Source: Salinivirgaceae bacterium
GTDB taxonomy: Bacteria; Bacteroidota; Bacteroidia; Bacteroidales; SZUA-534
Assembly (NCBI GenBank): GCA_016284875.1
Contig: JAEEPS010000009.1
Coordinates: forward strand, 287 to 64,286
Direction of reading: 5' to 3'
DNA: 64,000 nucleotides
Below, piece after piece: positions 1-64,000 of this stretch. Positions within the stretch are counted from its first letter, which is position 1. Every line of letters begins with the position of its first letter. A program made the translations under genes and the position numbers. The notes under the pieces were generated by a model, which was not told where the DNA came from, did not search any database, and worked only from the letters and a program-made list of their open reading frames with translations.

Positions 1-35
1 AGGTTATCAACGTGTGCGGCGGAATGCTCACCTGA
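1..35 (+). CDS. fabG: 3' end of 3-oxoacyl-ACP reductase (SDR family), partial
   Basis: Frame from base 3 reads VINVCGGMLT-stop (TGA 33-35), matching the typical Bacteroidota FabG C-terminus GQV(I/L)xV(C/D)GGM. Only 10 codons are visible. Confidence 0.6.
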   Translation, partial: VINVCGGMLT

Positions 36-59
36 TAGCCATACTGCTGGCATCAGACT

Positions 60-2129
60 ATGACACAGTTCGTTGTGCCGATACTGATTGGCTTGCCCGT
101 GGCCGCCGCCGTGGCGTGGTGGCTCTATTCGGGCGCAAAGGTCAAATCGCAGGCCGACAAGCGGCAACGCGCCGTTTTGGCGGCTTTGCGTTTTCTGGCC
201 GTGCTTGCGCTTTGTGTTGTGGTGGCTGGCATAACGCTGAAAATCAGTCACAAACAAGTGCAACACCCAATAGTGTTGGTGGCTCAGGACAATTCGTCGT
301 CGATTGTGGCAAATGCCGATTCGGCCTGGTACAGAACCAGTTATATCGAGCAAATCGAAAAACTTAAGAAACAACTGAGCGGCAAATTCGTAGTCCGCCC
401 AGTTGTTTTTTCTGATAAAGTAACTGAAAACGAGCCGATTACCTTCGATGGCCAGACCACCAATATTGCCGCCGTATTCGACTATGTGCAGACGAATTTC
501 TACGGCGAGAACATTGGTGCGGTGGTGATTGCGTCGGATGGCATTGTGAATCAGGGCGTTGACCCGCTCCACAAGGTGGGCTCGTTCAATAAGCCAATCT
601 ACACCATTGCCCTTGGCGACACGCTGTCGCACCCCGATTTGTCGATTGACCGCATTGTGGCCAACCGAACGGCCTTCCACCATTCGCGTTTTCCGATAAT
701 GGTTTGCCTGAAAGGCGAAAAAGTGCCTGCTGGCAATTATCAACTTGCTGTTGTTGAGGGCGATAAGATGCTCGAAAGCCGTTCCGTCGCAATCAATTCC
801 GATTACATTTACCAGAAGGAACTTTTTTATATCGATGGTGCCGACGAAGGTTTGCACCGCTACGATGTGCGCATTGATGTGCCTGAAAATGACGCGAATA
901 GGCAGAATAACCGCCGCAGCGTGGTTGTCGATGTCAGCGACAAGGTTGTCAACGTGCTTCTGCTGCAAAATTCGTGGCACCCCGATGTGTCGGCCATTGC
1001 GCAGGTGCTGTCGCGAAACGAGCGTTACAAACTGACAATAAAGAATATAGCCGATTTCGATGGTCGGCTTGCCGATTATTCGCTGCTCATTCTGCACCAG
1101 TTGCCCTCGGTGCAGCACAGGGCGCAAAAAATTGTGGAGCAGGCGCGTGAGACCGAGTTGCCAATGCTGTTTGTCGTTGGTAATCAGACCGATATGAAGG
1201 CTTTGGGTTCGATTGCACCCGCCGTTGGCATTGAGCAGAAACGTGGAGGCAACGAGGATGCCTTTCCGCTGCTAAATTCTGATTTTCAGTTCTTTAAAAT
1301 CGATTTCGATGCAACGCAGACCTCGCTTTTCCCGCCACTGAATGTGCCTTACGGCGACTATCGCACCGCGCCAGTGGGGCAAGTGCTTTTCTATCAGAAG
1401 ATTGGCGCGGTCGGCACTCAGCGGCCGCTAATCTATTTCGCCACAACGGCCACGCAAAAAATCGGTGTGGTGGCAGGAGAGGGGCTTTGGCGCTGGCGCC
1501 TGGCCGATTACGCGTCGAACGGTTCGCACTCTGTGACCGATGAAATTATCACTAAATCAATACAATATCTTTGCACAAATGAAAAGAAGGACCGCTTTGA
1601 GGTGACGGTTGCCGATGTTGTGCCAATGCACCGCGAGGTGCTTTTCGATGCCGTGCTCTACAATCTTTCGATGGAGCCTGTCACCACGGCCGAGGTGGTT
1701 CTCGAACTGACCAACCCCGCTGGAAACCGCATTAAATCGGCGTTCCAGCCGACGGCTGCGGGCTACGCGCTCAACATTGGCCGCAAACCCGCTGGCCTTT
1801 ACCGCTACACCGCCACCGCCACTTTGGGCGACGAGGTGCTGACGCGCCGTGGACAGTTTATGGTTGTTGAGGAATCGGCCGAGATGAGCAGCCTCAAAGC
1901 CGACCATAGTTTGCTATTCCAACTCGCCGACAGCCACGGAGGACAAATGTTCACGCCCGATAATCTCAACAGCCTTGCCGATGCAATCATTGCCAATAAT
2001 GAAATTGCTGATTCAGTGATTGTTACCAACGAACTGCTCCGCATTATCGACCTTCTACCGATTCTGCTTCTCGCCCTCGCTTTCCTTTCGGCAGAGTGGT
2101 TCTTGCGGAAGTTTTGGGGGATGGATTGA
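60..2129 (+). CDS. VWA-domain membrane protein (N- and C-terminal TM helices)
   Basis: 689-aa ORF. N-terminal TM pair, MIDAS-like DNSSS and later SDG motifs, GEGLWRWRL motif, C-terminal EWFLRK TM end typical of this Bacteroidota family. Confidence 0.75.
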   Translation: MTQFVVPILIGLPVAAAVAWWLYSGAKVKSQADKRQRAVLAALRFLAVLALCVVVAGITLKISHKQVQHPIVLVAQDNSSSIVANADSAWYRTSYIEQIEKLKKQLSGKFVVRPVVFSDKVTENEPITFDGQTTNIAAVFDYVQTNFYGENIGAVVIASDGIVNQGVDPLHKVGSFNKPIYTIALGDTLSHPDLSIDRIVANRTAFHHSRFPIMVCLKGEKVPAGNYQLAVVEGDKMLESRSVAINSDYIYQKELFYIDGADEGLHRYDVRIDVPENDANRQNNRRSVVVDVSDKVVNVLLLQNSWHPDVSAIAQVLSRNERYKLTIKNIADFDGRLADYSLLILHQLPSVQHRAQKIVEQARETELPMLFVVGNQTDMKALGSIAPAVGIEQKRGGNEDAFPLLNSDFQFFKIDFDATQTSLFPPLNVPYGDYRTAPVGQVLFYQKIGAVGTQRPLIYFATTATQKIGVVAGEGLWRWRLADYASNGSHSVTDEIITKSIQYLCTNEKKDRFEVTVADVVPMHREVLFDAVLYNLSMEPVTTAEVVLELTNPAGNRIKSAFQPTAAGYALNIGRKPAGLYRYTATATLGDEVLTRRGQFMVVEESAEMSSLKADHSLLFQLADSHGGQMFTPDNLNSLADAIIANNEIADSVIVTNELLRIIDLLPILLLALAFLSAEWFLRKFWGMD

Positions 2130-2144
2130 TTTTCAAAATACAAT

Positions 2145-2174
2145 AAAAAAGCCACCAAAAAGGTGGCTTTTTTT
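2145..2174. terminator. Bidirectional intrinsic terminator
   Basis: aaaaaagccacc-aaaaa-ggtggcttttttt hairpin with A/T tracts, between convergent genes. Confidence 0.85.
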
Positions 2175-2252
2175 GTATTTTCAATTCACTATAACTTGAT
2201 ATGCGACGTTTTCTACACAATAGATGTGAATTTTGATTGACTTACAAGCATT

Positions 2253-2972
2253 TTACTCATTATCAATTGGCGCAGGTACCAAAGTGTAACTTTCTAAATG
2301 TTCGTGATTTTCTGTTTTGTAAAAGTAATACACGAATACCTTATTGCTGCGATGCACTTCATCATTACAAACAAACATTAATTCATCATCGTAACGACCT
2401 TCAATCTCGTATAACACAGAAGGTTTATCTGTGTTATAATATAATGGTTGCAATGACGGGTAACAGATAAATTTTATCTTGCTGCACGAATTGAGGCGGT
2501 CTGCTATTCTGGCAGTATCAGTAATTCTGTTACGAATGTTAAAAGTGGTAGCCACATTTGTCGCTTTGACAGTTCGTATTATCTGATTGTTGTCAGTTAT
2601 CGTAAATGTTTCTTCGCTGTTGATTTTTTCCTTGTATGGATACCAACACCAAGTAGTGTCTACTATAGTTTCCCTAATACCCCAATCAACGTAAAAACCT
2701 CCCAACTCTTCGTCATATACATTTGTCAGTTTATAGTCAACGAAATTATAACTAGACAAAGCACCTGTGGGCCACCATTGATTTATCAAAACATCAGGAT
2801 ACAATTGGATTGTATCATAGACAACTATTGTGTTGTATTTCACATCGTAACTGTTTCGTTCAAGAATGTTGTACGTAACAGTTTTCTGTTCATTTTCCTC
2901 GTTTGGTGAGGTGCAACCTTCAATGACAAAAGCACTGGCAATTGCAATTGAAAAAAGAATTAAATTTCTCAT
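2253..2972 (-). CDS. Hypothetical lipoprotein (AT-rich cargo gene)
   Basis: 239-aa ORF, signal peptide with lipobox-like IEGC; visibly AT-rich; no family recognised. Confidence 0.65.
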   Translation of the reverse strand: MRNLILFSIAIASAFVIEGCTSPNEENEQKTVTYNILERNSYDVKYNTIVVYDTIQLYPDVLINQWWPTGALSSYNFVDYKLTNVYDEELGGFYVDWGIRETIVDTTWCWYPYKEKINSEETFTITDNNQIIRTVKATNVATTFNIRNRITDTARIADRLNSCSKIKFICYPSLQPLYYNTDKPSVLYEIEGRYDDELMFVCNDEVHRSNKVFVYYFYKTENHEHLESYTLVPAPIDNE

Positions 2973-3001
2973 TTATTAAAGTTTAAATTGTTTTATGAAA
3001 T

Positions 3002-3817
3002 TTATTTATCCCATTCTATCATAGTTACTGGCATATTTGGCCGATTCCATTTGAGGTGTAAATCTTTGGTTAACTTATTTTTGAAGGTATAAAGAGAAGA
3101 CTTGTCTATTTTATCTTTGCTGATGTTCAAAGAGTTAACCAAGTAATCTGTAAATTCTTCTTGTTGGTCAGAAGTCAATCGTGGGTCAAGGAAGAATCTG
3201 TCAAATATATAATCGGTATCTATGTCAAATTCAATATGTTCGTATGATTCCGCGTCGTTATTGTCAACACAAACAATAATGCGGTATTCATTCTCGTGAG
3301 CATACGCCCATCTTTTCACAAATAATGATTTGATTAAATGGTCTTTTTCGGGTTCGTTTAGCCATTTTTTAAAACTTTTTGGCCCCATATATTTGACTTT
3401 TCCCATATAAGCATACTTCTCACATTCTATGTCGGAGATAGGTTTATTTATGGCCTCTTTTAGTTTTGGTATTGTTGTTTTTACTTTTATTGCAGTGTCT
3501 TGCAAATTGTTGATAGACAGCCCTTCTAACGGCATTTTAGAATAAATCCTCCACATAGCATCCGAACTTTGATTAAATGTCCACGACTGTCCGTAAACAA
3601 TAGATTTTTTCAGTGTCGAATCAGGTTTATACAAAGAGTTAAATACACAATTCTCGTACACATCCCCGTCTTTCTCTACCACCCGTTCCCAACTTTCTGT
3701 ACGATTCAATCTTAACCTTTTGTGGGTTAGAATTAACTGCAAGTGTTTCCATTTGAAGAACTTATATATATATTCCTCATTATTTTGTTTCTGGCTTGAT
3801 AGTTCTGAATTGCCCAT
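3002..3817 (-). CDS. DUF2971-like protein
   Basis: 271-aa AT-rich ORF with the family pattern YIYKF...SWT...SDAMWRIYS...KVKY...KRWAYAHENEYRII. Confidence 0.7.
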   Translation of the reverse strand: MGNSELSSQKQNNEEYIYKFFKWKHLQLILTHKRLRLNRTESWERVVEKDGDVYENCVFNSLYKPDSTLKKSIVYGQSWTFNQSSDAMWRIYSKMPLEGLSINNLQDTAIKVKTTIPKLKEAINKPISDIECEKYAYMGKVKYMGPKSFKKWLNEPEKDHLIKSLFVKRWAYAHENEYRIIVCVDNNDAESYEHIEFDIDTDYIFDRFFLDPRLTSDQQEEFTDYLVNSLNISKDKIDKSSLYTFKNKLTKDLHLKWNRPNMPVTMIEWDK

Positions 3818-3884
3818 AACAAGAACCCTCCATTCCAGCCGATTCCCATTACTGGCTTAAATATTTAACTTGATTATTTGGCAT

Positions 3885-4195
3885 AAAAAAACGTGGGAAT
3901 CTGTTACTCGCTCCCACGATTCGCGGCCTTCGCATTGCCTTTGCTGTAAGATTGAGCAACGCGAAACCCACGCGGTTGATATGAATGATGCCAAAACGCT
4001 AACAAGTAGGCATAAAAAGCCACACTCATAGCGGTTTGCATTCATTTGCATAACCAACGTAGGCGCTCACCATTGCTTCTCTCTTTGACAGCAAATTCAA
4101 AAGTTGCGAAGTTTCGAATCGTCAAAGGAAAACGTCAGTAAACGTCTTTCAATATGTCAAGTCAGCATCTCACTCATTTGTAGAGAGGAGTGCAG
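3885..4195 (-). ncRNA. Putative structured RNA / long structured 5' leader ending in a terminator-like hairpin
   Basis: Several stems whose G-U pairs work only on the minus strand: 3892-3898/3912-3918 followed by U7; 3922-3938/3956-3972 (16 of 17 pairs); 3974-3991/4038-4055; 4062-4071/4137-4146 enclosing 4083-4089/4121-4127 and 4094-4102/4112-4120. Promoter -7 box immediately upstream. Confidence 0.6.
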
Positions 4196-4201
4196 ACAAA
4201 A

Positions 4202-4209
4202 CAAAAGTA
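4202..4209 (-). promoter_or_regulatory. Bacteroidota sigma-A -7 box for the structured element
   Basis: Minus strand reads TACTTTTG, matching TAnnTTTG. Confidence 0.6.
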
Positions 4210-4265
4210 CAAATGTTCAGTGTGAAATGAAAATGTTTTTTAGAGAGTAGGATAAAATAGAGAAT

Positions 4266-4862
4266 TTATTCCTCCACAATTTGTTCAGCCCATTCGGGAA
4301 GGGTTTGAACATATCGTTTTGCCACATTGCCATCGGCAAATCTAATCAGCAGCGTGGCTTCGGTGTTTTCGGCAGTGTTGTCGTAAAGATATACGCGATT
4401 AACCTTTTTCGCTATATATCTGCAATTTGAGATTGATTTTTGATAACGTGATATGATTTTTGGAATAGGCACATCGTGTCCGCCGTTCATCACTCTGTTT
4501 GCAATACGCGACGCATTGATGGCTGGCGATGCGGTGCAGACAAAAAACAATCGCACAAAGAAACCTGCCGCCAATGCTCTTTCTATATAGTTAATCTTGT
4601 CGTCGGCCGACAGAACGGTCTCAAAAATCAGGCTTTTCTTTTCTAAAAGGCATTTCTCGCGCCACTCTTCGCAGTATTTAATCGATTTCAGCACAGCATC
4701 TTCCGAATTCCAATCGCCAAAACGCTCCTGCGCAACAATGTCGGGGTTGATATACACGGAATTCTCCAACCACTCGTGATGCAGGATGCGGCTCGTCACA
4801 GAAGTTTTTCCCGACCCGTTCGGCCCTGCAACAACTATCAGCACTGGCTTTTTATCCGACAT
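4266..4862 (-). CDS. Zeta-toxin family P-loop ATPase/kinase
   Basis: AGPNGSGKTS Walker A, YINPD, FETVLS, RVMNGGHDVP and YLYDNT motifs of the short zeta-toxin family. Confidence 0.85.
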   Translation of the reverse strand: MSDKKPVLIVVAGPNGSGKTSVTSRILHHEWLENSVYINPDIVAQERFGDWNSEDAVLKSIKYCEEWREKCLLEKKSLIFETVLSADDKINYIERALAAGFFVRLFFVCTASPAINASRIANRVMNGGHDVPIPKIISRYQKSISNCRYIAKKVNRVYLYDNTAENTEATLLIRFADGNVAKRYVQTLPEWAEQIVEE

Positions 4863-5038
4863 TGTTTACCGTATTTCTTGTTGTATATCTCGCGAATCTC
4901 GTCGAAATATCTCCGCAGAGCCGCTTCGTTGCTTTTGCGGGCTTCTTCGGCGGCCTCACGCATAATGTACGACAACATCTCGTCAGTCGGTTCCTCCATA
5001 CTTGTCAGTCTGTATTTATTCACTTCCGCTTCCGACAT
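4838..5038 (-). CDS. Small helical protein, probable antitoxin of the zeta-like toxin
   Basis: 66 aa with EEPTDEMLSYIMREAAEEAR; directly upstream of the toxin ORF and overlapping it by 25 nt. Confidence 0.65.
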   Translation of the reverse strand: MSEAEVNKYRLTSMEEPTDEMLSYIMREAAEEARKSNEAALRRYFDEIREIYNKKYGKQCRIKSQC

Positions 5039-5113
5039 ATCTCACTGTTTTTGTTTGTATTACATTCAATTGTATGCTTCCTTGCGCCCAATCATCATAA
5101 ACACATAGCAAGA

Positions 5114-5121
5114 CAAAAGTA
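5114..5121 (-). promoter_or_regulatory. -7 promoter box for the TA pair
   Basis: Minus strand TACTTTTG about 75 nt upstream of the antitoxin start. Confidence 0.55.
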
Positions 5122-5181
5122 TAAAAAGTAGGTTTGAAAAGGAAAATGTTTTTTGAAACGAAATTCCTCGCAATCCGTTTT

Positions 5182-6231
5182 CTAAACAGATTTTATTCTT
5201 ACAAGCCCCACATTCCCAATCATTTCCTTGCTCTCGCTCAAGCCCGAAATGACAGGCGCCTTCACGCCGCCGCCCAAAACCACAGGGCTTTTGAAAATCA
5301 GCGCTTCGTCCCACAATCCAGCATTGATGAACGATTGCAGCAAGCGCGTGCCGCCTTCAACAATCAGTTGGTTGATTTGCGCGTCGTACAGCCGCTGCAT
5401 TAGCGCGGGCAGCATTGCGTCGCCCCACGGCAGCAGAACGTTTTGCAGATTTCCGGTGTCGTCGTTGTTAATTGTGTTCAACCGCCACGTTGGCTGACTG
5501 CGGTCGAAAATATGCAGATTGCCAGGCAGTTGCAGCGCACGGTCGGTAACAATTCGTAGCGGGTCGCGGCCAGTCCACGCACGAACGTTGAGTTGCGGAT
5601 TGTCGAGCAGCGCGGTGTTGTAGCCCACCATTATTGCGCCCGATTCGGCCCGCCAGCGGTGAACCAGCGCGCGGCAGGCGTCGTTGGTGAGCCACACGGG
5701 GCGGTTGTTCTCGGGCGAGCGCTCGCCGTCGATGAATCCGTCGGCCGATTCGGCCCATTTCAGAATCACATACGGGCGTTTTTTTGTGTGAAAAGTGATG
5801 AAAGCGCGGTTCAACTGTCGGCATTCGTCTTCCAGAACGCCAACTTTCACATTGCAGCCCGCCGCCCGCAATTTATTGATTCCGTTGCCGTTAACCTTCC
5901 CGAAAGGGTCAACCATACCAACCACTACGTTTGGAATTTTGCGGCTGATAATCAGGTCAGCGCAAGGTGGCGTTTTGCCGTAATGGCTGCACGGCTCAAG
6001 GCTTACGTAAATGGTTGAGCGGCAGAGCAATTCGGGATTTTTGACGGCTGCAATGGCGTTCACTTCGGCGTGCGCTTCGCCGCAGCGGTGGTGGTAGCCT
6101 TCGCCGATAATCGCGCCGTCGCACACCACAACCGCGCCCACCATTGGGTTCGGGGCGGCCGTCCCAGCGCCCAGCGCGGCCAGTTGCAGGCACCGCCGCA
6201 TAAAAAATTCGTCGTTCACTTGCTCGTTCAT
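5182..6231 (-). CDS. ribD: Bifunctional riboflavin biosynthesis deaminase/reductase RibD
   Basis: NPMVGAV, HAEVNAI, SLEPCSHYGKTPPC zinc motifs; LKWAESADG and VEGG reductase motifs. Confidence 0.97.
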   Translation of the reverse strand: MNEQVNDEFFMRRCLQLAALGAGTAAPNPMVGAVVVCDGAIIGEGYHHRCGEAHAEVNAIAAVKNPELLCRSTIYVSLEPCSHYGKTPPCADLIISRKIPNVVVGMVDPFGKVNGNGINKLRAAGCNVKVGVLEDECRQLNRAFITFHTKKRPYVILKWAESADGFIDGERSPENNRPVWLTNDACRALVHRWRAESGAIMVGYNTALLDNPQLNVRAWTGRDPLRIVTDRALQLPGNLHIFDRSQPTWRLNTINNDDTGNLQNVLLPWGDAMLPALMQRLYDAQINQLIVEGGTRLLQSFINAGLWDEALIFKSPVVLGGGVKAPVISGLSESKEMIGNVGLVRIKSV

Positions 6232-6242
6232 TGGCGCTCGTT

Positions 6243-6250
6243 TACATTTG
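6243..6250 (+). promoter_or_regulatory. -7 promoter box just upstream of prmC
   Basis: TACATTTG ends 4 nt before ATG 6255. Confidence 0.5.
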
Positions 6251-6254
6251 CATT

Positions 6255-7115
6255 ATGGACAGGACGTTAGCCTTCATTCAGTCGGAAATGCGCCGCCAGT
6301 TGGCGCCCGTGTACTCGCCGCGCGAATTGCAACAAGTTGTGTTTGAACTACTTGAGCACTTCGGATTCACGCGCGTTCAGGTTATCGCCTATCCCGATGC
6401 AAAAATATCAGAAACTGATTACGAACAACTGCAACTGATGCTAAAAAGGCTTGCCGATGGTGAGCCATTGCAGTATGTTGTTGGCACAGAATGGTTTATG
6501 GATATGCCTTTCAGCGTTTGCCGCGATGTGCTGATTCCGCGCCCCGAAACCGAAGAGTTGGTGCGGCTCATTGTCGGGCGCTGCAAACTGCCGTCGCCGC
6601 GGATTGTCGATGTTGGCACAGGCAGCGGCTGCATTGCCGTTTCGTTGGCCAAACTGATTGATGGTGCGCAAGTTACGGCTGTCGATGTGTCCGCTTCCGC
6701 GATTGAAGTGGCCAGACGCAATGCTGAGCAGAACGGCGCGCAGGTTGAGTTTGTTTGCGCCGATATTCTTACTGATAATCAGTTGTTTGCGCCGTCGAGC
6801 ATTGATATTGTGGTGAGCAATCCGCCCTACGTCACCGAGACCGACAAAAGCCAGATGAGCCGCAATGTGCTTGATTTTGAGCCGCATTTGGCGCTTTTCG
6901 TGCCCGATTCCGACCCGCTGCTGTTCTACCGCCGCATTGCCGAGTTGGCGCAGCAATGGCTCAAATCGGGCGGAATGTTGTTCTTCGAAATCAACGAGCG
7001 TTTTGGTCCTGAAACGGTGCAATTGCTTGAGAATATGCGGTTTGACAACGTTGAGTTGCACCGCGACTTTTACGAAAAAAACAGAATGGTGAGTGCCGTA
7101 TGGAACGTGAAATGA
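6255..7115 (+). CDS. prmC: Release factor glutamine methyltransferase PrmC/HemK
   Basis: GEPLQY, VLIPRPETEELV, DVGTGSGCIA, VSNPPY motifs. ATG 6255 preferred to the TTG at 6231, which collides with the ribD start. Confidence 0.95.
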   Translation: MDRTLAFIQSEMRRQLAPVYSPRELQQVVFELLEHFGFTRVQVIAYPDAKISETDYEQLQLMLKRLADGEPLQYVVGTEWFMDMPFSVCRDVLIPRPETEELVRLIVGRCKLPSPRIVDVGTGSGCIAVSLAKLIDGAQVTAVDVSASAIEVARRNAEQNGAQVEFVCADILTDNQLFAPSSIDIVVSNPPYVTETDKSQMSRNVLDFEPHLALFVPDSDPLLFYRRIAELAQQWLKSGGMLFFEINERFGPETVQLLENMRFDNVELHRDFYEKNRMVSAVWNVK

Positions 7116-7570
7116 CCTTTGACGAAGCCCTTGAACGCTGCCGCTTTTTAGCCGCAAAAGGCGAATGCTGCACTTTCGACCTTGAGCAGAAAATGCGCAA
7201 TTGGGGCGTACAGTCAGCAGATATTCAGCGAGTTATCGAGTCGCTCGTTGCAGAGCGCTTTGTCGATAATTTGCGCTTTGCCACCGCCTACGTGCGCGAC
7301 AAAACGCGCTTCAACCATTGGGGGCGGGTGAAAACCACGCTGATGCTGCGCCAGAAGCATATCGACAAACAGGTTATAAATGAAGCCTTTAACGAGTTGC
7401 CCGAATCGGACTATCAGCGTGCCTTCGAAGCCGAGCGCGACAAAAAACTGCGCCAGTTACGCGCTCTGAAGCCCTTCGAACGCAACCGCAAAACCGCAGC
7501 CTATCTAATTCAAAAAGGCTTTGAACCTGATTTCGTGTTCAAGAATCTGAATGTGGAAGATGCTGATTAG
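7112..7570 (+). CDS. recX: Regulatory protein RecX
   Basis: FVDNLRFA..YVRDK.RFNHWGRVK and YLIQKGF motifs; ATGA overlap with the prmC stop; prmC-recX order is typical of Bacteroidota. Confidence 0.88.
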   Translation: MTFDEALERCRFLAAKGECCTFDLEQKMRNWGVQSADIQRVIESLVAERFVDNLRFATAYVRDKTRFNHWGRVKTTLMLRQKHIDKQVINEAFNELPESDYQRAFEAERDKKLRQLRALKPFERNRKTAAYLIQKGFEPDFVFKNLNVEDAD

Positions 7571-7582
7571 CAATCGATAAGC

Positions 7583-9649
7583 CTATTTTGCCGCTTCTTC
7601 AGTCAGTACACGCTTGATTATCTTTGCACCTTCGCTGTAGTAGCCTCCATATTTCTTTATAATCTGTCCTTTCTTATTGATAAACGCACCTTGGGGGTAC
7701 CCTTGTGAGAATCCTAATTTCCTATACACCATAAAAAATGTATCGATGCTGAGCCGATAATTTGTGTTGCCATATTTCTCGCATTGCTTTTTGTACACTT
7801 CTTCTCTTGTGTCTCTGTCGTTACAAATGTTAACGAAGGCAATTTTGTCCATAGGCAGTTCTTTTTCAATCTGTTTCATTTCGTCGATAAGTTTGTGGCA
7901 AGGGGCGCAGGTTTCGCTCCAGAAGTTAAGGAGAAGCACCTTCCCTTCGAAATCCTTAATCAGTTCAACGAAAACAGAATCGATTAATGATTCATTTTCT
8001 GAGTGATTCCAATATGAAGCGGTATCGTTTAGGCTGTACATTCCGTTGTTGATGTTTTCGGCGAATTGAGCAATCGCAGGGTCCGACATTGTGCGCAACA
8101 GGGCAATAATGGTGTCGCTAACGTGCTCATACTCATTACACCAATGGTCTTGTTTGATTAAACGACTTACATGTTGCATCTCGGCAAAAATCGGGTTGGT
8201 GATACCGAATTTCTCTTTAGCAATTTCCTGCGTCTTTTTCTCTCTTGTTGTCAGGCGCAACTCAACTGCCAGCGGCTCACCTTCCTTGCTCACCACTTCA
8301 TATTTTGGCTCAATATCTGAGTTACTGAGACCAACGGCCAAATTGCGGGCTACGTTGAGTAAGCAAAATGTGGAACTGTGATTGTAAAGGTCGTTGTTGT
8401 TATTGATTGCCAGTTCTTTTAGTGCGTTGTAATAATTGTCGTCGGCCTTGAATGGGTTACCGTTCGAATCCTTGCTGCCAATGTAATGATAGTAGTAATA
8501 CAGAAGTTGAATGGCGTTTTGGCGCAGCATAACATCGTACATCTCTCTGATTCTGCGGTTGATGGTTCGGTTGTTGACTTCCGACTGGCGCATTCCCACC
8601 GAGTTCACTTCGTTTTGCTTTTCGCGATACATATCCATTACAAAATCGGTGTACTGACTGAGATTCATACCACGCATCTTGTTCTGATACACGCGTTTAT
8701 CCAACCCAAACGTATTGAAATCACCGATTATCCAGAAGTCGTAATTGTTGATTTCGGCATCGGCACCGCTGAAGTACGAAGCCTTCCTAAATGCGGTTTC
8801 TCCATTTGTGGGATAGTTGTCGATTGCCGCTTTCAAATCGACGGCCATATCAACCGTGTCGTTGCAGACAATGTGGATATTGCCGCAACTGACATCCCCG
8901 ATATTTATATTCGCGTATTGGTGTTTTTGGGTGACTGGAATTTTGAGCAGGAACGTGCCATCGTTGTTAATTGGCGCATATCGTTGTTGAGCGCTTTGCA
9001 TAGCACCTCTTGAGAGACAATAAACGTAGTTTGCCCCTTTGTCAAACACTTGCGGGTGGTAACCGTAGATTTTTCCCCTGACGTATGCGAAGCCGTTCAT
9101 CAGGCACTGGTTGTCGAGTCCTGAGGCGTCGTTGCTGACTGTTCGGGCTTGACTAACAATGCTGTCTGGCACTTCGGTTTCTGCCTTTATTTTTGCCGCC
9201 ACTTCATCGTTGAGCGCAATGTCCCAGATTTTGAAGCATCGATAATCTTCGCCTTCAATAAAATCGATGGTCTGCACGGTGCTGTCAACATCGTTGAAGT
9301 TGAGAATGAAACTGGTTGATTTTTCGCCTTTCCGCGGCGAGATATAATCTTTGGCATAGAGGTCGATGCTGTCTGCCGACAAGATTTTCATCTGCTGTCC
9401 GTTGGCTAAAATGTACGAATCGGGTGAGATTTTGAACGATCCTGTAAATGACATATAAAGCCTTGTCAGCGTGTCTGTTATCTCAATTTTGTCGATTTTA
9501 AGCCTTGGAGTTGCGCCAGATTTCGCGCCAAATACAGGGTTTTCAATCACGCGGTTGTGCGGTGGGTAGGAGGGTTCATCGTTTTTTGTGGTATTGTTTG
9601 TGCAGGCGCAGAGCGCGGCAATGACAATGATGGGAATAATGTGTTTCAT
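7583..9649 (-). CDS. Large lipoprotein with C-terminal TlpA/thioredoxin-like domain
   Basis: Start MKHIIP...ALCAC lipobox; C-terminal GKVLLLNFWSETCAPC (CxxC) and GYPQGAFINKKG; TATATTTG box at 9688-9695. Confidence 0.8.
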   Translation of the reverse strand: MKHIIPIIVIAALCACTNNTTKNDEPSYPPHNRVIENPVFGAKSGATPRLKIDKIEITDTLTRLYMSFTGSFKISPDSYILANGQQMKILSADSIDLYAKDYISPRKGEKSTSFILNFNDVDSTVQTIDFIEGEDYRCFKIWDIALNDEVAAKIKAETEVPDSIVSQARTVSNDASGLDNQCLMNGFAYVRGKIYGYHPQVFDKGANYVYCLSRGAMQSAQQRYAPINNDGTFLLKIPVTQKHQYANINIGDVSCGNIHIVCNDTVDMAVDLKAAIDNYPTNGETAFRKASYFSGADAEINNYDFWIIGDFNTFGLDKRVYQNKMRGMNLSQYTDFVMDMYREKQNEVNSVGMRQSEVNNRTINRRIREMYDVMLRQNAIQLLYYYYHYIGSKDSNGNPFKADDNYYNALKELAINNNNDLYNHSSTFCLLNVARNLAVGLSNSDIEPKYEVVSKEGEPLAVELRLTTREKKTQEIAKEKFGITNPIFAEMQHVSRLIKQDHWCNEYEHVSDTIIALLRTMSDPAIAQFAENINNGMYSLNDTASYWNHSENESLIDSVFVELIKDFEGKVLLLNFWSETCAPCHKLIDEMKQIEKELPMDKIAFVNICNDRDTREEVYKKQCEKYGNTNYRLSIDTFFMVYRKLGFSQGYPQGAFINKKGQIIKKYGGYYSEGAKIIKRVLTEEAAK

Positions 9650-9744
9650 AATGTTAAGATTATAAGTTGTTTGCAACAATTGCTTCCCAAATATACCGAT
9701 ATGTTTTGAAATCACCAAAAGGCTAATTTCAAATCTTCAATCCT

Positions 9745-11865
9745 TTACTTCAGAAAATCATCGAAATACTGCAGAATCCGCTTGAAAAGGTGGACGCGGT
9801 TGTGGCCGATAACGTTGTGTTCGTGCTGCGGATAGATGGCGTAATCAACCAGCACATCCGCATCGACGGCGTTCTGTAGTAGCCGCAGACTGTTCTGCCA
9901 TACAACCACGGGGTCAATGTCGCCGTGAATCACCAGCAGCCGCCCGCGCAGGTTGCCGATGCTGTCGGCCACGCAGTTGCGCGCGTAGCCGTCGGGGTTC
10001 TCCTGCGGTGTGTCCATATAGCGCTCGCCGTACATCACCTCGTAAAGGCTCCAGTCGCACACCGGGCCGCCTGCCACGCCTGCCTTGAACACGTCGTTGT
10101 GGGTGGTCATCATCGATATGGTCATAAATCCACCGAAACTCCAACCGTGAATTCCGATGCGCGCGGTATCGACGTATGGCAAACTGCGTAAGTAATTGAT
10201 ACCCACCATTTGGTCCTCCATTTCGCAAGTGCCAAGTTGGCGGTGGATGCAGTGCTCGTACTCAACGCCACGGCTTTCGGTGCCGCGGTTGTCCATTGTG
10301 AAGACAATGTAGCCCTGCTGCGCGAAGTACAATTTCCACGTCGATGCGCCGTAGAGCCAACTGGCGTCAACGAGTTGCGAGTGCGGGCCGCCGTACATAT
10401 AATCGATTACAGGATAGGTCTTTGTGGAGTCGAAATCGGCCGGCAAGATGAGCCTTCCGCAGAGGTCGAACCGCCCGTCTGCACTCTTCAGATAGACGGT
10501 TTTGATTATCGGCAGCGTGTAGCCCTCGTAGGTGTTGCGGACGTTTTTCAAGGTGTCGATGACCTTGCCGTCGGCAGCGTTGCGCAGAGTGCTCAAAATG
10601 GCGTAGTCGGGTGCCGAAAAATCGTCGACAAAACGGCCGCACGCCTTGCTGAACCGTGCCGTGTGGACGCCGTAGCCGCTGCTCAAACGCGTCATTTTTC
10701 CATTCAGGTTCACCTTGTAGATGTCGCGCGTCAGGTAGCCCTGCTCGTTGGCCTGGAAAAATATTTCTCCGCTTTCGCGATTGCAGCCGTAGAGGGCGGT
10801 CACGCACCAGTTGCCGCGAGTCAGTTGTTGGGTTTTCAATGTCTTGATGTCGAAAAGATAGAGGTGCTTGAAACCGTCGCGTTCGCTCACCCACACAAAC
10901 TGATTGTTGCTCACAAACAGTGGCGCAATACACGGCTCAACCCATTCGGGGCTGGTCTCCTCAAAAAGCGTCTTGACAAGCGAGCCGTCAGCGGCGCTGT
11001 ACTGATTGAGCCATAGGTGGTTCTGCTCGCGGTTGATTTCGGCAACAAACAAGAATTGGTCGTCGGGCGACCACGCAATGTTGGTGAAATAGCGGTTCAC
11101 GGGCGATGCCGTTTTCAGATAGACAGTATCTTGATTATCAACGTTGTAAATACCGATTCTCACCTCGTGGCTCGTCTCGCCGGCCATTGGGTAGCGGATA
11201 GGTTTGACGGCGGCCTCGCGTGCTGTTATGTCCACAATCGGATACTCGCCAACCATACTCTCGTCCATACGATAGAAAGCTAATAACCGTCCGCTTTCCG
11301 ACCAGAACGTGCCTTTTTCAATGCCAAACTCGTCACGGTGCACCGATTGTCCAAAAACGATGCCGTCCGTTGTCTGCTCGTTAACTTTGTGATTACCAGA
11401 GGCCCCGTCTACGAATAAGTCGGGTTTCACGCTTACGGCCGCATGGCGGAAATCGGGCGCAAGGTCAATATCGCCTTCGTCACTGATTTGTGTTATCGAG
11501 TCGGTTATTGTGTTGTTTTTCAGGTTGATACCATAAGCGGCTGCGGCTTTTGCCGAATATACCCAGACACTTTCGGAGTTTTGCCAGTCAAGCACATAAC
11601 TCATTGGCTGTTTCTTGTTGTTAGTCAGGATTTTATTAACTTTCTGTCGTGGTATAACGTCATTGCCGATGTGGAATCCTTCATTGTCGTTAAAAACAAA
11701 AACATCGCTGTTGCTCACGAATTGTCCTCGAACGGGGTAGTTGTAGTGTTCGTAAAATTCAGTTCCGCCCGGAACGGTATTTTTCAGAGTAAGAGGCTTT
11801 TGCGCCCATGCTGTTGCCGCCGTCAGCAACAATGCGGCTATGCTTGCGGTTTTAATTTTGCTCAT
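9745..11865 (-). CDS. S9B peptidase (DPP-IV / prolyl tripeptidyl peptidase family)
   Basis: Signal peptide, DPP-IV N-terminal propeller (WSESG, YPMAG), YGGPHSQ, catalytic GWSFGG, YGERYMDTP, HGDID and HEHNV; TACATTTG box at 11882-11889. Confidence 0.92.
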   Translation of the reverse strand: MSKIKTASIAALLLTAATAWAQKPLTLKNTVPGGTEFYEHYNYPVRGQFVSNSDVFVFNDNEGFHIGNDVIPRQKVNKILTNNKKQPMSYVLDWQNSESVWVYSAKAAAAYGINLKNNTITDSITQISDEGDIDLAPDFRHAAVSVKPDLFVDGASGNHKVNEQTTDGIVFGQSVHRDEFGIEKGTFWSESGRLLAFYRMDESMVGEYPIVDITAREAAVKPIRYPMAGETSHEVRIGIYNVDNQDTVYLKTASPVNRYFTNIAWSPDDQFLFVAEINREQNHLWLNQYSAADGSLVKTLFEETSPEWVEPCIAPLFVSNNQFVWVSERDGFKHLYLFDIKTLKTQQLTRGNWCVTALYGCNRESGEIFFQANEQGYLTRDIYKVNLNGKMTRLSSGYGVHTARFSKACGRFVDDFSAPDYAILSTLRNAADGKVIDTLKNVRNTYEGYTLPIIKTVYLKSADGRFDLCGRLILPADFDSTKTYPVIDYMYGGPHSQLVDASWLYGASTWKLYFAQQGYIVFTMDNRGTESRGVEYEHCIHRQLGTCEMEDQMVGINYLRSLPYVDTARIGIHGWSFGGFMTISMMTTHNDVFKAGVAGGPVCDWSLYEVMYGERYMDTPQENPDGYARNCVADSIGNLRGRLLVIHGDIDPVVVWQNSLRLLQNAVDADVLVDYAIYPQHEHNVIGHNRVHLFKRILQYFDDFLK

Positions 11866-12069
11866 TGCAGTCAGTTTTCGGCAAATGTAAGTTGAATTTT
11901 GTTGAATTGGAAAATGAGCGGTGCTACAGCGTATGCTGTTATTTAATTCTTTAAATGTTTGTGAATCAATGATGTTTGCTTGGCGTGTGTATTAAAAATT
12001 AATATTCTTTGCATAAGAATGCGTTTTGTATTGAAAAAATGCCGAAATTGAGTAGATTAATTTTACAAA

Positions 12070-14295
12070 ATGTTGTCTGTCCTAAAGTCGGCTAAAATCT
12101 TGGTAATGTTGGCATTCCTATCATTGCCGGTTTCGCTTTTTGCCCAAAATCCTGACAGTTTGCTTCAAGTGGCGCGCGGATTGCCCGATGGTACTGACAA
12201 ACTTAGTTTGATTAATCAGGTATGTCGTGTGCACGTCAACGTAGATACTGTTGAGAAATATGCACAATATCAAAAGCAACTCGCGCATAAACTTCAACTT
12301 ATTGATTATGAGGCGTTGGCCTACGATCATCTAAGTTGGGCAAGCCACTGCAAACTTGATTTTGTTGAGGCCATGAACCACCGAATGGCGGCTATTCAGA
12401 TTTGGGATTCGTTGGGGCGGGAGCGTGATTTGGCGTTTTCTTATATGAACTATGCCACAACTCTCATGTCTATAAAGAGTTATATTCTTGCCGATGAATA
12501 TTACCAAAAGAGTTATGAACTTTTTTCTCGTCTTTCCGATTCGGCTTTGATGGGGCGTGTCTATCAGTATATGGGCATTCTGAACATCGGAAACATGGCT
12601 TACGACAATGCATCCGAGTATTATAGGCGTGCTCTCGAAATTGATGAGAAAATAGGAAATCGTCGAGGTGTGGCTTACGATTATTCGGGGTTGGGGCATG
12701 TGGCATTGGAACAATTCCATCATCACCATAACGATACTAATATCAATATTTTGCGAGAATCGAAATGGCTGATGATTCAATCGTTTCGGTTGGCCGATAG
12801 TATCAATGACATTAGCGGACAGCTTTATTCGCTGCCCAAACTGAGCGAGATTTACAATTGCGAGTCAAAACTCGATGTCAGAAACAGCAGCCGATTGCTC
12901 GATTCAAGCCTTTATTACTATCAGTTAGGCATTAAGATCAGCGAAGACTATGGCTACGATTTTGCCTACATAGATTTACAAATCGGATATATCAACTATC
13001 TGATGATCAAAAAGAAGTATGCGAAAGCGGGCGATGTGATAAAGCAAACAATTGACAAAATAACGTCTGTACCGGATGGGGAATCGAACTTGCCGATGCT
13101 TTATCAGGTGTTGATTGACTATAATAAGGCAATTGGCAACTATGCAGAAGCCTTTAAATATGCTGACTATAAATACAATGATTTGTTAACTGAGAATTCC
13201 AAAAACAATCAGTATAAACTTACTCAGACAAAGTTCGTTACGGAATATGCGGCAAAAATCAAGAAGCGAGAGATGGCCGAGCGCGAGCGTGAACTGACGC
13301 ACCAAATCAAGGAGGCATCGCAGAGGCGAATAATAGTGACTTTTATAGTGGCATTTATGCTTGTGTCAGTGATGGCCATGCTGTTTCTTGGCAGCACAAT
13401 CAAACGTAAACGAATGAATGCGGTTCTCGACGCTAAGAATCAGCAACTTGCGACTGCACAACAAAACCTGCTTAAGCAGAACATCATGATTAACCAGGTG
13501 AATCGGAAAATAACATCAAGTATACGCTATGCACGTCATATTCAAGATGTTGCGATGCCTTCTTCTGATGTGATGAACTCAATTTTCAGCGACAGTATGG
13601 TTATTTTCCGCCCACGCGATATTGTGAGCGGCGATTTTTATTGGGCCACACAGATTGGCCGTTATAAGGCTCTGGCAGTGGCAGATTGCACTGGTCATGG
13701 TGTCCCGGGTGCGCTGCTCAGCATTTTAGGAATTTCAATGCTCAACGACCTTGTGGCAATGACCAACATGCATTCTCCCGAAATAACGGCAGCCAAACTG
13801 CTCAACGAGATGCGGACAAAAGTGCGCCGATCGCTGCGTCAGAAGTCTGATGATTATACCAATCAAGATGGTATGGATATAGCCATCTGCATCTACGATA
13901 CGCAACTTTCATGTCTGCAGTATGCAGGTGCATTCCGTCCGTTGTTGTTGTTGCGCAAGGGTGAACTTATTCAGTATGAGGCTGATAGGATGCCGATTGG
14001 AGCGTATTTGCAACTTAACAAACCTTTCACCAATAATATAATCGACATTGAGCCTGGCGACACAATATATTTATATACCGATGGAATAACCGATCAGTTC
14101 GACGCAAGCGAAAATCCAACAAAATTCAATGCTCCGCGTCTGCGCAATATGATTTTAGCAAATCAACATCAGCCATTAAGTCAGCAGAGAATAATTTTTG
14201 AGCGCACTTTCGATGAATGGCGCACTTCAAAAGAAACAGGGGAGATGGTTCATCAGACTGACGATATGCTGTTTGTAGGGGTGCGGTTTAGTTGA
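12070..14295 (+). CDS. TPR-sensor / TM / SpoIIE (PP2C, RsbU-like) phosphatase
   Basis: Signal peptide, TPR-like repeats, one TM, then SIRYARHIQ, PRDIVSGDFYW, ADCTGHGVPGA, DGMD, YTDGITDQF, QTDD. Confidence 0.9.
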   Translation: MLSVLKSAKILVMLAFLSLPVSLFAQNPDSLLQVARGLPDGTDKLSLINQVCRVHVNVDTVEKYAQYQKQLAHKLQLIDYEALAYDHLSWASHCKLDFVEAMNHRMAAIQIWDSLGRERDLAFSYMNYATTLMSIKSYILADEYYQKSYELFSRLSDSALMGRVYQYMGILNIGNMAYDNASEYYRRALEIDEKIGNRRGVAYDYSGLGHVALEQFHHHHNDTNINILRESKWLMIQSFRLADSINDISGQLYSLPKLSEIYNCESKLDVRNSSRLLDSSLYYYQLGIKISEDYGYDFAYIDLQIGYINYLMIKKKYAKAGDVIKQTIDKITSVPDGESNLPMLYQVLIDYNKAIGNYAEAFKYADYKYNDLLTENSKNNQYKLTQTKFVTEYAAKIKKREMAERERELTHQIKEASQRRIIVTFIVAFMLVSVMAMLFLGSTIKRKRMNAVLDAKNQQLATAQQNLLKQNIMINQVNRKITSSIRYARHIQDVAMPSSDVMNSIFSDSMVIFRPRDIVSGDFYWATQIGRYKALAVADCTGHGVPGALLSILGISMLNDLVAMTNMHSPEITAAKLLNEMRTKVRRSLRQKSDDYTNQDGMDIAICIYDTQLSCLQYAGAFRPLLLLRKGELIQYEADRMPIGAYLQLNKPFTNNIIDIEPGDTIYLYTDGITDQFDASENPTKFNAPRLRNMILANQHQPLSQQRIIFERTFDEWRTSKETGEMVHQTDDMLFVGVRFS

Positions 14296-14307
14296 TGTGT
14301 AGGTAGG

Positions 14308-16275
14308 TTACCTCAATCCTTTCTTAAAATTGAATGTCGTTGTTCCCGGGATGCCTTCTGATTGGGCAAGCAGTTTCAGCAAGTGGGAAAGACGGTTGTT
14401 GTCGGCAGATTCGAAACTTAAATCGATTAGGAAACGATTGAAATTTTTACCGCGTAATTTATTGGCATACTGCGTGATGCAGACAGGTTGTTCGGGTGTT
14501 ATCACAGTCAGACCGTTCACGCGATGGCGCAGGTAGCGATTTTTGCGCTCGTCGGTGAACTGATTTTTAGGCAGTTTCACTGGTTGCCTTGAAGTGAACA
14601 ATCGCGGACGGAAATAAACCGGAACCACAATGTTGCGGCACGCGCCAGTGAGCAGATTCTCGTATTCGTTTTCGATAGGACTGATGATCCATTCCGCACC
14701 TTGCTGCATGAGCCACGCGGCAGCAGCGTCGTTGTAGGCATAAACCAATTCGTTGGTGGCGAACCGGCTTTGTGGTGGCAGCATTTCTGTTTGCGACAAG
14801 TGGCTTAAAACGAATCTGTTAAAGCCTTTTTTTGCAAAATCGGCGCAAAATTGGCGCACCAGTTCTATTTTCTTTTCGCTCACAAACGGCGGCAGTTCAA
14901 TCCATAATTTTTGCAGCAACCGCTTGTCTGAAATGTTGATATTCAGTAAGTTTTGCCAATCAAGCGTTGGAAGCGAAACAACCACAATGTCTGCTTTTTG
15001 TAGCGACGTGCAGTGCAGCCAGTCAAGGTTGTCGATGCGCACGATTGTTGCGGGTTTTGCATTGACGCTCAACTGCTTGCGTAACTTCTGGATTATTTCT
15101 TTTTTCAGTGCTTGTGGCATTCTCGGCGCGCGGAATGCTGTTGCAGACAACTCATTACCAAACTTTTGGCTGCGGTAGGCTGTCAGATATATGTCGGTAC
15201 CAGGTGTGGCTGTTCCGCGGAAACCTTTGGCGGTACATTGCCCGTCGGCAACACGGAAATTGTCGAGCACAAAGGCGTTCTGGTCGGTGTCGGAATCGGT
15301 GCGCACACGCAGACGGTTGCCTTTGGCCAACTCAATGTTGGTGGAGAAGATGATTGTACCATCATGACAATCAACGACTTTGCCAATCAAAAGGCCTGTA
15401 TTCGGATTGTCGGCAATTGATTCGGCGATGCTGCGGCCCATGAACCACTGGGTTTTGGGGCGGCTTAAGTCATCAACTGAATCGATAATTTGTTCATTGT
15501 CAATTGCTTTACGGTAGGCTTGCGCTACAGTATAAACATACTCGCCCGATTTCAGCCGTCCTTCAACTTTCAGCGATGTTATGTCCATTTTTGCAAGGTC
15601 TTTAATCTTGTCAATCAGTTGGTTATCCTTCATACTGAAGAACGTACGCTTTTGCCCGTTGCAGTTGTAAAAACGCCGGCAGGGTTGCGTGCAGAGTCCG
15701 CGGTTGGCACCAGCGCCGCCAAGGAAACTGCTGAATTGGCAAAGTCCTGATATAGAGTAGCATAGAGCGCCGTGCACAAACACTTCGGTTTCAATTTTGG
15801 TGCGTTGCTGAATCATTTTCAACTCGTTGAAAGTGAGTTCGCGAGCAAGCACAACGCGTTTAAACCCAATGCGTTGACAATGGTTGGCCCCAACTGAGTT
15901 GTGATTGGCCATCTGCGTGCTTGCGTGTGCCACAAGTTTCGGAAAATATCGCCGCATCAGGCTGAAAACGCCCCAATCTTGAATTATGACGCCAGCGATG
16001 GATAGGGTTGAAAGAAATTGCAATGTGTCGAGCACATCGGCCAACTCGTTGTTTTTCACTACGATATTCAGCGTGATGTACACTTTTATGTGGTATTGGG
16101 TAGCCAATTTGCAGATGGCCGCAAGTTGTGCTTCACTGAAATTTGCGGCACGTCCGCGAGCGTTGAAACCTTTGAGCCCCAAATAGATGGCATCGGCACC
16201 GCCTTCAATTGCAGCATAAAGGCTCTCGATGTTGCCAACGGGCAGCAGAAGTTCGGGTTTGGTGGCAGGCATCAC
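14308..16275 (-). CDS. Peptidase U32 family protein (RlhA-like RNA hydroxylation factor)
   Basis: PELLLPVG, GADAIYLG, HASTQM, RVVLARE, FVHGALCYSISGLC...NRGLCTQPCR Fe-S cysteines, SLKVEGRLK; long C-terminal extension. Confidence 0.88.
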   Translation of the reverse strand: MMPATKPELLLPVGNIESLYAAIEGGADAIYLGLKGFNARGRAANFSEAQLAAICKLATQYHIKVYITLNIVVKNNELADVLDTLQFLSTLSIAGVIIQDWGVFSLMRRYFPKLVAHASTQMANHNSVGANHCQRIGFKRVVLARELTFNELKMIQQRTKIETEVFVHGALCYSISGLCQFSSFLGGAGANRGLCTQPCRRFYNCNGQKRTFFSMKDNQLIDKIKDLAKMDITSLKVEGRLKSGEYVYTVAQAYRKAIDNEQIIDSVDDLSRPKTQWFMGRSIAESIADNPNTGLLIGKVVDCHDGTIIFSTNIELAKGNRLRVRTDSDTDQNAFVLDNFRVADGQCTAKGFRGTATPGTDIYLTAYRSQKFGNELSATAFRAPRMPQALKKEIIQKLRKQLSVNAKPATIVRIDNLDWLHCTSLQKADIVVVSLPTLDWQNLLNINISDKRLLQKLWIELPPFVSEKKIELVRQFCADFAKKGFNRFVLSHLSQTEMLPPQSRFATNELVYAYNDAAAAWLMQQGAEWIISPIENEYENLLTGACRNIVVPVYFRPRLFTSRQPVKLPKNQFTDERKNRYLRHRVNGLTVITPEQPVCITQYANKLRGKNFNRFLIDLSFESADNNRLSHLLKLLAQSEGIPGTTTFNFKKGLR

Positions 16276-17357
16276 TCGTTTCTTGCGTTTGTGTATGTCC
16301 GCCAGCGGTCAATCAGGGTGGCGAAGTTTTCGGGCAGTTCAGAATTGAACATCATCCGCTCGCCAGTTACCGGGTGGTCGAAGCCTAACTCCTTGGCGTG
16401 CAGCGCCTGACCTGGTAGCAGTGAGAAGCAATTCTCAATGAATTGGCTGTATTTGCTAAATGTGGTGCCACACCTAATCTCGCAGCCGCCGTATTCGGGG
16501 TCGTTGAAGAGCGGATGTCCGATGAATTTCATGTGTATACGTATTTGGTGGGTACGCCCGGTTTCAAGTCGGCATTCGGCCAAAGTAGCGTAGCCAAAAC
16601 GTTCTAGTACGCGGTAATGTGTTACAGCGTGTTTCCCGATTCCGCTTCCTTCAGGAAAAACATCCATTATCTGACGATTGCGCAGGTTGCGGGCAATTTT
16701 GCCGATAATAATTCCTTCATCATCGCGCAGGTCGCCCCACACCAATGCAACATAGCGTCGGTGCGATGTATGGTAGAAAAATTGTCGGGCAATGTGTTCC
16801 TTGGCTTGTTCAGTCTTAGCCACAACCAGCAGTCCTGATGTGTTTTTGTCGATTCGGTGGACAAGTCCCGGACGCGCATCGTTGCCGTTGAAAATTGGCA
16901 ACTCGCTGTAGCGGTAAGCCAGAGCATTGATGAGCGTGCCGGTGTAATGTCCGTAACTCGGGTGCACAACCATTCCCGCAGGCTTATTCACAACAACAAG
17001 GCTATCATCTTCATACACAATGTCGAGCGGGATGTTTTCCGGCACAATTTGAATCTCTCGTGGCGGATAGGTTAGCATCACGCGAATTACATCGCCAGGC
17101 TTGACTCGGTAGTTCGATTTTACCGGTGCGTTGTTTGCAATAATGTATCCGGCATCAGCCGCCGCTTGGATTTTTGAGCGCGACGCATTTTCTATTTTCG
17201 ATTGCAGAAACTTGTCGATGCGCAATAATCCTTGACCTTTATCAACATCAAACCGAAAATGCTCGTATAACCCATTGTTGTTGTCTTCCAGGAATTCGTT
17301 AGGGTTATCTGACTGTTCGGATTCGTCAAAAAAATCGTCAAAATTCTCGTCAATCAT
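16272..17357 (-). CDS. rluD: RluA/RluD family 23S rRNA pseudouridine synthase with S4 domain
   Basis: RIDKFL S4 domain, VNKPAGMVVHP, HRIDKNTSGLL, LETGRTHQIR, LHAKELGF. Start at ATG 17357 (MIDENF) avoids overlap with the upstream gene. Confidence 0.93.
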   Translation of the reverse strand: MIDENFDDFFDESEQSDNPNEFLEDNNNGLYEHFRFDVDKGQGLLRIDKFLQSKIENASRSKIQAAADAGYIIANNAPVKSNYRVKPGDVIRVMLTYPPREIQIVPENIPLDIVYEDDSLVVVNKPAGMVVHPSYGHYTGTLINALAYRYSELPIFNGNDARPGLVHRIDKNTSGLLVVAKTEQAKEHIARQFFYHTSHRRYVALVWGDLRDDEGIIIGKIARNLRNRQIMDVFPEGSGIGKHAVTHYRVLERFGYATLAECRLETGRTHQIRIHMKFIGHPLFNDPEYGGCEIRCGTTFSKYSQFIENCFSLLPGQALHAKELGFDHPVTGERMMFNSELPENFATLIDRWRTYTNARNE

Positions 17358-17362
17358 TTCTG

Positions 17363-19207
17363 CTATTTTTTGATGAATTTCAAGGCTGATGTGCCGCCAT
17401 TGTGATTGATTCTTACGATGTATATTCCTGACTGTAAGTTCGATACGTTTACATGGGTACCTTGTGCGCACAAAATGGTCTGCCCAACAGCGTTGCAGAT
17501 GGTCAACTGGCAGTTATCGTCGTCCAAACCGCTGATTGTCAGCCAGTCGCTGGCGGGGTTCGGATAAACCGACAGACTTATCTTGCTTTCAGTATCAGCA
17601 ATATCGGTGGTAATTGAACCGAAAATCGGACGCAACATAAGCGAGCCCGTGAAACTTGTCGGCAGCCAATTGCCCGTTGTGTTGTAGAATATCTTGCTTT
17701 GGCTGAAGCGGTTAACGTCCCAACCAACGTTCAGGCGCAGTTTCGATGTCTGCTGCCAACCAACAAAAACGCTCTTGTCCACTGTCAGTGGTTCGCTGAA
17801 TTCAAAGGTCATGAACTCGTTCATCTGGCCGCTGAACGCAGGGCGCATCATTTCGTCGCAGCGCAACTGTCGGCCAGGCTTGCCGTTGTTGTTTTCCCAC
17901 GCGCAGATGAAGAAGTTGTCGGCGGCGCTCTCAACGGGGTTCGACGGCAGGAAGCAGATGCTCAAACCAACCAGTTCGTCGGCCTTGTAAGGTGTGTAGA
18001 GATAAGCCACTTGCGACGATGCAGCATCCACGCCGTACGCGTTTTCGGCCGTGCCATCGTCGTAGGCGTAATAGTTGCCGAAATGCTGGTAGGTGTAACT
18101 GCGGTTGTTGCCGCGAATCAGTTCATCTTTATCAGTATAAAGTTCACATTCAAACAGATAAGTTGCGCTTTCGCGATTGTCGTACACAATCGGGTTATCA
18201 TCGTAGGCATATAGCCGATTATTGTTTTCTTGACCATCGTAATTGCCTGTGCCCATGGTGATTGAGTCCTTCAGATAGACGCCGCGGTCAACGTCTTTGA
18301 TGCGAATTCTGACTTCGGCCTTCATGGTGCGTTCCCAGTGGTTGCGGATGTGGATGTTGAGCCGCGTGTTTTCGGTGTTGATGGCCGACTCGTAGTGCGA
18401 CCACGGCACTGAAGTGTAGTTTTTCAGTACGGTTGCGGCTGGTTCAACAATTGCAATGTCGTAAAATACAGTGTCCGAAGCCGAACGGCCATCGTTCAGG
18501 TAGACAAAATCGATGTTCCAATGGTCGCAGTTGATGGTTGCCGACGGGTTGAAACTGCCCGCTAGACTTGCGTAGTTGAAGAAGCGGAACTGGAATTTAT
18601 CAGTAAAGTATTTCGATTGCCTGATTGGCAGCATCACGAGCGCAAATTCCAGAGTGTCAGGCCGATTGGGTTGCAAGTGCAGCACGTTTTTGCGGAACGT
18701 GGGAAGGTCGGTTCCTGCCATAGCCCAAAGGTTGGTCCACACGCCGTCGCCCGATGTTATTTGCAGCACAAGCGAGTCGCACTCTTCAGGCGCGTTGCCG
18801 TTGCCTTGTGGCTGATAGTAGAAACTCAAGTAGGTTGTTGTGCTGTCGGCTTTCGATAGGTCGATAGGTTGCGATGTCAGAAAATCAGCCAGATACGGTG
18901 TGCTTGACGCGTGCCCGTAGTGCAATCCGTCAGAGTCGATGGCATCAAACGTGGCCACACCCACCGAGTAAGGATTTATGCCGAACGTGTTGTTAATCCA
19001 CACGCCGCGGTCGGTCCAGAGTTGTTGGTCGGGTGCGTTGCTGTCGCTGCTGAAATCGTCAATAAAAGGCAGTTGCAGAGTCGACGAAACGCTTTGCAGC
19101 CTGACAGTTTGTTGGCGCACAGGCAGAGCGGGCGCAGTCAGAAACTCTTGCGCCGTCAGCGGCATTGCACCCAGAATGAGCGCGGCTATAGCAATGATTC
19201 TATTCAT
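17363..19207 (-). CDS. T9SS type A sorting domain-containing protein
   Basis: Signal peptide, LPFIDDFS, YYAYDDGTAE; C-terminal VYPNPAS...SGIYIVRI...KFIKK CTD. Confidence 0.85.
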   Translation of the reverse strand: MNRIIAIAALILGAMPLTAQEFLTAPALPVRQQTVRLQSVSSTLQLPFIDDFSSDSNAPDQQLWTDRGVWINNTFGINPYSVGVATFDAIDSDGLHYGHASSTPYLADFLTSQPIDLSKADSTTTYLSFYYQPQGNGNAPEECDSLVLQITSGDGVWTNLWAMAGTDLPTFRKNVLHLQPNRPDTLEFALVMLPIRQSKYFTDKFQFRFFNYASLAGSFNPSATINCDHWNIDFVYLNDGRSASDTVFYDIAIVEPAATVLKNYTSVPWSHYESAINTENTRLNIHIRNHWERTMKAEVRIRIKDVDRGVYLKDSITMGTGNYDGQENNNRLYAYDDNPIVYDNRESATYLFECELYTDKDELIRGNNRSYTYQHFGNYYAYDDGTAENAYGVDAASSQVAYLYTPYKADELVGLSICFLPSNPVESAADNFFICAWENNNGKPGRQLRCDEMMRPAFSGQMNEFMTFEFSEPLTVDKSVFVGWQQTSKLRLNVGWDVNRFSQSKIFYNTTGNWLPTSFTGSLMLRPIFGSITTDIADTESKISLSVYPNPASDWLTISGLDDDNCQLTICNAVGQTILCAQGTHVNVSNLQSGIYIVRINHNGGTSALKFIKK

Positions 19208-20036
19208 CCAGATTGATTGATTCACCAATTTCGGTTTCGGTTCGCGATTCAGCCCGCAGCCAAATGTCGACGCGGCCGCCCAGTGTGGCGCGTGCGCCTG
19301 ACCCGAAGTATGCAGGTTCCTGACGATAGACGCGTGCGTTCATTGAGTCGGCGGCAGTGGCAGCGTTCTCAATCACAACATTGCCCACGTTCAGGTATGC
19401 GTTGTTCAGTTCGTTGGTGGCTTCAAATTGAGTTAGCCCCTTGAGGTTGGGCAGGGGAGTGGCATTGTTGCCGTGGCCGTCGCCCAGCACAAGGTCGATG
19501 CGCGAGCCCTTGTCGATGCGTGTTCCTTCCGCAATCTCTTGTCCTTCAAACATTTGTTTCAAAATATTGTTTTGTGCGAAATCGGGCTTATAAATCAACT
19601 GTCCGACGTGCAGACCGTGCATCTCAAGCGTAGCCTTGCCCTGACGGTACGACAGTCCGACAATCTTCGGCACCGAAACCTTTGCTCTGTTAAACGCATT
19701 GGTGGTGATGAAAATTGTGCGGTTTCTTTTCACGTGCGTTCCAGGACGGGGGCTTTGGTCAACAATGCAGCCTTTCGGCATATAGTCGATAAATGTTGAA
19801 TCGATGATTTGCAGTTGAAGATTCTCATGTTTGGCAATCTGCAGCGCACGGCTCATTTTAAGACCTTTAAAATCAGGCACCGAAATTGTGTGTCCGTGAT
19901 GAGTGTAAACTCGCAGAAAAAATGCAAGTGCAATAAACACAATTAGATAGAATCCAGCAAACTTGCCCACGCGGATAAGATTGCGCTTCCAAAACGCACC
20001 ATCTTTCAGTTTTTCCAATAAATCCATAGTTTTCAC
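19200..20036 (-). CDS. PASTA-domain protein
   Basis: TM helix followed by three PASTA repeats (VPDFKG, VPKIVG, LPNLKG; DQSPRPG, RQEP). Start may be ATG 20027; TAACTTTG box at 20047-20054. Confidence 0.9.
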   Translation of the reverse strand: MKTMDLLEKLKDGAFWKRNLIRVGKFAGFYLIVFIALAFFLRVYTHHGHTISVPDFKGLKMSRALQIAKHENLQLQIIDSTFIDYMPKGCIVDQSPRPGTHVKRNRTIFITTNAFNRAKVSVPKIVGLSYRQGKATLEMHGLHVGQLIYKPDFAQNNILKQMFEGQEIAEGTRIDKGSRIDLVLGDGHGNNATPLPNLKGLTQFEATNELNNAYLNVGNVVIENAATAADSMNARVYRQEPAYFGSGARATLGGRVDIWLRAESRTETEIGESINLDE

Positions 20037-20285
20037 TTTGATTTGGCAAAGTTAAAATAATTTATGGCGTTGACATCGGAACGGACATAAAATGACGTCA
20101 CCGAATCTGACAATTGTATTTTTATAGTTTGTTATGGATAAAAATGAACAATTCGTACTCCGCAGAAAACGTGATGATTAATGTGCCGATGAATGAAACT
20201 GTTAATAAACTTTTTGCTCAAAATTTGAAATTTCAGTTTGCATTCTTACATATTTTATTATTTTCGCAGCGTTTTTGAAAAAAAC

Positions 20286-20933
20286 ATGAAGACAATAAGC
20301 CGTATAATTTGGTCCATCTTCCTTTCAATCAGTTTGTTGCTGCAAACTAATGTTCTTTTCGCAGGAGATGCGGATAAAGATGCCGAGTGGGTTCTTGTAA
20401 CCGAAGATACTGATACCGATATTAAAGTGTTTGAACGTTGGATATCGGTTGAGAAAAATCGTGCTCGTGAACGTCAAGGCAAGATGGTGCTGAACTGCAA
20501 GCCCGATGATTTGTTGGCAGTTATTGTTGATCCTAATAAAACTGATATTTGGATGAGCAATGTTGAGGAATGCCGCATAGTTAGGCGTCTGAATAGCAAC
20601 GAATGGTTTGTTTATACGTTAATGGATGCTCCCTGGCCTATTGGCAAACAGGATATTGTGTCGAAATATACCGTGACTCGTTCTGCCGATCGCATTTTAG
20701 TCAGCATCGACCAGCAAACTGATCTGATCCCGAAAAAGAAAGATATTGAAAGGCTTGATACTTTCAGCGCTAGATGGGAGATTGTGCCAGTGAGCGAGAA
20801 TACCGTAAGTGTGAATTTCACAACTCAGTCAACTCAGCCGGCCAAATATCCTCAATGGGCGCAGGACCCGATAGTGCGCAAAACTTTCCTGAATAATATG
20901 CGCAAACTTCGCCGTCATATCAACAAAGGTTGA
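20286..20933 (+). CDS. Secreted START-domain (lipid-binding) protein
   Basis: Signal peptide from MKTISR; W..V...IKVF, W+MSNV, DAPWPIGKQD, WEIVP motifs of bacterial START proteins. Confidence 0.75.
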   Translation: MKTISRIIWSIFLSISLLLQTNVLFAGDADKDAEWVLVTEDTDTDIKVFERWISVEKNRARERQGKMVLNCKPDDLLAVIVDPNKTDIWMSNVEECRIVRRLNSNEWFVYTLMDAPWPIGKQDIVSKYTVTRSADRILVSIDQQTDLIPKKKDIERLDTFSARWEIVPVSENTVSVNFTTQSTQPAKYPQWAQDPIVRKTFLNNMRKLRRHINKG

Positions 20934-21122
20934 GGCGTTCGGCAGGGAATTTTGGCTTCTAAATCTCTGTTTTTTTACGTAGTTGAATTTTGTTCGGCTT
21001 AAAGCGTAATTGTTGTCCTCTATACGCTTAATGCAATTTTTTTTGTGAATTTATAGTACTAAACAGATAGTCTAGTTTGTTTTTTACTATATTTGAGCGT
21101 TTAAACAATTAACTGTTATATT

Positions 21123-24100
21123 ATGAAACAACTAAAACACTGCGCGGCTATTGCCGCAACTCTGCTATTTTGTGCTCATACCAACGCACAAATTGTGATT
21201 AACGAGTACAGTTCGTCAACATCCACATTCTTAGATGAATACAAAGAGGAATCGGATTGGATTGAACTCTTCAACACCTCGTCGGCCGAAGTCGACATGA
21301 AAGGCTGGCATTTGTCAGACGATGAGGCGAATCCCGCTAAATGGACATTCCCTTCTGTGAAAATTCCAGCCGGTGGTTTCTTGCTTGTAATGGCATCGGG
21401 CAAAGACCTTGTCACGGTTACAGACAGCAGTTATCTGCACACCAATTTTAATATTTCGTCGGACGGTGAGGCTGTTTTCCTTGCAGATACTGCTGGGAAA
21501 ATCGTGCATCAGACTGACACACTGCCGGTTCCGTGTAATGCTAGCCGTGGTCTGGCGTCTGACAGCACCGGAGGCTGGGTATTCTTTGCTGAGCCAACGC
21601 CAGGCAAAGCCAACACCACCAAGGCTTATGCCTCATCGGCAACCACAAGTGTGAAATTCTCGCCTGAGGGCGGATTTCAGTCAGCGGCATTGACTGTGAC
21701 TCTCTCTACCGAGGGTAATACACCTATTTATTATACACTTGATTGCACCGAGCCGACGGCTTGCGACAGTCTGCTTTACACCGGCCCAATATCGGTTGAC
21801 AGTACCACTGTCATACGCGCCATGACCTTCAATGGCGATTTGATGCCTGGCCAGCCGTCAACGCAATCCTACATTTTCCCGAGCAGACTGCATTGGCTTT
21901 ATCGACAATTGGAAACAGGTGAGGTTATTACGGAGCGCCATGTATATTTCATTGACGATAGCGTGGATATCGACGCGCTTATTGAGCATCTCAATAATGG
22001 TGGCGATATCCTCGATTTTGCCCGCGATTCGGTTATGGCTTACAATCCGCATATCGTTCAAGAGCATCCTTCGAAGTTCGATTTGCCAGTGGTTTCACTC
22101 ACTACTGCGCCAATTAATCTTTGGGACTCTTTAACTGGTATTTATGTTTTTGGCCCCAACGCCACCTACGTGGAGCCATACTACGGCGCCAATTTCCATC
22201 AGGATTGGGAGCGACCAGTTCACGTTGAACTTTATTGGACTGATGGTTCTAAACGACTGGACCAGGATGCAGGTATAAAAATTGCCGGTGCATGGAGTCG
22301 AAGCAACAGCCAAAAATCGTTTGCTCTGCACGCCCGTAATGCCTACGGAAAGAAATATTTTGAGACAAAATTGTTCGATGAACTCGATATTGAGAGGTTC
22401 AAGTCGTTTGTGTTGCGCGATTCGGGTAACGACGCTGGCAGTACCTTTTTCCGTGATGCTATGATTACGCATCTTGTGGCGCATAATAATGTTGATATCC
22501 AGGCATATCAGCCTGCTGTTGTCTATCTGAACGGCGAATACTGGGGCATTTTGAACATGCGTGAGAAGTTGAATGAATACTACATCGAGAGCCACTATCC
22601 GCATGTCGATCACGACAAGGTTGATATTCTAGCAGGGAAAGGTGAAGGAATAACGGCATCGGAAGGCGATTTGACAGACTACGACGCTTTGATGAACTTT
22701 ATCAATTCTCACGACTTGACCGATGACGCCAACTACCAGCAGGTGGCTGCACAAATTGATGTTGATGAGTACATTGAGTATCTTGTTACTGAAATATATG
22801 GCGGAAACGATGACTGGCCGCACAACAACGTGAAAATGTGGAAATCGAAAAAGAATGGTGGACGTTGGCGTTGGATGCTTTACGATACCGACCAGTCGTA
22901 CAATATTTGGGAACGCGATGAGGACCTCCCAGGTTACGACAAGTTGGAAAAATGCTTGTCTGAGACAGGCAAAAACGGTGATACATGGTCGAATGTTTTG
23001 CTGCGCAACTTGGTGAAAAACAAAACTTTCCGCAACAAACTTACCAACCGATTTGCCGACCGTATGAATTACGAATTTCTGCCGGCAAACATCAATCATT
23101 TGATTGACAGTCTTTATGGTAACATAAAAAGCGAAATGCAGTATCACACATATATCTGGGGCGGTGGCAGCGAAAGCAACAGTAATCGAATGAAAGATTT
23201 CGCAAGATTACGTCCATCCAATATGCGGAAACATTTGCGCAAGCACTTCAATGTGGGCGAAGATGTGATGCTAACTCTCGACGCCAATGACAGCAAGGCT
23301 GGTTACATTGAACTCAACTCGCTGACATTGAAAAAGTTCCCATGGGATGGGTTCTATTTCAAGAATGTTCCTGTTGAATTGCGTGCAGTTGCGCGACCGG
23401 GTTATAAATTTGTGCGTTGGGAGAATAGCGAAAACAAGGCAACCATAAGTACCAGCGCTGGTATTGCTCTCACTTTGAGCAGTGAAGCCTCGATTAACGC
23501 TGTTTTTGAACCTGATGGTAGTGCTGTGCATAACAGCGTGGTTATAAATGAGATAAATTGTAAATCGGCTGACGATTTTGACACAAAAGATTGGATTGAA
23601 CTTTTCAATACCACTCCGGCGGCAATCAATCTTTCGGGTTGGAAAATATGCGATGAAAAGCCTGAAAAAGCCTTCACCTTCCCAGCAGGAACAATTATCG
23701 AGCCTTACGGTTATCTGGTGGTTTGCGAGAATCAGAACAAGCTTATAAAGTACAACCCGAAAGTGACCAACTATGTGGGTGATTTCAAATTTGGTTTAGG
23801 CAAAGATGATAAAGTGCAACTCTTTGATTCAGAGGGTAAACTTATCGATGAGGTTACATATTCTAAATCGTGGGGCGAGGCTAATGGTACTGGCAAAACA
23901 CTTGCTCTGACCGACCCGTTTGCCGATAATTCAATTGCTAAATATTGGAATGACAACGACATGCATGGCACGCCAGGCGCACAAAACGGCTTGTTTAAGC
24001 CATCGCACGAATTGAGCAATCCGAACGAAACAGTCAATTTTGTTTATACTCCAGAACCGCCTACTCCTAGTGTTGACATTGCGGATTTCCAAGAGGTTAG

Positions 24101-24362
24101 TTTGTCTGCAGTTTGCTATCCGAACCCAGTGGTTAGCGATGCTGTAATCTCGTGGTCGCAGCCTGCTGACGCCAACGTGCGGATTGAGTTGCTCAATGCT
24201 TTTGGCAGCAGTTTGGCGCAAATTTGCAACGGTTGGTATGCTCAGGGCCGCCACGACATCAACATTGGTAACTTTGTTAGCAACTTGACATCAGGAGTTT
24301 ATCTGGCCAAGGTATCAGTTGATGGCCAGAATCCGATAATCTTGAAGATTATGAAACAATAG
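21123..24362 (+). CDS. CotH kinase family protein 1 (LTD-FN3-like-CotH-LTD-T9SS CTD)
   Basis: IVINE...DWIELFN lamin-tail domains, IYYTLDC.EPT, LRDSGND, NGEYWG, NDDWPHNN, WRWMLYDTD; CYPNP CTD; TATATTTG at 21088-21095. Confidence 0.9.
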   Translation: MKQLKHCAAIAATLLFCAHTNAQIVINEYSSSTSTFLDEYKEESDWIELFNTSSAEVDMKGWHLSDDEANPAKWTFPSVKIPAGGFLLVMASGKDLVTVTDSSYLHTNFNISSDGEAVFLADTAGKIVHQTDTLPVPCNASRGLASDSTGGWVFFAEPTPGKANTTKAYASSATTSVKFSPEGGFQSAALTVTLSTEGNTPIYYTLDCTEPTACDSLLYTGPISVDSTTVIRAMTFNGDLMPGQPSTQSYIFPSRLHWLYRQLETGEVITERHVYFIDDSVDIDALIEHLNNGGDILDFARDSVMAYNPHIVQEHPSKFDLPVVSLTTAPINLWDSLTGIYVFGPNATYVEPYYGANFHQDWERPVHVELYWTDGSKRLDQDAGIKIAGAWSRSNSQKSFALHARNAYGKKYFETKLFDELDIERFKSFVLRDSGNDAGSTFFRDAMITHLVAHNNVDIQAYQPAVVYLNGEYWGILNMREKLNEYYIESHYPHVDHDKVDILAGKGEGITASEGDLTDYDALMNFINSHDLTDDANYQQVAAQIDVDEYIEYLVTEIYGGNDDWPHNNVKMWKSKKNGGRWRWMLYDTDQSYNIWERDEDLPGYDKLEKCLSETGKNGDTWSNVLLRNLVKNKTFRNKLTNRFADRMNYEFLPANINHLIDSLYGNIKSEMQYHTYIWGGGSESNSNRMKDFARLRPSNMRKHLRKHFNVGEDVMLTLDANDSKAGYIELNSLTLKKFPWDGFYFKNVPVELRAVARPGYKFVRWENSENKATISTSAGIALTLSSEASINAVFEPDGSAVHNSVVINEINCKSADDFDTKDWIELFNTTPAAINLSGWKICDEKPEKAFTFPAGTIIEPYGYLVVCENQNKLIKYNPKVTNYVGDFKFGLGKDDKVQLFDSEGKLIDEVTYSKSWGEANGTGKTLALTDPFADNSIAKYWNDNDMHGTPGAQNGLFKPSHELSNPNETVNFVYTPEPPTPSVDIADFQEVSLSAVCYPNPVVSDAVISWSQPADANVRIELLNAFGSSLAQICNGWYAQGRHDINIGNFVSNLTSGVYLAKVSVDGQNPIILKIMKQ

Positions 24363-24382
24363 ATTTCATAATTGTGATTCTT

Positions 24383-24417
24383 AAAAACGGTGGTTCGTAA
24401 TCGGACCGCCGTTTTTT
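24383..24417 (+). terminator. Intrinsic terminator
   Basis: aaaaacggtggttcg-taat-cggaccgccgtttttt hairpin. Confidence 0.85.
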
Positions 24418-24551
24418 GTTTGGAAATGGATGGTGAGGAGCGGCCATTGGTAGCCGAAAAAGGTTTTTCTGTATAAAAAAACTTCCGTTTTGTTTTAGTT
24501 TGTCTACTTTTGGCCGTTTTTTAACGCACGTAGGTGCAAAAAGAATTTTAT

Positions 24552-27500
24552 ATGAATAGAAATTTGAAATTTTGCGTGGCTGTTGCCGCGACATTACTTT
24601 TTGGTGTTCAGACAGATGCGCAGGTGGTGATCAATGAATATTGCTCAACAACCACCATCCATCAGGATGAAGATAAGGCCAATTCCGACTGGATTGAACT
24701 TTACAACACTACCGACGAGGCCGTCAGTCTTAAAGGCTGGCATCTTTCCGACAAGTCAGGCAATCTCACCAAATGGACATTCCCCGATGTTAGTTTGCAG
24801 CCGAAAGCGTTTATGGTTGTTTATGCTTCGGGCAAGGACCGTGCGGTGGCCGGCAAGCCGCTTCACACAAATTTTAATATGTCGAGTGATGGCGAAACAA
24901 TCTACTTGTCGGATGCCAACGGGAACCTCATCCACAAGACCGATAGCATTTCAATGCCGTGCAACGCGAGTCGCGGCCTCTTCCCCGATGGCAGCGACAA
25001 ATGGTTCTTTTTTGCTGAACCGACACCCGATTCGGCCAATACAACAAAAACATATGCTACATCAAAAACAAGCACGGTAGATATTGAACCGAGGGGCGGA
25101 GTGTTCACATCGGCGGTTACTGTTACGTTGAAATCGGGCGGCAACACCCCCATTTATTATACACTCGACTGCACGGTGCCAACCGCTGCCGACAGCCTGC
25201 TTTATACAGGTCCGATAACAATTGACTCGACAACAGTTGTTCGCGCCATCACTTTCGATGACAATCTGATGCCCGCGCAGCCGACAACTCAATCGTACAT
25301 TTTCGGCAGCCGCTTGCGCTGGGTGAACCGCAATATGCATGATGGTGCACCAATTACCACCGATACCAGATGGGTGTCTGACAACGATGGTGGAGGCGGC
25401 GGCTGGGGCGGCTGGGGTGGTTGGGGCGGCCACAACGAGACCGTCACAGTTGATCCGATCAAGTATATTAATAATCACGATGCTAAATTCGATTTGCCTG
25501 TTGTCTCGCTTACAATGGAGCCGGATGACTTGTGGGATTATAATACAGGCTTGTATGTGGAAGGTCCAAATGCTGATTTGAACGCATCGCCACGTCGTGC
25601 CAACTATTATAACGATTGGGAAAAACCAGTTCACATTGAGTTATATTGGACTGATGGCAGTTTGGTCCTTTGTCAGGATGCCGGAGTGCAGATTTCGGGC
25701 GCCTATAGCCGCATGAATGATCAGAAATCGATGGCAATGCATGCTCGCAAGGCCTACGGAACCAAATATTTCAATGCAAAACTCTTCGACGAACTTGAAT
25801 TGTTCAGATTCAAATCGTTCACCTTGCGCGATTCGGGCAACGATTTTGGAGGAACTCATTTCCGTGATGCCATGATTACCCATTTGGTGGCAGGTAATAA
25901 TATTGATATTCAGGCCTATCAGCCTGCTGTTGTATTCCTTAATGGTGAGTATTGGGGCATTCTGAACTTGCGCGAGAAACTGAACGAGGATTATATTGAA
26001 AACCACTATCCGTATGTGAGTGCCGACGATGTCGACCTTATGGCTGCAAGCGATGTTACCCAAACAATTTCACCGTCGGAAGGTGATGGTAAAGATTACG
26101 ATGCACTGATAAGTTACATTGAATCAAACGATTTGGCAAAAGACGAGTGCTACCAGTATGTATGCTCGCTTGTCGATATTGATGAGTATATAGAGTACAT
26201 GGTATCGGAAATTTACGCATCAAACAACGACTGGCCGCACAACAATGTCAAGATTTGGAAGTCGACCAAGCGCGGCAGCCGCTGGCGTTGGTTCCTTTAC
26301 GATACAGACCAATGCTACTCAATTTGGCGCGACCAGTCAGGTGACGACAAGTTGGGAACATGTCTTGAAGAACGAGATACTCACGGCAATACGTGGGCAA
26401 ATGTCCTGTTCCGCAATCTGACAAAGAATGAGAAATTCCGCAATGCTCTTGCCAACCGCTTTGCCGACCGCATGAACAACGAGTTTTTGCCGAAAAATGT
26501 CAATCATCTTATTGATAGTCTGTTTAATAATATTTCAAGTGAAATCGGCTACCACAACCAGCGTTGGGGCAAAAACACCAACAATGGTCAGGGAATGAAG
26601 GATTTTGCCAAAAATCGTCCGAAGAATGTTCGTAATCACTTGCGTACCCATTTCAATGTTGGCGCTGATGCAAAAGTTACCCTTTACACTAACGATGAAA
26701 AGGCTGGTTATGTACAACTTAATTCGCTTACATTGAAGAGTTTCCCTTGGAATGGAACTTATTTCAAAAATGTGCCAATTTCGATTCGCGCTATAGCACG
26801 TCCGGGTTACAAATTTGTGCGTTGGGAGGATGCCAATAAGGCCGTGAACACTCATGCCGGCATCAGCGTGAAACTCGCCGGTACAGAATCGTACACCGCA
26901 ATCTTCGAGGAAGATAATGCGAACTATAACAGTGTGGTAATAAATGAAATAAACTTCAAATCGTCGAACGATTACGATACAAAAGACTGGATTGAACTTT
27001 ACAACACAACCGCAGCCGCAATCGATATCTCGAACTGGGTTATTTCAGATGATAAACAGGAAGATGCCTTCAAGATTCCGGGCGGCACAATCATTCCTCC
27101 TTATGGATATGTAGTTGTTTGTGAAAGTTTGAGCAAAATGCTGAAGTATAATCCGAATCTTGTGAACGCTGTTGGCGATTTTCAGTTCGGTTTGAGCAAG
27201 GCCGATTTAGTGCGTCTGAAGGATTCTGAAGGAAATCTGATTGACGAACTTGAATATGATGCCAGCAAAAACTGGCCTGACGGTAATGGCAATGGCTACA
27301 CCATGGCGCTTGTTGACCCGTTTGCCGACAACGAAAAGCCGATGGCTTGGGGCGAAGATGAAATGTATGGAACTCCAGGAAGCCAAAACGGAATTTTCAC
27401 ACCATCGCATATCGATTTCTCAATTGGTGACGATAGTTTCAATGTGGTTATGAACGTGAACGAGGAACCTGCAGTTGAGGTATATGCAATGTGTTATCCA

Positions 27501-27740
27501 AACCCATTCGACAACAATGCAGCCATTGTTTGGGAGCAGACAGCCGATGCAGCAGTTCTTGTTGAGTTGTTCGCTGCTAGCGGTCAGAAATTGGCAACAT
27601 TGGCCGACGGGCAGTTTGAGGCAGGTCAGCATTCTGTCGATGTCGACACTAAAGTCGCCAATTTGGCAACCGGATTGTATTTTGCCAAAGTAACCATTGT
27701 CGGACAAAAGCCGGTCATTATCAAAATGATGAAGCAGTAA
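24552..27740 (+). CDS. CotH kinase family protein 2 (LTD-FN3-like-CotH-LTD-T9SS CTD)
   Basis: Same architecture as paralogue 1; NNDWPHNN, WRWFLYDTD; start MNRNLK; TACTTTTG at 24505-24512. Confidence 0.9.
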   Translation: MNRNLKFCVAVAATLLFGVQTDAQVVINEYCSTTTIHQDEDKANSDWIELYNTTDEAVSLKGWHLSDKSGNLTKWTFPDVSLQPKAFMVVYASGKDRAVAGKPLHTNFNMSSDGETIYLSDANGNLIHKTDSISMPCNASRGLFPDGSDKWFFFAEPTPDSANTTKTYATSKTSTVDIEPRGGVFTSAVTVTLKSGGNTPIYYTLDCTVPTAADSLLYTGPITIDSTTVVRAITFDDNLMPAQPTTQSYIFGSRLRWVNRNMHDGAPITTDTRWVSDNDGGGGGWGGWGGWGGHNETVTVDPIKYINNHDAKFDLPVVSLTMEPDDLWDYNTGLYVEGPNADLNASPRRANYYNDWEKPVHIELYWTDGSLVLCQDAGVQISGAYSRMNDQKSMAMHARKAYGTKYFNAKLFDELELFRFKSFTLRDSGNDFGGTHFRDAMITHLVAGNNIDIQAYQPAVVFLNGEYWGILNLREKLNEDYIENHYPYVSADDVDLMAASDVTQTISPSEGDGKDYDALISYIESNDLAKDECYQYVCSLVDIDEYIEYMVSEIYASNNDWPHNNVKIWKSTKRGSRWRWFLYDTDQCYSIWRDQSGDDKLGTCLEERDTHGNTWANVLFRNLTKNEKFRNALANRFADRMNNEFLPKNVNHLIDSLFNNISSEIGYHNQRWGKNTNNGQGMKDFAKNRPKNVRNHLRTHFNVGADAKVTLYTNDEKAGYVQLNSLTLKSFPWNGTYFKNVPISIRAIARPGYKFVRWEDANKAVNTHAGISVKLAGTESYTAIFEEDNANYNSVVINEINFKSSNDYDTKDWIELYNTTAAAIDISNWVISDDKQEDAFKIPGGTIIPPYGYVVVCESLSKMLKYNPNLVNAVGDFQFGLSKADLVRLKDSEGNLIDELEYDASKNWPDGNGNGYTMALVDPFADNEKPMAWGEDEMYGTPGSQNGIFTPSHIDFSIGDDSFNVVMNVNEEPAVEVYAMCYPNPFDNNAAIVWEQTADAAVLVELFAASGQKLATLADGQFEAGQHSVDVDTKVANLATGLYFAKVTIVGQKPVIIKMMKQ

Positions 27741-27760
27741 ACTGATTTTCTATTTCACAT

Positions 27761-27794
27761 AAGCGGCAGTCGGGTAGGCTGCCGTTTTTTTTTT
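27761..27794 (+). terminator. Intrinsic terminator
   Basis: aagcggcagtc-gggta-ggctgccgttttttttt hairpin with long T tract. Confidence 0.85.
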
Positions 27795-27884
27795 GACAAT
27801 TGCAGTGTAAAATTCCACTTTTTTCGTCGATTTATGCGAATAGCAATCGGTTGCAATCGCTATTTTTGCCGCAGAATTGTTGTT

Positions 27885-30800
27885 ATGAAAAGACTTGGAT
27901 TGTCAATATTGATTATCGTCCTGTTTGTAAGCAATCAACTCTGTGCGCAGGTGTTGATCAACGAGTATTGCCCGTCGACATCAGTGATGGCCGATGAGGA
28001 TGGAGATACTTCTGACTGGATTGAACTCTTCAATAATAGCGACAGCGAAGTGAATCTCGAGGGTTGGCATCTGTCAGATAGAATGAATAATCTAGCCAAA
28101 TGGACATTCCCGGCAGTGACAATGCCGCCGCAATCGTATATGCTTGTGTATGTGTCGGGTAAAGATAGATACGAGTACACTGCTGGCCAAAAAACGTATA
28201 TGAGTCCACTCATCAAGTGGGGCGATGAATTTGCTTATGCAATAGGGTCCGACACTATACGAAAGAACTGGTATTCTGTTGGATACAATGATTCTAAATG
28301 GTTGAGGGGTAAAAGCGGATTCGGATATGGCAACACAAATGTTGCTACTCAAGTGCCCCAAGGAACAATGTCGGTTTTTGTACGCAAAAAGTTTAATGTC
28401 AGCAATTTATCCGATATCGTGCAGTTGATTCTTGATTTGGATTACGACGACGGATTCGTGGTTTACATAAACGGTAAAGAGGTAGCGCGTGAAAACTTGG
28501 GAAAGAAGGGAGTCGATCCATCTTATGCAGAGGCAACGCCCGACTATGTGAATCCGCTTTTGAGCAATTCGCAGCCGACCAAACGGTACTATCTCGACAA
28601 TTTTGCCGACTATCTGCTTGAGGGTGAGAATACATTTGCGGCAAGAATTCATAATATATCCGAAACCTCGAGCGACTTACTTCTTATACCGTTTCTCACA
28701 GCCAAAACGCTGCAACCAGGTGATCGACAAGTGGATGAAGTGCTTAATTTGAAAGGAACAAACACGGGAACTTATCTGCATACCAATTTCGGATTGTCAT
28801 CGGATGGCGAAGCAATCTATTTGAGTGACTCCTCGGGCCGAATTGTCCACCAAACCGATAATACTGCCGTGCCGCATAATGTGTCACGTGGGTTGGCGGC
28901 AGACGGTTCGGGCAAATGGCTGTTTTTTACTGACCCAACACCCGAAGCGGCAAACACAACCAAGGCTTTCCCAACAGCCCGAACAGTTAATGTTCGCTTT
29001 GAACCGGAAGGCGGTTTGTGCGATTCAACAGTTACTGTGTCAATGATTTCAAACATCGGAGCACCGATATATTACACAACTGATGGCACAGAGCCAACAA
29101 TGAATTCGGAGGAATATTCGGGACCCATTGAGGTGTCGTCGACAACCATATTCCGCGCTATTTCCTATTGCGATACGTTGCTTCCAATGATGCCGGCAAC
29201 ACAATCGTATCTATTTTCAAATCATGAAATTACGATGCCGGTTTTCTCTTTGGTAACCGATCCGTACAATCTTTACGATGAAAATTATGGCATTTATGTT
29301 GAGGGACCCAATGCCGAAGAGGCCGATCCGCACTTTGGCGCCAATTATCATAAAGATTGGGAACGACCAATGCATGTTGAACTATTCTGGCCCGATGGTA
29401 CTACCAAAATTAGTCAGGATGCAGGAGTGAAGATAGCAGGAGCATGGAGTCGAGCCCATGCGCAGAAATCGTTTGCTTTCCATGCCCGCAGTGCTTATGG
29501 GAAAAACAAATTTGAATGTAATTTGTTTAGTGACAAAGATATATCGGAATTTAAGTCGTTCTTGCTCCGCAATTCCGGCAACGATTGGTATAACACCATG
29601 TTCCGCGATGCGTTAATCACTGGTTTGGTCCGTAATAACAATATTGATATTCAGGCATATCGGCCATCAGTGGTTTATCTGAACGGCAAATATTGGGGTA
29701 TTTTGAACATCCGTGAGAAAATAAACGAACACTATGTTGCCAACAATTACAATTGGGTAGATGCTGATAATGTTGATTTATTGGAAAATAGCGGTACGTG
29801 GGTTCATGGTGTTACTACACATTACGATGCGGTGAAGAGTTTTTTAAATACTCGTTCCATGTCGAATGCAACCAACTACGAGTACATTTCAACACAGATT
29901 GACATCGACGAATTCATTGAGTACATGGTACTTGAAATATATTGCAACAATGGCGACTGGCCGGGAAACAACTGTAAATTCTGGCGTCCGCAAGTCGATG
30001 GAGGCCGGTGGCGCTGGATAGCCTACGATACTGATTTCGGTTTCGGACTTTATTCAAGTGGCTATGATGAAGACAAGTTGGGCTCATGCATGCAATCATC
30101 TTCCGGACCGGCTTTTGTTCTTAAAAAACTATTGTTGAACGAGACATTCAAACATGATTTTGTGAATCGTTTTGCCGACCGCTTGAACCGAGAATTTAAA
30201 CCTGATGTTGTTAATTCTCTGATTGATAGTTTGTCAAGTCATATTTCAAGCGAGATTTTATTTCACAACAACAAGTGGCACGCAATTGGTAATTGGTCGA
30301 ACAATGTCAAGCGGTTGCGTACTTTTGCCGAAAATCGGCCCGACTATATGCGGCAATTTATCCGCGATGATTTGTCAGTTGGCTCAAATGTTTCGGTAGT
30401 AGTTGATGTCAATGACGAGGAGGGAGGCTACATACAGTTGAACAGCCTAACTATCAAGGAATTCCCATGGAAAGGGATTTATTTCTCTAACAATCCGATA
30501 ACCATTAGGGCGATTGCACGTCCAGGTTATAAGTTCGTCGGCTGGGAGGAAAAGAGCGATTCTGATCCCGAATTAACACTTGCCGTGAAGCGCAACTCGT
30601 CATTTACGGCGATTTTCGAAAAAGGCGATGATGACTATAATTCTATTGTAATCAATGAGATAAATTATAAATCGGAGGGCGGTCAAGACACAAAGGATTG
30701 GGTGGAACTCTTCAACACAACGGCTGCTGACATCGATATTACTGGTTGGATTCTGACCGATGCAACACGTCAGAAAGATTTTGTCATCCCCAAAGGGACA

Positions 30801-31418
30801 GTCGTTCCTGCCTATGGTTATGTAGTTGTTTGCGAAGGCAAAAGCAAGTTTATGGGGTTCTGGCCAGAATTGACAAACGTAGTTGGTGACTTCAAATTTG
30901 GGTTGAAGTCGCAAGGCTCTGTGATTCTTTATGACGCTGATGGCTATTTGATTGACGAAGTTGAGTATGGCAACAAATCGTCATGGCCGAAACTGCCTGA
31001 CGGCTATGGTTTTACGATTTCGCTTGCCAATCCGTTCGATGATAATTCGCTGCCAACGTTGTGGGAGAAGTCAGTGTTATTCGGAACACCGGGCTCGCTG
31101 AACGACAATTATATAGGCGAGCCTTTGTCAGTTGATGGCGCAACCGAAACTCTGCCTGAAATAACTGCCATGTGTCATCCGAATCCGTTTACCGATGAGG
31201 CTGAAATTCGCTGGAGTCAGGCAGTAGAGGCTAATGTGCAGATTGAGATTATTTCAGCGCAAGGACAAATCCTGACCGATTTTGGCAACACGTTTTACCT
31301 TGAGGGTGAGCACTCGCTTGACATAACAAAAGCCGTTTATTGGCAGCCAGGTTTGTATTTTGCGAAAATCACCATTGCGAACAGCCAACCGCTGATTATC
31401 AAAATCTTACGACAATAA
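27885..31418 (+). CDS. CotH kinase family protein 3 with an extra domain inside the N-terminal LTD
   Basis: Start MKRLG; NGDWPGNN, WRWIAYDTD; CHPNP CTD; TATTTTTG at 27861-27868. Confidence 0.9.
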   Translation: MKRLGLSILIIVLFVSNQLCAQVLINEYCPSTSVMADEDGDTSDWIELFNNSDSEVNLEGWHLSDRMNNLAKWTFPAVTMPPQSYMLVYVSGKDRYEYTAGQKTYMSPLIKWGDEFAYAIGSDTIRKNWYSVGYNDSKWLRGKSGFGYGNTNVATQVPQGTMSVFVRKKFNVSNLSDIVQLILDLDYDDGFVVYINGKEVARENLGKKGVDPSYAEATPDYVNPLLSNSQPTKRYYLDNFADYLLEGENTFAARIHNISETSSDLLLIPFLTAKTLQPGDRQVDEVLNLKGTNTGTYLHTNFGLSSDGEAIYLSDSSGRIVHQTDNTAVPHNVSRGLAADGSGKWLFFTDPTPEAANTTKAFPTARTVNVRFEPEGGLCDSTVTVSMISNIGAPIYYTTDGTEPTMNSEEYSGPIEVSSTTIFRAISYCDTLLPMMPATQSYLFSNHEITMPVFSLVTDPYNLYDENYGIYVEGPNAEEADPHFGANYHKDWERPMHVELFWPDGTTKISQDAGVKIAGAWSRAHAQKSFAFHARSAYGKNKFECNLFSDKDISEFKSFLLRNSGNDWYNTMFRDALITGLVRNNNIDIQAYRPSVVYLNGKYWGILNIREKINEHYVANNYNWVDADNVDLLENSGTWVHGVTTHYDAVKSFLNTRSMSNATNYEYISTQIDIDEFIEYMVLEIYCNNGDWPGNNCKFWRPQVDGGRWRWIAYDTDFGFGLYSSGYDEDKLGSCMQSSSGPAFVLKKLLLNETFKHDFVNRFADRLNREFKPDVVNSLIDSLSSHISSEILFHNNKWHAIGNWSNNVKRLRTFAENRPDYMRQFIRDDLSVGSNVSVVVDVNDEEGGYIQLNSLTIKEFPWKGIYFSNNPITIRAIARPGYKFVGWEEKSDSDPELTLAVKRNSSFTAIFEKGDDDYNSIVINEINYKSEGGQDTKDWVELFNTTAADIDITGWILTDATRQKDFVIPKGTVVPAYGYVVVCEGKSKFMGFWPELTNVVGDFKFGLKSQGSVILYDADGYLIDEVEYGNKSSWPKLPDGYGFTISLANPFDDNSLPTLWEKSVLFGTPGSLNDNYIGEPLSVDGATETLPEITAMCHPNPFTDEAEIRWSQAVEANVQIEIISAQGQILTDFGNTFYLEGEHSLDITKAVYWQPGLYFAKITIANSQPLIIKILRQ

Positions 31419-32219
31419 ATCGCCTTCGGGCATTGTCGGTTCCTGTGGTTCAGTTGCAGGAATTTTCTGAATGGCCTTAACACATCCGAATGTGATCAAT
31501 ACACACACAATCAATGTGATGGCGAGATTCATCGGGCCGCCGAAATAGTCGATTACCGAAACGTTCATATCGCCGGCATAGTAGCCCAAAAGAAAACCAG
31601 CCGTGTTGTTGGCCCAATGCATGAAAATGCCAATCCAGATGCTGCGTGTGCGCCAGAACAGCCAACCAATGGCGCAACCGATGATGAACGCTGCAATGAA
31701 CTGCCATGGGTTCAAGTGCGCGATGCCGAAAATCACTGCCGACCAGATGATAGCCTTTCGAGGCTCGTAGCGGCGAAGAAGTGCGGCTAGTATGATGCCA
31801 CGGAAAACCAACTCTTCGAGCACTGGAGCGGCAATGCCAACTGTCATATATCCAGCAAAATCGAGCGATATTGCTTCGCTGAAAATGCGTGCCACAATGT
31901 CTGGCATAGGAATCAGCGAGCAGATGGCTTCGCTGATTATCGATAGAGCGAAAGTCATTGCCAAAGCAATTGGGAATAATAACGGCTTTACTTTTCTTGT
32001 ATCGCTAACTTTCAGATTCCAAATAGCATACACTACGGCAATGGTGCCGGCAAATTGCAAAATGTAGCCAAGCATTGTTATCCACGACTTGAAAGCCGGC
32101 GCCACGCTCAGCAGTGCGGCCGTGACAACTGACGCAGGAATGGTCAGTGCAAGGGTGATTCCCAAAATGGCGAATGCCTTACCAATTGATATTGAACGAT
32201 TTTCTATTGAATTTTCCAT
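31407..32219 (-). CDS. CPBP (CAAX/Abi) family intramembrane metalloprotease
   Basis: Multi-TM protein with APVLEELVFRG, FGIAHLN and HWANN motifs. Confidence 0.92.
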   Translation of the reverse strand: MENSIENRSISIGKAFAILGITLALTIPASVVTAALLSVAPAFKSWITMLGYILQFAGTIAVVYAIWNLKVSDTRKVKPLLFPIALAMTFALSIISEAICSLIPMPDIVARIFSEAISLDFAGYMTVGIAAPVLEELVFRGIILAALLRRYEPRKAIIWSAVIFGIAHLNPWQFIAAFIIGCAIGWLFWRTRSIWIGIFMHWANNTAGFLLGYYAGDMNVSVIDYFGGPMNLAITLIVCVLITFGCVKAIQKIPATEPQEPTMPEGDLLS

Positions 32220-32416
32220 TAATCCCCGGTTTTTGTTTTAACGTTTCAGTGATTCATGTACAAAATAAAACTAATTTGGCCGTATCGCAAAAAATATAGG
32301 TCTGCGCTCATTTTTTTTTCTTTTTGAGTGCATGGCATTGTGCAGAATAGATATTTTTACAAGTCAGTCGCAACGGGAGTAGTTGCAATGATAAAAAGAA
32401 TTGTTTTTAGTGAATT

Positions 32417-33418
32417 ATGGGGAGATATAAGATAAAGCCCATCAGGATAGTATTGGCAATAATGCTTCTTTTGGCGTGCGCTGTTGCGTTTTTTTGTGTT
32501 AGATTCAGCAACTACCTTGCTTTCGGACGGAGCGTAGACATGCCTTTGCTTCAGGAATGGCAGGTTTATGGTGCGCCGTCGGCCGAAAATGAATGGATGT
32601 TCGGTCTTATTGTCAATTCCGAGCGTAATAATTGGGACAAAGTGGAAAAACTAACCAAACGTGACCACCACTCACTGATTGGTACATATTATCACAATCT
32701 GGCAATGGCAAAAAAAGGCAGATTGAGTCAGGAGTTGATGAATTATTATCAGCCTTTGGCTGACGGCTTGCTGTTACCTATCAGACAAGGTTCCCGGCCA
32801 TTGTTTGTCAGTTGTGCAGGCGAGGTTTGGTATCAGTTGGGCGGAGTTATTATGGCAGAGCATGCCACAATGTTGGGACTGGCGTTCACAGCAACACAAT
32901 CGGGGAAACGTTTTTACCGCCGGCTTGCACAAATAGCTCATATCAATGGTGACACTTGCGCCATAAAGAAGTATGAAAGGCTTTTGGGCGGCCCAATTGA
33001 CGATGATTGGAAAGAAAAAGTGCCATTCGTGCCAAAAACTGACACCATTGTTTTTGCCGGGCAAAACCGAATGCTGCTTCGGAATCTTCTCGAGTCGAAT
33101 CCCGACAACATAATGGCTTACGAGTATTTGCTTTGTTACGATTTGCTGTCGAAGGATATTGGCTCATTTATTGAGGATTACGTTCCCGGCAAGGTCAAAT
33201 CACAACTGTACGATGAGGCTCTGATAGTTTATTTGGCTGGCGATGGTATGCTTTCCAATGCCATGTTGGAGAAATACGGCATCAGCAAAGCAGTGTTCAA
33301 TAATTTCCGCGCTTACGGCGACGCGTATATGATGACAAATGCCAACAAGCGGAAAATGAAGGAGAAATACGGCAATACTTATTGGTATTATTTCAATTTT
33401 GCAGATAAAGATGATTAA
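32417..33418 (+). CDS. DUF6057-like protein
   Basis: YYHNLAMA, N..AYEYLLCYDLL..D, YDEALIV, YGNTYWYYF motifs; paired with a TolB-like gene as usual in Bacteroidales. Confidence 0.7.
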   Translation: MGRYKIKPIRIVLAIMLLLACAVAFFCVRFSNYLAFGRSVDMPLLQEWQVYGAPSAENEWMFGLIVNSERNNWDKVEKLTKRDHHSLIGTYYHNLAMAKKGRLSQELMNYYQPLADGLLLPIRQGSRPLFVSCAGEVWYQLGGVIMAEHATMLGLAFTATQSGKRFYRRLAQIAHINGDTCAIKKYERLLGGPIDDDWKEKVPFVPKTDTIVFAGQNRMLLRNLLESNPDNIMAYEYLLCYDLLSKDIGSFIEDYVPGKVKSQLYDEALIVYLAGDGMLSNAMLEKYGISKAVFNNFRAYGDAYMMTNANKRKMKEKYGNTYWYYFNFADKDD

Positions 33419-34793
33419 AAGGTTGGTTTTGTTATTGATACTTCCGATAGTTTCCAGTTGTTCTGCACCGGATGAACCTAAAGGAATGTATCCTGATTAT
33501 CGCGGTGTTACCATTCCGTGCAACATTGCGCCTTTGAATTTTTATTATACAGGTGGAAAGGCAGAAACAACATTCAGTTACGGTGATTATTCGTTTAGCC
33601 TGAAAGGGCGTGATGTAGTAATACCAGAAACTAAATGGAAAGAACTCTTGGACAAAGCCAAAGGCGATTCAATTAAAATCAGCAGTTCGCTAATGGGAGA
33701 ATGGAGCATTTTTGTTAGCCCCGACTCAATCGACCAATATCTTACCTATCGACTTGTTGAGCCTGCTTACGAAGTCGCCAACTGGGTTGAGATTTTCGAG
33801 CGCAAGATTTCAACTTTCGATGAGCGAGTTTTGGCCTCGTACGGAAACACCAACAATGCTTGTATGAATTGCCACATCCATAAGGGAGAGAACACAATGT
33901 TCTATCTGCGTGGTCGCAGAGGAGGTGCGGTATTGAGTAGTAAGGGAACATTGAGGAAGATGACACTGAAAAACGATTCAATGTTCTCGGGAACCGTTTA
34001 TGGCGATTTGCATCCGAGCGGACGTTGGGGAGTGTTCTCAATGAATGTTGTAATTCCTTCGTTCCATACCCAAAGTCAGAAACGGCTTGAAGTTTACGAC
34101 TCGAAATCGGATTTGTGCATTGTCGATTTCGATAACAATAAACTGCTTTTGCCGCCATCGCTCACTCGAACCGATGTTTTAGAGACATTCCCATGTTTCA
34201 GTGCGGATGGTTCGTCAGTTTATTATTGCGCTGCAGATACGGTTGCGTTGCCTCGCGATGTGAAAAAACTGCATTATTCGCTTTACAAATTCTCTTTCGA
34301 TGCGCAGACGGGCGAGATAGGTGAGTCGAGCGTGGTTTGGGATGCTATGGAGCGTGGAGGTTCTGTTTGCCATCCGAAGGCATCGCCCGACGGACGCTGG
34401 TTGCTTTACACCGTAGCCGATTATGGAACTTTCCCGATTTGGCATCGTGAGTGCGATTTGGAGATGATGAATTTGGCAGATGGCACTATTGCTGATATGT
34501 CGGCTGCAAATTCTGAGTGGTCCGACACATATCATAGTTGGTCATCGAATTCGCGCTGGTTTGTTTTTGCCAGCAAACGCGACGATGGTCAGTATGGGAA
34601 ACCGTTCTTCTGCCATGTCGATGAGCAAGGCAATGTCTCGAAGGCTTTTGTACTGCCTCAACAGAATCCCCACCATTACGATAGAATGCTTAAATCGTAT
34701 AACATACCCGATTTGGGAAAGAATCCTGCAAATTTCAATGAGGATGAAATTGGACGCCTTCACCGTTATACCGATGCTGAAAAGTTTGAGTAA
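33411..34793 (+). CDS. TolB/PD40 beta-propeller lipoprotein with CxxCH motif
   Basis: Lipobox VSSC, YPDY.GVTIP.NIAPLNF, CMNCH, HPSGRW, FSADG, SPDGRW, YHSWSSNSRWFVFASKR. Confidence 0.85.
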   Translation: MIKRLVLLLILPIVSSCSAPDEPKGMYPDYRGVTIPCNIAPLNFYYTGGKAETTFSYGDYSFSLKGRDVVIPETKWKELLDKAKGDSIKISSSLMGEWSIFVSPDSIDQYLTYRLVEPAYEVANWVEIFERKISTFDERVLASYGNTNNACMNCHIHKGENTMFYLRGRRGGAVLSSKGTLRKMTLKNDSMFSGTVYGDLHPSGRWGVFSMNVVIPSFHTQSQKRLEVYDSKSDLCIVDFDNNKLLLPPSLTRTDVLETFPCFSADGSSVYYCAADTVALPRDVKKLHYSLYKFSFDAQTGEIGESSVVWDAMERGGSVCHPKASPDGRWLLYTVADYGTFPIWHRECDLEMMNLADGTIADMSAANSEWSDTYHSWSSNSRWFVFASKRDDGQYGKPFFCHVDEQGNVSKAFVLPQQNPHHYDRMLKSYNIPDLGKNPANFNEDEIGRLHRYTDAEKFE

Positions 34794-34796
34794 AAT

Positions 34797-34827
34797 AGAA
34801 AAGCCGGTTTTTAAGCCGGCTTTCTTT
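34797..34827. terminator. Bidirectional terminator
   Basis: agaaaagccgg-tttttaag-ccggctttcttt hairpin between convergent genes. Confidence 0.8.
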
Positions 34828-34844
34828 ATCATTGAGAGTTATTA

Positions 34845-35804
34845 TTATTTCTTCGCTTTGCGAGCCTCGTTCAGGAAATTGACTACTTTGGCCAGATTCT
34901 CTTTCGAGTACATGTTGAAACCGTGTCCGCCGTCTTCGACCGGAATAAAATCGGTTTTTACACCTTTTGCTTTCAAAGCATTGTAGAAACTTTCGCCTTG
35001 GCAGAACGGAACAACATTGTCTTTCTTGCCGTGACAAACGATGATTGGGGGATCTGAAGGGTCAATGAATGTTGGTGCGCTGAGAGCCTTGTAGCGGTTC
35101 TCGTTACCTTTCATTGGCACGCCAAGAACCACTTCTTCTGGCGATGTTGGCATTTTCATCGATTCACCGCAGTCCATGTGCATCAAATCAACAGGACCCG
35201 ACCAGTCGCAGGCGGCATCTACGCTGCTGCTGAAATTGGTAAACTGGCCCACATTGCCTTCAAGGTCAACTTCGTAGCCGTCAACGTTGGCAACCTTTTC
35301 GTTTCGTGTGGTGGCGGCGAGCGATGCCAAATGACCACCCGATGAGAAGCCCGAGGTGGCGATGAACGAGGTGTCAAACTTGTATTTGTCGGCATTGCCG
35401 CGCAGAAAGCGGATTACGGCTTTAATATCGTTTATTTGTGCAGGATATTTAGCATCGCCGCTTGAGCGGTGGTTAGGTGTTACAACTGCGTAGCCGGCGT
35501 CGAGCAGAGCGGCGCAAATGGTGTTGAGGTCGGCAGCCCCCTTTGAGTTGTTGCTGAACCATGCGCTTCCGTAGATGTGGACAACTACCGGATAACTCTC
35601 TTTAACCTCTTTTGGCAGATAGATGTCGAGGTTATGGTAAACCTCATTGTCACCCGCATAGTTGATGTTGAGAAACTTTTGAGAGTAGCGCATTGTGTCA
35701 GTGCTATTTTGGTTCCCGCCAAAACCACCGAATCCGCCACCCATTTGTGCAAAGCCGGCCATGCACAATAGTCCGGCCGCAAGTGTTAATCCAAACTTTT
35801 TCAT
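34845..35804 (-). CDS. Secreted alpha/beta hydrolase (BD-FAE-like carbohydrate esterase)
   Basis: Signal peptide, LDIYLP, HIYGSAW, YPAQINDIKAVIRFLR, nucleophile GFSSGG, HGKKD, GGHG; TAAATTTG box at 35840-35847. Confidence 0.85.
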   Translation of the reverse strand: MKKFGLTLAAGLLCMAGFAQMGGGFGGFGGNQNSTDTMRYSQKFLNINYAGDNEVYHNLDIYLPKEVKESYPVVVHIYGSAWFSNNSKGAADLNTICAALLDAGYAVVTPNHRSSGDAKYPAQINDIKAVIRFLRGNADKYKFDTSFIATSGFSSGGHLASLAATTRNEKVANVDGYEVDLEGNVGQFTNFSSSVDAACDWSGPVDLMHMDCGESMKMPTSPEEVVLGVPMKGNENRYKALSAPTFIDPSDPPIIVCHGKKDNVVPFCQGESFYNALKAKGVKTDFIPVEDGGHGFNMYSKENLAKVVNFLNEARKAKK

Positions 35805-35880
35805 AGTGATATGTTTTATAAAGTTTATTCAATTCAAAGCAAATTTAGCAATAGTGCCGATAATTGGACCATTAATTAAT

Positions 35881-35910
35881 AAAAAAGGCCGCCTTTCGGC
35901 AGCCTTTTTT
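35881..35910 (-). terminator. Intrinsic terminator after susD1
   Basis: aaaaaaggccgcc-tttc-ggcagcctttttt hairpin. Confidence 0.8.
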
Positions 35911-35925
35911 ATTAAAGACATTTTA

Positions 35926-37776
35926 TTACCATCCTGCGTGTTGCTTGATGAATTTGTTAGCATTCACGTCTTTGAATGGGATAGGATAGTATTTGTATTT
36001 ATCCGGAGCATCAGATGGCTCGGTGAAACCAACCTCACCTCTACCTTCGTTCGGGTGAGTAGCGTAAACATAGAATCTGTGTTTTTCTTCTTTATTGCCT
36101 ACGCCTTTTTCTTTACCATTCTCATCGAACATAGCGTCGTACAGTTCAGGAACAGTCTTACCATTGTTTCTTATTCTTGCGAAGTAGTCAACACCATCGC
36201 CCTTGTCTTGGAAACTCCAGCGAACCATATCCGGCCAACGGCAGCCTTCCAGGAACAACTCGAAACGTTTTTCCTCTTTAATTGCGGTCAGGAGGTCGTC
36301 CGAAGCGCTTGTTATAGTGGCAGAACCAGCACGCTCTTGAATTTTGTTCAAGTATTTCAAACCTTCAGCAGCCTCACCAGTTCTTGCGCAAGCCTCAGCA
36401 TAAAGCAGGTAGGCCTCGCCCAAACGTGCAATCAGGTTGTTTCTTGTAGAGAATGCCTCACCAGGATAAGTCTCTTCTGAACGAGCTTGGCGTTTGTATT
36501 CCAAGAAGTGAGTTTGACCATAGAGATAAGTTTTAATACCTCTGTTAGACATTTTCTCTTTCTCTGCGAGTGATTGATCGTCGCCAGAACCATAACTCAT
36601 TTCATACATAAACTCTTTGATGTTTCTAATCCAAGCTTTACGACGCCATCTTTGGTCTTTTTTCGGGTCTTTCTCGTATGCGTACGGGTCGTAATCTTTA
36701 TCACCAACTATGCCGTCTTTTGTCTTCGGATCACCTGGGTCAACGCCGCAGTCATGTTTAATGAAGTCAGCAGCAAAGTCCTCACGAATACCAAGACCAC
36801 CCCAACCATTAACATATCCTGAAGGAACACCAGCCATATGGTCTTGGCGCCAGTTCATAATGTTAATGTACATCCAAGTACTACGTTGGATATTTCCACT
36901 CCATGTCGAGATAGCCGTATTTACAGCAACGTTTGTAGCCATAATCTGCTCCTCATTGCCATCACCATTGGCAAGGAATGTCTCGCCAATACGATCACTT
37001 GGAACAAGAGCGTAGTTTTCAGACTCAACAAGTGGTTTCAGCGCTTTCTTTGAATTCTCAAAGTCGCCAACAAACATATAAGCCTTGCCTGCTACAAATT
37101 GAGCGAAACCTTTTGTAACTTTAACGGTACCATCTTTGTCGGTTTTTCCGTTGCGATCTTCAAGGTCAGCCATTGCATCCATACACTCTTCGGCGCACCA
37201 TTTCAAGAGTTCATTGTGGTCGCTGTTAGCTATGTCTTCAGCACCAGCACTCAAATCAAGATACTTGGTTACTTTCGGTGGATCGTACCAACCAATGCCA
37301 AGTTGCATGTGGCAGTAAGCGCGTACTACGCGAGCCTCAGCAACGCAGCGTTTCTTAATGTCAGACATTTCTCCGGCTTCTGGAATCTTATTAATTACAA
37401 GGTTCGCAGCGTAGATGGCGCTATAGTAAGCACCATAAAGAGGAGTCAAGTCCTCATGGTCAGTAGCATAACGGAATTCGTTGAGCTGACTCATAAAGTC
37501 GTTGTCACCATAGAATTCGCCAGCAGCGTAAATATCGTCGCCACAAAGGTTGTAAGCAAAGAACGGAGCATTGTGGATGCCGAGGAATTTTCCATTGGCT
37601 ACCACCTGAGCAAATTCATCGTACATGCCGTTCAAGGCATTCTGAGCGTCATCGTCACTTTGATAGAACATATCGAGTGTAATCACACCCTTCTGATCCT
37701 CATCAAGCTTGTCTTCGCACGCAGTTGCCATTATAGCACATGCGCCTATCAGTATTGAAAATTTAAACTTATTCAT
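35926..37776 (-). CDS. susD: RagB/SusD family lipoprotein (pair 1)
   Basis: Lipobox ATAC, AEARVVRAY, RLGEAYLLYAEA, EKRFELFLEGCRWPDMVRW, YYPIP...QHAGW. Confidence 0.93.
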   Translation of the reverse strand: MNKFKFSILIGACAIMATACEDKLDEDQKGVITLDMFYQSDDDAQNALNGMYDEFAQVVANGKFLGIHNAPFFAYNLCGDDIYAAGEFYGDNDFMSQLNEFRYATDHEDLTPLYGAYYSAIYAANLVINKIPEAGEMSDIKKRCVAEARVVRAYCHMQLGIGWYDPPKVTKYLDLSAGAEDIANSDHNELLKWCAEECMDAMADLEDRNGKTDKDGTVKVTKGFAQFVAGKAYMFVGDFENSKKALKPLVESENYALVPSDRIGETFLANGDGNEEQIMATNVAVNTAISTWSGNIQRSTWMYINIMNWRQDHMAGVPSGYVNGWGGLGIREDFAADFIKHDCGVDPGDPKTKDGIVGDKDYDPYAYEKDPKKDQRWRRKAWIRNIKEFMYEMSYGSGDDQSLAEKEKMSNRGIKTYLYGQTHFLEYKRQARSEETYPGEAFSTRNNLIARLGEAYLLYAEACARTGEAAEGLKYLNKIQERAGSATITSASDDLLTAIKEEKRFELFLEGCRWPDMVRWSFQDKGDGVDYFARIRNNGKTVPELYDAMFDENGKEKGVGNKEEKHRFYVYATHPNEGRGEVGFTEPSDAPDKYKYYPIPFKDVNANKFIKQHAGW

Positions 37777-37791
37777 AATTGTTTGTTTTTT

Positions 37792-40700
37792 TTAGAATGT
37801 TACACTAACACCGAAGACCATCTTCTTCGAGATAGGATATGTACCCATATCGATACCCATTTGGTATGCATTAGTCGAAGTTGTTGCAGTCTCAGGATCC
37901 ATACCTGGATATTTCGAGAATGTGAAGTAGTCATCAAGTGATACAAATACCCTCATGTTTTGAATGTAGGCTTTCTTTGTGATGTCGGCAGGAAGGGTGT
38001 AACCCAATTGAATCTGCTTGATCTTGAAATAGTTGCCCTTGAAGATATTGTCGTCAGATGCCCAATATTTAGTATCGGTAGAGCATTTGTTAAGAGCAGG
38101 TCTTGAAGCGCCAGTGTTGTCCTCAGTCCATGCATTCTTGTGATAATACTCAAGAGTATTGCTGTACGGACGGTCGGTGCGGAACAAAACCGGGAATATG
38201 CTGTTACCGCCTACACCATTACCAAACAGAGTGAAATCGAATCCTTTGTATTCAAGGTTGATAGTCATACCATAATTGTATTTCGGCATGCCCTGACCAA
38301 TATCAGTCTTGTCGTCGTCAGTGATTTGGCCATCACCGTTCATGTCAACAAGTGTGTAAGAACCGTCTTCTGGATTAACCTTGTCGAATTTGAAACCATA
38401 GAAGTACCAAATTGAGTGACCTTCCTCAAAAGCATTGCGGATAGAGTTCACATAGTAAGAACCTTGCAGAATACGTCCACCAGCGTTGGGATCAAGGTAG
38501 GTAACTTCGTTCTTAAGAGTTGAGAAGTTGGCGTTTACAGAATAATTGAGGTCACCAAGTTTGTCTTTCCAGCCAAGTTCGAATTCAAGACCCTTGTTCA
38601 TGATTTCACCAGCGTTCTTTGTTACGCTTGATACACCAAGTTCCATCGGAGGAGTAACATCAACCAGAAGGTCTTTAGTGTTCTTCTTGTACCAGTCGAT
38701 GCCAAGAGACAGGCGGCTGTTCAGGAAGCGTGCGTCCAAACCGAGGTCAATCTGCTCTGATGTCTCCCATTTCAAATCTGGGTTGGCCAAACCTGAAGGC
38801 ATTGAACCAAACTCTTGAGGAGCAGCGTTGTCAGTTGTGCTGTATTGGTACCATTTTTGGTTGTAGGCGATAGTTGTTGCGTACTTGTAGTCGCGCAATA
38901 CGTTGATGTTACCATTGCGGCCCCAAGATGCACGGATCTTCAAGAACGACATAATGTCTGTGCTGATGTTGTCTTTAATGAAACTTTCGTTGCTGAGTGT
39001 CCAACCTGCAGATACTGATGGGAATTTACCCCAACGGCTCTCTTTCGGAAGTTTTGACTCATCGAATGCGTCAGCACGGAAGTTCAATTGCAAACTATAC
39101 TTGTTGTCGAAAGAATAAGTCAAACGACCGAAGTAAGAAAGGCTTGCAGAACGGTTCGGTTTGTTATTGAACGATTTGGTTACAAGTTCTGTGGTCTCAG
39201 AAGTCTTGTAAGTTACGCTTTCAATAGCTTCAATGTCTGCTTTTGTTGCAGTTGAGCCTTCTTTGAACTTAATAGAGTATTTGGTAATGTCGTCACCTGT
39301 TGCGGTTTTTTCAACAGTACTTGTCGATGTATTGTTGGCAACATAGTCCAGATAGCGGAAGTTCTCCTCGTATGAAGAAAGAATGTCTGTACCTTTTGCG
39401 CTACCACTAACGTTGTCAGTCTTATCCTCGATGTACGACATACCAGCCATCAAACCGATATTGTTTTTACCAAAATCGATGTTGTAGTTGAAGAAGTTCT
39501 CCCACTGATAGTAAAGACCAGTTTGTGCTTCAGCTGAAATATTGTAGTTGTCGTCGTATGCCATGCTGTTTGCATAGTACGGAGCAGAATAACTGTGACG
39601 ATTGCTATGTCTGATGCGATAACCTAAACGTGAGGTGTAAACAAATCCTTTAATCGGAGATAAGTTTGCAAACGCTGTTCCACGTACGGTAACACCACCA
39701 TTGTCTGCATCAGTGCGGTACAACTGGATAAGCGGAGAACCATTATCTGTTTCAATGTATTTCGAAACTGCTAACAGACGGCCTTCGTCATCTCTAACTG
39801 CGAGTGAAGGGTCTTTCTTATATTTATTTACAGTAATCTTACGATTGAAATCCTCGTAATCGTTATAGTACAGCGGAGTCAGAGGGTCGTTCTGGATAAC
39901 GGCCATCATCACTGAGTTGGCCTCGCTCATATGTCCTACCGACTTAGTTGACCATTTCTCAATAGAGGTGTTTGTACCAACAGTCAGCCAATCTTTAATC
40001 TTATAGTCAGCATTGATTTGGGCAGAAAGACGTTTGTAGACATCTTTGTCGCCAACAACGATACCATTGTTGTTCAATGAGTTCAATGACAAGAAATAGT
40101 GTCCGCGTTGGTTGCCACCTTGCATTGACAGAGAGTGCTGTTGAGTGTAACTCTTTTCGAACAGAGCGTCTGCCCAATCGGTGTCAATTGAACCATCGTC
40201 ACCATATTTCTCCATGTCTGCCTCAATGTCAACACCGCCCTTTTGATTCATGTAGTCAATGAATTGCTCGCGGTTCATAACATCAGGTTTCTTGGCCAAT
40301 TTGTTCTGAGTCAGTTTGTAACTGTAGGTAATAGTACCGTCGCCTTTGTCCTGACCAGATTTGGTTGTGATGAGCACAACACCGTTACCTGCTTCAGCAC
40401 CGTAGATGGCAGCTGATGCAGCGTCCTTCAAAATCTCCATTGACTCAATCATTGAGGGGTCGAGGTATTGGATGTTGTCCACCTTCAAACCGTCAACAAT
40501 CAACAGAGGGCCAATGTTACCACTGTTAGAAGAATAACCACGAACGCGGATGGCAGCGCCTTGACCAGGAGCACCTGAGTAGTTCAGAATCTGAACACCA
40601 GATGCTTTACCTTGCAGAGCTGATGCTGCGTCGGTGATTGAAAGTTTTTTAAGGTCATCAGAACGCACTGAAGCAACTGAACCAGTCAAGTCGCTCTTCT

Positions 40701-41052
40701 TTTGCGTACCATAACCTACGACCACAACCTCGTCCAAGCCTACCAAATCAGGCACCAGGCTAACGTTGTAAGGACCATTACCGTTAACGGTGATTTCTTC
40801 AGTAGTATAACCAATGTAGGAAATCTGAAGAACATCGCCATCAGCGGCGTTCATTGTAAATTCACCATTACCAGCGGTAATAGTACCAGTCGCGGTTCCT
40901 TTGATAACCACGTTTGCTCCCGGAATGGGAAGTTGCTCATCATCGAGAACCTTACCCTTTATTTCATGTTGCTGGGCAAAAGCTCCGACTGAAAGCAGCA
41001 TCATCGACAGTGCTAGCACTGCGTTTTTCCATAATAGATGCATTTTCATCAT
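37792..41052 (-). CDS. susC: SusC/RagA TonB-dependent transporter (pair 1)
   Basis: EVVVVGYGTQKK, LKDAASAAIYG...NGVVLITTK, NPDLKWETS, C-terminal Phe. Confidence 0.95.
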   Translation of the reverse strand: MMKMHLLWKNAVLALSMMLLSVGAFAQQHEIKGKVLDDEQLPIPGANVVIKGTATGTITAGNGEFTMNAADGDVLQISYIGYTTEEITVNGNGPYNVSLVPDLVGLDEVVVVGYGTQKKSDLTGSVASVRSDDLKKLSITDAASALQGKASGVQILNYSGAPGQGAAIRVRGYSSNSGNIGPLLIVDGLKVDNIQYLDPSMIESMEILKDAASAAIYGAEAGNGVVLITTKSGQDKGDGTITYSYKLTQNKLAKKPDVMNREQFIDYMNQKGGVDIEADMEKYGDDGSIDTDWADALFEKSYTQQHSLSMQGGNQRGHYFLSLNSLNNNGIVVGDKDVYKRLSAQINADYKIKDWLTVGTNTSIEKWSTKSVGHMSEANSVMMAVIQNDPLTPLYYNDYEDFNRKITVNKYKKDPSLAVRDDEGRLLAVSKYIETDNGSPLIQLYRTDADNGGVTVRGTAFANLSPIKGFVYTSRLGYRIRHSNRHSYSAPYYANSMAYDDNYNISAEAQTGLYYQWENFFNYNIDFGKNNIGLMAGMSYIEDKTDNVSGSAKGTDILSSYEENFRYLDYVANNTSTSTVEKTATGDDITKYSIKFKEGSTATKADIEAIESVTYKTSETTELVTKSFNNKPNRSASLSYFGRLTYSFDNKYSLQLNFRADAFDESKLPKESRWGKFPSVSAGWTLSNESFIKDNISTDIMSFLKIRASWGRNGNINVLRDYKYATTIAYNQKWYQYSTTDNAAPQEFGSMPSGLANPDLKWETSEQIDLGLDARFLNSRLSLGIDWYKKNTKDLLVDVTPPMELGVSSVTKNAGEIMNKGLEFELGWKDKLGDLNYSVNANFSTLKNEVTYLDPNAGGRILQGSYYVNSIRNAFEEGHSIWYFYGFKFDKVNPEDGSYTLVDMNGDGQITDDDKTDIGQGMPKYNYGMTINLEYKGFDFTLFGNGVGGNSIFPVLFRTDRPYSNTLEYYHKNAWTEDNTGASRPALNKCSTDTKYWASDDNIFKGNYFKIKQIQLGYTLPADITKKAYIQNMRVFVSLDDYFTFSKYPGMDPETATTSTNAYQMGIDMGTYPISKKMVFGVSVTF

Positions 41053-41201
41053 ACAAAAGTTTTTGTTAATTATTAAATAGATTAGTCACCGGCTGGCAAA
41101 TCCATAGAATCTGCCAGTTTATCTTAAAAATTTCGTTTCCGTCTACGCGTTTTAATTGCATACACGAATTTCCGCATTGTCTTTGGAGCGTCATAAAAAT
41201 A

Positions 41202-41231
41202 GTGTCTCATATTTGTTTCTGTGTGTCTCAT
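41202..41231. promoter_or_regulatory. Probable HTCS (AraC-type) operator: direct repeat with 21-bp period
   Basis: gtgtctcat at 41202-41210 and 41223-41231 in the divergent susC1/HTCS intergenic region. Confidence 0.6.
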
Positions 41232-41433
41232 CATTTTTTATATTTGTTGCATAATTTTTTGATTCTGTATCATTGTTTGATGATATTTTGTTGATTAATA
41301 ATTGATTATGGCTTTTTAATAGTTTTAGATATTTTAGCCGTCAGAAATAGTGCAGTTGTATGCTTTTCGAACTTGGAAAAGCAATAAAAGGTTGATTGAA
41401 CGGCGAAAAGAAATTGTGATGAGGTTTTGCTTT

Positions 41434-44400
41434 ATGGAATTGAATAGATTATTGCTGTTATTATTGCTAGTTCTCCCGCATTTGTCGGTTGCAAACAATT
41501 GTTTTGTGTACACGTCGGAGTTCCATTTACCATCAAACAAGGTCAATCATGTGTTCCAAGACCATGATGGAATGATTTGGATAGCCACCGAGGACGGATT
41601 GTCGATGTATGATGGCGAGGAGTTTGTTGCCTTTCACAGTAATGAGTCTGATTCAACTTCGTTGCGGAACGAATATGTGAGATTCACCTTTGAGGATCAT
41701 CACGGCAGATTGTTCTTTGGTACATTGTCGGGCCTTCATTATTACGACAGGGATTACCGGAAATTTTACCAGATTCCTCAATTTGTTGAAAACATGAAAT
41801 TTACCCGAGGCGTTAATGTGTCGTGTGTTGTGGAAAGTGATTGCACAATTATTGTCGGCACATCTGGGTATGGCATTTTTGCTTTGGAGCAGTCTGATAG
41901 CGGATTGATTCTGCGTCAGGATCCTGATTTGTTGCCTAACTGCTACTATATTAAAAAGTTGATGCATGACAGCCACGATAATTTATGGGTGGCTACCGCC
42001 AATAGTGGTGTATATGTGCTGAATAAGAAGCGTGAGATTGTCAGCACCTATTCCTTTGACAGCAACGAGTCGTGTTTCTCGCTTCTGGAATCGCCCGATG
42101 GCTATATATATATAGGTACATCACATGGAAACTTGGTTCGATACAACCCGGAGACGGAGTCGTATTCTCTTGTTGATACCAAGGGATTGATAAACAGTGC
42201 TTTGGCGGATATGATGGTGAACGATTCCTCTTCCTTGTTGCTTGGAACTGATGGCGATGGATTGAAGGTGTTGAATACCGCTACTGGAGATATTCAAGAT
42301 TACAATATCAGTTTGCTGGGTATTGATAGTCAAAAACTTAAAATCCACTCGATTATGCGAGACAACAGTGGCGGTCTGTGGCTCGGATGTTTCCAGCAAG
42401 GTGTAATTATGGAACCTGCTGTCGAAAACGATTTTTATTATGTCGGAAGCAGGTCGTCGTCAGCGAATAATATAGGCTCATGTTGCGTGACTTCAGTTTT
42501 TAGCGACAAAAACGGAGACGTTTGGGTAGGTACAGACAATGATGGCATCTATTTGTTAAACAAGGATTTTTTGAGGAAGAAACATTTTCAAGTTGATCAT
42601 AAAACGGGTGGCGTGCCGCGTACAACATTGTGCATTTTTCGTGATTCCCGCAATAATATTTGGGTGGGTTCGTATTTGTCGGGTCTTTTCAAACTTGATG
42701 AAAATACTGGTCGGTGCCAGTCGTTCCCCCTTGTAGGTCAGAGTGATTTCCGGTTGTCGCCGAGTATTTATGGTATTGACGAGGACGAACATCACAATTT
42801 GTGGGTGGCGGTTTCCGGGATAGGTCTTTACAGAATCAACATACTAACGCATGAGCAGAAGTTCTACCGCAATCAGTCCGGCAGCATTAGTTCATCGCAG
42901 ACCGACAACCGATTGCCAAACACATGGATTAACAAAGTGTTGGTGCACGACAACCGTGTATATTTGGGTACTTATGACGGATTGTGCTGTTTCGATATTG
43001 AAAAAGAGGATTTTACATCGACATTTGGGACCAATCGTGTGCTTGCAGGCGAAGTCATCTATGATTTGCTTTTCGATGAAGATGGAGTGATATGGCTTGC
43101 CACGGCAAACGGACTTTTTAGTTTTAATCATCAAAATGGTGAATCTGTCAGATTTACAATGGCTAACGGATTGCCTAACAATTCTGTAGCATCGTTGCGA
43201 CTTGGTTCTGATGGCAACATTTGGCTTGGCACTAGCAACGGCATTTCATGTATGAACCGTCAGACGGGTTTCTTCTCAAATTATTATGCTTCAGATGGTT
43301 TGCAGTGTAACGAGTTCAGCAAAGGCGCATCAACAGTTGGGCAGGACGGAATGTTGATATATGGAGGCATGAACGGACTGATATGCTTCTATCCACAGAA
43401 TATTAAGAAACACTGCACCATCCCAAAAGTCAGAATTTCAAATTTTTATATCAATAACACTCCGGTAACAAAAGATATGTTGTCGGACGGACGCCCGGTT
43501 GTCGATTGCGATATAACAAATGCGGAAAAGGTGCGTCTTTCCAATACCGACAATTCGTTTACCATTGAGTTTACAGCTATGGAGTTCGCTTCGCGCGACA
43601 GAATAAGTTATTGGTACAACATGGATGGGAAAGGCTGGTTCAGGTTGCAATCGAGAACCAACAGAGTCTCGTTTAGTAATCTAAAACCCGGAAAACATGA
43701 ATTTTGTGTCAGGTCAGGAATTATGACCGCCGATGCCATTTCATTTTCGAAAATCCGTAGGCTTACAATTCAAATCGCCGCTCCGTGGTATGCGTCGAAG
43801 TTCGCTTATGCGCTTTATGCAGTTGTCCTGGTTTTGGCAGTATTGTTCGTCATGTTATATATTAAGCGTGACAACAAATTGAAAATGAAGATATTGGAAC
43901 ATAAGCACGCTGAAGATATCAAAGAGGCTAAACTGCAGTTCTTTATAAACATATCGCATGAAATTCGCACCCCAATGTCGCTGATTATCGGGCCAATACA
44001 AAAACTTATCAGCACCGACGATGATCCGGAGCGTCAGCATACCTATAATATAATATATAGAAACGCAGAACGGATTCTCGGTCTTGTCAACCAACTTATG
44101 GATATTCGGAAAATTGACAAGGGGCAGATGAAACTCCGTTTTGAGAATGCCGATGTGGTAAAAATCGTGCGGGGCGTATGTGATAATTTCAGTTTCCAAG
44201 CCTCGTCGCATGACATCAGTCTTAACTGCACTGCTGATAGCCAGCCGATAATGGCATGGGTTGACACTGCTCATTTCGACAAGATAATAGTCAACATCCT
44301 TTCAAACGCATTTAAGTTCACACCTTCGGGCGGAAGCATAAATGTTACTGTCAAGCAGGATTTCTCGGGGCAATCGAACTCGGGATCTGACGGTTTTGTG

Positions 44401-45537
44401 GTTATCGATATTGAAGACAGTGGTCCGGGTGTAAACACTGATGATTTGAACAGAATCTTCGACCGTTTTTATCAGTCGCCAACCAATGGCAAGACTGTTT
44501 CCGGCACTGGAGTCGGGCTTCATCTGACAAAATCACTCGTTGAGTTGCATCATGGCACAATTGCGGCAGCCAACAATGTGGGTAAAAACGGTTGTCACTT
44601 TACTGTCAGGATTCCGCTTGGCGATAGGCATATGACGGCAGAAGATAAAACCGCGCCGTTGGTTGTTGAGCAGGAGGGTGGCCAGGCCGCTCTTGAATTA
44701 AAGCCATCAGCATCTCCGACTGGCAAGACAAGCGTAAGGCAGTACAAAAAGACCAAGTACCATGTGCTTGTGGTTGAAGACGACGATGAAATCCGGAGGT
44801 ATTTGAAAAGCGAACTGTCAACAGATTTTCATGTGCAGGTGTGTGCAAATGGAGCAGAGGCTTTTGAGGTGATATTGAAAAAGGCGCCGGACATTGTGGT
44901 CAGCGATGTAATGATGCCGGTAATGGACGGGGTTACGCTTTGCAAGAAAATCAAACAAAACATCACCATTAACGACTTACCAGTGATATTGTTGACATCC
45001 CTAACCAATGAAAGCAATATTATTGAAGGTCTCGATGTGGGCGCTGACGCATACATTACAAAACCCTTCAGCATTGAATTGCTGCGGCATACAATGTTGA
45101 ACAAACTACAAAGCAGGAATGTTTTAAAGAATAACTTCAGAGGAAGTCAGACTCAGGAGGCAATGTTGGAAAAGCCTGATGTTGTTTCGCCCGACGACCG
45201 TTTGATGCACCGCATCATGAAGGTTATCAACGCCAATATAGGCAATCCGGATTTGAATGTTGATATGCTGGCTACCACTGTTGGTATCAGCCGGGCTCAT
45301 TTGCATCGGAAAATGAAGGAACTTACCAATCAATCAACGCATATGTTTATCAGAAACGTACGCCTGCAACAGGCCGCGGCGCTTTTGCGCGAGGGAAAAC
45401 ACAGTGTGTCGGAGATTTCTGATGTTGTCGGGTTTGTCAATACTGCTTATTTTTCAACGGCCTTCAAAGACATGTTTGGAGTGACACCAACGGAGTACAT
45501 GTATCAGCATTCGGGAAACAAGGAAGAACGGAAATAA
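41434..45537 (+). CDS. Hybrid two-component system sensor kinase / response regulator (AraC)
   Basis: Reg_prop propeller repeats, Y_Y_Y domain, TM, FFINISHEIRTPM HisKA, GTGVGL HATPase, VVSDVMMPVMDG receiver, C-terminal AraC HTH. Start could be 41419. Confidence 0.96.
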   Translation: MELNRLLLLLLLVLPHLSVANNCFVYTSEFHLPSNKVNHVFQDHDGMIWIATEDGLSMYDGEEFVAFHSNESDSTSLRNEYVRFTFEDHHGRLFFGTLSGLHYYDRDYRKFYQIPQFVENMKFTRGVNVSCVVESDCTIIVGTSGYGIFALEQSDSGLILRQDPDLLPNCYYIKKLMHDSHDNLWVATANSGVYVLNKKREIVSTYSFDSNESCFSLLESPDGYIYIGTSHGNLVRYNPETESYSLVDTKGLINSALADMMVNDSSSLLLGTDGDGLKVLNTATGDIQDYNISLLGIDSQKLKIHSIMRDNSGGLWLGCFQQGVIMEPAVENDFYYVGSRSSSANNIGSCCVTSVFSDKNGDVWVGTDNDGIYLLNKDFLRKKHFQVDHKTGGVPRTTLCIFRDSRNNIWVGSYLSGLFKLDENTGRCQSFPLVGQSDFRLSPSIYGIDEDEHHNLWVAVSGIGLYRINILTHEQKFYRNQSGSISSSQTDNRLPNTWINKVLVHDNRVYLGTYDGLCCFDIEKEDFTSTFGTNRVLAGEVIYDLLFDEDGVIWLATANGLFSFNHQNGESVRFTMANGLPNNSVASLRLGSDGNIWLGTSNGISCMNRQTGFFSNYYASDGLQCNEFSKGASTVGQDGMLIYGGMNGLICFYPQNIKKHCTIPKVRISNFYINNTPVTKDMLSDGRPVVDCDITNAEKVRLSNTDNSFTIEFTAMEFASRDRISYWYNMDGKGWFRLQSRTNRVSFSNLKPGKHEFCVRSGIMTADAISFSKIRRLTIQIAAPWYASKFAYALYAVVLVLAVLFVMLYIKRDNKLKMKILEHKHAEDIKEAKLQFFINISHEIRTPMSLIIGPIQKLISTDDDPERQHTYNIIYRNAERILGLVNQLMDIRKIDKGQMKLRFENADVVKIVRGVCDNFSFQASSHDISLNCTADSQPIMAWVDTAHFDKIIVNILSNAFKFTPSGGSINVTVKQDFSGQSNSGSDGFVVIDIEDSGPGVNTDDLNRIFDRFYQSPTNGKTVSGTGVGLHLTKSLVELHHGTIAAANNVGKNGCHFTVRIPLGDRHMTAEDKTAPLVVEQEGGQAALELKPSASPTGKTSVRQYKKTKYHVLVVEDDDEIRRYLKSELSTDFHVQVCANGAEAFEVILKKAPDIVVSDVMMPVMDGVTLCKKIKQNITINDLPVILLTSLTNESNIIEGLDVGADAYITKPFSIELLRHTMLNKLQSRNVLKNNFRGSQTQEAMLEKPDVVSPDDRLMHRIMKVINANIGNPDLNVDMLATTVGISRAHLHRKMKELTNQSTHMFIRNVRLQQAAALLREGKHSVSEISDVVGFVNTAYFSTAFKDMFGVTPTEYMYQHSGNKEERK

Positions 45538-45991
45538 GCAGTCAGAACCAATAATCAATACTATAAGCCATTCAACGTTTATATAATCGTTAAACTAACC
45601 GAGTGGCTACAACTTCCCATTCTCAATTCGGTTTTCCAAAACTGTATTGAAAAAAAAATTCATTAAATGTTTGAGGTGTAAATTATTTATATACTTTGCA
45701 CCGTTCGATGGAGAATAGGGGGGAATCAGAACGTTTTTTTGAAAGAATTGCTATATTGAATTGATTCTTACGGATTAATAAAGGTAATTTTTACATTATT
45801 GTTATTATGCTGCGAGAAGAGAAAAAGATAGTTTATTGCAAAAATGTAATCGTTTGCGCCGCAGAAACGGCCCCGCAATCGGTTGCATTCGATTTATTGG
45901 CGGACGAATGTGAATGTGAAAATGCAATTTCAACACTTCCAATGTTGGATTTGAAAGTGACTATATAATTTAATAACCAAACAAATTTAGT

Positions 45992-48900
45992 ATGAGGAAA
46001 CATCGACTATGGAAATTGGCGGTTGCAATGCTGCCAATGATGTTGCTCTCTTTCAGTGTTTTCGCTCAGAAACATCAGATTTCGGGTAAGATATTGGACG
46101 AGGGTGAAATGCCAGTTCCAGGTGTTAACGTTGTAATTAAAGGTACAACGATTGGAACAATTACAGGTGGTGACGGTACTTTCAGTATGCAGGCCGCCGA
46201 TAATGATGTGCTGGTTATTACCTACATCGGTTACACGACGCAGGAGATAACAGTGAAAGGTTCAGGCCCTTACAACATCGCGTTGCAGCCTGACATGGTA
46301 GGCTTGGAAGAGGTGGTTGTCGTTGGTTACGGCCAACAGAAAAAAGCCTCAGTTGTGGGCGCTATCACTCAGACCACAGGTGCGACATTGCAGCGCGCCG
46401 CAGGTGTGAGCAACATTGGCGCAGCCTTGACAGGTAACTTGCCGGGCGTTATCACAACACAAGACACAGGCCAGCCTGGTGAGGAGGATGCAAAAATCGT
46501 TATTCGTGGTACAAGTTCATGGAACGGCAGCGACCCGTTGGTTTTGGTCGATGGTATTGAGCGTTCAATGAACTCTGTCGACATCACTTCAGTTGAGAGC
46601 ATCTCGGTTTTGAAAGATGCATCGGCAACAGCCGTTTACGGTGTGAAGGGTGCTAACGGCGTTATTCTTATCACCACAAAACGTGGTGAGGAGGGTAAGG
46701 CTCGCATCGACGCAGGTTTCACCACTACAGTTAAACGTGTGTCGAAGTTGCCTAACAAACTCGACTCTTACGACGCTTTGATGGCTCGCAACAAAACTGT
46801 TGAAATGGAGTTGCCTGTTACCGACAAAGATTCATGGGAGTATATCACACCGCAAAGCGAGATTGAAAAATATCGCGATCCGGATGGTTACACTTACAAT
46901 GAATTAGGTGTGAAACTTCAGAATAGAGAGCGTTACCCGAATGTTGACTGGCAGGATGAGTTGTTCCGTAAGCAGGCAATATCTTATAATGCTAACTTGA
47001 GCATCAGCGGTGGTACCAAATCTGTACGTTATTATGGTTCAGCTGACTACGTTTATGAGGACGACCTTATGCGTCTGTTCGACAATGGCCGTGGTTATGA
47101 GACAGGTTACAGTTACCAACGTATCAACGCCCGTAGTAACATCGACTTCACTATCACCAAATCGACAGTGTTCAAAATGAACCTTGCCGGTTCGCTTGGT
47201 ATCAAGAAGGCTCCTGCAATGAACGCAGGTGATGTTTGGCAGGAAGGTCAGCGTTGGGCAGGTGCCTACAACATTGCACCTGACGTATTCCTTCCGCAAT
47301 ATAGTGATGGTGCTTGGGGTTACTATCCGCAGGTTTCAAACGTAACCAACTCTGCACAGAACCTGGCTTTGGCTGGTATGGCAAAGAAAACCACCAACGC
47401 AATCAATACTGACTTTATTCTTGAGCAGAGGCTCGACTTTATCACAAAAGGTTTGAGCGCACGTGTAAACATGTCAATGGATAACCAGTTTGAGGAGAAT
47501 AATCGTGGTGTTAGTGACGCATACAATGATGCTCAGGAAAAATGGATTAACCCAAAGACTGGTCAGGTATTTATCCGTCACGATATTGATGGTGACAACA
47601 CCGGTTTCGACTGGGCAGAGCAGGTGAGCTGGTCAACCAATGGTGGATCGATGGGTAATGTGAACCGTCGTTTGTACTATCAGGCACAATTGAACTGGGC
47701 ACGCGATTTCGGTGCACACGGCATTACTGCCATGGGCTTGTTCTCACGCAACAAACAATTGTATGGTGATGGTATTCCATCGTATCGTGAGGACTGGGCT
47801 TTCCGTACAACTTACAGTTATGCTGGTCGTTACTTCTTTGAGTACAATGGTGCTTACAACGGTTCGGAGAAGTTCGCTCCCGAAAATCGTTTTGCATTCT
47901 TTAACTCAGGTGCCATTGGTTGGATGCTTTCTGAGGAAAGTTTCATGTCGTTCTTCAAAGAGAACCACTACATCGATATGTTGAAACTCCGCGCATCGTT
48001 GGGTGAGATTGGTAGCGACAACGCAGGTTCGTTCCTCTACATGGATGAATGGGCATACGGTGGTAAGGCAGGTATGACACTCGACGGCGGTGGCGACAGT
48101 ATCTATACATTCTATCGCATGACCAAGTTGGGTAACAAAGATGTTCACTGGGAGACAGTGCGTAAGTTCAACTTCGGTATCGATTACTCGTTGCTCCAAG
48201 GTCTGTTGGCCGGTAACATCGAAATCTTCCGTGACAAACGTTACGATGTGCTTCTTAATGGTAGCGACCGTGCCACTCCGGCATATTTCGGTTTCGATGT
48301 TCCTGTGACAAACATGGGTGAGGTTCATGCAAAAGGTTATGAGATCGAACTTCGCGTGAACAAGCAAATCAATCGCGAGACTCGTGTATATGGTAACTTC
48401 AGCATTACTCACAACGAAAACGAAATCATCGAGAAAGACGATGCACCATTGAAACCTAACTATCAGAAACAGGAAGGTTATGCAATTGGTCAGTACAGAA
48501 CATTTATTGATAGAGGCTTCATCAACAATATCGATGAGTTGTATGGTAGTCCGGCATTTGAGACTGACGACCGTTTCCGTCTGCCGGGTAGTTACTACAT
48601 TGTCGATTTCAATGGTGATGGTTCTATCGACAGCAAGGATAGCGCTCCTTATGGATACACAAGCACTCCGCAGAACACTTATAACGCCCTTGTAGGCTTT
48701 CAGTGGAAAGGCTTCAGCTGCTTCGCACAGTTCTATGGTGTTCGCAATGTAACCCGCGACGTTGTGCTGCAGAGCTTTGGTCAGAAACTGAACACAGTTT
48801 ACGATATGGGTGAAATCTGGTCGAAAGAGAATCCTGATGCCGATGTAACTCCGTATCGCTGGAGCACTGCTCCGGTGAGCAAGGAGGGTGGTCAGTTCCC

Positions 48901-49156
48901 CGCATACGGTACTCAATACATTTTCGACGGTTCGTATGTTCGTCTGAAGAATGTTGAGTTGGCTTATGAATGGCGTGAAGGTCAGTGGATTAAGAATATT
49001 GGTCTGAAATACTTGAAGGTGTTTGTCAATGGCAACAACCTCTGGTTGTGGACTCGCATGCCTGACGACCGTGAAGCCAACTTGGGTGGCGGCGGTTACT
49101 TGGGCGCTTACCCGACTGTAAAGCGTTTCAATGTTGGTCTTAAAATAACTCTCTAA
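45992..49156 (+). CDS. susC: SusC/RagA TonB-dependent transporter (pair 2, XusA-like)
   Basis: VVGYGQQKK, LKDASATAVYGVKGANGVILITTKRG, YNGAYNGSEKFAP. Confidence 0.95.
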   Translation: MRKHRLWKLAVAMLPMMLLSFSVFAQKHQISGKILDEGEMPVPGVNVVIKGTTIGTITGGDGTFSMQAADNDVLVITYIGYTTQEITVKGSGPYNIALQPDMVGLEEVVVVGYGQQKKASVVGAITQTTGATLQRAAGVSNIGAALTGNLPGVITTQDTGQPGEEDAKIVIRGTSSWNGSDPLVLVDGIERSMNSVDITSVESISVLKDASATAVYGVKGANGVILITTKRGEEGKARIDAGFTTTVKRVSKLPNKLDSYDALMARNKTVEMELPVTDKDSWEYITPQSEIEKYRDPDGYTYNELGVKLQNRERYPNVDWQDELFRKQAISYNANLSISGGTKSVRYYGSADYVYEDDLMRLFDNGRGYETGYSYQRINARSNIDFTITKSTVFKMNLAGSLGIKKAPAMNAGDVWQEGQRWAGAYNIAPDVFLPQYSDGAWGYYPQVSNVTNSAQNLALAGMAKKTTNAINTDFILEQRLDFITKGLSARVNMSMDNQFEENNRGVSDAYNDAQEKWINPKTGQVFIRHDIDGDNTGFDWAEQVSWSTNGGSMGNVNRRLYYQAQLNWARDFGAHGITAMGLFSRNKQLYGDGIPSYREDWAFRTTYSYAGRYFFEYNGAYNGSEKFAPENRFAFFNSGAIGWMLSEESFMSFFKENHYIDMLKLRASLGEIGSDNAGSFLYMDEWAYGGKAGMTLDGGGDSIYTFYRMTKLGNKDVHWETVRKFNFGIDYSLLQGLLAGNIEIFRDKRYDVLLNGSDRATPAYFGFDVPVTNMGEVHAKGYEIELRVNKQINRETRVYGNFSITHNENEIIEKDDAPLKPNYQKQEGYAIGQYRTFIDRGFINNIDELYGSPAFETDDRFRLPGSYYIVDFNGDGSIDSKDSAPYGYTSTPQNTYNALVGFQWKGFSCFAQFYGVRNVTRDVVLQSFGQKLNTVYDMGEIWSKENPDADVTPYRWSTAPVSKEGGQFPAYGTQYIFDGSYVRLKNVELAYEWREGQWIKNIGLKYLKVFVNGNNLWLWTRMPDDREANLGGGGYLGAYPTVKRFNVGLKITL

Positions 49157-51120
49157 TGCTTAAGACAATGAAAAAGATACATAATTCAATATTATTTATA
49201 GGTTTGTTGGGGCTGGCTTTGGGCACTGCTTTCACTTCGTGCAAGGATTATCTCGACCGCGAGCCAAACACGACAGTGTCGGCTAGCGATGCTTTCAAAA
49301 ACTTCAACAACTATCAGGGATTTGTTGAGTTGATTATCAACTGTATTCCCGATAAAGAGAAATGTAACTGGTGTCCGTCGTGGAACTGGGGTGATGATGA
49401 GATTTTCAACCCTGAGGCCGACGACCGTATGACTCACCAGGCCGACCTTGGCAACTTCCGTGCATGGAGCCAGACAGGCAACTGGTTGCTTACAGGAGGA
49501 ACCTCTAATGGTAGTGTAACTCAAAACAGTGCACCGAAAAACCACTCTTTGTGGGGACATGCTTGGTTCTGCATTCGTCAAGCCAACATGGCTATTGAGC
49601 ATATCGATGAGATGGACGGAACCGAGGAGGAAAGAAATGTCATACTTGGACAAAGCTATTTCTTCCGTGCATGGTGGCACTTTGAGTTGATGGAATATTT
49701 CGGTGGTCTGCCGTACATCGACAAAGTGCTTGACGCCGGCAACATTGAAAAACTGCCGCGTCTTTCGTTCCAGGAATGTGCTGATCGTTGCGCAAGCGAT
49801 TTCCAACAAGCAGCAGATTATCTTCCATTAAAGTGGGATGATACTCAAGTTGGTAGTGCAACTAAAGGTAAAAACCAGTTGCGTCCAAACAAGATTACCG
49901 CACTTTGCTACAAAGGCAAATGCTTGCTGTGGGCAGGTAGTCCGCTTATGAAGAATGGTGCGCAACTTGGTGCCATTGCAAGCGGCAAGACCTACGAGTA
50001 TGATGAGGATTACTGCAAAAAATCAGCCGAGACTTTTGGTGAAGTTCTGCAGTTGGTTGAAGACGGCGAAACCGAATATGCTCTTGTTCAATTCGATTTC
50101 GACGATATTTATAATCATAAAGCAACAAGCGCAGCAAAAAACAAGTGCTATTCTGACTTGTTCTATACTATGAACCAAGGCTATCGTACTCCAGGCTCAA
50201 CCGAGGCCATCATGCGTGGTCCTTCAAAAGACTGGAACAGTTCGAACTGGAACACCACAAAGGTGTTTGGTCCGAAAGTGGCCGGTTTGGTTGAACACGA
50301 TAACGTAATCCACCAGCCGACAGCCAACTTGGTTGAAATGTACGGAATGGCCAACGGTCTTCCGATTGATGATCCTGCTTCGGGCTTTGATCCTGAGCAT
50401 CCGTTCAACAATCGCGATCCGCGTTTCTATCACGACATTGTTTTTGATGGATTCAAATACATCAATGGTGCCACAACCGACAAAGAGGCTTATCGTTATT
50501 GTGAATTGTTCACAGGCGGTAATATGCGTCCGGTGGCTAATGGTAGCCAGACAGGTTACTTCATTCAAAAACTTGTGCCGCATACTTGCAACGTAATCGA
50601 CAAATCGTACGATTTTGGTAATGGCTTGCACACATATCTTTCGTATATGCGTTTGGCCGATGTTTACTTGATGTATGCCGAGGCTTGTGCGGCTGTTGGT
50701 GGAGCAAAATATAGCGCTTCAACGTTCGACAAGACTGCCGAGCAGGCTGTTAATGTTATCCGCAAACGTTGCGGCGCTGGCAATGTAGGCGCAAAATACG
50801 TTGCTGATGACAAGAAGTTTATGGATGAGGTTCGTCGTGAGCGTGCTGTCGAACTTTCGTTCGAGGGTTTCCGCTTCAACGACTTACAGCGTTGGCTGCT
50901 CCTTACCGAGTATCCGTATAACACCAAGTTCCGTCAGGAGTTTGACAGATTGGAGGATCTTGACTTCTTTAAGAACAACGACCCGCGTGAGGCTAAAGTT
51001 GCCAATTACCGCAAAGAGGTTATCCTGACCCGTAATTTCGGTACAAAACATTATTGGTTCCCATTCCTCGATGCCGATATCTATCTGTATCCTGAATTCA
51101 AGCAGAATCCGGGTTGGTAA
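49156..51120 (+). CDS. susD: RagB/SusD family lipoprotein (pair 2)
   Basis: Lipobox FTSC, GQSYFFRAW, NRDPRF, RLADVYLMYAEA, ERAVELSFEGFRFNDL, QNPGW. Start 49156 or 49168. Confidence 0.93.
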   Translation: MLKTMKKIHNSILFIGLLGLALGTAFTSCKDYLDREPNTTVSASDAFKNFNNYQGFVELIINCIPDKEKCNWCPSWNWGDDEIFNPEADDRMTHQADLGNFRAWSQTGNWLLTGGTSNGSVTQNSAPKNHSLWGHAWFCIRQANMAIEHIDEMDGTEEERNVILGQSYFFRAWWHFELMEYFGGLPYIDKVLDAGNIEKLPRLSFQECADRCASDFQQAADYLPLKWDDTQVGSATKGKNQLRPNKITALCYKGKCLLWAGSPLMKNGAQLGAIASGKTYEYDEDYCKKSAETFGEVLQLVEDGETEYALVQFDFDDIYNHKATSAAKNKCYSDLFYTMNQGYRTPGSTEAIMRGPSKDWNSSNWNTTKVFGPKVAGLVEHDNVIHQPTANLVEMYGMANGLPIDDPASGFDPEHPFNNRDPRFYHDIVFDGFKYINGATTDKEAYRYCELFTGGNMRPVANGSQTGYFIQKLVPHTCNVIDKSYDFGNGLHTYLSYMRLADVYLMYAEACAAVGGAKYSASTFDKTAEQAVNVIRKRCGAGNVGAKYVADDKKFMDEVRRERAVELSFEGFRFNDLQRWLLLTEYPYNTKFRQEFDRLEDLDFFKNNDPREAKVANYRKEVILTRNFGTKHYWFPFLDADIYLYPEFKQNPGW

Positions 51121-51160
51121 TGGTTCCATGAATAATTGTTGAATTAATAAACGATAAAAG

Positions 51161-54055
51161 ATGAAACATAAACATAATATATTAGTCATGAGTGCCGCAT
51201 TGGCCATTGCGCCATTTGCATTGAGTGCCCAGACCGATGCACAGGCAGAGCCGCAAACAGAGGATTCTGTCTATATGGTCAAAACGGCATTCCGCAGCGT
51301 GGCACAAGGCGATCTGCTTGGTGGCGTTTCGTTTGTCAATGTCGAGGAGATGCTCGAAAAGAACTACACCACCTACAGTCTCGACCACATGGAGAGTTTG
51401 GTCAATGGCTGGAATGGCAAATCGCTGTGGGGTATGGATGAGGATAACGGTCAGGGCTATTTGGTTCTTATCGATGGTATTCCTCGTGACGCCAACAATG
51501 TGCAGCCGTCAGAAATTGCACAGATAACCTTTCTGAAAGGCGCCAATGCAGTTGTGCTTTATGGTAGCCGTGCTGCAAAGGGTGCGATACTCATCACAAC
51601 CAAGCGTGGTCAGGCTCGCGAAGGTTTGAAAATCGACATGAATGTGAACGTCGGTCTGGATGTTATTAAAGCACTTCCCGAATATCTTGGTGCCGTTGAT
51701 TACATGAAATGGTACAATCAGGCTCAGAAGAACGACTGGTATGATGAAGAATACGGAGAAGATTATACTGATGAGGATTTGATGTACGAGCCAGATGAGA
51801 TTGAGAAGACGGCAAGCGGAGTCAACCCTTATCGTTATGTTGACATCGACTACTTCTCGTCTGATTATATCAAGAAAGTTAAGAGCCGTAAGGAGGCTGT
51901 TCTTGAATTGTCGGGCGGTAACAAGCGTGCTCGTTTGTATGGCAACATCAACGCCTATTCGCAGAACGACTTTGTTAAGGTGGCTGATGCTAAGAAAACC
52001 CGTATCAACCGTTTGAGCGTTCGTGGTAATGTGGATATCGATTTCAATGACTACATCAGTGGTCATATTGATGCCAACGCAACATTCTACGATTCAAAAC
52101 ACCGTCAGTACAGTAGCAACCCTGGCGATAACATGACTTATTGGAGAATGGCTGCAACAGGTCGTCCGAACTACCCGAACCACGCAGCTCCTCTTATTCC
52201 TCTTGACAAGGTTGCAGAGGATGCAAAAGGTCGTGAACTGGTTGAAAACACAAGCAATATTTTCGATGGCAAGTTCCTAGGCGGAACAAATGCCAACCAA
52301 TCAAATGTGTTCAGTCAGATTTACGCTGGTGGCGAGTTGAAATGGACTAGCCGTCAGTTCCAATTCGATGGCGGATTGAATTTCAATCTTGGCAAACTGG
52401 TTGAAGGACTTTCTCTGAAGACTAATTTCGGAATGGATTTCAAGGCATCGTACAATACACGTTTCGATCCCAAGTATGCAGTGTTTGAACCTGAATGGGG
52501 TGAAGACGATGAGATGATTCACAAAATCACTCAGATTGGTACCGATGAAGTAACAGGAAGCAAGAAGTTGTGGGGAACAAAAGAGACCCGTACAATGGCT
52601 CTCTCGTTCCAATTCGACTATGTTCGCAGTTTTGGCGATCACAATGTATCGGCAATCGTTCTTGGCAATGGTTTCCAACAGACCAAAGATGGTGAGTACC
52701 ACAATACCACCAATGCCAATCTTGGTTTCGATTTGAGTTACAACTTTGCTCACCGCTTCTATATGCAACTCAGTGCAGCTGAAGTTCATTCATCTAAGTT
52801 GGCCGAAGGTCACCGCAACGCGTTGTCACCTTCGTTGACTCTTGGTTGGAATTTGGCACGTGAGTCATTCCTCGATGGTTCAATCTTCGACGACTTGTTG
52901 ATTTCGGCTTCAGTTAGCCAATTGAACGAGGATATTGATATTAACAAATATTACTTGTATAACGGTTCGTGGGACAAGAACACATGGGGCTTTGGTTGGG
53001 CCGATGGTAAGAGCACAACAACAATTACTCCGACCCGTGGTGAGAACGCAAAACTTGAGATGATTAAACGCAAAGAGTTCTCAGCTAGTGTTAAAGCATC
53101 TTTGTTAGATCGTTTTGTTACAACAGAATTCACATTCTTCAAGAACCGTTGGGAAGGCTACTTGGTTAATACAACTGAGGATTGGCCGAGCCACATGCAA
53201 AAGTTCATCCCTTACTTGAACAACGATGTTAACAGCCGTTATGGTTTTGATTTCGCAGCTAACTTCAATAAGGAGGTCAATGAAGATTTGGGCGTATCGT
53301 TTGGCGTTGTTGGAACATACTACGATACTAAAGTGGTTAAACGCGAGCAGTCAACTCTCGACCGTGTGAATCAAAGTCAACTCGACCGCGAAGGCAAACC
53401 TATCGATGCAATTTGGGGATACAAGAGTATTGGTATCTTCCAGAGTATTGAGGAAATCGAAGATTCTCCAGAGCAGAAGATTGGTAACACCGTTCGCCCG
53501 GGCGACCTTAAGTATGCCGATTTGAGCAACAACGGTGTTGGTGACACACTTATCAATGCCAATGATATGGTTTATTTGGGCAAGGACGGTCGTTTTGGTT
53601 CTCCATTCACATTGGGTGTCAATCTGACAGTTAAGTACAAAAATTTCACTTTCTATGCTTTAGGATCAGCCAAGGCTGGTGCATACGGAAAGAAAAACAA
53701 CTCTTACTATCAGCCAAAGGGTGACGACAAGTATTCAGTATTAGTTAAGGACACTTGGACAGCAGAAAATCCAAATGCGAAATATCCTGCACTTACAACA
53801 TCAAATGGTGCTAACAACTATGCTGAGTCTGACTTCTGGTTGTATAAGGACAATGCTTTCAAATTGACTAAGATACAGATAACCTACGATCTTCCGCAAG
53901 AAATGCTTGGTGACAGTTTTGTGAAAGGTGTCAGCGCATTTGTGAGCGGCAAAGACTTGCTTACTATTTCGAAAGAGCGCAAGGTGATGGAGACTTCAAT
54001 TGCAAGCGATCCTCAAACACGTTTCTTCCAGGTCGGTGTGAAAGCAACTTTCTAA
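51161..54055 (+). CDS. susC: SusC-like TonB-dependent transporter lacking the N-terminal extension domain (pair 3, XusC-like)
   Basis: LKGANAVVLYGSRAAKGAILITTKRG plug motif, RPGDLKYAD, YPALTT, C-terminal KATF. Confidence 0.9.
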   Translation: MKHKHNILVMSAALAIAPFALSAQTDAQAEPQTEDSVYMVKTAFRSVAQGDLLGGVSFVNVEEMLEKNYTTYSLDHMESLVNGWNGKSLWGMDEDNGQGYLVLIDGIPRDANNVQPSEIAQITFLKGANAVVLYGSRAAKGAILITTKRGQAREGLKIDMNVNVGLDVIKALPEYLGAVDYMKWYNQAQKNDWYDEEYGEDYTDEDLMYEPDEIEKTASGVNPYRYVDIDYFSSDYIKKVKSRKEAVLELSGGNKRARLYGNINAYSQNDFVKVADAKKTRINRLSVRGNVDIDFNDYISGHIDANATFYDSKHRQYSSNPGDNMTYWRMAATGRPNYPNHAAPLIPLDKVAEDAKGRELVENTSNIFDGKFLGGTNANQSNVFSQIYAGGELKWTSRQFQFDGGLNFNLGKLVEGLSLKTNFGMDFKASYNTRFDPKYAVFEPEWGEDDEMIHKITQIGTDEVTGSKKLWGTKETRTMALSFQFDYVRSFGDHNVSAIVLGNGFQQTKDGEYHNTTNANLGFDLSYNFAHRFYMQLSAAEVHSSKLAEGHRNALSPSLTLGWNLARESFLDGSIFDDLLISASVSQLNEDIDINKYYLYNGSWDKNTWGFGWADGKSTTTITPTRGENAKLEMIKRKEFSASVKASLLDRFVTTEFTFFKNRWEGYLVNTTEDWPSHMQKFIPYLNNDVNSRYGFDFAANFNKEVNEDLGVSFGVVGTYYDTKVVKREQSTLDRVNQSQLDREGKPIDAIWGYKSIGIFQSIEEIEDSPEQKIGNTVRPGDLKYADLSNNGVGDTLINANDMVYLGKDGRFGSPFTLGVNLTVKYKNFTFYALGSAKAGAYGKKNNSYYQPKGDDKYSVLVKDTWTAENPNAKYPALTTSNGANNYAESDFWLYKDNAFKLTKIQITYDLPQEMLGDSFVKGVSAFVSGKDLLTISKERKVMETSIASDPQTRFFQVGVKATF

Positions 54056-54080
54056 TGTCTGATTTAATACGAATTGAGAT

Positions 54081-55937
54081 ATGAAATTGAATAGAATAAT
54101 AAAATTAGCGGTTCTGATTCCCGTTGTTGTCGCTTGCGACGATATGTTTGAGCCGGGTATCGAGAACAATCAGGATTTTGAAACGTTGACTAAGATTCCG
54201 CAAAATGCAGCAGGCTTGGCAATGCACGGATATGCAAACTTGCCATATCAAGGTGGTTCTGCGGGCAGTTTCAACGACGTTGCTACCGATGATGCAGTTT
54301 CCAATGATTATGGAAATGCATATCTTAAAGTGGGCAATGGTTTGTGGAGTTCAAAGCAAGGTGGTATAAACCCATTCAACCAATGGACTGACCGTCGCAC
54401 AAACCTTCAGTATGTCAACCGTTTTCTCGAGGAAATGGATAATTTCAAATGGGCAGGTAAAGATGTGGTTAATGAAATGTTCAAAGACCAAATCAAAGGA
54501 GAGGCTCTTGCGCTCCGTGGCTTGCAAATGTTCTTCTTCCTGCGTGCCCATGCAGGTTATTCAGGTGGCGAATTACTAGGTGTACCTTGCCTTACTCGTT
54601 CTGAAACAGCAGGCGACGATTTCAATGTGGGACGTTCTTCATTTGAAGATTGCATCAATCAAATATTTAAGGATTTGGAAGATGCTAAAGAATTCTTGCC
54701 GTTTGATTATGTAAACATTAAAGATGCCGATATACCTCAGAAGTATAAAGAAATCGGAGTTGACAATGCAGAAGACTACAACCGCGTGTTTGGTGAAAGC
54801 AAGATGGGACGTATGTCGGGCAGAATTGTCGCAGCCATTGAGGCTCAGGTTGCTATTTATGCTGCCAGTCCGGCATATTCTGACCACTCTGGTGTTACGT
54901 GGGAAGACGCAGCCCAAAGAGCTGCCGATTTGCTTAACACTATTGGCGGTGTCAGCGGTATTGATCCTAATGGCAACCATTGGTATAACAATATTGATGA
55001 GATTCGCGATGTTCGCGGTGGACGTGTGCCGGCCGAGATTATTTGGCGTGACAATGTGAGTGAGACTAATGGTCTTGAAACAGATTGCTATCCTGCTTCT
55101 TTGTTTGGCAAGGCACTCATCAACCCAACACAGAATCTTGTTGATGCCTTCCCAATGGCTAATGGCTATCCTATTTCTGATGCTGCTAGTGGTTACGATC
55201 CTCAGAACCCATATGAAGACCGTGATCCGCGTTTCGATTTGTACATTGTTCATGATGGTTCTGATTTCGGTCCATACAGAACAACAAAAGCACAAAAGAA
55301 CACTGACTTGATTAACACAACAGTTGACGACAAGAATAACCAAGATGGCTTGGATGCTGAAAAAGGTGGAGCACCTACACGTACTGGCTATTTCATGCGT
55401 AAACTGCTCAACGAGGATTGTATCATCAAGATGAAGGATGGTGGTAGCGGTATTAGTGCTCAGCACAAATATAACGCACGTATCCGCTACACCGAGATTT
55501 TCCTCGATTATGCTGAGGCTGCAAATGAGGCTTATGGTCCTAAAGGAACTGCTTCTGGTGCATCTTATAGTGCATACGATGTGATTAAAGCAATTCGAGA
55601 GAGAGGTGGAATCACCGACACAAAATACTTGGATGAATGTGCAGGTGACAAAGACAAAATGCGCGATCTTATCCGCAACGAGCGCCGTATTGAACTCTGC
55701 TTCGAGGGCCACCGTTTCTGGGATTTGCGCCGTTGGAAAGTTGATTTGTCTAAGCTTAACGAGACCGTTATGGCTATGGAAATCAAAACTGTTAACGGAA
55801 AGAAAACCTATACTCCGGTTCCTGTTAAAAAGGAAACTCGCGACTATGACGAGTGTATGTATTATGGTCCGGTTCCTGAGTCGGAACTCAACAAGTGGTC
55901 GGCTTTGAAACAGAACGATGGTTGGGAAAGATACTAA
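54081..55937 (+). CDS. susD: RagB/SusD family lipoprotein (pair 3)
   Basis: Lipobox VVAC, GEALALRG, DRDPRF, RYTEIFLDYAEA, ERRIELCFEGHRFWDLRRW, QNDGW. Confidence 0.93.
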   Translation: MKLNRIIKLAVLIPVVVACDDMFEPGIENNQDFETLTKIPQNAAGLAMHGYANLPYQGGSAGSFNDVATDDAVSNDYGNAYLKVGNGLWSSKQGGINPFNQWTDRRTNLQYVNRFLEEMDNFKWAGKDVVNEMFKDQIKGEALALRGLQMFFFLRAHAGYSGGELLGVPCLTRSETAGDDFNVGRSSFEDCINQIFKDLEDAKEFLPFDYVNIKDADIPQKYKEIGVDNAEDYNRVFGESKMGRMSGRIVAAIEAQVAIYAASPAYSDHSGVTWEDAAQRAADLLNTIGGVSGIDPNGNHWYNNIDEIRDVRGGRVPAEIIWRDNVSETNGLETDCYPASLFGKALINPTQNLVDAFPMANGYPISDAASGYDPQNPYEDRDPRFDLYIVHDGSDFGPYRTTKAQKNTDLINTTVDDKNNQDGLDAEKGGAPTRTGYFMRKLLNEDCIIKMKDGGSGISAQHKYNARIRYTEIFLDYAEAANEAYGPKGTASGASYSAYDVIKAIRERGGITDTKYLDECAGDKDKMRDLIRNERRIELCFEGHRFWDLRRWKVDLSKLNETVMAMEIKTVNGKKTYTPVPVKKETRDYDECMYYGPVPESELNKWSALKQNDGWERY

Positions 55938-55952
55938 TCTTTAATTGTTAAT

Positions 55953-57542
55953 ATGATGAAAATGAATAGAATATTATCGGTTTTATCAGTAGGCGCCATC
56001 GCTGTGGCTTTTGCCTCGTGCAAAAACAGCGAGCAGAACTTCCCCGATTTCGATGGTGGAACCACAGCCTACTTTGCTTACCAGTACCCAATCCGTACAA
56101 TGATTTTGGGTAATGTTGAGACATACGACAACACCAGCGACAACGAGGGTAGATTTACAATTTACGCAACATGCGGTGGATCGTACGAAGGATTGAATGC
56201 CAAGATTGATGTCAGCGTTGATGAGTCGCTCACTCAGAACTTGTATTTCGAAGATGGCACAGAGGTTAAACCTATGCCGAAGGACTACTATGATATAGAA
56301 GAAGGTCCACTTGATTATGCAGGAGGTTTCCGCGGTGGTGTTGAGGTGAAACTTAACGAGAAATTCTTCAACGATCCTCTGTCGGTTAAGAACACTTACG
56401 TTATTCCGGTAGTGATGGGTGAGAACTTCTCGGGTGTTGACCAAATCAATCGTGGCACGCCAATTGTTGATGGTTCATCGCCACTGCGTCAAGATCCAAC
56501 CAAATGGGATCCATCACCGAAAGATTTCACCTTGTTCTGCGTGAACTACATCAACGAGTACACAGCAACTTATCTTCGTCGTGGTAAGGATAATTTTGAC
56601 AAGATGAAATTCAAAGAAGTTACCGAGACGATAACTGGTCCTGATATGTGTATTGTTGCTCATGCAAGTCCTAAACAATCTCAGGTTTGGGACAACCAGT
56701 TCTGGATTGATGCTGTTAATCCCTTTGCTGATGGTGATGAAGTTACATTGACAATGGAAGTTAAAGCAACTAAAGAGGCAAAATCCTCTGCTCAGGTCCA
56801 TGAGGCTCCGGGTTCTTATAAAGGTGAATTTGGAAGTATAAATTTCACAACAGATTGGAAAAGCGTTACGTTAACGGGTAAAATCTCTGGAGCCAATGTT
56901 GGTGGACACTCTATTGCATTCAACCTTAGTGAGTTCGCTGATTCAAACGATTATTATTTCGATAATGTTAGTTTGAAAGTTAATGGAACAGAAACAATTA
57001 CGAATACACGTTGCGACGACGTTGAAAGTGCCAACTACTACACTAAAGTTTTGAGCAGTGGTGGTGCAACTGTTCCTAGCACGTTTGAAAAGAATGGTGA
57101 TAAAACACAAACTGTCACAAATACTTACGAAGTTCCTGATGGTTACTCAAAAGTCGACGTAAGCCGTCATACAGCATTTGTCGAGAGTGACGAGGTTGTT
57201 TATACTACTTCTAAATCGAGAAACCAGATTATTCTGCCTATATCTACAACAGAAGTGGCCGGTGTTCCAACTGCTTGTGAATTGGTTCTCACATTTGATG
57301 GTGATGATTGCACAGTTGCTTCGAACAACGAGGCATTATGCAAAGCATCAGGATCAGGTAAATATGTGAAAAATGGTGCACCGCTTGCATGGGGTAACAA
57401 AGACCGCGACGTGCTTTACCTTGATTACACTATCGATTTTGATGGTGGCAAGGTTCACTATGCAACTCAGGACACACTCGTTTGGCGCGATCGTGGTTCG
57501 GCTGCAGCAATACAGACTTATAAACCTGTTTACAAAGAGTAA
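55953..57542 (+). CDS. SusE-position surface lipoprotein (DUF1735/DUF5627-like) with CBM4-like insertion
   Basis: Lipobox FASC, YFAYQYPIRT, YVIPV, YLRRGKD, WGNKDRDVLYLDY, DTLVWRDRG; internal WDNQFWI...FTTDW...IAFNL...YYFDNV segment. Confidence 0.8.
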   Translation: MMKMNRILSVLSVGAIAVAFASCKNSEQNFPDFDGGTTAYFAYQYPIRTMILGNVETYDNTSDNEGRFTIYATCGGSYEGLNAKIDVSVDESLTQNLYFEDGTEVKPMPKDYYDIEEGPLDYAGGFRGGVEVKLNEKFFNDPLSVKNTYVIPVVMGENFSGVDQINRGTPIVDGSSPLRQDPTKWDPSPKDFTLFCVNYINEYTATYLRRGKDNFDKMKFKEVTETITGPDMCIVAHASPKQSQVWDNQFWIDAVNPFADGDEVTLTMEVKATKEAKSSAQVHEAPGSYKGEFGSINFTTDWKSVTLTGKISGANVGGHSIAFNLSEFADSNDYYFDNVSLKVNGTETITNTRCDDVESANYYTKVLSSGGATVPSTFEKNGDKTQTVTNTYEVPDGYSKVDVSRHTAFVESDEVVYTTSKSRNQIILPISTTEVAGVPTACELVLTFDGDDCTVASNNEALCKASGSGKYVKNGAPLAWGNKDRDVLYLDYTIDFDGGKVHYATQDTLVWRDRGSAAAIQTYKPVYKE

Positions 57543-57560
57543 TAGTTAAGGCGTTATAAC

Positions 57561-57594
57561 AAAAAAGGTCTTGAGATTTCTCAAGGCCTTTTTT
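57561..57594 (+). terminator. Intrinsic terminator ending the PUL
   Basis: aaaaaaggtcttgag-attt-ctcaaggcctttttt hairpin. Confidence 0.88.
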
Positions 57595-57646
57595 GTTGTT
57601 TGTATGCATAGCCTAAAAACCTATTTTTGCATAAAAACTGAACAAA

Positions 57647-58309
57647 ATGGAAGTAACGATAGAGCAATCGTGGAAGGAGCGCTTGCAAGGCGAGTTCGAT
57701 AAGCAGTATTTTAAGGATTTGACTGATTATGTGCGAAATGAGTATCGCACTGGTGTCGTTTATCCACCGGGGAAGTTGATTTTCAATGCGTTCAACCTTT
57801 GTCCGTTCGATAATGTCAAGGTGGTGATTATCGGGCAGGACCCGTATCACGGGCCAGGGCAGGCTCACGGTTTGTGCTTCTCAGTGCAGGACGGTGTTGA
57901 TTATCCGCCTTCGTTGCGCAATATTTTCAAGGAGATACAGAGCGATATCGGCACACCAGTCCCCGCATCGGGCGACCTGACTCGGTGGGCGAAGCAAGGT
58001 GTGCTGCTGCTGAACGCAACGCTTACGGTTAGAGCCAATATTGCCGGTTCGCACCAGCGGCGTGGGTGGGAAACGTTTACCGATGCTGTCATCAATGCCG
58101 TGGCCACTGAAAAGCAGAATGTGGTTTACATCTTGTGGGGCTCGTATGCTCAGCAGAAGGCCGCAATGGTCGACCGCGCGAATAATCTGGTGCTTGAATC
58201 AGTTCACCCGTCGCCGCTGTCGGCTTCGCGTGGATTTTTCGGCAACCACCATTTCAGCCGTGCAAATCAGTATCTGATTGAGCACGGAAAGGCGCCAATT
58301 GAATGGTAA
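57647..58309 (+). CDS. ung: Uracil-DNA glycosylase (family 1)
   Basis: GQDPYH, PPSLRNI, GVLLLN, HPSPLS motifs; TATTTTTG box at 57622-57629. Confidence 0.98.
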   Translation: MEVTIEQSWKERLQGEFDKQYFKDLTDYVRNEYRTGVVYPPGKLIFNAFNLCPFDNVKVVIIGQDPYHGPGQAHGLCFSVQDGVDYPPSLRNIFKEIQSDIGTPVPASGDLTRWAKQGVLLLNATLTVRANIAGSHQRRGWETFTDAVINAVATEKQNVVYILWGSYAQQKAAMVDRANNLVLESVHPSPLSASRGFFGNHHFSRANQYLIEHGKAPIEW

Positions 58310-58314
58310 AAAAC

Positions 58315-58399
58315 TGGTGAATTGTTGAATCGGATAATCGGTGAATTGAATGGGTTAGAAGTTTAGAGTTAAGAAGTTTAGATATCTCAACTTCTTAAC
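58315..58399. repeat. Intergenic degenerate 8-mer repeats with hairpin
   Basis: tggtgaat/tgttgaat/cggataat/cggtgaat units, then agaagttt-type units and an 11-bp inverted repeat at 58368-58378/58389-58399. Confidence 0.6.
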
Positions 58400-58433
58400 A
58401 GCGAAGCGTCTCAAACTCTTATATTTTTATTCA

Positions 58434-59891
58434 ATGTTTATTACAATAAAAAACTACCGTCCGCGCATTGATGACGCGATTTTCCCTGAGCCAATAAATT
58501 GGGAGATTCGCGAAGGTGAGGTGTGGACCATTGTGGGCGACAACGCTAGCGGCAAGACGACGATGGCTAACATCTTGCGCGGTAAGTTTTTTGCCGATGA
58601 GGGCGAGATTGTCTACCATTTTCTGGAGGCGATGCGTACGTCGGAATATCAGACGCTCTGGCCGGACAAATTCATTAAGACTGTGAATTTTAAATCGGCA
58701 TATTCGACCGACGATTTCAAGCAAATGTACTACCAGCAGCGGTTCCACAGTACCGAAGTTGAGGAGTGCCCGTTCTTGTCGGAAATGTTCAAACAGACAC
58801 AGATTGAGGAACTTAATGGCAATCCGCTGTTCTGCTCGCTGAACATTCAATCGTTGCTCAACCGCCGCGTCATTCACCTTTCGAGCGGCGAGATGCGCCG
58901 AATGATTATCGCGAAAGCGCTGTTGGAAAAGCCGCGAATGCTGATTTTTGACAATCCGTTCAACGGTTTGGATATCAAAATGGTACCGCAAGTTGATGAG
59001 TTGCTTTCGGGATTGCCGCAGACGGGTGTGCAGATAATGTTCATCAGCCCAACGGCAGACCGCATTCCATCGTGCACAACGCACATTTTGCAACTAAACG
59101 GCTGCAGGATAACTTATTGCGGGCCAGCATCGGAGTTTAAACCGCAGCCCGAAACGTTGCCGTCGGTGCCAACCATCGACTGGAGCCGCATTCCGACCAT
59201 CGAGCCATCGACGAGCGAAATGGTTGTTGAAATGCGCGATATTGAGATTTCTTACGGTAAACACATTGTGCAGCAGCATCTTAACTGGACGATAAGACGC
59301 GGCGAGAAATGGTCGCTGCTGGGGCTTAACGGCACGGGCAAATCGACGCTGCTGAGTTATATTTTTGCTGATAATCCGCAAGCCTACGCCAAGGATATTG
59401 CTCTGTTCGGGCGTCAGCGCGGCACGGGCGAGAGCATTTGGGACATCAAAAAACGCATTGGCTTCACGTCATCCGAAATGCACCTTTACTACCGCGAACC
59501 AGTTGATTGTCTGAAGATTGTGGAGTCGGGATTTTTCGACAGCATCGGACTTTACCGCACGTGCAGCGCCGAGCAGGAGCAGATGGCTCGCTACGTAATG
59601 CAGGTTGTGGGTATCAACCATCTCGTGGGGCGGTCGTTCTTGAAAATATCATCGGCCGAGCAGCGGCTTGTGCTTTTCGCACGCACGTTGGTGAAAAATC
59701 CAGAAGTTCTGATACTTGACGAGCCATTCCACGGACTCGACAACCAGAATCTGCAGCGTTGCATTGGCATTGTCAACGATTTTTGCAGTCAACCTGGCAA
59801 AACGCTTGTGTTTGTGACACATAACGCGCACGAGTTGCCCGCTTGCATCAATCACACATTCGAACTGAAATATTTTGAAAATCAACAATAA
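58434..59891 (+). CDS. modF: ModF-like dual-domain ABC ATPase
   Basis: Two Walker A motifs (GDNASGKT, GLNGTGKS), LSSGE signature, GESIWDIKKRIG motif, LILDEPFHGLD. Confidence 0.8.
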   Translation: MFITIKNYRPRIDDAIFPEPINWEIREGEVWTIVGDNASGKTTMANILRGKFFADEGEIVYHFLEAMRTSEYQTLWPDKFIKTVNFKSAYSTDDFKQMYYQQRFHSTEVEECPFLSEMFKQTQIEELNGNPLFCSLNIQSLLNRRVIHLSSGEMRRMIIAKALLEKPRMLIFDNPFNGLDIKMVPQVDELLSGLPQTGVQIMFISPTADRIPSCTTHILQLNGCRITYCGPASEFKPQPETLPSVPTIDWSRIPTIEPSTSEMVVEMRDIEISYGKHIVQQHLNWTIRRGEKWSLLGLNGTGKSTLLSYIFADNPQAYAKDIALFGRQRGTGESIWDIKKRIGFTSSEMHLYYREPVDCLKIVESGFFDSIGLYRTCSAEQEQMARYVMQVVGINHLVGRSFLKISSAEQRLVLFARTLVKNPEVLILDEPFHGLDNQNLQRCIGIVNDFCSQPGKTLVFVTHNAHELPACINHTFELKYFENQQ

Positions 59892-60469
59892 TGAATTTTA
59901 TAACAGATAGATACGAAGTTATTCTGGCGTCAAAATCGCCGCGCCGTCAGGCACTTTTGAAGGAGATTGTGCCCGAGTTCTCGATTATGCTGCGCGACAC
60001 CGCCGAAACCTATCCGCCGACGCTCAAGGGCGCGCAGATTGTTGAGCATCTGGCTAATCTGAAAGCATCGGCTTTCGATGGCGAATTGGCTGATAATCAA
60101 CTACTCATAACTGCCGACACCATTGTTTGGATTGACGATATGGTGCTTGGCAAGCCGAAAGATAGGAACGGAGCAATTGCTATGCTTCGGAAGCTTTCGG
60201 GACGTAAGCACACCGTTTTCACGGGCGTTTGCTTGAAAACCAATCAGAAAAAACGCGTGTTCAGCGTGGCAACCGACGTCTTTTTCCGTCCACTCGACGA
60301 CAGCGAGATTGAATACTATGTCGATAAGTATCAGCCATTTGACAAGGCTGGCTCGTATGGTGTTCAGGAGTGGATAGGCTACGTTGGCGTTGAGCGTATC
60401 GAAGGCTCGTACTTCAACGTAATGGGGCTTCCAGTGCAGCGGCTCTATCAGGAATTGAAGGAGTTTTAA
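59891..60469 (+). CDS. maf: Maf family nucleotide pyrophosphatase
   Basis: ILASKSPRR, ITADTIV, LGKP, DKAGSYG, GSYFNVMGLP. Confidence 0.95.
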   Translation: MNFITDRYEVILASKSPRRQALLKEIVPEFSIMLRDTAETYPPTLKGAQIVEHLANLKASAFDGELADNQLLITADTIVWIDDMVLGKPKDRNGAIAMLRKLSGRKHTVFTGVCLKTNQKKRVFSVATDVFFRPLDDSEIEYYVDKYQPFDKAGSYGVQEWIGYVGVERIEGSYFNVMGLPVQRLYQELKEF

Positions 60470-60613
60470 GTTCAACTATCTGTTCGCGAAATATTCTCAA
60501 AAAATTCGCGTTTGTTAGATTTATGTAGTTATTTTGCCGCAAATGCCATAGTCGTGTTTCGGCGGGCATTTATGGACTTGTATTTTTGAGCATCCTATTC
60601 GTTAAAAAGGAAT

Positions 60614-61975
60614 ATGAAATTTCGCATTTTATTGTTAGTCAGTGCAGTTGCTGCAATATTCTATACTTGCGACAACGACGGCGACTCATTCGATGTTGGT
60701 AATGTTTTCTTGGACAATAAAGCGGTTATTGGTTATGTTGACTCGTTCTCACTGAAATTGTCAACCATCAGGCTAGACAGTTTCATAACAACTGGCACTA
60801 CAGACATTTTTCTTGGCAGTTTCAACGACAAAGAGGTTGGAAACGTACATACGGAGGTTTATGTGCCGATAAATTTTGCCATGAAAACCAATGTGGCCGA
60901 TGATGCTGTTTACGACAGCATGCTCATCTGTTTCAAACCTAATGGAAGTTGGGTGGGTGATACTATCACGCCGCGTGAGGTGAAAATTTATGAGGTGCTT
61001 GAGGAAATAAAACCATTGTATACTTCGCTTCAGCAGACGATGTTCAACAATCAAAAGTTGAAACGTGGCGAAACGGCGTTGGCAACAGTAAAACTTAATC
61101 CTAGTCCTTTAACCGACGTGTCGTGGGCTAGAATGTCGGATAGTGTCGGGCAACTTTGGTTTGATATGCTGAAAAACGCCGACGATGTTATGGACAAGAA
61201 CGAATACTTCGAAGAATTTTTCCGGGGAATATGCATCGTGCCGCAAACAACGGATTTCACATGGGGGTTAGGTTTTGTCGGACAGTCAGATGCGGCACTC
61301 GCCTCATATGAAAAGAAAATTGAGGATGCTGGAGAATTTGAAATCAGACTATATTATCGCCAGTCGGGTGACGACGAAGATGGTTCTTATATGAAGTTTG
61401 TGGCTAAGCGTAACAATTCCTATCAATACACTTATTTCAACAACGACCGTAGCGGCACGCCGTTCGAAAATCTTGAAATTGATGGAGATAGGGTATATTC
61501 TTCGCAAAGTGGCAACAAAGCCTATATTCAAACAGGCAGCGGAATGGCTTTGCGCATTGATTGTCCTTCGCTGTCGGTTTTGCGTTCTGCTGCTGAATAT
61601 ATGACAGTGATAGATGCCCGTTTGATTATCAGACCGAAAGAATACTCGTTCGACGAAACCTATCCATTGCCTTCAACTTTGTATTTGGCAGTCAGCGACG
61701 AATCGAACGATCTTCTTGCAAATCTGCCAGATATGTCGGGAAATATTGTCAGTTCGCCAATATACTATTCAAGTGAAACAGGGCAGCCGTTTTATTCGTT
61801 CTCATTGTTGCGTTTTGTACGTAACCGAATGCTCACGATTGCCGATACAGAGCCGGCTTTGATAGTCTTGCCTAATGATGTTGAAAACACAACAACGTTC
61901 AAAAGGCTTGTTGTTGACGATAATTCGACGTATGCTGAGAATGTTCAACTGATGGTTTATTATATTACATATTGA
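60614..61975 (+). CDS. DUF4270-like lipoprotein
   Basis: Lipoprotein signal (FYTC), STIRLDS..T, LGSFND...G, F.EFFRGI pattern. Confidence 0.65.
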   Translation: MKFRILLLVSAVAAIFYTCDNDGDSFDVGNVFLDNKAVIGYVDSFSLKLSTIRLDSFITTGTTDIFLGSFNDKEVGNVHTEVYVPINFAMKTNVADDAVYDSMLICFKPNGSWVGDTITPREVKIYEVLEEIKPLYTSLQQTMFNNQKLKRGETALATVKLNPSPLTDVSWARMSDSVGQLWFDMLKNADDVMDKNEYFEEFFRGICIVPQTTDFTWGLGFVGQSDAALASYEKKIEDAGEFEIRLYYRQSGDDEDGSYMKFVAKRNNSYQYTYFNNDRSGTPFENLEIDGDRVYSSQSGNKAYIQTGSGMALRIDCPSLSVLRSAAEYMTVIDARLIIRPKEYSFDETYPLPSTLYLAVSDESNDLLANLPDMSGNIVSSPIYYSSETGQPFYSFSLLRFVRNRMLTIADTEPALIVLPNDVENTTTFKRLVVDDNSTYAENVQLMVYYITY

Positions 61976-61982
61976 TGGCGCT

Positions 61983-63242
61983 ATGAGTGGAAAAATGAAA
62001 TCAACGGTTGTGGCGCTTTTCTTGATGGCAATGGCTCAAGTGTCAGTATGTCAGAATAATACCATTTCTCCATATTCAAAATATGGTATCGGCTTATATG
62101 AGCAGATGGGGCATGGGCGAAACTCGTCGATGGGCGGAGTTGGAATCGCCTTACGGTCAGAACGCTACGTTAACACCATAAATCCTGCATCGTATGCTTC
62201 GCTGGATTCGACAATGGTTTTGTTCGATATTGGTGTGCACATGGACTATGAGCATATTGAGACACATCTTGATTCAGGTGACAAAATGAACGGCAACGTG
62301 TCGTATTTTTCACTTACTATGGCTCCTAGCGATCGTTTGGGCATATCGTTCGGTTTGGCGCCATACACGAGTGTGGGCTATACTTTGCAGTCGAAAGAAT
62401 ACGTGTCGGGTGGAGGTGAGGATAAGTATTTGTCGCGTGTTGAGGGACTTGGCGGCCTCACTTGGGCTTATGTCGGTTTGGGCGTCGATTTGTTCAAGTA
62501 CACATCTGTGGGAATGAACGCATCGTTGCTTTTCGGACCAAAAACCGAGCGGCAGTCGATGGCAATGTCATCGGCCGATGAGTTTTCAATCTACATCGAA
62601 AAAACAGATTACTACACTGGCGGAAAACTCGATTTCGGCTTGCAGCAGGATATTCCGCTGTCGAAAAATAAAACCTTGACAATCGGTGCAATTGCCAGTA
62701 CTCCAGGCATTTTGCGCTGCAGCAGAAAAGAAATCGCGACAAACACTTTCTATCGTATCGGTCTGATTGACACGGTTTATTTCGATGACGATGACTACGA
62801 CCGATACACAAAACTTCCGCCAACGTTTGGTTTCGGAGTTTCATATTGCAAGGCTGGCAGATTCACCGTGTCGGGCGATTTCAACTATAATCCGCTGTCG
62901 AAATTTGATGTTGAGGATTTGCGATCAAAACTTATTGATAATAAAGCGATTAATGTAGGCTGTGAGTATATTCCTAAAAAACTCGGCCGCTCAAACGACC
63001 TTGTTTTCCGTGCTGGCGGCGGGTTTGAAAGCGGTATTTGTCGAGTCGACCACTACACGCTCAAATCCTTAAAATTGTCGGCTGGTGTGGGATTCAGAAT
63101 TCGCGCCATCAGGTTCAACACCTACTGCATGTACAAACAGCAGGGAACGCTCGACAACTTGCTTGTGCTTCATCAGTCGTTGCAGTTCGGTCTCAACCTG
63201 ACCTACATCGACTACTGGTTCCAGAAACGTCGCTTCTATTGA
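61983..63242 (+). CDS. Outer-membrane beta-barrel protein (FadL-like Bacteroidota family)
   Basis: Signal peptide, [29 protein letters not shown]-terminal WFQKRRFY. Confidence 0.75.
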
Positions 63243-63847
63243 TGCTTGAACTCAATTTCAGCGGTTTGGCCAACGAAGCAGGCTGCGACGAGGCTGGGCG
63301 CGGATGCTTGGCAGGGCCTGTATTTGCGGCTGCCGTTATTTTGCCGCCCGATTTCAAAAACGATAAACTTAACGACTCAAAGCAACTGACTGAAAAACAG
63401 CGTTATCAGTTGCGCGAAGTGATTATGCGTGAAGCCGCCGCCTACGCTGTGGCAAAACTGGATGCCGAAAAAATCGATGAAATCAACATTCTGAACGCAT
63501 CAATCGCTTCAATGCATCTGGCTCTCGACCAGTTGGTTGTGCGTCCAGAATTCATTATTGTGGATGGCAACCGTTTCCGCAAATACCATGATGTGCCGCA
63601 TCAAACTATTGTCAAAGGCGATGGAAAATATTTGTCGATTGCTGCCGCATCGGTGTTGGCCAAAACCTTCCGCGACGATTTTATGAAGCAGATTGACAAA
63701 GAGTTTCCGCAATATAACTGGGCAAAAAACAAAGGCTATCCAACTGCCGATCATCGCGCGGCCATTGCCAAGTATGGCGTTACGCCTTACCATCGTCGCT
63801 CGTTCCGTCTGCTCGACCAGCAACTGTCGTTCGATTTCGGAATTTGA
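63242..63847 (+). CDS. rnhB: Ribonuclease HII
   Basis: [22 protein letters not shown]...[18 protein letters not shown] 63242 overlaps the upstream TGA. Confidence 0.97.
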
Positions 63848-63894
63848 GGAAACAAATTGAGTGGTTTTCAACCAATTCAATAGTGAAGTGCTAC

Positions 63895-63920
63895 ACTTCT
63901 AAACTTCTCAACATCTAAAC
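63895..63920. repeat. Second copy of the intergenic 8-mer repeat family
   Basis: acttctaa-acttctca-acatctaa-ac, reverse-complement related to 58354-58382. Confidence 0.5.
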
Positions 63921-63922
63921 CT

Positions 63923-64000
63923 TTATTTGAATATCAGCGTCGAGAACATCTTGTCGTCGAGTGTCTCGTTGGCTACTTCGAGCAGGTCGGTGCTGGTGAG
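63923..64000 (-). CDS. 3' end of a gene, possibly an M16 (pitrilysin) family peptidase; partial
   Basis: Minus frame LTSTDLLEVANETLDDKMFSTLIFK-stop resembles Bacteroidota M16 C-termini. Only 25 residues are visible. Confidence 0.45.
   Translation of the reverse strand, partial: LTSTDLLEVANETLDDKMFSTLIFK

Follow-up and report, generated by a model that had tools for sequence, protein, structure and literature searches.

A minus-strand segment at positions 3885 to 4193 of the window (the whole 64,000-nucleotide stretch of DNA analyzed here) is a genuine folded RNA element of approximately 300 nucleotides (nt), with its own promoter box and an intrinsic terminator. It probably serves as a new cis-acting transcription attenuator that heads accessory cassettes. 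A preliminary description of this DNA had offered two readings of the segment, a stand-alone noncoding RNA (ncRNA) or an attenuator; this pair of readings is supported, and the attenuator option gains both from covariation between an upstream strand, a, and the terminator strand a' (Table 1) and from the presence of same-strand open reading frames (ORFs) that have no promoter box of their own.

The element is a previously uncatalogued RNA with respect to Rfam and the literature searched. As expected of the novelty first claimed for it, it matched no characterized Rfam family: the 4227 models of Rfam 15 gave no match to the whole window at a score equal to or above the family's gathering threshold, and a search of positions 3600 to 4500 with E values of ≤10 gave just four chance-level matches (E values of 5.6 to 8.1) and no T-box leader. 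Among 18 homologue loci of other genera, the sole match was to an unrelated abiF RNA outside the element, and 11 loci of weak subfamilies had no match. Literature searches, with survey supplements outside their scope, returned no description of the present RNA: it is not named in the accessible parts, supplements excluded, of PMC5737381, PMC8040213, and 10.64898/2026.10.21.760802, and a term search of the accessible text of 10.1101/2024.04.05.588293 gave no matching element. The motif could already sit under a code name in survey supplements, for example, those of PMC8040213 and PMC5737381.

Homologues, the absence of which would have spoken against such an element, are abundant. The element is present in many Bacteroidales genera, with Prevotella ihumii Marseille-P3385 and Hallella faecis CLA-AA-H145 among the named carriers, and is multicopy, with 1 to 14 model matches per genome in 15 of 15 genomes of the source genus, and its copies are scattered over contigs and solitary, with one tandem pair only. 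Plasmid and phage collections contained no match. Parts of the element and of neighboring genes were seen in contigs from RNA libraries (four metatranscriptome runs), in which ends, strand, and read-through are not visible and uncovered stretches carry no meaning; one of these contigs, of 168 nt, lies entirely within the element (3925 to 4089, with one difference).

Conserved fold, promoter, and terminator

The minus-strand promoter box noted in the preliminary description is present and lies in a block kept among copies, and the exact pattern TAnnTTTG recurs upstream of homologues, in 44 of the 56 distinct regions compared. A second copy of the promoter region is located at 5109 to 5156. In a generic promoter scan, sigma-70-type matches were no better than chance. 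We infer a transcription start near 4192 to 4196. The small 5' hairpin (P0), originally placed at 4171 to 4192, was recovered with slightly different ends, and all of its pairs (4/4) showed two-sided changes among 22 copies. The stretch with hairpin P0b is nearly invariant and 100% paired, with one compensatory change from A-U to G-C in the 22 copies, and the P0b hairpin recurs in other genera with altered stems.

Table 1. Features of the element and of the genes behind it (window positions)
Feature	Position	Strand	Description
Conserved promoter region	4197..4244	-	Block kept among copies; holds the -7 box TACTTTTG at 4202-4209
P0, 5' hairpin	~4165-4193	-	From MFE folds; sequence variable, pairing kept
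GACAUAU motif	4152-4158	-	Followed by hairpin P0b; stretch 4129..4158
Hairpin P0b	4129-4148	-	AAGACGU 4142-4148, loop UUACUG 4136-4141, ACGUUUU 4129-4135
Segment X (ACGUUUUCCUUUGAC)	4121..4135	-	P0b 3' strand and linker; alternative partner is segment Y
Rod 5' strands	4062..4122	-	P1 4114-4122, P2 4105-4111, P3 4088-4094, P4 4067-4077, P5 4062-4063; predicted from RNAalifold and pair counts
Segment Y	4066-4089	-	In the rod 5' strands
Apical rod tip	3971..4061	-	Length and sequence variable
Rod 3' strands	3916..3970	-	P3 3' 3940-3947, P2 3' 3928-3934, P1 3' 3916-3923; predicted from RNAalifold and pair counts
Segment a, GUUGCUCAAUCUUAC	3946-3960	-	In the rod 3' strands
GGC; GCC	3937-3939; 3925-3927	-	Within the rod 3' strands
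Segment a' (GUGGGAGCGAGUAAC)	3903..3917	-	Terminator 5' strand and part of the loop; complementary to a
Intrinsic terminator (predicted)	3885..3918	-	CGUGGGA 3912-3918, loop 3899-3911, UCCCACG 3892-3898, U7 3885-3891
Post-terminator leader motif UGGGAAUCG	3840..3848	-	Genus consensus GGGGAGUCG
First cargo gene, 271 aa	3002..3817	-	Phage-defense candidate
Second cargo gene, 239 aa	2253..2972	-	From the ORF list

Comparison of the copies shows the conserved architecture to be a long-range rod, in which positions 4062 to 4122 in the 5' half pair with 3916 to 3970 in the 3' half. The detailed anatomy of five local hairpins proposed earlier is right only in part and is not supported as the conserved fold. 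In alignment A1 (22 copies), 52 pairs were predicted, with 96.3% paired versus 37 to 42% when the partner was slid; 24 of the 52 are compensatory (two-sided changes), and the covariation score of 0.384 (versus 0.05 to 0.07) was reached by 0 of 500 shuffles. Alignment A7, made up of 79 copies from named Bacteroidales records of other genera that were aligned by fitting to the model, had 94.3% of its cells paired and 33 of 48 pairs compensatory, so that the covariation called for by an RNA fold is strong in both sets. Strand specificity, which had been suspected from wobble pairs, was also found: the calculated folding energy is -122.4 kcal/mol (z -6.2) for the minus strand and -94 kcal/mol (z -3.7) for the plus strand, and antisense matches of model R1 scored 22 to 28 bits versus 140 to 176 bits for sense matches at the same four places.

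Three of the local structures described at the outset survive in part. The nested domain at 4062 to 4146 has some support as an alternative local fold but is not the conserved main architecture, and the long irregular hairpin at 3974 to 4055 is in fact the variable-length tip of the rod, which measures approximately 30 to 110 nt in other copies and around which BLAST matches split into two conserved arms. The 16/17-bp stem rich in G-U pairs at 3922 to 3972 folds in the window copy (17 bp, -25.3 kcal/mol) but is not conserved; it was rejected as a conserved stem, with 76% of cells paired in 29 homologues, a value equaled by 46 of 500 shuffles.

The element ends in a predicted intrinsic terminator, whose hairpin and U7 run are those initially described. 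Its 7-bp GC-rich stem (-11.8 kcal/mol) is kept in 22 of 22 A1 copies, and a run of at least four U's occurs in 71 of 79 broad-set copies. A generic terminator scan with a loop limit of 3 to 8 nt did not list it, because the loop exceeds that limit. The leader motif behind the terminator was found 21 to 40 nt beyond the U run in 27 of 29 distinct genus copies. In the window's genome, it also stands behind the other two element copies (C16 and C122), and two further exact TGGGGAGTCG matches (C89 and C97) are located away from any element copy.

Alternative pairings involving the terminator

The a:a' and X:Y pairings are predicted complementarities that covary among the copies and are mutually exclusive with the rod and terminator pairings. 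When strands a and a' of 29 distinct copies were paired with RNAduplex, cognate combinations had a mean energy of -16.3 kcal/mol, compared to -13.2 kcal/mol for noncognate and -9.5 ± 2.8 kcal/mol for shuffled ones, and the cognate value was attained in 0 of 20000 permutations. The most divergent copies rank first or close to it (L069, 1/29 in both directions; L074, 2/29), and copies of other genera can form the helix over an unbroken 11 to 14 bp. The corresponding broad-set comparison (cognate, -18.3; noncognate, -17.7) says little because the search pattern itself fixed strand a. For X:Y, the means in 53 distinct copies were -17.6 (cognate), -13.2 (noncognate), and -9.5 (shuffled) kcal/mol, with 0 of 20000 in the permutation test; the X:Y helix was taken from the window sequence, which biases the X:Y pair counts. 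The alternative helices hardly vary within the main family (94.5% paired, three pairs with two-sided changes, 134 of 500 shuffles as good), and the support that this family lends to the predicted helices is compatibility, not covariation.

The GGC:GCC pair within the 3' strands of the rod also covaries (CG in 43 and UA in 7 of 57 rows). We reason that, as an ordinary helix, it would be sterically incompatible with P2, in line with a second conformer. Two other pairings were considered and rejected. That of GGGGAGUC with the 3' strand of the terminator is perfect in the window (GGGAAUC/GAUUCCC) and, judged by eye, uncompensated where the terminator is AGAAUCCC. A hairpin of the 5' half, UUCGAAA:UUUUGAA, fits the sequences but had just two pairs with two-sided changes and 82.6 to 87.5% of cells paired, and it is retained solely within the X:Y fold.

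Genes behind the element and exchange of cargo

Of the copies that could be evaluated, 44 of 45 in the genus set and 64 of 67 in the broad set have an ORF of 55 amino acids (aa) or more behind the element on the same strand, with its start at a median of 65 nt beyond the U run. TAnnTTTG stood between element and ORF in just 1 of these 44 genus-set cases and 2 of these 64 broad-set cases, in a search for the consensus box only, other promoter types being possible. These comparisons show the element to be co-oriented with predicted ORFs that have no promoter box of their own. The segment is richer in GC than the genes that it precedes, as had been observed (GC of 0.447 at 3901 to 4200 versus 0.31 to 0.37 at 2251 to 3750).

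The 271-aa protein encoded by the first gene behind the element in the window matches the PADLOC family PDC-S31 (E value of 5.5e-49, residues 3 to 250 on positions 3 to 241 of the 245-position profile), and we regard the gene as a member of PDC-S31, which is itself a candidate defense system. The protein matched no Pfam family at an E value of ≤0.1 and no NCBIfam family. The label of DUF2971-like given to it earlier was not borne out: Pfam DUF2971 was absent at an E value of ≤1, the only matches being DUF7014 and crAss_CARG1 (E values of 0.15 to 0.22). The 239-aa protein of the second gene had no match in Pfam, NCBIfam, or PADLOC and, on our own reading, appears lipoprotein-like at its N terminus (…ASAFVIEGC). 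At other loci, the cargo includes BspA-LRR/T9SS surface proteins, type III methylases, SspB, and small HTH-like ORFs, and it is so heterogeneous that no single physiological signal is suggested.

At the orthologous locus of close relatives, homology stops at the promoter box in G003, G013, G011, and G014, approximately 20 nt upstream of the box in G010, and at the U run in G002, with different cargo beyond in each case. Alignment of these loci shows that the predicted cargo has been swapped at the present locus among close relatives. The suggestion that the element is the conserved head of a variable defense or cargo locus is upheld by this exchange after promoter or terminator and by the diversity of the downstream genes. 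TA modules are often neighbors of element copies.

Proposed attenuation and competing explanations

The features by which an attenuator is recognized were found at the sequence level, namely, leader position, a 3' intrinsic terminator, and a covarying antiterminator. In the attenuator that we favor, the element would be the 5' leader of a transcription unit, in which a Bacteroidetes-type promoter starts an RNA of approximately 300 nt that can take either of two global folds, each excluding the other. In fold 1, P0b would form, the 5' and 3' halves would join in the rod (P1 to P5 and the variable tip), and the CGUGGGA...UCCCACG hairpin with U7 would stop transcription at 3885. In fold 2, X (the P0b 3' strand with the linker) would pair with Y (the 5' strand of the distal rod), thereby releasing strand a to pair with a' and form an antiterminator, so that RNA polymerase would read into the cargo, here the PDC-S31 candidate and the lipoprotein-like gene. 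With P1 to P3 present, a:a' would be a long-range pseudoknot, and the entire rod would therefore be absent in fold 2. For the window copy at the decision point, the rod state was calculated at -112.1 kcal/mol and the antiterminator state at -91.4 kcal/mol; the rod state is thus more stable by approximately 20 kcal/mol, and read-through would therefore require a kinetic route or a factor. The alternative pairings would act as a cotranscriptional switch, set perhaps by how fast RNA polymerase moves or by a protein or ligand acting on invariant parts of the RNA (the P0b hairpin, the rod loops), and promoter and leader would make up a portable module heading different accessory cassettes at many loci in many Bacteroidales.

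The promoter box and U7 terminator might also belong to a stand-alone ncRNA of approximately 300 nt that acts in trans or binds protein, with a constitutive terminator, with cargo expressed through leak-through or unrecognized promoters, and with alternative pairings that are incidental or folding intermediates. The terminator is strong, and most transcripts may therefore just stop there and act as free RNA; the invariant internal loops and hypervariable stems are like those of protein-binding RNAs, some sRNA families are likewise multicopy, the rod is much more stable than the alternative fold, and the 168-nt contig from an RNA library falls entirely inside the element. We nevertheless hold this explanation to be unlikely, since the element is followed, after a short and fixed interval that has no promoter box, by ORFs on its own strand, since the 5' strand of the terminator covaries, together with the loop, with a strand farther upstream, which a plain terminator would not need, and since the leader motif is conserved behind the terminator in the genus. 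The ncRNA and attenuator roles are compatible, as an attenuator can release a functional RNA too. Less probable again, and in our judgment improbable, is a processive-antitermination or loading element, a leader that would recruit a specialized elongation factor, such as a UpxY/LoaP/RfaH-type NusG paralogue, or modify polymerase directly in a put/EAR-like manner in order to read through AT-rich foreign cargo. The position of the leader before AT-rich accessory or horizontally exchanged genes, a terminator inside the leader, possible factor binding at invariant loops, and an analogy with JUMPStart/ops, LoaP leaders, and UpxY 5' untranslated regions (UTRs) might fit this idea, but the flanking genes vary with no factor gene linked to the copies, and the covarying antiterminator would suffice for read-through without a processive factor.

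The present copies resemble integron attC sites and structured repeat elements such as Correia and ERIC: they are multicopy hairpins with a strand bias, their ends are conserved around a variable centre, and they adjoin exchangeable promoterless cassettes. Such a DNA-level origin, as a MITE or attC-like recombination site that moves cassettes and folds only as a by-product of inverted repeats, might account for a multicopy, rod-like element with a variable centre, for the sharp junctions of cassette exchange at the present locus, and for TA modules as common neighbors, but we give it a very small probability. Compensatory changes and numerous G-U pairs preserve the stems, with loops that do not vary, sense matches far outscore antisense ones (140 to 176 versus 22 to 28 bits), promoter box and U run keep fixed positions, and junctions fall at the promoter or U run rather than at inverted-repeat ends. 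Copies are solitary and not arrayed, save for the one tandem pair, the plasmid and phage collections held no match, and no integrase was present among the first ORFs of the neighbors listed for the copies. Promoter and terminator, G-U-rich RNA pairing with compensatory change, and the lack of arrays, of a listed neighboring integrase, and of inverted-repeat ends at the junctions set the element apart from attC, Correia, and ERIC, and by these sequence features it does not fit a MITE or an integron attC array. An overlapping 66-aa ORF (3857 to 4057, minus strand) is present in the window and had been named as a possible source of the conservation. This explanation, to which we assign a negligible chance, is refuted by comparison of the copies: the ORF is not conserved, the longest sense ORFs of the 22 aligned copies vary in start, frame, and length (29 to 68 aa), its start lies in the variable tip, which is far shorter in many copies, and no protein family matches the ORF.

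Among known systems, protein-dependent attenuators of the relay type include the pyr leaders, which work with PyrR, and the trp leader, which works with TRAP. The Bacillus subtilis infC leader with L20 is also protein dependent and is reported to use a relay of anti-antiterminator, antiterminator, and terminator (PMC1865079). Like these attenuators, the element is a leader of roughly 200 to 300 nt, reaching from promoter to first gene and containing an intrinsic terminator, in which a putative antiterminator, exclusive with the terminator, uses its 5' strand and an upstream conserved structure would decide. Unlike them, it has a Bacteroidales host, no sequence or Rfam relation, and a decision structure that would be a long rod spanning the whole leader, and it stands in multiple copies before accessory genes that are unrelated to one another, not before a single metabolic or ribosomal operon. 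It shares with riboswitches that have terminator platforms a structured, covarying leader and the predicted competition of terminator and antiterminator, and with some riboswitch classes the presence of several copies within a genome, but it has no evident ligand pocket, its downstream genes have no common metabolic theme, and its fold is rod-like with a variable tip. T-box leaders are marked by a specifier loop, the T-box sequence, and downstream aminoacyl-tRNA synthetase or amino-acid genes, whereas defense, surface, and HTH genes lie behind the element. JUMPStart/ops with RfaH, LoaP leaders, UpxY-dependent Bacteroides 5' UTRs, and EAR and put RNAs are specialized antitermination leaders. 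A conserved leader, horizontally acquired surface or accessory operons, and termination within the leader are common to these and the element, which differs in having its own covarying antiterminator and no linked NusG paralogue that we saw and whose size far exceeds that of ops or put.

A more far-reaching version of the attenuator, which we offer tentatively and consider possible but rather doubtful, would make the RNA a switch of a new class that senses an effector and serves as a portable gatekeeper of horizontally exchanged cassettes across Bacteroidales. With the invariant P0b and rod loops as its one conserved sensor and five segments as its relay, it would respond to a signal common to the whole cell, which might be a nucleotide messenger, a dedicated RNA-binding protein, or polymerase itself, by its state under phage attack or stress; up to a dozen defense systems, T9SS adhesins, and small regulators would be coordinated per genome, and the hypervariable P1 and P3 would prevent cross-pairing of paralogues. 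If the element is a regulated attenuator, it would be a large, widespread, and uncatalogued cis-regulatory RNA of Bacteroidales, the dominant order of gut and rumen, with control over phage-resistance and cell-surface gene sets (defense candidates, type III methylases, SspB, and BspA-LRR/T9SS). Accessory cassettes would then arrive with, or slot behind, a ready-made promoter and switch module, which would bear on the exchange of defense islands and surface-protein repertoires and on their silencing until needed. The covariance model can serve as an annotation marker for such cassettes, and the relay model names precise mutations for experimenters. By habitat labels that are loose, being drawn from small shares of words, carriers of the element were placed in the gut and rumen.

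Conserved fold of the minus-strand RNA

Features of the element and its surroundings in the window
Feature	Position	Strand	Evidence or remark
-7 box TACTTTTG, Bacteroidetes-type	4202-4209	minus	sequence
P0 small hairpin	about 4165-4193	minus	sequence
GACAUAU conserved stretch	4152-4158	minus	sequence
P0b hairpin, nearly invariant	4129-4148	minus	sequence
Long structured region	between P0b and terminator hairpin	minus	sequence
Segment X	4121-4135	minus	P0b 3' strand and linker
Segment Y	4066-4089	minus	rod partner of a
Segment a GUUGCUCAAUCUUAC	3946-3960	minus	3' strand, distal rod
Segment a' GUGGGAGCGAGUAAC	3903-3917	minus	terminator 5' strand and first part of loop
Terminator hairpin CGUGGGA/UCCCACG	3892-3918	minus	sequence
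U7 run	3885-3891	minus	sequence
689-aa gene	60-2129	plus	island flank
239-aa protein gene	2253-2972	minus	
271-aa protein gene	3002-3817	minus	
Zeta-toxin-like ATPase gene	4266-4862	minus	Pfam Zeta_toxin, 4e-13
66-aa ORF overlapping zeta-toxin-like ATPase gene	4838-5038		
349-aa gene	5182-6231	minus	island flank

For 3880-4215, the folding energy is −122.4 kcal/mol on the minus strand (z −6.2 versus dinucleotide shuffles) and −94 kcal/mol on the plus strand (z −3.7). The element lies in a low-GC island (∼2130-5180) flanked by the 689-aa gene and the 349-aa gene, which by its sequence is read as ribD-like. As the preliminary description had noted, its GC content exceeds that of its downstream genes (0.447 for 3901-4200 versus 0.31 to 0.37). 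The promoter region occurs twice in the window (4197-4244 and 5109-5156, 71% identical), bracketing the zeta gene pair; in RNA-library contigs of a relative, 4158 is joined straight to 5099 and the zeta pair is missing.

Twenty-two copies were aligned without a model using MAFFT (alignment A1), and RNAalifold predicted 52 pairs on it. These make up the 5' hairpin, P0b, and a rod (P1 to P5) of long-range pairing between 4062-4122 and 3916-3970, capped by a tip that differs in length among copies. In A1, 96.3% of the cells are paired, compared to 37 to 42% with the partner slid by 1 to 3 columns; 24 pairs (138 cells) show two-sided changes, and the covariation score of 0.384 (versus 0.05 to 0.07) was reached by none of 500 shuffles. 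When 79 copies from other genera were aligned to the covariance model of the rod (R1; rod only, 168 positions, 48 pairs), a procedure that favors the model, 94.3% of the cells paired and 33 of the 48 pairs were compensatory. All four Watson-Crick types were seen in P1 and P3 of these copies, and the P2 core (UCGCA:UGCGA), part of P4, and the internal loops were invariant.

In the conserved architecture, the rod takes the place of the five local hairpins originally proposed; the supposed nested domain at 4062-4146 consists of strands belonging to it. The proposed G-U stem at 3922-3972 does form as a local fold in the window copy (17 bp, −25.3 kcal/mol) but is not conserved, its strands being those of the rod; as a conserved helix it was rejected, with 76% of cells pairing among 29 homologues and 46 of 500 shuffles doing equally well.

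Alternative pairings and candidate attenuation

Segments a and a' are complementary over 7 bp, a 2-by-2 loop, and a further 6 bp, and in divergent subfamilies both are altered with complementarity retained. In 29 distinct copies, cognate a:a' duplexes averaged −16.3 kcal/mol, compared to −13.2 for noncognate combinations and −9.5 ± 2.8 for shuffled a' (permutation test, 0/20,000). Other-genus copies have 11 to 14 contiguous bp, but strand a was set there by the search pattern, and the cognate test is therefore uninformative in them. Because a:a' ties up the 5' strand of the terminator, it would be the antiterminator. One step upstream, X is complementary to Y (53 copies: cognate mean, −17.6; noncognate, −13.2; shuffled, −9.5; permutation test, 0/20,000); on A1, X:Y was 90.4% paired and its covariation score was matched by 2 of 500 shuffles, a count biased by the derivation of the helix from the window. 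GGC (3937-3939) and GCC (3925-3927) also covary (C:G in 43 and U:A in 7 of 57 rows); by loop-length reasoning, this hairpin is incompatible with P2 as an ordinary helix, which points to a second conformer. The alternative helices are near-invariant in the main family, so that support there amounts to compatibility only.

These pairings would form a chain of mutually exclusive steps, P0b, X:Y, Y:a, a:a', and the terminator, with a stop route leading from P0b via the rod to the terminator and a read-through route leading from X:Y to a:a'. At the decision point, the rod state of the window copy is favored by ∼20 kcal/mol (−112.1 versus −91.4). Read-through would therefore need kinetics or a factor; X:Y could form before a is transcribed.

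The genomic surroundings suggest that the element acts in cis. Of the 45 evaluable distinct copies in the genus, 44 are followed on the same strand by an ORF (55 aa or longer) that starts no more than 300 nt past the U-run (median, 65 nt), with an intervening TAnnTTTG in 1 of the 44; for the broad set, the corresponding counts are 64 of 67 and 2 of 64. Copies with less than 300 nt of downstream DNA or without a run of four U were left out of these counts (12 in each set). The motif GGGGAGUCG lies 21 to 40 nt past the U-run in 27 of 29 distinct copies of the genus, often followed by GUUGCGCACGACACG, and is infrequent outside the genus. In the window's genome, this leader motif follows both other copies (contigs C16 and C122); two more exact TGGGGAGTCG matches (C89 and C97) are distant from any copy.

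We favor, with moderate confidence, a cis-acting transcription attenuator heading exchangeable accessory cassettes. The main rival, that the RNA functions as a free molecule, is less probable by our estimate and compatible with the attenuator role. Assembled contigs from animal gut metatranscriptomes include one of 168 nt within the element (3925-4089, 1 difference) and one of 4,211 nt from a relative covering 3387-5200, from which transcript ends and read-through are not resolvable. We regard a role in factor loading or processive antitermination as rather unlikely. An element acting at the DNA level is disfavored and very improbable: R1 matches to the antisense strand reach 22 to 28 bits versus 140 to 176 bits for the sense strand at the same places. 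Least credible of all is a coding sequence; the overlapping 66-aa ORF (3857-4057) that had been considered as the cause of conservation is itself not conserved, and the longest sense ORFs in the 22 copies vary in start, frame, and length. A leader with a terminator and an antiterminator is of a kind already known; what is new, as far as searched, is the family, its size, its use in multiple copies, and its link to defense and surface cassettes in Bacteroidales.

Cargo exchange and cargo genes

Five close relatives have flanks 94 to 98% identical to the window. Homology from the ribD-like gene through the zeta pair ends at the promoter box (∼4202) in four (G003, G013, G011, and G014) and ∼20 nt upstream of it in G010. 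It returns at the terminator of the 689-aa gene (about 2131-2156) in G003, G013, G010, and G011; the G014 contig stops short of this point. The stretch at about 2131-4202 (loci L082 to L087) is a cargo hotspot, its intervening segment measuring 2,046 nt in the window versus 3,082 to 4,617 nt in the relatives, where it holds BlaR/BlaI-like genes, LRR proteins, or another rod-like RNA with an HTH-like ORF. The right break falls within a terminator hairpin common to the convergent 689-aa gene. In G011 and G014 (L086:640-950 and L087:1160-1380), what follows the shared promoter is a rod-like stretch of another kind that ends in a U-run, and then a small HTH-like ORF; R1 does not match this stretch, which may be a second leader family. 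Genome G002 retains the RNA at 90% identity and diverges exactly past the U-run. The three genes behind its leader (L082:1468-5464) look like an undescribed defense-type operon; they encode a SAM-methyltransferase-like protein, a UvrD/GajB-like helicase, and a 701-aa protein unmatched in Pfam or PADLOC.

In the window, the 271-aa protein matches PADLOC PDC-S31, a phage defense candidate (E = 5.5e-49), and no Pfam or NCBIfam family; its earlier DUF2971-like label was dropped, there being no DUF2971 match at E ≤ 1. First downstream genes in the genus encode BspA-type LRR_5 proteins in 4 of 10 scanned; others encode a T9SS sorting-domain protein, a Big_2 protein, an InlB B-repeat protein, and a type III methyltransferase. 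Among 67 first ORFs from other genera, Pfam detected LRR_8 in 5, LRR_5 in 4, Big_2 in 3, DUF6175, N6_N4_Mtase, and GT2 in 2 each, and DUF4007, Pkinase, FHA, and others once each; PADLOC detected MTase_III in 2 and SspB, PD-T4-6, and mad6 in 1 each. Small HTH-like ORFs recur downstream of copies. A small ORF family (about 68 to 93 aa; motif …HIG..I…R(S/T)..W(L/F)A..L.C.R.N(V/M/I)Y.IF…) repeatedly occupies the first-gene position behind the RNA in several genera, directly past the U-run at L009, L025, L030, L032, L112, L114, L130, L143, and L167; for its member at L086:952-1230, Pfam gave no match at E ≤ 1.

Family membership and distribution

Rfam 15 gave no family at gathering score in the window, four matches only for 3600-4500 at E ≤ 10 (E = 5.6 to 8.1), none for 11 loci of weaker relatives, and, for 18 loci with other-genus homologues, solely an abiF RNA unrelated to the element and lying apart from it in one locus (RF03085, 47.8 bits, L102:1254-1290, a Prevotella ihumii record, ∼260 nt from the leader copy). 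The article passages covered by our literature search name no element of this kind. The element represents a real RNA family, strand specific and covarying, that is absent from Rfam.

The window's own genome holds three copies. Of 15 other genomes in the genus, 13 had BLAST matches to the 336-nt query (up to 12 per genome), query arms 57-163 and 243-333 being conserved around a variable middle. R1 gave 1 to 14 matches per genome in all 15, 6 matches in one related genus, and none in 16 genomes from six other genera grouped with the genus; in a sample of 151 genomes from across the order, it hit 14. Weaker matches (about 131 to 137 nt and about 202 nt) represent subfamilies sharing the family layout of promoter box, 5' hairpin, ACAUA, small hairpin, rod, and terminator. 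An exact-pattern scan of a species-representative genome collection found at least 120 stretches; R1 matched 79 of the 80 loci among the matches listed (E ≤ 2.7e-13), 77 over the whole model and 2 clipped by the locus end. Titles of these 80 records name Prevotella, Paraprevotella, Hallella, Bacteroides, Phocaeicola, Parabacteroides, Muribaculaceae, Paludibacteraceae, Porphyromonadaceae, Alistipes, and Salinivirgaceae. Two listed bins are labeled Oribacterium sp. or uncultured Firmicutes; their contigs carry full-length copies (L105 and L128), probably through binning error and possibly through transfer. The plasmid and phage collections searched held no match to the element. On contig C167 of G007, two copies lie in tandem on the same strand ∼350 nt apart (2617-2819 and 3170-3355; L017/L045/L059).
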